Source of the DNA: Novosphingobium sp. PP1Y
GTDB lineage: Bacteria; Pseudomonadota; Alphaproteobacteria; Sphingomonadales; Sphingomonadaceae
NCBI RefSeq assembly: GCF_000253255.1
Contig: NC_015579.1
Coordinates: 144,552 to 176,551 of the forward strand
Length of the DNA: 32,000 nucleotides
Reading direction: 5' to 3'
The notes under the pieces are model-generated. The model ran no database searches. It was not told where the DNA came from and saw only the letters and a list, made by a program, of their open reading frames with translations. This document shows positions 1 through 32,000 of the stretch, in pieces. The translations under genes and the position numbers were made by a program. Within the stretch, counting starts at the first letter, position 1; each line of letters opens with the position of its first letter.

Positions 1-56
1 GGCCTGGGAAGGCCGTGCATCGCGCGATGACCCGCAAGCCAGGAGACCTGCCAGCG
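1..56 (+). promoter_or_regulatory. Cobalamin (B12) riboswitch, 3' portion; the aptamer starts upstream of the window
   Basis: Near-consensus B12 box AGCCAGGAGACCTGCC at 37-52. It is preceded by CTGGGAAGGCC (4-14) and GATGACCCGCA (26-36), as in proteobacterial cobalamin riboswitch 3' halves. It is on the same strand as the TonB-dependent receptor and upstream of it. Confidence 0.6.
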
Positions 57-246
57 TCCGGTCGCTCTTGCCCTGGTCCAGGGGATGGCCGAGGCACGGT
101 GAAATCCGTCTGAGCGACGCATGTGCGGCGAGGGCCGCATCGACCCAAGCGGCGGCGCCCGGGGCGTCGTGCCGTTGCGCGGGTCGACCGTTCGCGCGGA
201 CGCCCTCGCCAGACGTCGATGACGCCGGACAGGGTTAAGTTTTTAC

Positions 247-2373
247 ATGACGACTTCCAAGTTTGTGCTGTGCGCAGCGCGCGGTATTGCCGTATTTTCC
301 TTCCCCATGCTTTCTTCGGCCGCGCTCGCCGACGAGGCCGATTCCGCAAACACCATCCTGGTGACAGGGCTGCGGGCAGAGACCAGCCTCGATACCAGAA
401 GCAGCGGCAGCCGACTGGGCCTGACGGTGTTTGAGACACCGGCCAGCGTCGAAGTGCTCGACGGCGACGCGATTCGGGCGAGGGGCGATCAGTCCATCCA
501 GGAGGCGGTCAGCCGTGCCACCGGCCTGACTTTTCAGGGCACACCGGGCAACGGTAACACGGCAATGGCGGCGCGCGGGTTCTCCGGGCAGGGCTCGGTG
601 CAACTGCTGGTGGACGGCACGCGCCTCTTCGTGGCCTCGGGTACGCTGACCTTCCCGGTAGATCCTTGGACGGTCGATCGCATCGACGTGCTGCGCGGGC
701 CGAGTTCGGTCATTTCGGGCGAAGGCGCGATCGGGGGAGCGATCAATGTCATCATGAAAAAGCCGGTGACCGACCGCACCGTGGCGCGTGCGCGCGTGGC
801 CTATGGTTCGGACAATGCGATACAAATCGCCGGCGATGCGGCCGGCCCGATCGGCGGGGGCCTGTCCTATCGTCTGGCCGCCAGTTCCACTCGTTCCGAT
901 GGCTGGCTCGCTCGCAATAGCGACAACCGCAACCTCGCCATTTCCGGTGCACTGCGCTGGGATGCCAGCCCGACGCTAAGCTTCACGCTCGCCTCCGACT
1001 ATGGCGACGTCGATATGCTGCCCTATTTCGGCGCGCCGCTGAACGAGGGCAAGTTCGACAAGCGCTTTCGTTTCATCAATTTCAACATCGCGGGCAGCAA
1101 AGACCATTTCCGTGACAGCTGGACGCGACTGACGGCCGAGTGGCATGCGTCGGACGCGATTTCGCTGCGCAACTCGGTCTACTACCTCAGTTCGAACCGT
1201 GACTGGCTCAATGCCGAGAGCTATCGTTTCTCCGCCGCCACCGGGCTGGTGACGCGCGGTGACTATCTCAACATCATGCACCGACAGGATCAGATCGGCG
1301 ATCGCGGGGATCTTACTGTCCGCACGCCGCTGGGCGGCGGCGTTGAGAACACCCTGCTGGTCGGCTTCGATCTTAACCGCGTCAAATTCCGCCATCTCAA
1401 CAACTCGCCTTACGGCGGCAGTTCCATCGTCGATCCATTCGACTTTGAGCCCGGCGGCTTTATCACCGCGGTGCCCACGACCCTGGGCTTCCGCACCTTG
1501 ACCACGCAGCACTCGGTGTTCATGGAAGACCGGCTCAAGCTGAACGAATCTGTATCGCTGGTGGGCGGTTTCCGGCAGGACTGGTACGACCTGCAGCGTA
1601 TCGACGCACGGATTCCGGTGAACGGCTTTCGGCGCAACTACCACAGTACCTCGGGCCGTTTCGGCGTAGTGCTGAATCCGACGGTCGATACCGCGCTCTA
1701 TGGCTCCTTCACGGTGGGCACCGACCCGATCAGCACGCTCGTCACCACGTCCAATGTACAGAAAGACTTCGGGCTCTCACCCGCGAGGCAGTTCGAGGTG
1801 GGCGTAAAGCAGCGTCTTCTCGAGGGACGTGGCTCGGCCTCGATCGCGCTTTTCGATATCGAGAAGCGGCGCCTGCTCACTCCCGATCCGGAAAACCGCC
1901 TGATCACGCAGCAGGTCGGCAAGCGCACGTCGCAGGGCGTCGAAGCGACGCTGGCGCTGCAGCTGACCGATGCCTTCGGGATCGAGGCCAACGGAACCGT
2001 CCTGAAGGCGCGGTTCAAGGATTTCGGCGAATTCGTGAATGGGGTCGTCATCGACCGGGCCGGAAACACGCCGCCGGGGATACCGACGAAGACCGCCAAC
2101 ATCTCCGCCAACTGGCGCGTCGCCGAACCCCTGCAGGCCCGCGTCTCGGCCCGCTTCGTCGCGCCGCGCTGGACCGACAACGCGAATACCCTGCGCGTGC
2201 CCGGCTACGAGGTGGTCGATCTCGGCCTGCGATGGACAATCAGCGACAAACTGGCAATCGACGGTCGGGTGAGCAATGCCTTCGATAAGGTGTACTCGAT
2301 CGGCAGCAATTCGTCGCAATGGCTGCTCGCAGCGCCCCGGCGCTTTGACGTTCGCCTCGACATGAGCCTTTAG
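247..2373 (+). CDS. TonB-dependent outer-membrane receptor (siderophore/metallophore-type plug and barrel)
   Basis: 708-aa ORF. Signal peptide ends in AALA. TonB-box-like NTILVTG. Plug motifs (ETPASVEVLDGDAI, ARGF, LLVDGTRL). Long beta-barrel-type C-terminal region. Confidence 0.9.
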   Translation: MTTSKFVLCAARGIAVFSFPMLSSAALADEADSANTILVTGLRAETSLDTRSSGSRLGLTVFETPASVEVLDGDAIRARGDQSIQEAVSRATGLTFQGTPGNGNTAMAARGFSGQGSVQLLVDGTRLFVASGTLTFPVDPWTVDRIDVLRGPSSVISGEGAIGGAINVIMKKPVTDRTVARARVAYGSDNAIQIAGDAAGPIGGGLSYRLAASSTRSDGWLARNSDNRNLAISGALRWDASPTLSFTLASDYGDVDMLPYFGAPLNEGKFDKRFRFINFNIAGSKDHFRDSWTRLTAEWHASDAISLRNSVYYLSSNRDWLNAESYRFSAATGLVTRGDYLNIMHRQDQIGDRGDLTVRTPLGGGVENTLLVGFDLNRVKFRHLNNSPYGGSSIVDPFDFEPGGFITAVPTTLGFRTLTTQHSVFMEDRLKLNESVSLVGGFRQDWYDLQRIDARIPVNGFRRNYHSTSGRFGVVLNPTVDTALYGSFTVGTDPISTLVTTSNVQKDFGLSPARQFEVGVKQRLLEGRGSASIALFDIEKRRLLTPDPENRLITQQVGKRTSQGVEATLALQLTDAFGIEANGTVLKARFKDFGEFVNGVVIDRAGNTPPGIPTKTANISANWRVAEPLQARVSARFVAPRWTDNANTLRVPGYEVVDLGLRWTISDKLAIDGRVSNAFDKVYSIGSNSSQWLLAAPRRFDVRLDMSL

Positions 2374-2378
2374 TCGCC

Positions 2379-3860
2379 ATGACGCGCCCGGCTCTGGTGA
2401 AGGCTGGCCTGCGGTGGCTTTACTTGCTCCATCGCTGGTTGGGCATCGCTGCCTGCCTGCTGTTCCTGCTGTGGTTTCTGTCGGGCCTGGTCATGATGTA
2501 CGTGCCCTATCCGTCGCTGACCGACGCGGAACGACTGGCAGGAATGGCCCCCATTGACTGGAGCCGGGTCAGGGTCGGTCCGACCGAAGCGCTGCGCCGG
2601 GCAGGGGAGCGCGGCTTTCCCTCCGAGCTGCGCCTCGACATGGCGGCGGGAGAGCCAGCCTGGCGCATTAGCGGCGAGAATCGGCGCACTGCAATCTCGG
2701 CTGTCGATGGCCGGCGGCTCTCCGCTCCCGATGCCGCTGCCGCGATCACGGTCGCGCGACGCTTCGCAGGCGGGACGCCGGTCAGCGACGTCGAGCGCAG
2801 CCATGACGACCAGTGGACGGTCGCACAAGGGTTCAACTGGGCGCGGCCGCTCTGGAAGGTCTCGCTGGCAGACGGGCGCGGCACGCAGGTTTACATTTCC
2901 TCCACGACGGCGGAGCCGGTCCAGAACAGCGACGCGCGCGAGAGGGCATGGAACTGGGTGGGGTCGGTGCCGCACTGGCTCTATCTCACCGCGGTCAGGC
3001 GCAACGGCTCTTTCTGGCGACAGGTTGTGCTATGGACCTCCGGCCCGGCGGTGGTCGTGGGTGTCACCGGCCTGTGGATCGGCATCCTGCGGCTGCGTCT
3101 GCGGCGGCGCTACCGGAGCCGCGCCATCACGCCCTATCGTGGCTGGATGAAGTGGCATCACCTGAGCGGGCTGATCGGAGGGCTCTGCGCAGTGACCTGG
3201 ATGTTCAGTGGCTGGCTCTCGGTCAATCCATTCGACTGGTTCGCGCGGAACGGTCCTGTCGGCAGTGCCGCCCTCTATGCGGCGCACGATGGAGCGGACT
3301 TTCCCGCACTGGATGCCGCCGGGCTTGCCGTGCGCGGACCGCAGGCGCGCGAAGCGCGGTTCGCCTGGGTCGGTGGGCGCCCGGTCGTCAGCCTCGTGGC
3401 GCGCGAGGGGCGCCCAATAATCGCTACCCCCAACGGTGACGCGCTGCGCTTCACACAAGCAGAGCTAATAACCAATGCTCGGCGGATCGTGCCCGACCTG
3501 CCCGTTCGACGGGTCATGGTCCTCACTGAGCCGGACCTATACTGGTATGCGCACGGCCGGGAACGGCCCCTGCCGGTGATCCGCGTCATCTTCGGCGATC
3601 CTGATCGGACATGGGCTACCATCGAACCACACAGCGGCGCGCTGCTGGCTTTGCAGAACGCAAATGGGCGCAACTATCGCTGGTTGTTCAATGCGTTGCA
3701 TAGCTTCGACTTGCCGCTTCTTCTCGCGAATCGCATTGTGCGTGATCCGCTGATGTGGCTGTTTTCAGCGCTTGGCGTAGTTATGTCGATTTCGGGCGTG
3801 GTGATTGGATGGCGAAAGCTCGTGCGATACCATCGTCGTCATGTCGCGAGACATGGGTAA
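2379..3860 (+). CDS. PepSY-associated TM-helix membrane protein (PiuB-like)
   Basis: 493-aa ORF starting 6 nt after the receptor stop. N-terminal LRWLYLLHRWLGI motif, several TM segments, C-terminal HSFD...L motif. This is the usual receptor-adjacent architecture. Confidence 0.85.
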   Translation: MTRPALVKAGLRWLYLLHRWLGIAACLLFLLWFLSGLVMMYVPYPSLTDAERLAGMAPIDWSRVRVGPTEALRRAGERGFPSELRLDMAAGEPAWRISGENRRTAISAVDGRRLSAPDAAAAITVARRFAGGTPVSDVERSHDDQWTVAQGFNWARPLWKVSLADGRGTQVYISSTTAEPVQNSDARERAWNWVGSVPHWLYLTAVRRNGSFWRQVVLWTSGPAVVVGVTGLWIGILRLRLRRRYRSRAITPYRGWMKWHHLSGLIGGLCAVTWMFSGWLSVNPFDWFARNGPVGSAALYAAHDGADFPALDAAGLAVRGPQAREARFAWVGGRPVVSLVAREGRPIIATPNGDALRFTQAELITNARRIVPDLPVRRVMVLTEPDLYWYAHGRERPLPVIRVIFGDPDRTWATIEPHSGALLALQNANGRNYRWLFNALHSFDLPLLLANRIVRDPLMWLFSALGVVMSISGVVIGWRKLVRYHRRHVARHG

Positions 3861-3956
3861 ACGCCGAAGCGTGCGTAAGTCAGATCGCAAATAGTAGCCC
3901 TAGCAGACTCAGCTTGCGATATCTGACGCTCTGGAAGCGCCCAATCCTGCGTGGTC

Positions 3957-4204
3957 GGTGCAACTGGCGGTAGCGCCGTGACAACCCATAGTGCCATCGT
4001 GGGCTATTATAGCACTCGATCCGCAGCTTGGTCTTCTCGTGGGCTTATGAACCGATCCCGCGCATTTCTCGCGATCCCAATGTGTAGCGGGGCAAGGCCG
4101 CAAGTCGTCAGTCCGCATGGGCAGACGGACAAAACGATGGTCGTTTTCATCATTGGCGTACCGATATTGGGCTTTGCACGGATTGGTCCCGGCGGTGGGT
4201 AGGC
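3957..4204. repeat. Direct repeat copy A (mosaic: 68-nt block, diverged middle, 96-nt near-identical block)
   Basis: Hand alignment with 8000-8272. Block 3957-4024 versus 8000-8067 has about 10 mismatches in 68. Block 4109-4204 versus 8177-8272 has 1 mismatch in 96 (A4134 versus C8202). Confidence 0.85.
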
Positions 4205-4333
4205 ACGATCCTGCGCAGATGCGCCTTCAGCTTGCGGCGAGCGTGCTCACTCAGCGCGCGCAGCCCCAGGACTTGCCGCGCGGCCTCCTGATAATCACCG
4301 CAGTCGGCCCGGGCGCTGTTATGACCCTGTAAT

Positions 4334-5089
4334 TCAGAGATTATAGGCGTGGCGCAGTCGATCGATCACGACCTCTCTTGTCATCGCGACGCCAAACTGC
4401 TTCGGCGTGAAATCGTCCTGTTCGCCAAGAGCGTCGATGAACGCCTGCATATCGGCCTTGATCGTTTCGGACAGGTCATACGCCGCCTCCGCGCTCAGGA
4501 GCTGCAACAGACGCGCCACATCGTTGCGGTGCTTCTTCACGTCTCTGTCGTCGACTTTCTCGCCCTCCGCACGACGGCGGCTGAGATCAACCCAGGCACG
4601 CGCCTTGAAGGGAATAAGGCCGGCTTCGCCGAGAACCGGCACGCCGTCCAGCGACCGCCCCATCGTCTTGAGAAACGCATAATAGTCGGCGTCGAGCAGG
4701 ATGGCCGACAGGCTCGCAGCTTCCTCGGCGATCGGGATCGGCGTGAGCTGGCTACCGGGCGCCAGCTCAAATCCTTCCGGCGCATTGGAGAACAGCTCCA
4801 ACATCGCCGGGTAGCCCTCGGTTGACGGTTTGGCGAACCGGTAGAGAATCCGTTCGCCTTCGCTCCGCTGCCGGATCTTGTATCCGCCCGCCTCGACAAA
4901 GGCCATGAACGTCTCGGAGAATGCCGGGTCGAGCGCCTCGACGATGAGGACAATATCGAGATCCTTGGTAGCGCGGAAATCGAGACCGGCCTCCTCCATG
5001 ATCAGCTCGCATGCGGCTCCGCCGATCAGCACATATTGGTGCTCATGGCCGGAAAAGTGCGCGCGAAAGCGGTCGACGCCAGCTACCAT
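4334..5089 (-). CDS. Nucleotidyltransferase, AbiEii/AbiGii-like toxin family (putative)
   Basis: 251-aa ORF. N-terminal NTase signature LIGGAACE...RATKDLDIVL (GG...DxD). Its start overlaps the stop of the upstream gene by 7 nt (ATGGTAG). Confidence 0.65.
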   Translation of the reverse strand: MVAGVDRFRAHFSGHEHQYVLIGGAACELIMEEAGLDFRATKDLDIVLIVEALDPAFSETFMAFVEAGGYKIRQRSEGERILYRFAKPSTEGYPAMLELFSNAPEGFELAPGSQLTPIPIAEEAASLSAILLDADYYAFLKTMGRSLDGVPVLGEAGLIPFKARAWVDLSRRRAEGEKVDDRDVKKHRNDVARLLQLLSAEAAYDLSETIKADMQAFIDALGEQDDFTPKQFGVAMTREVVIDRLRHAYNL

Positions 5090-6096
5090 CCAAAGGGCTC
5101 CAAAAGGTGATCGGCTGCCTGCGCGACTCGTTCGTCGGCGTCATGCCGTGCGCTCAGATAGAGCGAAAGTCGGTCGGCAACCTCATTGTCGCTGAGGACT
5201 TTAGGATCATAGGCCCATGTCTGGACCTCGATCCGGTGTTCGTCATAGGCCCAGGCAGGTTCCAATCCGTGATGCCGCGCCATCCGCTTCCATGCGGCGG
5301 CCGGCGCCGCCCTGCATTCAATTCGCGGTTCGTTGAGCATCGTATATCGGGCAAGGGCGCTTTCGCCCGCCAACACCGCCTCGTTCAGGGGCAGATCGCC
5401 CGTGACATAACGAGTCTTGCGCACCGGCGATTGCAAGCGCCCCTCGACCGCGCGCCAAAGGTCGCCGCCACCAAAGCGAAGACTGAGGCGACGCTGGCGG
5501 CCGACGCGGTGCGGCCGCGCCAGTTCGAGCGCTTCCAGTTCATCGAACGCCCGGCTCATGCTCATGATCGCGACTTGGTAGCGCTCGGAGAGCTGGGTCA
5601 GGCTGGCATCGTTCACATCGTGCCCAAGCAGGGCGGCCAGAATTACGACCTGAGTGGTGGGAGACACCCGCTCGGACGACGGTCCCGGTTCGCTGGAATA
5701 GGTCTCGCGCAGGTCGACAAACGCTTCGGGCACATAGAATTGTGCGCCCGGCGAGATGAACGCGACGCGCTTCTCCACGAGGCGCCGACGCAATGCCGCC
5801 GGTACAGCTTCGAGCAACAGCACGAACAGGCGGGCATCGATATGGCGTCGCATCTGGTCCCGATGCTTCAGGAACTCGTCAACACCGCCTATTCCGCCGC
5901 TTTGCGGAACGATGAACACGGTCGGACTGTCGAGCAGTTCCCCGCGCCACAAGGCATAGCGATCATACAAGAAGTGCGGGAGCCCGAGCGGCTTAATGGG
6001 ATCGAGATGGAGGTGCGCACCGAAAGCTTCGCGCGCATAAGTTTCCGATGCGTTCGCCAGCGCGCGTAATCGCAGGTCAGGAAATTCATCTAACAT
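5083..6096 (-). CDS. wHTH-containing putative antitoxin/regulator partnered with the NTase (AbiEi-like role)
   Basis: 337-aa ORF. Central winged-helix-like segment (LTQLSERYQVAIMSMSRAFDELEALELA). Translationally coupled to the downstream NTase. Repeated 9-bp motif over its start and promoter. Confidence 0.45.
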   Translation of the reverse strand: MLDEFPDLRLRALANASETYAREAFGAHLHLDPIKPLGLPHFLYDRYALWRGELLDSPTVFIVPQSGGIGGVDEFLKHRDQMRRHIDARLFVLLLEAVPAALRRRLVEKRVAFISPGAQFYVPEAFVDLRETYSSEPGPSSERVSPTTQVVILAALLGHDVNDASLTQLSERYQVAIMSMSRAFDELEALELARPHRVGRQRRLSLRFGGGDLWRAVEGRLQSPVRKTRYVTGDLPLNEAVLAGESALARYTMLNEPRIECRAAPAAAWKRMARHHGLEPAWAYDEHRIEVQTWAYDPKVLSDNEVADRLSLYLSARHDADERVAQAADHLLEPFGW

Positions 6097-6148
6097 CGCA
6101 CCGTTTATCTAACATCAGCGGTGTTAAATATCAACTTCAATGTTAGAT
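6088..6148. promoter_or_regulatory. Candidate operator: three copies of ATCTAACAT (two direct, one inverted)
   Basis: ATCTAACAT at 6088-6096 (covers the ATG of the 337-aa gene) and at 6107-6115. Inverted copy ATGTTAGAT at 6140-6148. Confidence 0.4.
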
Positions 6149-6313
6149 AGCATGGTTCCCGCTTCTTCGGCAGCGATCCGCTGCTCTATTTCCTGGGCTT
6201 CGGACACGCCTACCGCGCACATATTCGCTGCCCGTGCCAAAGCCGCGGCTTTGGACCTGTTGATCGACAAAAGCCTTGAGCGCGTCGGGAAGCGAAATGT
6301 TCATCGTCGCCAT
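6143..6313 (-). pseudogene. ParD/CopG-type RHH antitoxin remnant (internal deletion or frameshift, no ParE partner)
   Basis: 56-codon ORF MATMNISLPDALKAFVDQQVQSRGFGTGSEYVR..., paralogous to the intact ParD at 22896-23141 (MATMNISLPDPMKQWVEAQADTGRYSNASDYVRDLIRRDQ...). After YVR the frame becomes Arg-rich nonsense. The +1 frame reads a ParD-like tail (GVSEAQEIEQRIAAEEAG). Confidence 0.5.
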
Positions 6314-6364
6314 AGGCCGCTTATTCCGCCAATGGCAAAATTTGCCAAGTTGGCTGCTTGACCG

Positions 6365-7963
6365 TCACGACATCGGAACAAGCCGTTGGCCTGTTCGGGC
6401 CGCCTCCGTCGTTTGTACGGCAATGAAGCGCGCTAGTGGAATCTCGCTCAGAGGTCGTTCCGAAGCCATCTCACGAGCGACGAGCGCCATTTCGATCCAG
6501 TCCGAGCCGTTGCCGTCACCTCGCTGTGCAAATGCACTCCAAGCGATGACGCTGGCCCAATAGGCCCGCTTCGGTTCCAGCACCTTCTCGATAATTGCGG
6601 CGATCCGGTCTTCGATCTTGCGCTTGCCTTTGATCGCTGCGGCGACATCGTCGCCATTCTCAAACCAGGAATCGATCTGAGGGTTGGTCGCCAGCCACCG
6701 GCCTGAAGCGCGCACTGCCCTCTTCACCGCCTTGGCATCGGTTTCCGCAGCGTCGGTCTCCGCGAGCATCGAGGCAATGAGATCTTCCACCGATAGAAAA
6801 GTGGGCGCGACATCCGAGAGCCCCATAAGCGTGATCGCCTGAACGAGGCCAAATGGGGGTGGCGAGTTAGCCGGACCGTCCGCCATTGCGCTGCTCAGGA
6901 TCAAGGCCGTATCCTCAGCCGTCGCTTCATGGACCGGCATCTCGGATGCAATATGGTCAAGCATGTCTTCGATCTCAGGCCTGCTCAGCGAGTGCACTAC
7001 CCAAGCGTCCCGCACACCATGACCCTGCTTGACCAAAATCGAAACCAGCGCGTTCTTCCTGCCCTGCTTGATCGATGCAAATATGCTTTGGGCTCCCGCC
7101 CCATCGCGCTCGGATAGCAGAAGTTCCCTGACCTGAATTGCGGGGCGCTTCTCCGGCACCGAGTCGACAGCTCGTGCGGCTCTAATGATCGCGTCGATTG
7201 CACGGCGCCGATCTTCTGGGACCCAGTTTCGGATCAGCATGAGGTTGGTAACCGACGATGCCGGTATGAGCCCTCGTTTCGCGGTCTCTTTCATCATGGA
7301 GGCTAACGGCAAGGCGATCGCGGGTTCTGCAAGAAGCCAACCGATAGCGGCCTCGCGCAGACTGGATTCGTCAGCGAGGACGAAACCTTCCAACAGACTG
7401 AGTTGCAGCTCGGCAGGCATGGCTGCTGTCAACTCGGCGAACTGGCTGTGGATCAGGAAAGGGTCGCCCTCACAGGCTGTCACCAAGTCCTTCAACATTT
7501 CGTCGACATCTGCCGTCGGGAGATTCTGTTGGTCAGCTCCGGTCTGGATCATTGCGTGATCCATTGCGCTGCGTATGTCTTCCCCCACGTCGATCCCAGC
7601 CCGTGAAAACGCCGAGACAAGCGCCACCGCTGCTGTCGGCACGAGCTTGCCGGCACGCATCTGCTGAGCGATCGCGGCCCTGACATTCTCCATGGCCATG
7701 CCCGCATGGCCGTTTCCGGCTTCGCTGCGCTGACGTAGCTGCTCAAGAGCCTGATCAAGCATGAACGAATATGCCTGATGCATCGTTGAGTCAGGCCGCT
7801 TCTTGCGCCCTTCGGCAGCGGTGAGGTCGACGATCAGGATTAAGGCTTCGGGTTGAGCTGCCAGCATCTCTCCGACGCTGTGGGCCCCGGGCGACAGTTC
7901 GCCCGAGCGGATATCATCCCGAACCATGCGTGCAATTTGCTGGATGGCGGCACGTGGCGTCAC
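6365..7963 (-). CDS. Hypothetical 532-aa predicted all-alpha protein, function unknown
   Basis: Long ORF (open to 8032). Preferred start is GTG 7963, preceded by AAAGGAAC at a suitable spacing. No motif I can recognise. Helix-rich, Ala/Leu/Glu-rich composition. Confidence 0.7.
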   Translation of the reverse strand: MTPRAAIQQIARMVRDDIRSGELSPGAHSVGEMLAAQPEALILIVDLTAAEGRKKRPDSTMHQAYSFMLDQALEQLRQRSEAGNGHAGMAMENVRAAIAQQMRAGKLVPTAAVALVSAFSRAGIDVGEDIRSAMDHAMIQTGADQQNLPTADVDEMLKDLVTACEGDPFLIHSQFAELTAAMPAELQLSLLEGFVLADESSLREAAIGWLLAEPAIALPLASMMKETAKRGLIPASSVTNLMLIRNWVPEDRRRAIDAIIRAARAVDSVPEKRPAIQVRELLLSERDGAGAQSIFASIKQGRKNALVSILVKQGHGVRDAWVVHSLSRPEIEDMLDHIASEMPVHEATAEDTALILSSAMADGPANSPPPFGLVQAITLMGLSDVAPTFLSVEDLIASMLAETDAAETDAKAVKRAVRASGRWLATNPQIDSWFENGDDVAAAIKGKRKIEDRIAAIIEKVLEPKRAYWASVIAWSAFAQRGDGNGSDWIEMALVAREMASERPLSEIPLARFIAVQTTEAARTGQRLVPMS

Positions 7964-7999
7964 GATTGATGTTCCTTTCTCGCACGGCGTTTCGTAGCC

Positions 8000-8272
8000 G
8001 GTACAACTAGCGGCAGCGCGGCGACAATCCATAGCGCCATCGTGGAATATTGTAGCACTCGATCCGCCGCCTGACCTTCCGCGACTTTCAGGGCTCTGGC
8101 CTTCTCCAGGGTTTTAGAACTCATCTTGCACATTTCTCGCTCATTCAATTTCGAGCGCGAAACAGCCGTAGGTTGCCAGTCCGCATGGGCAGACGGACAA
8201 ACCGATGGTCGTTTTCATCATTGGCGTACCGATATTGGGCTTTGCACGGATTGGTCCCGGCGGTGGGTAGGC
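8000..8272. repeat. Direct repeat copy B
   Basis: See copy A. The minus strand carries the extended -10-like GTGCTACAAT (hexamer 8049-8054), about 86 nt upstream of the GTG start of the 532-aa gene. Confidence 0.85.
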
Positions 8273-8408
8273 TTCAGCTGCGCAGGCTCGCGTGGTTACG
8301 ACCGGGGACAGACATAGATAGCGGAGTTTATGCATTTTTAATGGCGCGTCGGCGGCTTTCCCATGGCGCCTTAATGCCCCGGCGAGCGATCTTGCTTTCC
8401 AAGATTGA

Positions 8409-10325
8409 ATGGAAACCAAGATGCGCGAAAAGTCCCCTTTGCCCCATGCATCCACCGCTGCCCTGACCTTAGGCGCGATCGGCGTCGTCTATGGCGATAT
8501 CGGCACGAGCCCGCTCTATGCCTTTCGCGAGGCGCTTGCCCATGTCGGCGGGCAGGAGATCGGCAGCAGTGACATCATCGGGGTGCTGTCTCTGGCGCTT
8601 TGGGCGCTGATCATCGTCGTCACGCTGAAATACGTGCTCTTTCTGTGCCGGATGGACAACAAGGGTGAGGGCGGTGTGCTCTCGCTCATGGCTCTGGCGC
8701 GGATCGCGACCGGGGGGCGCTGGTTGATCGTCACCATCCTCGGTGCGACGGGCGCCGCGCTGTTCTATGGCGATGCGATCATCACCCCGGCCCTGTCGGT
8801 TCTCGCCGCTGTCGAAGGTCTAAGGACCGTGCCGGGGCTTGAGGGCATGGAACTGCCGATGATCCTGGGCCTGACGATGGCGATCCTGTTCGGGCTGTTC
8901 GCCTTCCAGTCGCGCGGGACGGCCGGCGTCGCCAGCCTGTTCGGCCCGGTGTGCTGTGTCTGGTTCCTTGCGCTTGCGGCGCTCGGCCTCATCCATATCT
9001 TCGATGCGCCGCAGATCCTGGCCGCTTTCAATCCGCTCGCGGCCACCGGCTTTCTCACGCAGCACGGTATGGCCGGGCTCTTCGTGCTCGGAGCGGTGTT
9101 CCTGACCGTGACCGGTGCTGAAGCGCTGATCGCCGACATGGGCCACTTCGGGCGCGGGCCGATCCAGCTGGGCTGGCTGAGCTTCGTCTGGCCGGCGCTT
9201 ACGCTGAACTATCTCGGACAGGGCGCCATGGCGCTGCAGGCCCTTGCCGACGCGCAGGCCGCGGGCAGGCCGTTCGAGAACGCGGACTGGTTCTTCCTGA
9301 TGGCGCCCGACGCGCTGCGGGCGCCGCTTGTCGTCCTGGCGACATTCGCGACCATCATTGCCAGCCAGGCCGTGATCACCGGCGCCTACTCGCTGACGCA
9401 TCAGGCGATTGCGCTGGGACTGCTGCCGCGCATGACGATCCGCCAGACTTCGGCATCCCAGAGGGGCCAGATCTACATGCCGATAGTGAACTGGCTGCTT
9501 CTGGGCGGAGTGCTGGTCCTGGTCTTCGCCTTCAAGAGCAGTTCGGCCATGGCCACGGCCTATGGGATCGCGGTGACCGGCACCATGGTCGTGACAAGCC
9601 TGCTTGCCTTCATCATCGCCTGGCGCGCATGGCACTGGCAGCCGTTCTGGACCGCGCTCCTGCTTGCGCCGTTCCTTGGCCTCGACATCATTTTCCTGGG
9701 GGCCAATGTCCTTCGTATCATGCAAGGCGGTTGGGTCCCGCTGCTCGTCGCAGGTGTCATGGGGACGGTGATCGCGACCTGGCTGAGGGGTCGGCAGGTC
9801 ATGCGCCTGCGCATCGCCAGGCAGGGCGCCTCGATGCAGCAGCTGGCCGCCGCGCTGGAGCAGCGCCCTGCAGTGATCATTCCCGGCGTGGCCGTGTTTC
9901 CGACCGAGAACCTCGACGTTGCCCCCTCGGCGCTTCTGCACAACCTCAAGCACAACAAGGCGCTGCACGAAACGAACGTGCTGCTAAAGGTGGTCACCGA
10001 GGGCGTGCCCTACGTGGCGCCCGCCGATCGACTGGCGCTGGAGCGGATTAACGAGCGCTTCACCCGCGCCGTCCTGCATTATGGATACATGGATCAGGTC
10101 GACGTGCCGAGCGACCTCTCCCGCGGCGAAGGGCTGCTGCTGGGCCGAGGCGGGACTTCGTTCTTCGTGGGGCGCAATGCCATCCGGCGCGCCAGCAATC
10201 CCATGTTGCCGCGGTGGATGACGTGGCTTTATCGCTTCCTGCACCGTAATGCTGCCGATCCTACGGCCTGGTTCGCCATTCCGGCCAATCGCGTCGTGGA
10301 GCTCGGAAGCCAGATCGAATTGTGA
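8409..10325 (+). CDS. kup: Potassium uptake transporter Kup (KUP/HAK/KT family)
   Basis: 638-aa ORF. N-terminal signature LGAIGVVYGDIGTSPLYAF, about 12 TM segments, cytoplasmic C-terminal domain. An alternative ATG lies at 8421. Confidence 0.95.
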   Translation: METKMREKSPLPHASTAALTLGAIGVVYGDIGTSPLYAFREALAHVGGQEIGSSDIIGVLSLALWALIIVVTLKYVLFLCRMDNKGEGGVLSLMALARIATGGRWLIVTILGATGAALFYGDAIITPALSVLAAVEGLRTVPGLEGMELPMILGLTMAILFGLFAFQSRGTAGVASLFGPVCCVWFLALAALGLIHIFDAPQILAAFNPLAATGFLTQHGMAGLFVLGAVFLTVTGAEALIADMGHFGRGPIQLGWLSFVWPALTLNYLGQGAMALQALADAQAAGRPFENADWFFLMAPDALRAPLVVLATFATIIASQAVITGAYSLTHQAIALGLLPRMTIRQTSASQRGQIYMPIVNWLLLGGVLVLVFAFKSSSAMATAYGIAVTGTMVVTSLLAFIIAWRAWHWQPFWTALLLAPFLGLDIIFLGANVLRIMQGGWVPLLVAGVMGTVIATWLRGRQVMRLRIARQGASMQQLAAALEQRPAVIIPGVAVFPTENLDVAPSALLHNLKHNKALHETNVLLKVVTEGVPYVAPADRLALERINERFTRAVLHYGYMDQVDVPSDLSRGEGLLLGRGGTSFFVGRNAIRRASNPMLPRWMTWLYRFLHRNAADPTAWFAIPANRVVELGSQIEL

Positions 10326-10350
10326 CCCGAGAGCAGCTGGACAGGACACT

Positions 10351-11796
10351 ATGCAACGCTCGATTGCCTCTTATGCGATTGCCCTGTTCGGCGTGGCGGC
10401 CATTGCCTGGCTGACCGCAACCCTGCTGCCGCAGATCGGCATCGCTTCGGCCGCGCTGCTGTTTCTTCTGCCCGTTCTCTACGCGGCTGTGCGCGGCGGG
10501 TTGCTGCCCGGTCTGCTGGCCGCCTTTGCAGGTGCGATCGCCTACAACTTCTTCCTTCTTCCGCCGCGCTTCACGCTGCGGATCCACGGTTTCGACAACG
10601 TGATCAGCGTTCTCGTGTTCGTCGTGGTTGCCGTGGTGACGAGCCGGCTTGCGACATTGCTGAAAGCGCGCGAGGAGGAAGCGCTGGCCCGCGCCGCCTG
10701 CAGCGAGGAACTGGCCGCGCTTTCGGCTTTGCTGGCGAGCAAGGATGCCGCATCGGCGCTGGGCGAGGCCATCAGCTGGCTTGAACGTCGCCACGACCGC
10801 ATTCTGCTGATCGACGAGGATTTCTTGTCCGGCAATGATGCCGGTCTGTCCGCGCTCGACCTGGCCGCAGCATCATGGGCCCTCCATAACGCAGACATGA
10901 CCGGCCACGCCACGCAGGTCATGCCTGCTGCAGACTGGACTTTCATACCTCTTGGCCCCCGCCTCGGGACGGACCCGGATGTCCTTGCCGTTGCCCGTCC
11001 CGCGACCGGCGTCACGCGCGGCGCAAGCGAGCTGTCCCATCTCGGGCAGATTGCCGCGCTGCTCGGTCAGGCCCGGGACCGGGCCGCGCTTGAGCAGCAG
11101 ACGCGCGAGCGCGAACGCCTCGCCCAGGGTGACCGGTTAAGGCGCACCTTCCTCGCCTCGCTCGCACATGATTTTCACACGCCGCTGACGGTCATAACCG
11201 GACGACTTGTATCGCTCAGCCAAACCGTGCCCGATGCCGACGAAGCCCTTGAAGCGGCACGGCGATTGGAACGGATGCTGGAGGACCTGCTCGGCGCTGC
11301 GCGGATCGAAGACGGTTCGGTCGCACCGCGGATGGAAAGCGTCGATCTCGTCGATGTCGTCGGGGCCGCGGTGGAGGCCGTGCGCCTGCCGGGCCGGATC
11401 GCATTGGTGCGCGATATCCCGCCGGACCTCCCATTCGTCCATGCGGATCCGGTCCTGCTGCGCCATTGTCTGATCAACTTGCTGGATAATGCCGGGCGGC
11501 ACGCCTCCGGCACCGTTACGCTTTCGGCGCGATGTGCAGGTTCCCGCATGGCGCTGGCGGTCTGCGATGACGGTGGCGGGATCGCCGAAGCGGACCGCGC
11601 GCGGATCTTCGAGCGGTTCATCAGGCTTGAAGGCGATGACCGGGGGCAGGGCAGTGGGCTGGGCCTCTCGATCGTCAAGGGCTTCGCAGAGGCCATGGCG
11701 ATCCCCATAACCGTGTCGGACAGCGCGTCCGGCGGCGCCTGTTTCCGTCTCTCGCTGGCGCAGGTCAGTCCCCGGCAACCGGAGCCCGAAGAATGA
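10351..11796 (+). CDS. Sensor histidine kinase, KdpD C-terminal-type (membrane domain + HisKA + HATPase); lacks the KdpD N-terminal and Usp domains
   Basis: Start at ATG 10351, preceded by AGGA. Four TM helices. H-box FLASLAHDFHTPL. N, G1 and G2 boxes (LINLLDNAGRH, DDGGGI, GSGLGLSIV). The ORF extension back to 10249 overlaps kup and is rejected. Confidence 0.8.
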   Translation: MQRSIASYAIALFGVAAIAWLTATLLPQIGIASAALLFLLPVLYAAVRGGLLPGLLAAFAGAIAYNFFLLPPRFTLRIHGFDNVISVLVFVVVAVVTSRLATLLKAREEEALARAACSEELAALSALLASKDAASALGEAISWLERRHDRILLIDEDFLSGNDAGLSALDLAAASWALHNADMTGHATQVMPAADWTFIPLGPRLGTDPDVLAVARPATGVTRGASELSHLGQIAALLGQARDRAALEQQTRERERLAQGDRLRRTFLASLAHDFHTPLTVITGRLVSLSQTVPDADEALEAARRLERMLEDLLGAARIEDGSVAPRMESVDLVDVVGAAVEAVRLPGRIALVRDIPPDLPFVHADPVLLRHCLINLLDNAGRHASGTVTLSARCAGSRMALAVCDDGGGIAEADRARIFERFIRLEGDDRGQGSGLGLSIVKGFAEAMAIPITVSDSASGGACFRLSLAQVSPRQPEPEE

Positions 11797-12473
11797 GCAG
11801 TGTCCTGATCGTCGATGACGAAGCGGCAATCCGGCGCCTGCTCGAGGCAATCCTGTCCCGCGCCGGTCACGACGTCATCGCTGCCCCGAACGCGGCCAGC
11901 GCGCTGTCCGCCCTCGATCGCGGCAATGTCGATGTCATCCTGCTCGACCTGGGCCTGCCCGACCGGGACGGACTGGAGGTTATCGCCGCGGTTCGGCAAC
12001 GCTCCCCCATTCCGATCATCGTGCTGACGGCGCGCCACGAGACAGCTGAAAAGATCTCGGCCCTCGATCTCGGCGCGGACGATTATGTGACCAAGCCATT
12101 CGACAGTGACGAATTGCTGGCGCGCCTGCGCTCTGCCCTGCGCCGTTCCGGAACGGCGATGACCGGCGATGACGAGCACCTCGAATTCGGACCGGTCAGG
12201 ATGGACCTGGCGCGTCACGAAGTGCGATGCAATGACGCACCGGTTGCCCTGACACCGCGCGAGTACGCGGTCCTCAAGGCCCTGCTGCAGGCCTCGGGAC
12301 GCATCCTCACCCACGCCGCCATCCTCGAACAGGTATGGGGCAAGACGCACGTCGAAAGCGTCGACTACCTGCGCGTCGTCATCCGCGCCTTGCGGCTGAA
12401 ACTGGAAGCCGACCCCTCGGACCCTCGCCTGATCCGCAATGAACCGGGCATTGGCTACAGGCTGGTTGGATAG
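11793..12473 (+). CDS. kdpE: OmpR-family response regulator, KdpE-like
   Basis: 226 aa. Receiver domain (DD...D...K). C-terminal winged-helix tail LTHAAILEQVWG...YLRVVIRALRLKLE...IRNEPGIGYRL. ATGA overlap with the kinase stop. Confidence 0.85.
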   Translation: MSSVLIVDDEAAIRRLLEAILSRAGHDVIAAPNAASALSALDRGNVDVILLDLGLPDRDGLEVIAAVRQRSPIPIIVLTARHETAEKISALDLGADDYVTKPFDSDELLARLRSALRRSGTAMTGDDEHLEFGPVRMDLARHEVRCNDAPVALTPREYAVLKALLQASGRILTHAAILEQVWGKTHVESVDYLRVVIRALRLKLEADPSDPRLIRNEPGIGYRLVG

Positions 12474-12559
12474 GGCAGGCTTTCCGATCCAGGCTGCGCG
12501 CTGCGCCGTGGCATTGCCCTCAATGCGGATGCAGCCTCACCGGACCTCCAGGCCCGCTT

Positions 12560-12691
12560 CTAGCAATGCATTGCTAGTGGAGATCCAACCTGCCGGCAGG
12601 TGTACTTCAAAACGATCCGAAAAATTAACGAATCATTTGTGTTTTTTACGTAAAAACAGCCCGGGGAATTGCACCTGCTTTGTTGCAGGTG
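12560..12691. promoter_or_regulatory. Cluster of perfect palindromes in the AT-rich tadG upstream region
   Basis: CTAGCAATGCATTGCTAG (12560-12577). ACCTGCCGGCAGGT (12588-12601). TTTTTACGTAAAAA (12643-12656). Hairpin CACCTGC-N6-GCAGGTG (12672-12691). GCATTG-N4-CAATGC lies at 12511-12526. Confidence 0.35.
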
Positions 12692-12695
12692 ACTA

Positions 12696-14696
12696 ATGGC
12701 AAATTGCTCCTGTGGGGGGGGTATACACATGTGGTGCGTCGATTTCTGCCGGTCACTGCTGCGTGATACTCGAGCCAATGTCTTTATTATCTGTGCGGCC
12801 GCGATGGTGCCGATTGCGGCAATGATCGGTGGGGGCGTCGATATAGGCCGCGCCTATATGGCCAAGAGCAAGCTTCAAAGTGCTTGCGATGCTGCATCAC
12901 TGGCTGCGCGCCGGGTGATGAAGGACGATAGTCTCAGCGACGAAGTTCAGGAGACGGGCCGAAAATTCTTCGATTTCAATTTTCCGGCGGGGATCTACGA
13001 AGCGACTTCGTTCGAACCGCAGATTTCGCGGCCGGAATCGGGGATCGTCAGGATCACGGCGGCAACCACCATCCCAACCTCGATCATGAAGATCTTCGGC
13101 TACGGAAGCATTCCCATTGCCGTAAGTTGCGATGCGTCGCTCAACTTCGTCAATACTGACGTTGTCCTGGTACTGGATGTGACGGGATCGATGGCCGATC
13201 CCATCGGCGGTGAACCGAAAATCGAAGCTCTGCGTGACGCAGTGCTCGCGCTTTATGATGAACTGGCACCTGTTCAGGCGCAGCTTGAAGATCAGGGACT
13301 GCGGCTACGTTATGGGATCGTGCCGTACTCGAGCACTGTAAACGTGGGCCATCTGATCTACAGCGTGGACCCTGACTATCTGCTGGACAGCGCTTCCTAC
13401 CCGTCGCGCACGGCAAATTTCAACCAGGCTTCCTACGTAGCCAACGATCCCAGTTCAAGCGGTGCCTGGGAGTACTACAGCGGAAGCTCGGGTTCCGGGT
13501 CATCCTCGCCGACGAGTTCGACGCGATCCTCCAGTCAGTGTCAAAGCTGGGTAAACTCCTCGGGAGGCACCGGGGGAGGACCTGCGCCATCTCCTACGTA
13601 CCAATTCACTTACGATGGGAGTTCCAGCAGCTCAAGCTATGTGCAGAGCATGAACTGGGGATGGTCAGGTGCTCCTGTGACCTCGGGTTCCAATCGCAGC
13701 TGCCGGCGCTGGAAGATTACTACCACCACGACGTACTCGACCCGGCGCACGTTCAGCAACTGGACCTACCGGCACGAGACTTACGACCTGAGCGACTACA
13801 TACAGCCCGGCGGAAGCATGCTTCTTGCAACGAATGCCTCCGGGTCCGTCGCCGAGCCTGGCGGAAGCTTCAATGCCCAGCAATTGGCGGCTGCCGCAAC
13901 TGGCGGCAGTTCTGCATCGGTAAGCTGGAATGGCTGCATCGAGGAGAGGGCGACCACAAGCTCGATCGATGGCGGGACCAGCATGGTCATACCTTCAGAG
14001 GCTCTCGACCTCGACATCGATGGAATCCCGAGCAGCGATGACTCGCGTTGGCGCCCCATGTTGCCAGACGTCGTGTATACCCGCACTGCCGGCTCTACCT
14101 CGGTCAATTCCAACAGCGGCAGCACCAGCACCACGGGATGGATCAAGAACTATTCCTACAGCCAGGGATACTGGGCATGTCCAACCGAGGCACGCCGACT
14201 GCAGGAGTGGTCGCGTGACGATTTGGAGGACTACGTAACGGGCCTGCAGACCGTCGGCGGCACCTATCATGACATTGGCATGATCTGGGGTGCACGGATG
14301 ATCTCGACCGACGGCATATTTGCTGACGGGTGCGAAGAGTACAATGGGATGCCCTGCAACCGGCACATCATCTTCATGACCGACGGCGCGCAGACGGCCT
14401 ATTGCAATGTCCTGACAGCCTACGGCGTCGAGCAAAACGACATGAGGACGACGGGCGCCGGGAACTGCCCCAGCCAACTCGCACGGCACCAGCAGCGCTT
14501 TCGAATGGCTTGCAATGCCGCGAAGAACATGAACGCCTCGGTTTGGGTGATCGGCTTCGACACGTCACTCAACTCGAACCTCACAGGGTGTGCCAGCAAT
14601 GCCTCCCAGGCCAGCACGTCATCCGATCGAGACAGCTTGATTGCGCGCTTTCGTCAGATCGGAAACCAGATCGGTGCCCTCAGGCTGACCAAATAG
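12696..14696 (+). CDS. TadG-like Flp-pilus-associated protein with vWA domain
   Basis: N-terminal TadG-type segment (RANVFIICAAAMVPIAAMIGGGVDIGRAY). vWA/MIDAS-like VVLVLDVTGSM. Ser/Thr/Gly-rich low-complexity insert. An alternative start lies at ATG 12729. Confidence 0.8.
   Translation: MANCSCGGGIHMWCVDFCRSLLRDTRANVFIICAAAMVPIAAMIGGGVDIGRAYMAKSKLQSACDAASLAARRVMKDDSLSDEVQETGRKFFDFNFPAGIYEATSFEPQISRPESGIVRITAATTIPTSIMKIFGYGSIPIAVSCDASLNFVNTDVVLVLDVTGSMADPIGGEPKIEALRDAVLALYDELAPVQAQLEDQGLRLRYGIVPYSSTVNVGHLIYSVDPDYLLDSASYPSRTANFNQASYVANDPSSSGAWEYYSGSSGSGSSSPTSSTRSSSQCQSWVNSSGGTGGGPAPSPTYQFTYDGSSSSSSYVQSMNWGWSGAPVTSGSNRSCRRWKITTTTTYSTRRTFSNWTYRHETYDLSDYIQPGGSMLLATNASGSVAEPGGSFNAQQLAAAATGGSSASVSWNGCIEERATTSSIDGGTSMVIPSEALDLDIDGIPSSDDSRWRPMLPDVVYTRTAGSTSVNSNSGSTSTTGWIKNYSYSQGYWACPTEARRLQEWSRDDLEDYVTGLQTVGGTYHDIGMIWGARMISTDGIFADGCEEYNGMPCNRHIIFMTDGAQTAYCNVLTAYGVEQNDMRTTGAGNCPSQLARHQQRFRMACNAAKNMNASVWVIGFDTSLNSNLTGCASNASQASTSSDRDSLIARFRQIGNQIGALRLTK
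12714..12721 (+). repeat. Homopolymeric G8 tract between the two candidate tadG start codons
   Basis: GGGGGGGG read directly at 12714-12721. ATG 12696 is upstream and ATG 12729 is downstream. Confidence 0.9.
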
Positions 14697-14707
14697 GACA
14701 GGATGCA

Positions 14708-15334
14708 ATGAAGCTGCCGATCAACCGATGGGATCGCATCTGCAGATTGCTGCGAGGTGACACGCAAGGCGTGACGATCATCGAGTTCGCTCTTGTCCTG
14801 CCTCCCTTGCTGATTATCGTCATTGGCGGCCTGGATCTGGGCTATCAGGCCTATCTGCAAACCGTGCTGCAAGGCGCCCTGAACGATGTTGCGCGTTCAG
14901 GATCGATGGAATCTCCCTCATTCGATTGCGATGGAGACACGGTGGAAGCGAAGATCGGCTGTGCAGTCCAGAGCAGGTCCGACGTGATCGCGCGTGACGC
15001 GACCTACAGCATCGTGATGAAGAGCTTTTACGACTTTTCCGGCGTTGGCCGCAGCGAAAAGCTGATCACCGACTACAATGGGAACGGCGAGTATGATGAT
15101 GGCGATTGCTACTCCGATCTCAACGAAAACGGATCCTTCGATGAAGATGCCGGAAAGGAAGGCGTCGGCGGGGCGGACGACGTAGTGTTCTACCAGGCTT
15201 CTCTTTCCATGCCGCGACTGTTTCCCATGAAGGGTTTGCTCGGATGGGACGACAATTACACCATCACTGCCGAAATGGCGCTCCGCAACCAACCTTACTC
15301 CCGTCAAAAGACGCCTCCGACGGTGTGCAATTGA
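14708..15334 (+). CDS. TadE-like pseudopilin/minor pilin
   Basis: Start ATG 14708 after AGGA. TadE N-terminal signature GVTIIEFALVLPPLLIIVIGGLDLG. Two DxNxNGxxD-type acidic loops (DYNGNGEYDDGD, DLNENGSFDED). Confidence 0.75.
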   Translation: MKLPINRWDRICRLLRGDTQGVTIIEFALVLPPLLIIVIGGLDLGYQAYLQTVLQGALNDVARSGSMESPSFDCDGDTVEAKIGCAVQSRSDVIARDATYSIVMKSFYDFSGVGRSEKLITDYNGNGEYDDGDCYSDLNENGSFDEDAGKEGVGGADDVVFYQASLSMPRLFPMKGLLGWDDNYTITAEMALRNQPYSRQKTPPTVCN

Positions 15335-15984
15335 TGCGCTCGCCCAGTCCTTTGTGCGTGAAGCGCCTCATCGCTGCCAGCCTCGCCCGTCGCGAAGGGC
15401 TTGCCATGATCGAGTTCGCATTCGCGTTCCCGGTGTTTGCCTTGGTGGTCCTGGGCGGGCTCGAAACTGTTCATCTCGCAATGGCGCACATGCGTGTGAA
15501 TCAAATCGCGATCACGGTAGCCGACAATGCAGGCCGCGTTCGCACCGCGATCGATGAAACGAACATCAATGAGGTCTTCGCAGGTGCCGATCTGGTGGGC
15601 AAGTCACTGGGCTTCGCATCGAACGGAAGGATAGTTCTTTCGTCACTGCAACCGAACGAGCAGTCCGGCACCAGAAAAGGGCAAATGATCAACTGGCAGA
15701 GATGCCACGGTAATCTGTCCGTCGATCCAAGGTACGGACGGGAGGGCGCCGGCAAGTACGATGCTTCTCTCGTTGACGGAATGGGCGGTACGGGACGCCA
15801 GATTCAGGCCGCCGAGGGTACAGCCGTCATGTTCGTGGAAGTCACGTATCGGTACGATCCGCTGATCTCCGGCGTACTCGGATCCGGCCCGCAATTCATC
15901 CGTTATGAGAGCGCCTTCAACGTCCGCGAGCGGACCAATCAGGACATTTCCAACGTACAAGGCCTGGGTGTGAACCGCTGCTGA
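15334..15984 (+). CDS. TadE-like pseudopilin/minor pilin (second copy)
   Basis: ATG 15334 overlaps the upstream TGA (TGATG). TadE signature GLAMIEFAFAFPVFALVVLGGLETVHL. Confidence 0.75.
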   Translation: MRSPSPLCVKRLIAASLARREGLAMIEFAFAFPVFALVVLGGLETVHLAMAHMRVNQIAITVADNAGRVRTAIDETNINEVFAGADLVGKSLGFASNGRIVLSSLQPNEQSGTRKGQMINWQRCHGNLSVDPRYGREGAGKYDASLVDGMGGTGRQIQAAEGTAVMFVEVTYRYDPLISGVLGSGPQFIRYESAFNVRERTNQDISNVQGLGVNRC

Positions 15985-16012
15985 TCGAGAGTGAAATACT
16001 CGTTACGAAACC

Positions 16013-16399
16013 ATGCTTCTGTTTCCTGGAGTGCGTGAGATGTCTTTGATGGCAAATCGCAACACGGTACTGATTGTTTCGGGAATTGTTGTAGTTATTT
16101 CGCTGTTTATTGCAGATGCTGCGGATAGGAATTTTACAAACCACGAGGCAGGGCAAGTCAGATCTGCGACAGTGGAATTGCCCCATCCCGAAGGGGCCGG
16201 CTCGAAGGCGATCGTGACGAATGCAGATGGTTCACCCTATGAGCCGTCGCTTGAGGCTCCGGACGAAGCAGCGCAAGGTGACGAACCCGATGGCGATCTT
16301 GCCGCGGATTGGAGCCAGGATTCAGTCAATTCGAACGTTTCCAGCCAGACGTCCTCCATGGGAACGGAAGTCGTGGCCGGAGCAAGGCGCATCGATTGA
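16013..16399 (+). CDS. Hypothetical small membrane-anchored acidic protein; the 3' end may be chimeric with a transposon end
   Basis: One TM helix (NTVLIVSGIVVVISLFI), acidic Ser-rich tail, AT-richer 5' region. A likely start is ATG 16040, after GGAG. Weak coding evidence. Confidence 0.35.
   Translation: MLLFPGVREMSLMANRNTVLIVSGIVVVISLFIADAADRNFTNHEAGQVRSATVELPHPEGAGSKAIVTNADGSPYEPSLEAPDEAAQGDEPDGDLAADWSQDSVNSNVSSQTSSMGTEVVAGARRID
16341..16378 (+). repeat. Candidate degenerate Tn3-family terminal inverted repeat (left end)
   Basis: CCAGACGTCCTCCATGGGAACG (16345-16366) pairs in inverted orientation with 24024-24042 (17 matches, 2 mismatches, 3 gaps by hand). It recalls the Tn3 IR core GACGCTCAGTGGAACGAAAA (recalled from memory). 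It lies where an IR is expected relative to the tnpA remnant. It lacks the terminal GGGG. Confidence 0.3.
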
Positions 16400-16439
16400 T
16401 GGCTTCCACCAAGCGGGTTCATTTACGCACGATTCGAGG

Positions 16440-16869
16440 TAGTTGGCCTCGTCACAGGGCAGAATGATGCCCACAGGCCTGCGCCCCTGTCCATGCCGAC
16501 CCGCGCCCTCGGCCCCTGAGGCCGCGCGGACGAGTTCCAGCGCGGGTTCCCGCAAGCACTTTTCAGGATTTCAATCCGGAAGGCGCCTGTTCGGAAGTGA
16601 CGATAGGCTCACAGAGCGTCTGCGGCTGCCATGCGCGCTCGTTGGTAGTTCCATACCTGATCCAAAGCGACAGGGAGCCGGCGGCCCGGCTTCCCTTGCC
16701 GACTACGTTCGCCGGCGGCGAAGAAGGACGCGTCCTGCAAGGGCTCGATCCGGCCCAACGCCCGCGCGCTGCGCTTAAGCTGGGACAGGTCCTTCGCCGC
16801 TCGAACCTCAGGCGCGTGGCCGATAACATGCTCGCGGACGGCTCGACCAGCGCGCTCGCCTTGCCGCCG
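16440..16869 (-). pseudogene. Tn3-family transposase (tnpA) C-terminal remnant, frameshifted and deleted
   Basis: An 86-codon start-less open frame (16869-16611) reads ...LSQLKRSARALGRIEPL...FFAAGE...VWNYQRA. It carries the Tn3-family ALxxLGRIE(R/K)T-like and LWNT-like motifs. A second frame (ORF 16322-16555) reads GIILPCDEANYL, resembling WEHINLTGDY. No start codon and multiple frame breaks. Confidence 0.4.
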
Positions 16870-16942
16870 TCAGGCCGGCAAGATGTTCAAGGGCGTGCGA
16901 CGCCTTAAGAATTGGAAGATAGATCGCGACGCTAAAGGCAAA

Positions 16943-16989
16943 TTGTAGTTACGATAAACGATTGACGACCAATCAAATCGTAACTACAA
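16943..16989. promoter_or_regulatory. Candidate brnTA promoter/operator: perfect 13-bp inverted repeat
   Basis: TTGTAGTTACGAT (16943-16955) and ATCGTAACTACAA (16977-16989) flank a spacer that contains TTGACG. The element ends 6 nt before the brnT ATG. Confidence 0.5.
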
Positions 16990-16995
16990 AAAACC

Positions 16996-17241
16996 ATGAT
17001 CATCGTATGGGATGAACCGAAACGGCAAGCGAACCTCGTCAAGCACGGGATCGACTTTGCCGATGTGGGGGAAGCGTTCTTCCTCTCCGCTCTGGTTATC
17101 CCCGCGAAGGACGGACGCTTTGCCGCCATCGGTGAGATGAACGGCACGATCACGGTGATTTTCGCTGTGCTGGGCACCGAAGGCGTCTCGATCATCTCTG
17201 CCCGCCCGGCCAGCATTATGGAACGGAGGCTCCTGCCATGA
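16996..17241 (+). CDS. brnT: BrnT-family (DUF497) toxin
   Basis: 81 aa. WDEPKRQANLVKHGIDF...IISARPA pattern typical of BrnT. 4-nt overlap with the downstream gene. Confidence 0.85.
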   Translation: MIIVWDEPKRQANLVKHGIDFADVGEAFFLSALVIPAKDGRFAAIGEMNGTITVIFAVLGTEGVSIISARPASIMERRLLP

Positions 17242-17525
17242 CCGACCCGAAACACGTCGCTCCCGGATACACCAAGGCCGATATGGATGAGGTCAGTAAT
17301 AACCCCGAATGGACAGCCGAGGACTTCGCCAGGGCAAAGCCTTTCGCTGAGGCCTTCCCGGACCTCGCAAAGACGATTCGCGCACGCGGTCCGCAGAAGG
17401 CCCCGAAAAAGGTCAGCACCACGCTGCGCCTTTCGCCCGAGGTGATCGAGCATTTCAAATCCGGCGGTCCCGGTTGGCAGTCACGGATCGATGCTGCCCT
17501 CAAGGATTGGGTGGCCGCGCACTGA
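17238..17525 (+). CDS. brnA: BrnA-family antitoxin
   Basis: 95 aa. C-terminal RGPQKAPKKVSTTLRLSPEVIEHFKSGGPGWQSRIDAALKDWV, typical of BrnA. Overlaps the brnT stop. Confidence 0.8.
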   Translation: MTDPKHVAPGYTKADMDEVSNNPEWTAEDFARAKPFAEAFPDLAKTIRARGPQKAPKKVSTTLRLSPEVIEHFKSGGPGWQSRIDAALKDWVAAH

Positions 17526-17897
17526 GGCCGAAGTGCGCCCATCCAAGCCGCTCGAGTGGGAAAATGGCGCGCATATGAGCGGTCAGTCCGTTTATGACCG
17601 GGGCTGGGACATTGCCGTCATTCCTGGTCCCGGCTCGGAAGGGCGGCTTTCAGCTGGGCACCGGACGTTCCGAAGGACGCGATGCCGTGGCATGGAACGG
17701 GAAAGGTGGGCCGGTTGCGGACAGGTAGCTTTCCGCGAAGATTTTTGAGAATCAGACATTAGGACCTCGACGGTGCGCTGCAAAAGCGGCGCCTTGACGC
17801 GAGGCCTGCACCTTACCAGCCGCAGGATCACCAATGTCCGGGCTCCAAACAATGCGTCCCGCCGCAGTCGCTCCAAACGAACGGCAGCGCGCAATTC

Positions 17898-18752
17898 CTA
17901 AGCAGGTGGCCGCGGCAACAGATCGCGATACCCGCCCGAACAGAAGGACGCCTCGGCTGCCAACGCGCGCGACATGATCGCCTGCCAAAACCCTATGCGA
18001 TGTTGCAGTTCGATTCGGTCTGCGTTGCGGCGAAGGTACTCCTCGATCAGGGACTGATCGATAACGCCGCCATTCGGCGCGACCACCTCGGTTTCGAGCC
18101 GCAACGCCAATTCGGTAAGCAGTTCGCCCACCTCTGGCAACAGCGCCCGATTGAAATCGACCTTCTCGAGCTGGCGCGCCATGCGCTTGGCGAGCACGGA
18201 ATCAGGGATCGCGGCAGGCGAGAATGCGAAACTGACCGTGTAACTACCCACCGCGCGGGTCACGGTGGCCGTCAGGAACGAAACCGCCGGGATTTGATCT
18301 ATATACGGGTGAACGAACGCGCTTGCGATGGTTTTGCCCGTTGTCGCCGACTTGCGCTGGTTGCATGGGCCGCACATCGCAACGAGGTTGAGCGGGAAGA
18401 TCGCAAACTCGGGGAACGGCGTCTGTGGGAGGTGGTGATCGAGTTGGACGGGCCGTGCGCCGCCGCAGCTCGGGCAACGATTGCCCGCCACCGCCAGCAA
18501 CTCCGCCCGCAAACCAAACAGCGGCTTGCCCTCATACGTTTTCTTGTAAGCGGCGCGCAGCGCCGCACCGTATTTAACGCGAAACGGTTTGTTGGCGGTG
18601 ATGCGGCAACCGGCACCGCTCCCCAGCCAATAATCAAGGTAGAGCGTGCGCAGCGCAGTTTCCATGGGTTTGGGCACGGCCTTCCCGAGCCCAGCCTTTA
18701 GCACGTCGAACGGATCGCCGATTTTGTCGTGCGGATAGCGAAGTGTGTACAT
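17898..18752 (-). CDS. HNH endonuclease with N- and C-terminal extensions (PtuB-like, Septu-like partner)
   Basis: 284 aa. HNH core CPSCGG...LDHHLPQTPFP...NLVAMCGPCNQRK (nt 18351-18476). The ATG shares one base with the ATPase stop (TAATG). Confidence 0.8.
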   Translation of the reverse strand: MYTLRYPHDKIGDPFDVLKAGLGKAVPKPMETALRTLYLDYWLGSGAGCRITANKPFRVKYGAALRAAYKKTYEGKPLFGLRAELLAVAGNRCPSCGGARPVQLDHHLPQTPFPEFAIFPLNLVAMCGPCNQRKSATTGKTIASAFVHPYIDQIPAVSFLTATVTRAVGSYTVSFAFSPAAIPDSVLAKRMARQLEKVDFNRALLPEVGELLTELALRLETEVVAPNGGVIDQSLIEEYLRRNADRIELQHRIGFWQAIMSRALAAEASFCSGGYRDLLPRPPA

Positions 18753-20395
18753 TAGTCTTCGGCTTCGGCGTTTCTTGCCCGGCGCGCGATCGTTGCCATG
18801 ACATGCGCAAGCGCCTGCGACGACAAGCGCGATCCGAGCGCCTCCTCAACGCCTTCGACGGTTTCAAAGGCGTCGACCATGCGGTCAAGAACGTGCCGGT
18901 AGTCCCCGGCCGTCGGATAGAAGCCGAACACCTCCCGGCTGAGTGCGCCGACATTCTCGCCATAGGTCTCGATTGAAGGCGCCTTCGCGATCGTCGGCTC
19001 CCGGCCAGCGAGGATGACCACCTGCCCCGCCAGCGCTTCCTGGACGACGACGGGTGAATGCGTGGCAACGAGCGCATATGCCCGCTGCTTCGACAGCAAG
19101 CGGCGGATGGATGACATAAGAGCCGCAAGCAACGGTGGGTGCAAATGCGTTTCGGGTTCGTCGATCAGGACGAGCCCGTGACGCTGAAGCATGGCGGTCA
19201 TGCCCGCCAATTGATGCAAGACGATCTTGTGTCCGCTCGACAGCTTCAGGAAGGCGGCAGCGGGGTCCTGACCAAACCAGCGATTGAGTTGCTCGACGCG
19301 GACTTCGTCCAGCGACCAAAAATCCTCGACCTCTTCCGGGTCATCGTGGGGCGGGATGCCAACATAGGCGCGGACCGACACTTCCTCGAGCACCGGTTTC
19401 ATGATTTCTGCGAAAACTTTGAACCGGTCGAGCTCGCGGATGCGAGTGACATGCGATGCGAATGTCGCCGCAAGCTCGGCCTGCGTCAGCAGCCGCGGGG
19501 CAATGTCGCCGCCCTCAATGAGTCCAGCGGGATCTCGCATTCCAAGATAAATGTATCGCCCGCGCCCCGCGATGAAGTCGGCGCGCCGCTCCTCGGGATC
19601 GTCGCCGGCGAGCATCGGCGGAACGAAGTTATCGAACGAGCTGTAAGATACCGCCAGAATATTGGGGAAGCCCGGGCCATCGGTGATGGCCCCTTCGACC
19701 GCCGTCAGCTGCTCGCGCTCCGCAGGCGGCGCGTACGCGACGCGCGCGATGCGCGCGAGCAAGTGCGTCTTGCCGACGCCGTTGGGCCCAATGATGATGC
19801 CCGCCCGCCGTGACGGACGTGTCTGGTGTAGTCCCGCAGGCGCTTCCGTCTCACCCAGCGCGAAGGTAATCGGTTCGTTGGATCCCAATGGCGTGAAGGT
19901 GAGGGTGAACGCGTCTTCACCCGGCGGCGCACCACCGGCCTCCACTGTCCGCGTAATCTCGTCGTAAAAGTCCTCGGGGCGGCGATGATCGCGATAGAGC
20001 GAAATCTTCAAACCCGGCTCCTCAGCGAACGCCTCGCGCAGCTCGGGATGCGACGAGAGATCATTGAACAGCTTCCGCACCTTGTCGAGTAATCCAAGCT
20101 CGATCAGGCGAACATAATAGTCGATCGAGGTACCGAGCGAGACCACGTGCTTGGTGAACTGCACGCCCTTGGCTGGCCCGACGGCAAGTGCGGGAGGACC
20201 CTCACGCTGGCCTTCCTTGAGGATTTTCAGCGTTCCGACTTGGTGCGTCGTGCTGCCGTCCTTGTAATAAAGCGTATATAGAGTCCGGTAGCTGTAATCG
20301 TTCCAATTATCTCCGAGCAGAATTAACGCCTTATCGGCATCGACCGATGTGACGTTTCGGGCGGCTGTCTGGATGAAAAGGCGCAGCGCCGACAT
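18752..20395 (-). CDS. ABC/AAA_21-type ATPase with ~200-aa uncharacterised N-terminal domain (PtuA-like)
   Basis: Walker A GPNGVGKT (19766-19789). Signature LSSGHK. Walker B LVLIDEPETHLHP. H-loop ATHSP. Preferred start is ATG 20395 (MSALRLF...); the ORF is open to 20479. The N-terminal region has noticeably AT-richer codons. Confidence 0.8.
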   Translation of the reverse strand: MSALRLFIQTAARNVTSVDADKALILLGDNWNDYSYRTLYTLYYKDGSTTHQVGTLKILKEGQREGPPALAVGPAKGVQFTKHVVSLGTSIDYYVRLIELGLLDKVRKLFNDLSSHPELREAFAEEPGLKISLYRDHRRPEDFYDEITRTVEAGGAPPGEDAFTLTFTPLGSNEPITFALGETEAPAGLHQTRPSRRAGIIIGPNGVGKTHLLARIARVAYAPPAEREQLTAVEGAITDGPGFPNILAVSYSSFDNFVPPMLAGDDPEERRADFIAGRGRYIYLGMRDPAGLIEGGDIAPRLLTQAELAATFASHVTRIRELDRFKVFAEIMKPVLEEVSVRAYVGIPPHDDPEEVEDFWSLDEVRVEQLNRWFGQDPAAAFLKLSSGHKIVLHQLAGMTAMLQRHGLVLIDEPETHLHPPLLAALMSSIRRLLSKQRAYALVATHSPVVVQEALAGQVVILAGREPTIAKAPSIETYGENVGALSREVFGFYPTAGDYRHVLDRMVDAFETVEGVEEALGSRLSSQALAHVMATIARRARNAEAED

Positions 20396-20970
20396 CTTCT
20401 TTGTACCCCAAAAAAAGACGGCCTGCTTGGTCAGATCGTCCGCAGAGCGCTTAGTGAGCGATCCGTCGCCGCGATGCAACTCGCCGGGGACATATGATCG
20501 CAGACGATTCTGGCCATAATGGTGCGGCTGCCTGCCCCGAATTTCGGCGGCGGCACGAAGACATCACGCACGGCACCCCTTGTTCGACGCCGCGTCGCCA
20601 GACAACGACAGCTAAAAATGCGTCGCGTCATGCAATCTGTCGCTCAGGCATGATCGCGAGTCGATGGGGTGCGTAGCCAACCGCTTCTTCGGCTCCGCGA
20701 TCGAGCGTGGCGGATTCCCAAGGCCGCAATTCACCGGGCCGCCGAGTCCTCGGTGAAGTTGGCTAGGCAGAGCCGGGGATCGAGATGGCGGCAGCTTTTG
20801 GATATTGAGGCAAGCAGGCCGAACGACTGATTTGGGCGCATTCCCGGCGGGCAGGTCGCGCAAAAACCGCAGCGCTGAACGCGCACACTCTATTTGATCA
20901 GACGATCGATCGAGGACAGGTTGATGGGCACATATTTGCTTGAGGCGGCGGCGGGCAGCCCGGTCCAAGG

Positions 20971-22215
20971 TCAACGGAAACTGTGGTGAATCGCAGCAAC
21001 GACGGCACGTCCTTCGTTCAGCGTCGCTTCGATCATCGACTGAAGATGGCGCGTGGTTGCGCCGCGCGTGCCGACGTAACCTGATCGGACCAGCTCAACG
21101 AATGCCTCGCTGCGCAAATAGTGGCCATCGAGCTCGGTATGGTCGATGCGGAGGCCGCCTCGGCTCCCCCGCATACCGCCATTGCCAATCATATGGTCGA
21201 GATGGCCAAGACTGATAACGATGCCCGCTGCACTTGCGGCCGAGTGGCGTTTCATCATTTTCACGAAGAAAGCGCCGGGATGGAGGCGGTAAGGCCCTTC
21301 CGGCTCGAGATCGCAATCGAATTGCCGCATCCGATCAAGCTCATCTTGGAACTGCCAATTAATGCGGACCTGCCATCCCTCACCCAAATCGCGGTCGCGC
21401 TCAAGCATCTTGTATTGCACCATTACCAGCGCACCACGTCGCTCGTTGAGGTAGATTAGATCCACCCCGAGAAGCTCCTCAAGAGGTCGGCGATTGGCCG
21501 TATAGATCTCAAGCTCGCCGTCATGTTTCCTGAAACGCGCCCGTCCGGTCAGATCGCTGTCATCCATCGTCCAGCCCGGCAACCACCGGGCGTCATGTTC
21601 GATCGCCGCGTCCTCAAGCACGCGGATCGACGCGATCGCGCTTGGGCCGCGAACAGCCAACTCATAGGCTTCGCCATCGCCGCCAAAGGCGTTGACAGCG
21701 AGCTTGATCGCGTCGTGCTGCATGACGACCGCATTTTCGACACGACCGCGTCCGGCGATCCAGGCGAGGATGCGACGCAGGACGGGCGCGTTAGCTTCAT
21801 TGGCGGCTAGTGCCGCGATCATCGATTGGCCGAGTTGGCTGGATACTGCGGTGATCTCTTGGGAGGCAGCGCGCAATTGCGCGGCAGCATGTCTCAACGT
21901 CGGGGTTTCGACGTAACGCAAGAGCCGTGAAAGCGAGCCGGGTTCGATATCATCGACGAAATCGAACGCGACTCGGGTATCCAGCGATGAGATGGCCTGT
22001 CGCGAGCGAACGATCCCAATGCGGAGGTGCGACCTGCCGACCGCGATCAGCGCGAGCGAGCGCGTTTTGGCTGGCCTCGCCACCGAATGGCGAAAGTTGA
22101 GTGTGAACCGCGCACCGTGTCGCCTCGTACCTTCTAGCGCTTCCCATGTCTCCCGATCAACCCGGACTACGACAAGGCCAGCGGCCTGCAATTGGCGAAC
22201 TTCACGTTCTTCCAT
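20971..22215 (-). CDS. Hypothetical 414-aa protein with putative PD-(D/E)xK-like nuclease core
   Basis: Uninterrupted ORF with GGGGAAG before the ATG. Segment GELEIYTANRRPLEELLGVDLIYLNERRGALVMVQYK (nt about 21409-21520) fits E...D-x14-QxK in a beta-hairpin context. No other motif recognised. Confidence 0.7.
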   Translation of the reverse strand: MEEREVRQLQAAGLVVVRVDRETWEALEGTRRHGARFTLNFRHSVARPAKTRSLALIAVGRSHLRIGIVRSRQAISSLDTRVAFDFVDDIEPGSLSRLLRYVETPTLRHAAAQLRAASQEITAVSSQLGQSMIAALAANEANAPVLRRILAWIAGRGRVENAVVMQHDAIKLAVNAFGGDGEAYELAVRGPSAIASIRVLEDAAIEHDARWLPGWTMDDSDLTGRARFRKHDGELEIYTANRRPLEELLGVDLIYLNERRGALVMVQYKMLERDRDLGEGWQVRINWQFQDELDRMRQFDCDLEPEGPYRLHPGAFFVKMMKRHSAASAAGIVISLGHLDHMIGNGGMRGSRGGLRIDHTELDGHYLRSEAFVELVRSGYVGTRGATTRHLQSMIEATLNEGRAVVAAIHHSFR

Positions 22216-22440
22216 GACTTCCCCAGCATAGAGTCGCGCACCGGGCGCCCGGATTCTCTAGCCCAGATCTTCACTCAGCGCATCGCCATCAGTTGCTGTT
22301 GTTTGTCCACTATCGCCAATAGCAGTTAGGCAGTTGAATCCCAACTTCGGTCATTTCGGTTTGGGCGGACTAATGGCCGAGGGTCCGCTATTAGGATCGC
22401 TGCAACTGCGCTGGGACGACTTACTAGGGCGCGTCACCGA

Positions 22441-22525
22441 CCGGCAGCTGTCAAACTTGCAAGGGACCGGTTTCAGTGCAAGCCGTCATTCCGGCGCCCA
22501 TACCGGAATGGCTTGAGTTGGTCGG
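22441..22525. repeat. Partial diverged copy of the right arm of the MITE-like element at 26735-26990
   Basis: Hand alignment of 22441-22525 with 26907-26992, roughly two-thirds identical. It shares CCGGCA(A/G)CTGTCAA at the start and TGAGTTGGTCGGC at the end. It contains the hairpin CATTCCGG-N8-CCGGAATG. Confidence 0.45.
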
Positions 22526-22590
22526 CAGGAGAAACGCTAAGTGTGGTGAGAATCTCTGCGGATTGGCCGCCAGCACGGACCTTTTTACGG

Positions 22591-22893
22591 CTAACCGTCG
22601 TAATTCGATGATGTCCAATCTTCCCGACCATGCCGGACGCGTAGAATGATGACCTCGCCCTCATTTCCTACATCATAAATCACCAGGTGGGCCTTGTAGG
22701 GATGCACGCGAACTGGCGGCGAGATTTCCTCTCGCAAGCGCGCAGCATGGGGATAGTCTGCGAGAAACGCGAAAATCGCACTCAGCCCTTCGTGATAAGC
22801 GTCAGCCTGCGGCAAGCCAAACTGCTCGATGCCTTCCAGAAAAATGGCTGTCAGATCGTCGGCTGCGGCGCGTGTTAAGTGAAAACGTGGCAC
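22591..22893 (-). CDS. parE: RelE/ParE-family toxin
   Basis: 100 aa. Typical ParE layout (AAADDLTAIF...YPHAARLREEI...VHPYKAHLVIYDV...VIILRVRHGRED). Starts 2 nt after the antitoxin stop. Confidence 0.85.
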   Translation of the reverse strand: MPRFHLTRAAADDLTAIFLEGIEQFGLPQADAYHEGLSAIFAFLADYPHAARLREEISPPVRVHPYKAHLVIYDVGNEGEVIILRVRHGREDWTSSNYDG

Positions 22894-22895
22894 AG

Positions 22896-23141
22896 TCAGG
22901 CTTGCAGGCCTGCCTGGCTGATCGCTCGCGCCCGGATATCCGCCATCGTCTCATCGCTCAGACCGCCAGCTCGGGCGTCGTCGACAAGGCGCTGCATGGC
23001 GGCAATCTTGTCGGCGCGTTCCTGGTCACGGCGGATAAGATCGCGCACATAGTCGCTGGCATTGCTATACCGACCAGTATCAGCTTGCGCTTCCACCCAT
23101 TGCTTCATCGGATCGGGCAGTGAGATGTTCATCGTAGCCAT
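22896..23141 (-). CDS. parD: ParD-family RHH antitoxin
   Basis: Start ATG 23141, preceded by GGAGG. MATMNISLPDPMKQWVE...SDYVRDLIRRDQ. The ORF extension to 23168 is rejected. Confidence 0.85.
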   Translation of the reverse strand: MATMNISLPDPMKQWVEAQADTGRYSNASDYVRDLIRRDQERADKIAAMQRLVDDARAGGLSDETMADIRARAISQAGLQA

Positions 23142-23313
23142 GGCAACCTCCATGCCCTGAAATAGCAAAGATTGGCAAAGCTTGTCAATTGCTGCTCAGC
23201 CATGACCTACCCCCACGAATAGGGACAATTATGCAGCCGACGCCTCGCAGCACCTCCCCCTGCGGCTGCCAGACGTTCTTCCGTTGGCCAATTCTGGCTA
23301 TCGGAGAATGAAC

Positions 23314-23946
23314 ATGGAAATGCCTGAAACCCAACCTACATCCGCCAAGCGTCAGGTCTGGAACGCAGGTCGCGCTGTCGGCGCGAAGCGGGCGCTGAAG
23401 CCGAAGCAAATTTGGGAGATCCGCTTTTATCTCAATCAGCGTCGTCGCCTTCGAGACCGGGCTCTGTTCGACCTGGCGATCGACAGCAAATTGCGTGGTT
23501 GTGATCTCGTGCAAATGAAAATCGGCGACATTGTCAGCGGCGGGCAGATCCGAACACGCGCCATCGTAATGCAGCAGAAAACCGGCCGCCCTGTGCAGTT
23601 TGAGTTGCTTCCTGATGCCCGCGCCAGTCTGCTGGTTTGGCTTGAACGCCGTGGCGGCACGGTGGACGATTATGTCTTTCCAAGTCGGGTCGATCGCAAC
23701 GGCCATCTCAGCACCCGCCAATATGCCCGGCTTGTCGATGAATGGGTGACCGGTGTGGGCCTGATGCGAAGCGAATATGGCACCCACTCGCTGCGCCGGA
23801 CGAAGGCGTCGATCATCTACCGGGCAACCGGCAACTTGCGCGCCGTCCAGATCCTGCTCGGTCATAGCAAGATCGAAAATACGGTGCGGTATCTTGGGAT
23901 CGACGTGGAAGACGCGCTTGCCCTCGCCGAGAATACCGAAATTTGA
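23314..23946 (+). CDS. Short tyrosine recombinase/integrase (catalytic domain only, about 210 aa)
   Basis: Catalytic residues in order: R (RDRALFDLAIDSKLRGCDL), HxxR (GTHSLRRTKAS), H...Y (LLGHSKIENTVRYL). GGAGA lies 7 nt before ATG 23314. No SAM-like N-terminal DNA-binding domain. Confidence 0.85.
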   Translation: MEMPETQPTSAKRQVWNAGRAVGAKRALKPKQIWEIRFYLNQRRRLRDRALFDLAIDSKLRGCDLVQMKIGDIVSGGQIRTRAIVMQQKTGRPVQFELLPDARASLLVWLERRGGTVDDYVFPSRVDRNGHLSTRQYARLVDEWVTGVGLMRSEYGTHSLRRTKASIIYRATGNLRAVQILLGHSKIENTVRYLGIDVEDALALAENTEI

Positions 23947-23949
23947 ACC

Positions 23950-24000
23950 GTTGGCTCCCCGCACCGCTGGCGGGGAGCCAACTTTGGTGGGCCTTTTTTT
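23950..24000 (+). terminator. Rho-independent terminator after the recombinase gene
   Basis: Perfect 13-bp stem GTTGGCTCCCCGC / GCGGGGAGCCAAC (23950-23962 and 23970-23982) with a 7-nt loop, followed by TTTGGTGGGCCTTTTTTT. Confidence 0.6.
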
Positions 24001-24009
24001 GGGACGAAG

Positions 24010-24042
24010 CCGTCGTTCGCGAACGTGCCCAGGAGCGTCGGG
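24010..24042 (+). repeat. Candidate degenerate Tn3-family terminal inverted repeat (right end)
   Basis: CGTGCCCAGGAGCGTCGGG (24024-24042) matches the reverse complement of 16345-16366. It contains GAGCGTC, as in the Tn3 IR (recalled from memory). No terminal CCCC and no target-site duplication. Confidence 0.3.
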
Positions 24043-24159
24043 TTTCGGATAAAGCGGCCGTTCACACGGCGTGGGCTTCTGACCAGATTACGACGCTCGC
24101 AGGAATTGGGACGAACGTCCGGACTTGCGTGAATTGGACGAACGGGGGACCCTTATAGT

Positions 24160-25044
24160 TTACTGCGAACAGGCGGTCGGCTCAGCCGCAATGAGATCGC
24201 CCAGTACCTTTGCTAATTGCAACAGATGCCGGTCTGCATTCGGAGAGGCAAGTTGCCACCGACTGACCTCAATCAGGCCGCTAAAGTCTGGAACCATGCA
24301 TAACAAACCTGCATCAACCAGCGCTGACGCTCGACGACCATTGATTATGCCGGCTCCTATGCCTGCGGCTACCATCTCCATGACGGAACTGGGCTCGACG
24401 TGAGCAACTACTCGGAAATCTCGTTTTAGCCGGCGCTGCAGCAGGCGCACGATGCCTTCAGTTGTCCGAGATCCTGCCGGAGGCAGGAGGACGGGTAGAG
24501 GCGCACGATCGGACAAGCGGGCCAGCAACGGCGGCGCAATAAAAAGCCCGTTTTCATGGGTCGAGAGCCGACGGGCGATGGCAGGTACAGGCTCGTCGGC
24601 GCCTTCAGTGAAATGGAGCAGATCGAGTTCTGAGCGCCTCATGTCTTCGAGAGGATCCATACCAGCCTCAATAGCGATCAAATCGATTTCCAACTCCCCA
24701 CACATTTCCGTCAGCCGCTGGCGGGCGGGTAGCAGGTGAAGGTTGAGGATCATCTGGTCTGACCCCACCCGAACGCGACGGCGTGCCGGTGCGATGTGGC
24801 CGATCCGACGTCCGCTCTCCAAGGCTTGAAGGGCATCTGCCAGCACCGCTTCGCCATCTGCGGAGAGTTGATTGGTCTTGCCGGTCTGCCGTCGAAAAAG
24901 CTGTTTTCCCACAGCTCGTTCGAGGGCGTTGATGTGGCGGCTTACCGCCGCTTGCGAAATGCCCTCCGCTTCGGCTGCCCCCGAGAAACTGCCATGATGG
25001 CATACCAACGCGAAGATTTCGAGCTGACGAAAGGTACCTGCCAT
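24160..25044 (-). CDS. LysR-family transcriptional regulator
   Basis: N-terminal HTH FRQLEIFALVCHHGSFSGAAEAEGISQAAVSRHINALERAVGKQLFRR. Preferred start is ATG 25044; the ORF is open to 25116. Divergent from the sulfatase gene. Confidence 0.9.
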   Translation of the reverse strand: MAGTFRQLEIFALVCHHGSFSGAAEAEGISQAAVSRHINALERAVGKQLFRRQTGKTNQLSADGEAVLADALQALESGRRIGHIAPARRRVRVGSDQMILNLHLLPARQRLTEMCGELEIDLIAIEAGMDPLEDMRRSELDLLHFTEGADEPVPAIARRLSTHENGLFIAPPLLARLSDRAPLPVLLPPAGSRTTEGIVRLLQRRLKRDFRVVAHVEPSSVMEMVAAGIGAGIINGRRASALVDAGLLCMVPDFSGLIEVSRWQLASPNADRHLLQLAKVLGDLIAAEPTACSQ

Positions 25045-25158
25045 GATCCTAACCCATAACCTATTGGTCATGTCTCCCATAACATGCCGGGCCATAGGCT
25101 GCGCCGGAAATTTCACGCATCGGTGATGTGACCGCCTAACCGAAAGAAATCCGCAGAG

Positions 25159-26715
25159 ATGACCGTCGATCGCCGCACTGTTCTTGGCCTTCTCGGAACG
25201 GCACTCGCCGCGCCGCGCACGGCCTTTGCTGCCCCTGCGCGGCGACCGAACCTAGTCTTGTTCATGCCTGACGAACTGCGTGCGGACGTGCTGAGCTGTT
25301 ATGGCAACCCCGTAACTCTCACCCCCAATTTCGATGCGCTGGCGCGGCAGGGCACGCGTTTCGCCAATTGCCACGTGCAATATCCGATCTGCAGTCCATC
25401 CCGCTGCAGCATGCTGACTGGCTGGCCTCCAAGCGTGCGAGGCCATCGCAGCCAGTTTGCGCGGCTTCGCCCAGACGAACCCAACATGTTCCGCTATTTG
25501 CGCGAGGCGGGTTACGACGTATTCTGGGTCGGTAAGAATGACGCGCTGACCCAGGAATGCTTCCGTGACAGTGTCACCGAATGGCAGAGCCAGCCAATCC
25601 TGCGCTTCGGCGGCGGGCCTCTACCTTCCGTCGATACGGCAACGATGGTGATGCGCCCCGGCGAGGCCAAGCGGACCGACACGACGGACTATGCCTGCAT
25701 CCAGCAAGCTGTTCAGTGGCTCGAACGTCGGGAAACCGATCGCCCGTTTTGTATCTTCATTGCTTCCTGGGAACCGCACCCGCCTTACCGCGCTCCGGCC
25801 GACTTTGCCACGATGTATAAGCCTGCAGACCTGCCACCACTGATCCCGGCGGGCCTGGCGAAGAAGCCGGACTTCCACGCAGCGATCCGAGGCTCCCACG
25901 GGTTAGATCGCATCGATGACGCCGCTTTGCGAGAGGTTCGAGCCGCCTATTACGGCCAAGTGAGTTACACGGACTGGCTATTGGGCGAGTTGATGGAGGC
26001 AATGGAGCGCACAGGCCGTAGCCGTGATACGGCGTTGTTCGTTGCCTCTGATCATGGAGATTATGCCGGTGATTATGGTCTGATCGAAAAGTGGCCGAGC
26101 GATCTGACGAGTTGCCTCACCCATGTGCCACTAATCGGACGCGTGCCTGGGCTCGCAGGCGGGCAGGCCGCGAGCGACATGGTCGAACTCTTCGACATCA
26201 TGCCGACTTTCCTTGGTCTTGCTGGCACTCGGACTCGTCATACGCATTTTGCACGTTCGCTGCTGCCGCAAATGCACGGCCTTCCGGGCGATCCCGATCG
26301 TGCCGCATTCAGCGAGGGCGGTATGAACGTCTATGAACCGCAGGCTTTTGAGACGAATTGGCCGGGACCATTTTACAAGGCAAGGATTGAGCTGCCGCTG
26401 CAGCATCCCGAGACGATATCGCGATGCGCGGCGATCAAGACGCGGCGCTATACCTATGTTCGCCGACCGCAAGGCCAGGACGAACTGTACGACCGCGCTG
26501 CAGACCCTGCAGAGACGAACAACCTCATCGACGCTCATACGCATGCCTCAGCTAAGGATTCGCTAGAGCGTCGCCTGCTCGACTGGTACGTCAACACTAG
26601 CGGTGTCCCGCCGACCGATCGCGACAATGCTAGCGAAATGCCTCCCTATTCGCCGCCGCCGCAAACTCTGCCCGGCTCCGATGCGGAAACAGTCGCCAGA
26701 ATTCTCAACAGCTGA
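25159..26715 (+). CDS. Sulfatase (formylglycine-dependent family), Tat-exported
   Basis: 518 aa. Twin-arginine signal MTVDRRTVLGLLGTALAAP. Active-site signature CSPSRCSMLTG (CxPxR). Confidence 0.9.
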   Translation: MTVDRRTVLGLLGTALAAPRTAFAAPARRPNLVLFMPDELRADVLSCYGNPVTLTPNFDALARQGTRFANCHVQYPICSPSRCSMLTGWPPSVRGHRSQFARLRPDEPNMFRYLREAGYDVFWVGKNDALTQECFRDSVTEWQSQPILRFGGGPLPSVDTATMVMRPGEAKRTDTTDYACIQQAVQWLERRETDRPFCIFIASWEPHPPYRAPADFATMYKPADLPPLIPAGLAKKPDFHAAIRGSHGLDRIDDAALREVRAAYYGQVSYTDWLLGELMEAMERTGRSRDTALFVASDHGDYAGDYGLIEKWPSDLTSCLTHVPLIGRVPGLAGGQAASDMVELFDIMPTFLGLAGTRTRHTHFARSLLPQMHGLPGDPDRAAFSEGGMNVYEPQAFETNWPGPFYKARIELPLQHPETISRCAAIKTRRYTYVRRPQGQDELYDRAADPAETNNLIDAHTHASAKDSLERRLLDWYVNTSGVPPTDRDNASEMPPYSPPPQTLPGSDAETVARILNS

Positions 26716-26734
26716 GGCGTCAATCGCCAGGTCA

Positions 26735-26990
26735 CGACCAACTCACGCTGTTCTGGGGCGGTCGCCGGAATGTCCGCTGATGCCAGAACTCACCGTTCAT
26801 GATGGTGTTCGCGAACAGCAGTTTCGTCCCAGACATTTCATAGCTGAAGGTCCGCTTCCTAGCGCTGGAAAACGGGAGCCGAACGGCGAAGATGGGCGCG
26901 TTGCTGCCCGGCAACTGTCAACCTTTCGAATGACCCGTTCCGGCGTGGGCCGACATTCCCGCAGCCGCATTGGAACAGCGTGAGTTGGTC
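26735..26990. mobile_element. MITE-like 256-bp element with perfect 19-bp terminal inverted repeats
   Basis: CGACCAACTCACGCTGTTC (26735-26753) and GAACAGCGTGAGTTGGTCG (26972-26990). The arms stay partly complementary for about 30 more nt. No credible ORF inside. Confidence 0.55.
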
Positions 26991-27107
26991 GGCTGCTGCC
27001 GGCGTGTGAGCGACAGTTATCCCAGTTTCTGCGCTCTGAACCCGACATTCGCCTATCGACCCATTGCGGGCATTTTGCCTGTCCGCGCCGCCTTGGAGCG
27101 GCGGCCA

Positions 27108-27539
27108 TCAGATAGGCAGAATCTGAAGGTCCAGCCTGTCGGTATCGAACCCGTTTTCTCCGGGAATGGCGGCAATGATGCGTTCTCGAATGCGGGGGCC
27201 GGTGGTGTGGCTGAGAACGGCCTGACCTGATCCATTCAACACCACGACGTCATTGCCGGCGATCAGGGTCGCGCCGCGCAAAGAGCCTGGCGCGTAGGTG
27301 ACCACGAGCTCATAGCCGCCCGGTGCATTGCAGTATTCACGGAACGTGCCCAGCGAAACTGCGCCATGGTCCATGATGCCGCCGCCGGTTGGCTGATGGC
27401 GGACAGAACAGAACACGGGAACGGTAAGCTGCAGGTTATAGCCCATGGCTGCCGCCTGCGCAGCCGATGGCAGGACTGCGAGCGCGAGGCATCCCATAGC
27501 GAGCGAGACTTTCCGAACCATCCAAGCACCTTTCGCCAT
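27108..27539 (-). CDS. Secreted small fimbrial-subunit-like protein (SCPU-like)
   Basis: Signal peptide ...LAVLPSAAQAAA, then YNLQLTVPVFCSV (a Cys-containing beta-strand as in SCPU subunits). Last gene of the chaperone-usher operon. A likely start is ATG 27521, after AAAGGTG. Confidence 0.55.
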   Translation of the reverse strand: MAKGAWMVRKVSLAMGCLALAVLPSAAQAAAMGYNLQLTVPVFCSVRHQPTGGGIMDHGAVSLGTFREYCNAPGGYELVVTYAPGSLRGATLIAGNDVVVLNGSGQAVLSHTTGPRIRERIIAAIPGENGFDTDRLDLQILPI

Positions 27540-27634
27540 GAGGCCAAATCTTGGACTGATTCTAGGTCGTGCCGCGCTAACATTCAGTTAAAGGGCGATT
27601 ATCCGCCGCAAGAAAGCGGGTGCAGGCGTCTGGT

Positions 27635-28552
27635 TCACCGCGCCGATACCGAAATGGAGATGATGTCGCTGTAAACGCCTGCGCGCCGGTTCGAGACGTC
27701 TCCGATGATGAACTGGATCGGCAGTGACTCGCGGCGATATCCATGGCCGGCCGGGCCGGTGACCGGCGCAGTGCCTGCGAGGTTTACCGATTGGCCCCCA
27801 ATGGCGAGCGAATAAGGCACGCTCCACTGGGTGGAATCCATCCTCAGCTTGCCCGAGTTCGCGGACGAAACCGCAAGATCGTATCGACCCGTGCTGCTTA
27901 CGCGAAGCTGCAGCGGCACCGGAGCAACCCCCTGTCGCAGCTCTCCCAGCTCGACCACCGCCTGACCGTCATTCATCGTGAACGCACCAGCAAGACCGAT
28001 CCTGGCCGACGGCAGGACATCTATGCCGAGGGTCAGCCGGGTGCCGCCATATGTGCGGAAAGCCGCATCCCGCGCTTCGACGATCACGTTCTGCGAGAAA
28101 GTGCCTGCATCGCGAACCTTGTCCGCGTCGACGGCCAGCTTGTACAGTATCGTCCGGGACTGGTTCGCCTTCAGCACGATTTCACGCTGCAGGGTCGTTC
28201 GCACAGACCGGCCGGCGCGCGGGGTAACGTCCTGCGAATCGGTGAGATCGAGCAGCACATAGCCGATCCGCTGGCCCGACCCGGAGGATAGGCCGAAGGG
28301 CGGTTGATCGAGTTCGAAAGCCGGAGAGAACCGGCAATCCTTATCACCGTCATTGACGTAGGTAATGCTGAAGGTGGCCTCGGGCGCGACGTCCCCGAAA
28401 GGGTCGAAGCCCTGTATGGTCCAGGCCGTGGGCGTCGCCGTCATGCGAACGGTGCAGTCCATCTCGGCCATTCCGGGACGAGCGGCGGATGCTTGTGCCG
28501 ACGAGAGCGAGGCCAGCAACGCTGCCCCAACCAGCCCTAAAGAACGATACAT
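27635..28552 (-). CDS. Two-domain SCPU-type fimbrial subunit, putative tip adhesin (CsuE-like position)
   Basis: 305 aa. Signal peptide ...SLSSAQASA. C-terminal RAGVYSDIISISVSAR resembles the SCPU GxYxDxxxxxV terminus. Lies immediately downstream of the usher. Confidence 0.6.
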   Translation of the reverse strand: MYRSLGLVGAALLASLSSAQASAARPGMAEMDCTVRMTATPTAWTIQGFDPFGDVAPEATFSITYVNDGDKDCRFSPAFELDQPPFGLSSGSGQRIGYVLLDLTDSQDVTPRAGRSVRTTLQREIVLKANQSRTILYKLAVDADKVRDAGTFSQNVIVEARDAAFRTYGGTRLTLGIDVLPSARIGLAGAFTMNDGQAVVELGELRQGVAPVPLQLRVSSTGRYDLAVSSANSGKLRMDSTQWSVPYSLAIGGQSVNLAGTAPVTGPAGHGYRRESLPIQFIIGDVSNRRAGVYSDIISISVSAR

Positions 28553-28561
28553 CGAGGCCTC

Positions 28562-31240
28562 CTAATTCTTCAAGCCGGACTGCAGTGTACCGAGATCCAG
28601 CAGGCCATCGGTGTCGGCGGGTACAGTAAATTCGAAACTGCGATCGATGGTACCGGCGGCGCCATAGGTTTCTACCAGATAACGGCGTCCCGGCAACAAG
28701 TTGGAAATCGCGAAACGGCCTACCGAATTCGTGAAGAACGGCTGCGGTTCGGGATTTTCATTGTCCTTGACATCGAGAAGCGTGACCCGGCCGCCAATCA
28801 GGGAGACCGGCTTTCCGGGCTTGCTGACAAGAGTGCCAATGGCGCTGGCGAAGGCGTCAGTGCCCACGCGCAGGGCGTAACCGCTCTTGTAGGGGGGGCG
28901 AACGCGAACCACGCCCGGCCCGGTGTCGTACCCAGCTGGCGGGTCCTCGACATCGTACTGCACCGTCTGGGCAGAATAGGACGCCAGCGCGTTGTTGACG
29001 GCAGCGCCGAGTGCGCCGCTCTTGCCGATATAGTCGTTCTGAGCCAGCGATTGCCCTGCAACGACGCTGCGCTTGCCCAGGTTCTTGTGGGGTTTGAGCA
29101 GCATGAAGCTGTCGTTGATGCGCCGTCCCACGCCGAACATTCCGCCCGCGAACGCCAAGGTCGTGCCGACGCGCACCGAAGTCGCATTGACCGCCCCCAG
29201 ATCCGAGAAGTCGGCACCGTAGGCGGCGTGACTGACGGACGCCTCGAATGTGTTGGCCGCATAAGTCGCGTAGCCCTGGCCCACGACGTTGTCGTCCTGA
29301 CGCGTCATGATCCCGCCAAAGCCCACGCTGTTGAGCTGATTGAGCCCGCTCTGGTTGTAGGACACTTCAGCCAGGTTATTGCGGCTTTCGTATCGCGCTT
29401 CCGCCCTGCGCCGATAATCGGGCTGGAACACGAGGCCGATCATGACGCTGAAACCCGTTCCGCGGGACAGGTTCGAGGGATATCTGGCGTAATCGACCCC
29501 GGCTCGCACAGTCCATCGTCTGTCGAGGCGATAATAGGCAGTCGTACCGATCCGATAGCTGTCACCGAGGCCGCTGCGGCCCTTGAGATAGGATGCCGTC
29601 GAGGTCGTCATGAAACGCAGGTCGAACTGGTGCGTGAACTGGGCCGAGACCGACAGCGAGGTGGAATTGATGCCCTCGATGTTCCCGAGCGTGGCGAACT
29701 TCGGGGACAGATAGTCCGTCCTCAATGTGAAGCTGTCTGACAGGCCTTCCCTGTCGAAGTAGTGCTCGTAGCTGAGCCCCAGCGCAAAACCCTGCCCGGC
29801 AATTTTGCCATTGCTGACGCCCCCGTCGAGAAGCACCCGGCCGGCATTGCCCAGCACGAACTGGGTTTGTCCGGTGACCGTCTGGACATCCTTGCTCACC
29901 TGAAGCCCGACGCCGATGGCAGGGCGGTTCAGGAAGGCCTTGCGGAAGAAACCGGTAAAGGCGACCGGGCCGCCATACTCGGGTTGACTGCCGAAAGTGC
30001 GGCTCGTGCTACCGAGAAAGGCGCCATACTCATAGTCACCCGGATCGAGATCGATCGGATCCAGGTACTGCTGATAAGCCAGGTTCTGTGTTGCGCCGGA
30101 GTTGTCCGTTACCTGGATCGCGATATCGTTGCTGCCTGCAAGCAGCGGCAGGGAACCGAAATCGTATCGGCCGGGCTGAAGGCGAATTTCCCGGTAAAGG
30201 GCGCCGTTGCGCAGAAATCTGACGGTGGATTCGCGTTGCAGGACCAGCTGCCGGTTAGCCTGCAAGACCGCCGAGCGGAACGTGTTGAACCGGCGCTGCT
30301 GGCGCAGCACGCCAATGCCGCCCATTTGCACATAGGCCTGCTGGCCGCGGATTTCCGGATCCAGATCGCCGACGAAGAAACGCCGGTAGGACCCCGGCTG
30401 ATCGTAGACGAGACGCGCGTAGTTGCGGGTGAACTTGTAGCTGCTGTCGGTCAGGCCAAAGCTCTGGCCCAGCTGGGCGGCGCCTTCGAACACCACTTTG
30501 CCGAAGCGCACGGCACCGTCGAAATCGAGCGTCGGGGGATCTGTCGACTCCGAGTTCCAGACGTACGTCTCTACCGCGCTCAGATTGAGATAGGCCGAGA
30601 AGCCGGAAGGCTGCAATGTAATGTCATCGAGGTCCTCGCGCGGCGGCGCGAACAGATCCTGCACCGCGCGCTGGTCGGGCGACACCTCGACGACGACGAC
30701 GGCAAGGGTGCTCGGGTCATATGTCAGCCCGACGCCGGTCTGCTCGAGATTCTCCGGCCCGAAATCGCTCAGTCCCTTGAGGTGGCCGGCGAGCTGGGCG
30801 TGCGCATCGGCATTGAGGATCGGCTCCATCAGCCGGAGAAAGGCCGTCGCATCGAGCAGGAAGCGGTCGTCGGCGGTCAGCCGCATCGGGATATCGCCGA
30901 GGCTGCGGCCCATGAAGGTCAGGGGGACCGTCATGTCGATATCGCGCTCGTACGGATTGATGTCGGGCCGCCCGTGCGCGCCCATGGGCACCTGCGGCAC
31001 CGACGAAGTATCTACCTGGGGCGGATTGTCCGCCGGAGGCGCCGGGCTCGGCCCTGGAAGCGGTACCGTCTGGGACGGAAACGGTTCGGGCAGAGCGCCT
31101 GGGCGACTTGCTTCGCCCCCCGCCTGCGATGGAGCCGGCCCCTGAGGCAAGGGGATAGAGATTTGCGCACTCGCCTTGCCTGCGCAGAGCAGGGCAGGCG
31201 CAGTCGCGGAACACAGCAATGCGCGGGCGAACTGTCTCAC
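28562..31240 (-). CDS. Fimbrial outer-membrane usher
   Basis: About 890 aa. Preferred start is GTG 31240, overlapping the chaperone stop (GTGA). Signal peptide VRQFARALLCSATAPALLCAGKASAQ. Pro-rich linker followed by a long beta-rich body. The ORF extension to 31411 overlaps the chaperone and is rejected. Confidence 0.85.
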   Translation of the reverse strand: MRQFARALLCSATAPALLCAGKASAQISIPLPQGPAPSQAGGEASRPGALPEPFPSQTVPLPGPSPAPPADNPPQVDTSSVPQVPMGAHGRPDINPYERDIDMTVPLTFMGRSLGDIPMRLTADDRFLLDATAFLRLMEPILNADAHAQLAGHLKGLSDFGPENLEQTGVGLTYDPSTLAVVVVEVSPDQRAVQDLFAPPREDLDDITLQPSGFSAYLNLSAVETYVWNSESTDPPTLDFDGAVRFGKVVFEGAAQLGQSFGLTDSSYKFTRNYARLVYDQPGSYRRFFVGDLDPEIRGQQAYVQMGGIGVLRQQRRFNTFRSAVLQANRQLVLQRESTVRFLRNGALYREIRLQPGRYDFGSLPLLAGSNDIAIQVTDNSGATQNLAYQQYLDPIDLDPGDYEYGAFLGSTSRTFGSQPEYGGPVAFTGFFRKAFLNRPAIGVGLQVSKDVQTVTGQTQFVLGNAGRVLLDGGVSNGKIAGQGFALGLSYEHYFDREGLSDSFTLRTDYLSPKFATLGNIEGINSTSLSVSAQFTHQFDLRFMTTSTASYLKGRSGLGDSYRIGTTAYYRLDRRWTVRAGVDYARYPSNLSRGTGFSVMIGLVFQPDYRRRAEARYESRNNLAEVSYNQSGLNQLNSVGFGGIMTRQDDNVVGQGYATYAANTFEASVSHAAYGADFSDLGAVNATSVRVGTTLAFAGGMFGVGRRINDSFMLLKPHKNLGKRSVVAGQSLAQNDYIGKSGALGAAVNNALASYSAQTVQYDVEDPPAGYDTGPGVVRVRPPYKSGYALRVGTDAFASAIGTLVSKPGKPVSLIGGRVTLLDVKDNENPEPQPFFTNSVGRFAISNLLPGRRYLVETYGAAGTIDRSFEFTVPADTDGLLDLGTLQSGLKN

Positions 31241-31995
31241 CTGGCGAATGTCAACTTGATCGGTCCGGGCCCGAAACCAGGCACCGGCAGGTTGAAGACC
31301 CGCTCTCCCATCGCGGCGACATAGCCGGTCCCGATTGCGCGGTTGAGCTCTTCGGGCGAGATATCGACGCGCAGCCATTTGCCGTCGCGATCGGTGCCTT
31401 CGAGGTGCCAACCGAAATTCGCCATCATCGCATGGCGTCGGCCCTCGTTGCGCAAGGTCACTTCGACGCCATCCTGCTTGGGCGGGAGCTCGTTCGATCC
31501 CGGAGCCGCCGGCGGCTGATAGAGCACCTGCCGTACCGAGGCGGCCTTGACGTCGGGCTTGGCGCCCGGAGGCGCCACGACGACCAGCGCGCGCATGTTA
31601 TAGAGAACCTGGACTTGCGCGCCCACCGAATCGCTGGCTCCCGGTGCAAGGGCGACCGGCAATTGTTCTACCGAGACATAGAACGCCTTCGACGTGGGGA
31701 GTTCAGGATTGCCCACCCATTGCAGACGAATGACCTGGCGGCCTCCCGGGGGCAATGCACCCTGGGGCGGGAAGATCAGAAACTGATCGTCGGCCGGAGT
31801 TTCGACGATGTCACCGTTCTTCTCGATGTTCATCTCGTAAACGCGGGTCTGGAACGCGAGATTGCCCGCATTGATGTTCTGGACTTCGACGCGGGCTACC
31901 GCATCGCTGCCGCGCGATTCCATTTCAAGAACCATGGGCGATACGCGCATCGCCTGCGCTGGCGAGATGGTAAACGCAAGAGCAGCCAATGCCAT
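31237..31995 (-). CDS. Periplasmic fimbrial chaperone (PapD-like fold); 5' end probably beyond the window
   Basis: MRVSPMVLEM...VEVQN...FLIFPPQGALPPGGRQVIRLQW pattern of pilus chaperones. The visible signal peptide lacks a charged n-region, so the true start is likely upstream of 32000. Confidence 0.85.
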   Translation of the reverse strand: MALAALAFTISPAQAMRVSPMVLEMESRGSDAVARVEVQNINAGNLAFQTRVYEMNIEKNGDIVETPADDQFLIFPPQGALPPGGRQVIRLQWVGNPELPTSKAFYVSVEQLPVALAPGASDSVGAQVQVLYNMRALVVVAPPGAKPDVKAASVRQVLYQPPAAPGSNELPPKQDGVEVTLRNEGRRHAMMANFGWHLEGTDRDGKWLRVDISPEELNRAIGTGYVAAMGERVFNLPVPGFGPGPIKLTFAR

Positions 31996-32000
31996 GAACA

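Follow-up and report, generated by a model that had tools for sequence, protein, structure and literature searches.

A putative autonomous immune nuclease of a previously undescribed family beside Septu-like genes in Novosphingobium sp. PP1Y

The target gene and its surroundings

The window (the whole 32,000 nt stretch of Novosphingobium sp. PP1Y DNA that we analysed) contains a small islet of genes in the order BrnTA, Septu PtuAB, the target gene, ParDE and a recombinase remnant (Table 1). Translation confirmed the 414 aa open reading frame that had been described for the target gene, together with the peptide quoted from it (ELEIY...GVDLIYLNERRGALVMVQYK), and placed it on the minus strand. 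The database protein with 100% identity in a sequence search is WP_013831442.1. The gene starts with an ATG, with a purine-rich GGGGAAG a short way before it, and its stop codon is at 20971-20973. Scans of the flanking DNA for Rfam families, promoters and terminators found nothing. The original prediction placed the gene upstream of an ATPase-HNH pair on the same strand, and between that pair and a parDE module. Both statements are correct; the pair is Septu-like and the module encodes ParE and ParD.

Table 1. Positions in the window of the target gene, its predicted domains and motifs, and its neighbours
Feature	Positions	Strand	Evidence
Septu-like PtuA (18752-20479) and HNH protein PtuB (17898-18752)	17898-20479	-	PADLOC PDC-M01A 1.8e-87, PtuA 2.1e-63, PDC-M01B 1.1e-37
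Spacer of 491 nt from target gene to PtuA, outside the gene	20480-20970	-	No conserved ORF
Target gene, 414 aa protein WP_013831442.1 ('hypothetical protein'), Novosphingobium sp. PP1Y	20971-22215	-	ORF list, translation
Predicted C-terminal PD-(D/E)xK nuclease domain, aa 201-414	20974-21615	-	DSSP of model, Foldseek
Q267-Y268-K269 codons, predicted motif III, QxK variant of (D/E)xK	21409-21417	-	Q and K invariant
D252 codon, predicted motif II, start of second core strand (GVDLIY)	21460-21462	-	Invariant in 105
E201 codon, predicted motif I acidic residue, start of helix EDAAIEHD (21583-21615)	21613-21615	-	Invariant in 105
Linker, aa 157-200, with conserved helix	21616-21747	-	Model residues 157-198 at pLDDT <50
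N-terminal domain, aa 1-156, five-strand beta-barrel then helical subdomain	21748-22215	-	Model pLDDT >95
ParE (22591-22893) and ParD (22896-23168), toxin-antitoxin	22591-23168	-	Pfam ParE_toxin 2e-17, ParD_antitoxin 3e-4

A scan of the spacer between the target gene and PtuA found no consensus promoter or terminator, and the spacer matched no Rfam family. A 120 aa open reading frame that overlaps it (20612-20974) was considered as a gene and rejected, since it matches no family and tblastn against 85 loci gave nothing. There is no methyltransferase or helicase near the window copy. Plasmid pLA3 shares the ParDE segment at 99% but does not carry the target gene.

The target gene is real and not a chance open reading frame, because it has many homologues (at least 622 at E≤1e-3 in a word-indexed search), because substitutions between it and four relatives gather at third codon positions (e.g. 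32/13/142) and because D252, Q267 and K269 are invariant among its relatives. The codon pattern indicates that the gene is under purifying selection. We treat it below as an independent unit within the islet.

Predicted domains and active site

The target is a conserved two-domain protein. It was modelled with AlphaFold from a 105-sequence alignment (pLDDT 82.9); a 34-sequence input had left the nuclease half at 50-70. The alignment and the model are numbered without the initiator Met, tool numbers being protein numbers minus 1. According to DSSP, the nuclease domain of the model runs alpha (201-210), beta, beta, beta (233-239), short helix, beta (253-257), beta (262-273), alpha (287-299) and beta (316-322), and its core is alpha-beta-beta-beta-alpha-beta. 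It has a conserved C-terminal extension (R310, K319, R323, H338, RSGYIGT at 377-383 and an AVVAAIQ tail). The model covers the tail poorly, as it does the linker.

In a Foldseek search of the PDB the nuclease domain matched the Holliday-junction resolvase Hjc (probability 0.95, TMt 0.57), PvuII and DrmA, and in BFVD it matched small phage PD-(D/E)xK nucleases (probability 0.99-1.0, TMt 0.5-0.6). The E-values for the nuclease fold were 3.6e-3 to 0.1. The top PDB match for the whole model was VcaM4I (EVE-HNH), a PUA-type Type IV enzyme (E 4.3e-3, probability 0.80). The N-terminal domain matched a phage ASCH protein in BFVD (probability 0.89) and, weakly, the Lon N-domain, the Lon-like domain of cereblon, the RsmE PUA domain and TTHA0113; its matches to the PUA superfamily (EVE, ASCH, Lon-N) ranged from E 4e-3 to 0.9. 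No Foldseek match of the target model reached E<1e-3; for both folds the assignment depends on the concordance of many weak matches and on motif logic. On this footing the C-terminal domain is predicted to have the PD-(D/E)xK restriction-endonuclease fold, as had been proposed from the sequence alone. The N-terminal domain is probably a PUA-superfamily-like reader or sensor of nucleic acid. This assignment is the shakier of the two; a Pfam PUA-clan match was obtained for only 1 of the 105 members, at E 0.017.

The motif D252-x14-Q267-x-K269, which spans 21409-21462, is invariant across 105 diverse relatives with identity to the target down to about 25%. Also invariant in these sequences are E201, N241, E246, G250, R310, G379 and G382, and Y268 is nearly so. 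In the model E201 is on helix 201-210, and D252 and Q267/K269 lie by strands 253-257 and 262-273. The predicted active-site set is complete and invariant, with E201 in the first helix, D252 where the second core strand begins and Q267-x-K269 in the third strand. The Glu of ELEIY had been taken for the conserved acid; the alignment instead points to E201 and E246 as the invariant acidic residues. A further doubt had been raised by the Gln in place of an acidic residue. MspJI has a D-X20-Q-A-K motif in which the Gln coordinates Mg2+, and this Gln variant is active. By this analogy the Gln in motif III should be no obstacle to the PD-(D/E)xK assignment, and the doubt falls away.

The region preceding the nuclease, some 230 aa, had been thought to hold no recognizable motif. 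It consists of a confidently modelled domain (aa 1-156) and a linker with a conserved helix. The consensus of this helix is ENAxxxQxDAxxLAxxAFG (about aa 162-178), and A169, A173 and F177 are nearly invariant despite a pLDDT below 50. The monomer model leaves the helix unplaced, and we infer that it forms an interface for oligomerization or autoinhibition. Mean pairwise identity is 22% in the N-terminal domain versus 44% in the nuclease domain, so the former evolves about twice as fast. Such rapid divergence would be compatible with a sensor under arms-race pressure. The N-terminal aromatic residues W24, F37, F41 and F84 are conserved within the closer subfamily only. The original prediction compared the protein with Shedu-type effectors, and the general layout of a sensor followed by a C-terminal nuclease stands. 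The N-terminus is not swapped between members as it is in Shedu; a single, fast-evolving homologous domain occupies that position throughout the family.

Distribution of the family and its gene neighbourhoods

An exhaustive search gave 1,455 clusters at 50% identity. Family members occur in Proteobacteria, Desulfobacterota, Chloroflexota, Cyanobacteriota, Bacillota (Peptococcaceae), Actinomycetota and other taxa, and are found on plasmids and integrative elements; the plasmid homologues all carry the label 'hypothetical protein'. The distribution is patchy, and there is no conserved tie to replication, partition or integration genes. None of 50,697 records in a phage genome collection has a homologue, and in IMG/VR 2 of 2.9 million contigs do. 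The family is therefore rare in viruses.

The target protein has no significant match in Pfam, NCBIfam, PADLOC or PHROGs. When the 105 members were scanned singly against Pfam, PADLOC and NCBIfam, there was no match to DUF4263, DUF1837, Cap4 or NERD; sporadic matches at noise level were to Card1_endonuc, Mrr_cat_2, PUA_NSUN2 and PD_DExK. These searches agree with the earlier suggestion of an unannotated and possibly new family. Among PDB sequences, neither phmmer with the protein nor a 105-sequence profile found anything relevant, including any modification-dependent restriction endonuclease (MDRE). Identity with END nuclease was rejected, END being a PLD domain with an inactive EndoIII. Proteins encoded by neighbouring genes, including an unannotated 431 aa protein (c6), were considered as cryptic paralogues of either domain and rejected.

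We compared gene neighbourhoods in 80 homologous loci, in which genes were crude longest-ORF calls and small intergenic distances are approximate. Relatives of PtuA, PtuB (tblastn with the window proteins) or ParDE are present in none of the 80. This answers the question of whether the homologues travel alone or with the ATPase-HNH pair: they travel alone. A linkage to ParDE was rejected on the same count and on the evidence of pLA3. Relatives at 78-88% identity have unrelated neighbourhoods, and DNA homology with relatives stops within about 30 nt of the ends of the open reading frame. The family gene moves as a one-gene cassette, landing in defence islands.

The clade to which the window copy belongs (L001-L019) and its closest relatives are mostly solitary, and there is no adjacent methyltransferase at the window copy or the closest relatives. 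Distant relatives are tightly coupled within BREX, Type III and Type I restriction-modification (R-M), Gabija-like and UvrD-helicase loci. In a BREX-embedded clade the order is BrxB-BrxC-PglX-[target]-(PglZ-position protein)-BrxL (about 9-11 loci), and here the gene always follows pglX and precedes the pglZ-position gene, with stop and start codons that overlap. The order Res-Mod-[target]-UvrD is found in about six loci and OLD ATPase-UvrD-[target] in four. Positions taken by family members include the pglX/pglZ-position gap in BREX, the position after Mod in Type III systems, the position after a GajB-like UvrD, and an operon with a HigB-UvrD helicase. A gene on the same strand precedes the family gene by no more than 100 nt in 52 of 74 loci and by no more than 5 nt in 37 of 74. 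UvrD helicases drawn from four different clusters are the immediate upstream neighbour in 8 loci and the immediate downstream neighbour in 6, across several clades. Helicases, of the UvrD type, make up about 14 of the 77 operonic neighbours that were scanned. Genes for AbiV, Abi_C, AbiJ, AbiEii and CHAT proteins also adjoin family members.

These contexts, concentrated in BREX, R-M, Gabija-like and Abi neighbourhoods, are in line with the expectation that homologues would lie near defence or mobile genes. Some close relatives (L082) are among metabolic genes with no recognizable defence neighbour. The neighbours differ completely from clade to clade, and no partner family is common to all.

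Relation to known nucleases and proposed function

Shedu (SduA; DUF4263/PF14082) is likewise encoded by a single gene and has an N-terminal sensor, a linker and a C-terminal PD-(D/E)xK domain in about 400 aa. The motifs of B. cereus SduA (E204/D249/E264-x-K266) occupy positions close to those of the target (E201/D252/Q267-x-K269), with the same D-x14-(E/Q) spacing. Both families combine a conserved nuclease with a divergent N-terminus, and both occur in defence islands, R-M loci and BREX loci; the Shedu genes on record include 602 in R-M loci and 87 in BREX loci. Shedu 'Type 1E' proteins have N-terminal domains of PUA fold and have been proposed to be Type IV-like. However, motif III has Gln in the target and Glu in Shedu, the N-terminal domain is homologous across the target family but a swapped repertoire in Shedu, and the target nuclease has a conserved C-terminal extension of its own (R310, RSGYIGT, AVVAAIQ), unlike Shedu. 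The DUF4263 (PF14082) and PADLOC SduA models matched none of the 105 members at E≤0.1, and the solved Shedu structures and EndoMS are absent among the best 50 Foldseek PDB matches. The similarity in motif positions and three-part layout attests to a resemblance and not to homology.

MspJI, AspBHI and LpnPI (SRA-like plus PD-QxK) and VcaM4I (EVE-HNH) have an N-terminal PUA-superfamily barrel followed by a nuclease, the arrangement proposed for the target, and the Gln variant of MspJI is also that of the target. Such PUA-type Type IV enzymes require no methyltransferase and plausibly complement methylation-based systems, as the target may. In contrast, the target has a long linker with a conserved helix and a larger nuclease domain, neither of which is MspJI-like, and lacks sequence similarity to solved MDREs by phmmer or profile search of the PDB. 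As judged by these sequence comparisons, the target family is not detectably part of the DUF4263 or MspJI families.

Two other systems are similar in genetic arrangement. Enzymes of the BrxU/GmrSD type and PD-(D/E)xK 'backup effectors' are extra nuclease genes inside BREX operons, as are the BREX-embedded relatives of the target; backup effectors of this kind have been documented in BREX loci, and embedded nucleases are reported to give complementary protection. BrxU/GmrSD enzymes consist of a DUF262 (ParB-like) domain and HNH, a fold unrelated to the target, and the target family, in contrast, extends beyond BREX to Type III and Type I R-M, Gabija-like and solitary contexts. In Hachiman the PD-(D/E)xK nuclease HamA (DUF1837) is encoded beside a helicase, as in about one fifth of the target-family loci. 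The helicases of these loci are SF1 UvrD-type in contrast with the SF2 helicase HamB, a helicase is absent from most loci, the window among them, and DUF1837 matched 0 of 105 members.

Taken together, the data suggest that the target is a putative autonomous, single-polypeptide immune nuclease of a previously undescribed family, and we put the probability of this at about 60%. The defence function of the family is inferred. The N-terminal PUA-like barrel (the fold of EVE, SRA, ASCH and YTH readers) would recognize a feature of invading DNA, most probably a non-host base modification or, alternatively, an unusual DNA structure or a DNA end. Recognition would position or de-repress the Mg2+-dependent nuclease, and the activated nuclease would cleave the foreign DNA. 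The nuclease is probably oligomeric, held together by the conserved linker helix and the C-terminal tail. Beside or inside BREX, Type I R-M, Type III R-M and Gabija systems, the protein may serve as a second line against phages that evade them, as is thought for BrxU/GmrSD and Shedu.

The position of the target gene raises the possibility that it is a third part of the adjacent PtuA/PtuB system, either a co-expressed sensor or a second nuclease, as the original prediction had allowed. The gene lies directly upstream of PtuA on the same strand, and there is no terminator-like site between the two. However, relatives of PtuA and PtuB are missing from all 80 homologous loci, different genes adjoin the target relatives at 78-90% identity, the 491 nt spacer is not conserved, and DNA homology with relatives ends at the target open reading frame. 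This explanation is largely refuted and we regard it as extremely unlikely. Hardly more probable is a function outside defence, either as a mobile-element or DNA-repair nuclease (resolvase-like or in recombination) or as a dead nuclease fold serving as a nucleic-acid sensor or regulator. Hjc is among the best matches of the nuclease domain, family genes are carried by plasmids and integrative elements, and a Gln replaces the canonical acidic residue. Set against this are the invariance of the predicted active-site set, the activity of the QxK variant in MspJI, and a patchy distribution with no tie to replication, partition or integration genes. Repeated insertion into BREX, R-M and Gabija operons would also be hard to explain.

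The foremost alternative, unlikely though we judge it, is that the target is a plug-in effector or accessory that needs as its partner either a methyltransferase (PglX, Mod or HsdM) or a UvrD-type helicase, for example as the cleaving arm of BREX or Type III systems or as one half of a Hachiman- or Gabija-style nuclease-helicase pair. The start of the gene overlaps or abuts the upstream gene (≤5 nt in half of the loci scored), there is translational coupling to a methyltransferase or UvrD helicase in several clades, the BREX clade has its invariable place between pglX and the pglZ-position gene, and UvrD proteins from four clusters lie upstream (8) or downstream (6), so that both orders occur. 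This is in contrast with the lack of any partner family common to the clades, with the mostly solitary clade of the window and its closest relatives, and with a window copy that has neither methyltransferase nor helicase nearby; autonomous Shedu and BrxU, moreover, show the same embedding. Next in likelihood, and also improbable, is an abortive-infection or toxin-type non-specific DNase, inhibited by the N-terminal domain and linker and freed by a cue other than modification (DNA ends, nucleotide depletion or a phage protein), that kills or arrests the cell. The B. cereus Shedu nuclease, with its parallel motifs and domain order, is autoinhibited by its N-terminal domain and linker, KELShedu works by abortive infection, and Abi and toxin-antitoxin genes are frequent neighbours of the family. 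The PUA-like N-terminal domain and the methyltransferase-adjacent embedding better match a reader of DNA marks. An abortive-infection nuclease overlaps with the autonomous immune nuclease that we favour; all that sets it apart is which signal it senses and what it cleaves.

A more far-reaching proposal, which we offer tentatively and think rather doubtful, is that the family represents a class of plug-in immune nuclease that is widespread, differs from Shedu, MspJI and GmrSD, and has been captured repeatedly by methylation- and helicase-based systems. It may have been functionally integrated there as a DNA-cleaving or modified-DNA-sensing arm that those systems otherwise miss, with the PUA-like barrel reading a feature of phage DNA outside the range of known readers.

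If the autonomous immune nuclease is confirmed, a sizeable family will join the single-gene anti-phage nucleases. Pfam, PADLOC and NCBIfam do not recognize the family, and defence-system finders leave its members unlabelled. Unlabelled copies within BREX, R-M and Gabija operons could confound the genetic dissection of those systems. If the N-terminal domain reads modified DNA, members of the family could provide tools for detecting or mapping hypermodifications of phage DNA. MspJI, AbaSI and END nucleases already serve as such tools for DNA modifications.

The ORF, its family and its predicted structure

Both the ORF and the peptide quoted in the original prediction were found on the minus strand, encoding 414 aa. 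The product matches WP_013831442.1 of Novosphingobium sp. PP1Y, a 'hypothetical protein' on a 192,103-bp contig, at 100 %. At least 622 homologues were found by a word-indexed search, nearly all of them full-length (~414–450 aa), unnamed and without a Pfam domain, and when 1.84 billion representatives were searched exhaustively with a profile, 1,455 clusters passed E<=1e-3, of which 343 also passed E<=1e-30. In comparisons with four relatives most nucleotide differences lie at third codon positions (e.g. 32/13/142). These data show that the ORF is a genuine gene. Alignments and models were built from 20971-22212, without the initiator Met, so residue numbers from the tools are the protein numbers minus 1.

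Features of the gene and its surroundings (window positions)
Feature	Position	Strand	Remarks
ORF	20971-22215	minus	ATG start; 414 aa; purine-rich GGGGAAG just 5' of start
N-terminal domain	aa 1-156	minus	pLDDT >95; five-strand barrel, then helices
Linker	aa about 158-199	minus	unplaced in model; contains conserved helix
Linker helix ENAxxxQxDAxxLAxxAFG	21682-21732 (aa about 162-178)		conserved in family; pLDDT <50 in monomer model
Codons for D252...Q267-Y-K269	21409-21462	minus	coordinates checked
C-terminal AVVAAIQ	20989-21009 (aa about 403-409)		conserved in family; pLDDT <50 in monomer model
PtuA + PtuB	17898-20479	minus	575-aa ABC-type ATPase + 284-aa HNH protein; downstream of ORF, same strand
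ParE + ParD		minus	upstream of ORF
BrnT toxin	16996-17241	plus	Pfam 6.6e-16
BrnA antitoxin	17238-17525	plus	Pfam 7.6e-24
Tyrosine-recombinase remnant			220 aa; same islet

The protein has no match in Pfam, NCBIfam, PHROGs, PDB sequences or PADLOC, the last a search proposed in the original prediction, and a 105-member family profile found nothing relevant among PDB sequences. When the 105 members were scanned singly at E<=0.1 there was no match to DUF4263/SduA, DUF1837 or Cap4, which were named as candidates at that stage, nor to NERD, only scattered single matches. In the alignment of these sequences, which share as little as about 25 % identity with the window protein, E201, N241, E246, G250, D252, Q267, K269, R310, G379 and G382 are invariant. 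The E of ELEIY, previously taken as the motif acid, is not a conserved position; the conserved acids are E201 and E246. The doubt raised over Q in place of an acidic residue is answered by MspJI, an enzyme active with a D-X20-Q-A-K motif whose Gln is an Mg2+ ligand.

An AlphaFold model from the 105-sequence alignment (mean pLDDT 82.9) has the alpha-beta-beta-beta-alpha-beta core of PD-(D/E)xK enzymes in the nuclease region, as the original prediction required. There was no Foldseek match in the PDB under E 1e-3, and the weaker matches are mutually consistent. The best is VcaM4I, an EVE-HNH Type IV enzyme (E 4.3e-3). The nuclease half matches Hjc (prob 0.95, TMt 0.57), PvuII and DrmA, and the N-terminal domain matches the Lon N-domain, the cereblon Lon-like domain, the RsmE PUA domain and TTHA0113. 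In BFVD there are matches to small phage PD-(D/E)xK nucleases (prob 0.99-1.0) and an ASCH-domain protein (prob 0.89). The two domains differ in mean pairwise identity: the nuclease has 44 %, and the N-terminal domain, with 22 %, diverges about twice as fast. In remote plasmid homologues BLAST aligns the nuclease only; the N-terminal domain is still colinear and weakly detectable.

Genomic context and mobility

We compared 80 homologous loci from species-representative genomes across many phyla. Relatives of the window's PtuA, PtuB, ParD and ParE were found in none of them (0/80). The suggestion that the protein is a third component of the neighbouring Septu-like system is therefore rejected; in these 80 loci the homologues occur without the ATPase-HNH pair. 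Relatives at 78-88 % identity adjoin metabolic genes, or a HEPN gene on a conjugative element, or lie within an integrase-bounded element, and DNA similarity to the closest relatives extends no more than about 30 nt beyond the ORF. Window positions 22518-23500 (ParE, ParD and the recombinase remnant) share 99 % identity with N. pentaromativorans plasmid pLA3. On that plasmid our gene and the Septu-like pair are replaced, in the slot beyond ParE, by a metallophosphoesterase, a 153-aa ORF and an IS3 transposase. Judged from these sequences, the slot next to ParDE looks like a variable cargo hotspot. Taken together, the differing neighbours, the end of homology at the ORF and the pLA3 cargo indicate that the mobile unit is the single gene. 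Phage genomes contain almost no members of the family. In Mesorhizobium carmichaelinearum (about 10808-12174 of locus L002) a copy 86-88 % identical in DNA is split by a ~1.36-kb insertion, presumably an IS element, and is a pseudogene.

In the clade of the window protein the gene mostly stands alone. Among more remote members it is often part of an operon, in contexts that are partly clade-specific; by crude gene calls, a same-strand upstream gene lies within 100 nt in 52/74 homologues and within 5 nt in 37/74. Recurrent arrangements, with [T] marking the homologue, are BrxB-BrxC-PglX-[T]-(PglZ-position protein)-BrxL, Type III-like Res-Mod-[T]-UvrD helicase, OLD-family ATPase-UvrD-[T] (Gabija-like), UvrD-[T]-AbiV and HsdM/HsdS-[T]; Abi_C, AbiJ, AbiEii and CHAT genes are also recurrent neighbours. 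None of the neighbour proteins carries a hidden copy of the N-terminal or nuclease domain.

In the window, PADLOC matches (PDC-M01A, 1.8e-87; PtuA, 2.1e-63; PDC-M01B, 1.1e-37) identify the ATPase and HNH genes as a Septu-like pair, the best match being candidate system PDC-M01 and not a canonical PtuA model. The stop and start of PtuA and PtuB share position 18752. For PtuA the true start may lie 3' of the called TTG, because an ATG 28 codons inside begins 'MSALRLF'. Given the BrnT/BrnA pair, the defence islet has a toxin-antitoxin module on either side, BrnTA to its left and ParDE to its right. Outside the islet there is ordinary cargo: a TonB receptor, Kup, a two-component system, Tad pilins, a sulfatase and chaperone-usher genes.

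Proposed mode of action

The data show that the protein is conserved and has two domains, that its PD-(D/E)xK active site is intact and that its gene moves singly among defence loci. The modelled core, the invariant motif and the absence of a family match bear out the main reading of the original prediction, a single-gene sensor-nuclease perhaps of a new family; the family is new and unnamed, and most probably belongs among such immune proteins. We infer that the N-terminal barrel senses some property of foreign DNA and that sensing would license the nuclease. We favour a non-host base modification as that property, because the weak fold matches of the N-terminal domain all point to the PUA superfamily and because the gene adjoins methyltransferase-based systems, which hypermodified phages evade. 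The nuclease is probably an oligomer. The linker helix and the AVVAAIQ strand are conserved yet have low pLDDT in the model, a pattern typical of oligomer or partner interfaces, and are candidates for this role.

This mode of action would resemble that of both Shedu and PUA-type Type IV enzymes, and a PUA-fold class of Shedu has been proposed to be Type IV-like. Nevertheless the protein may instead respond to a Shedu-like cue unrelated to modification and act abortively; this is a live alternative, since the nuclease of B. cereus Shedu is autoinhibited by its N-domain and linker; the NTD-linker-nuclease order and motif positions of that protein (E204/D249/E264-K266) are closely paralleled here. 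The genomic behaviour is also like that of Shedu, for which 602 genes lie in R-M loci and 87 in BREX loci, and like that of BREX 'backup effectors'. The protein may also depend on methyltransferase or helicase partners, which is less probable than autonomy. The sensor-nuclease concept is familiar; this family is nonetheless large, unannotated and placed inside well-studied systems.

Genes accompanying the homologues

At Type III-like R-M loci the gene directly downstream of the homologue, at a gap of -4 to +36 nt, encodes a UvrD-type helicase of 690 aa that carries a HigB/RelE-like toxin domain at its N-terminus, an unusual fusion of toxin and helicase (L025, 8788-10857; equivalents in L026, L030, L035, L042 and L062). 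At Thiobacillus-type loci, an unannotated 431-aa protein with no Pfam match (cluster c6; L034, 8660-9955; equivalents in L033, L037, L040, L044 and L070) always ends 3 nt ahead of the homologue start, with an HTH-ImmA/IrrE protease or Abi_C gene nearby; the two genes may form a two-gene variant of the system. In BREX loci that embed a homologue, the PglZ position is occupied by a protein of 786-834 aa (cluster c2; L064, 11356-13716, and equivalents) with no Pfam match at E<=1e-3, which may be a divergent PglZ. Finally, on the conjugative plasmid pAMI8 of Paracoccus aminophilus (L086, 6735-8390), a DUF6119 family gene follows a remote homologue with a 4-nt overlap, and genes for an ATP-binding protein and an S8 peptidase lie ahead of the homologue; this may be another defence-type neighbourhood.
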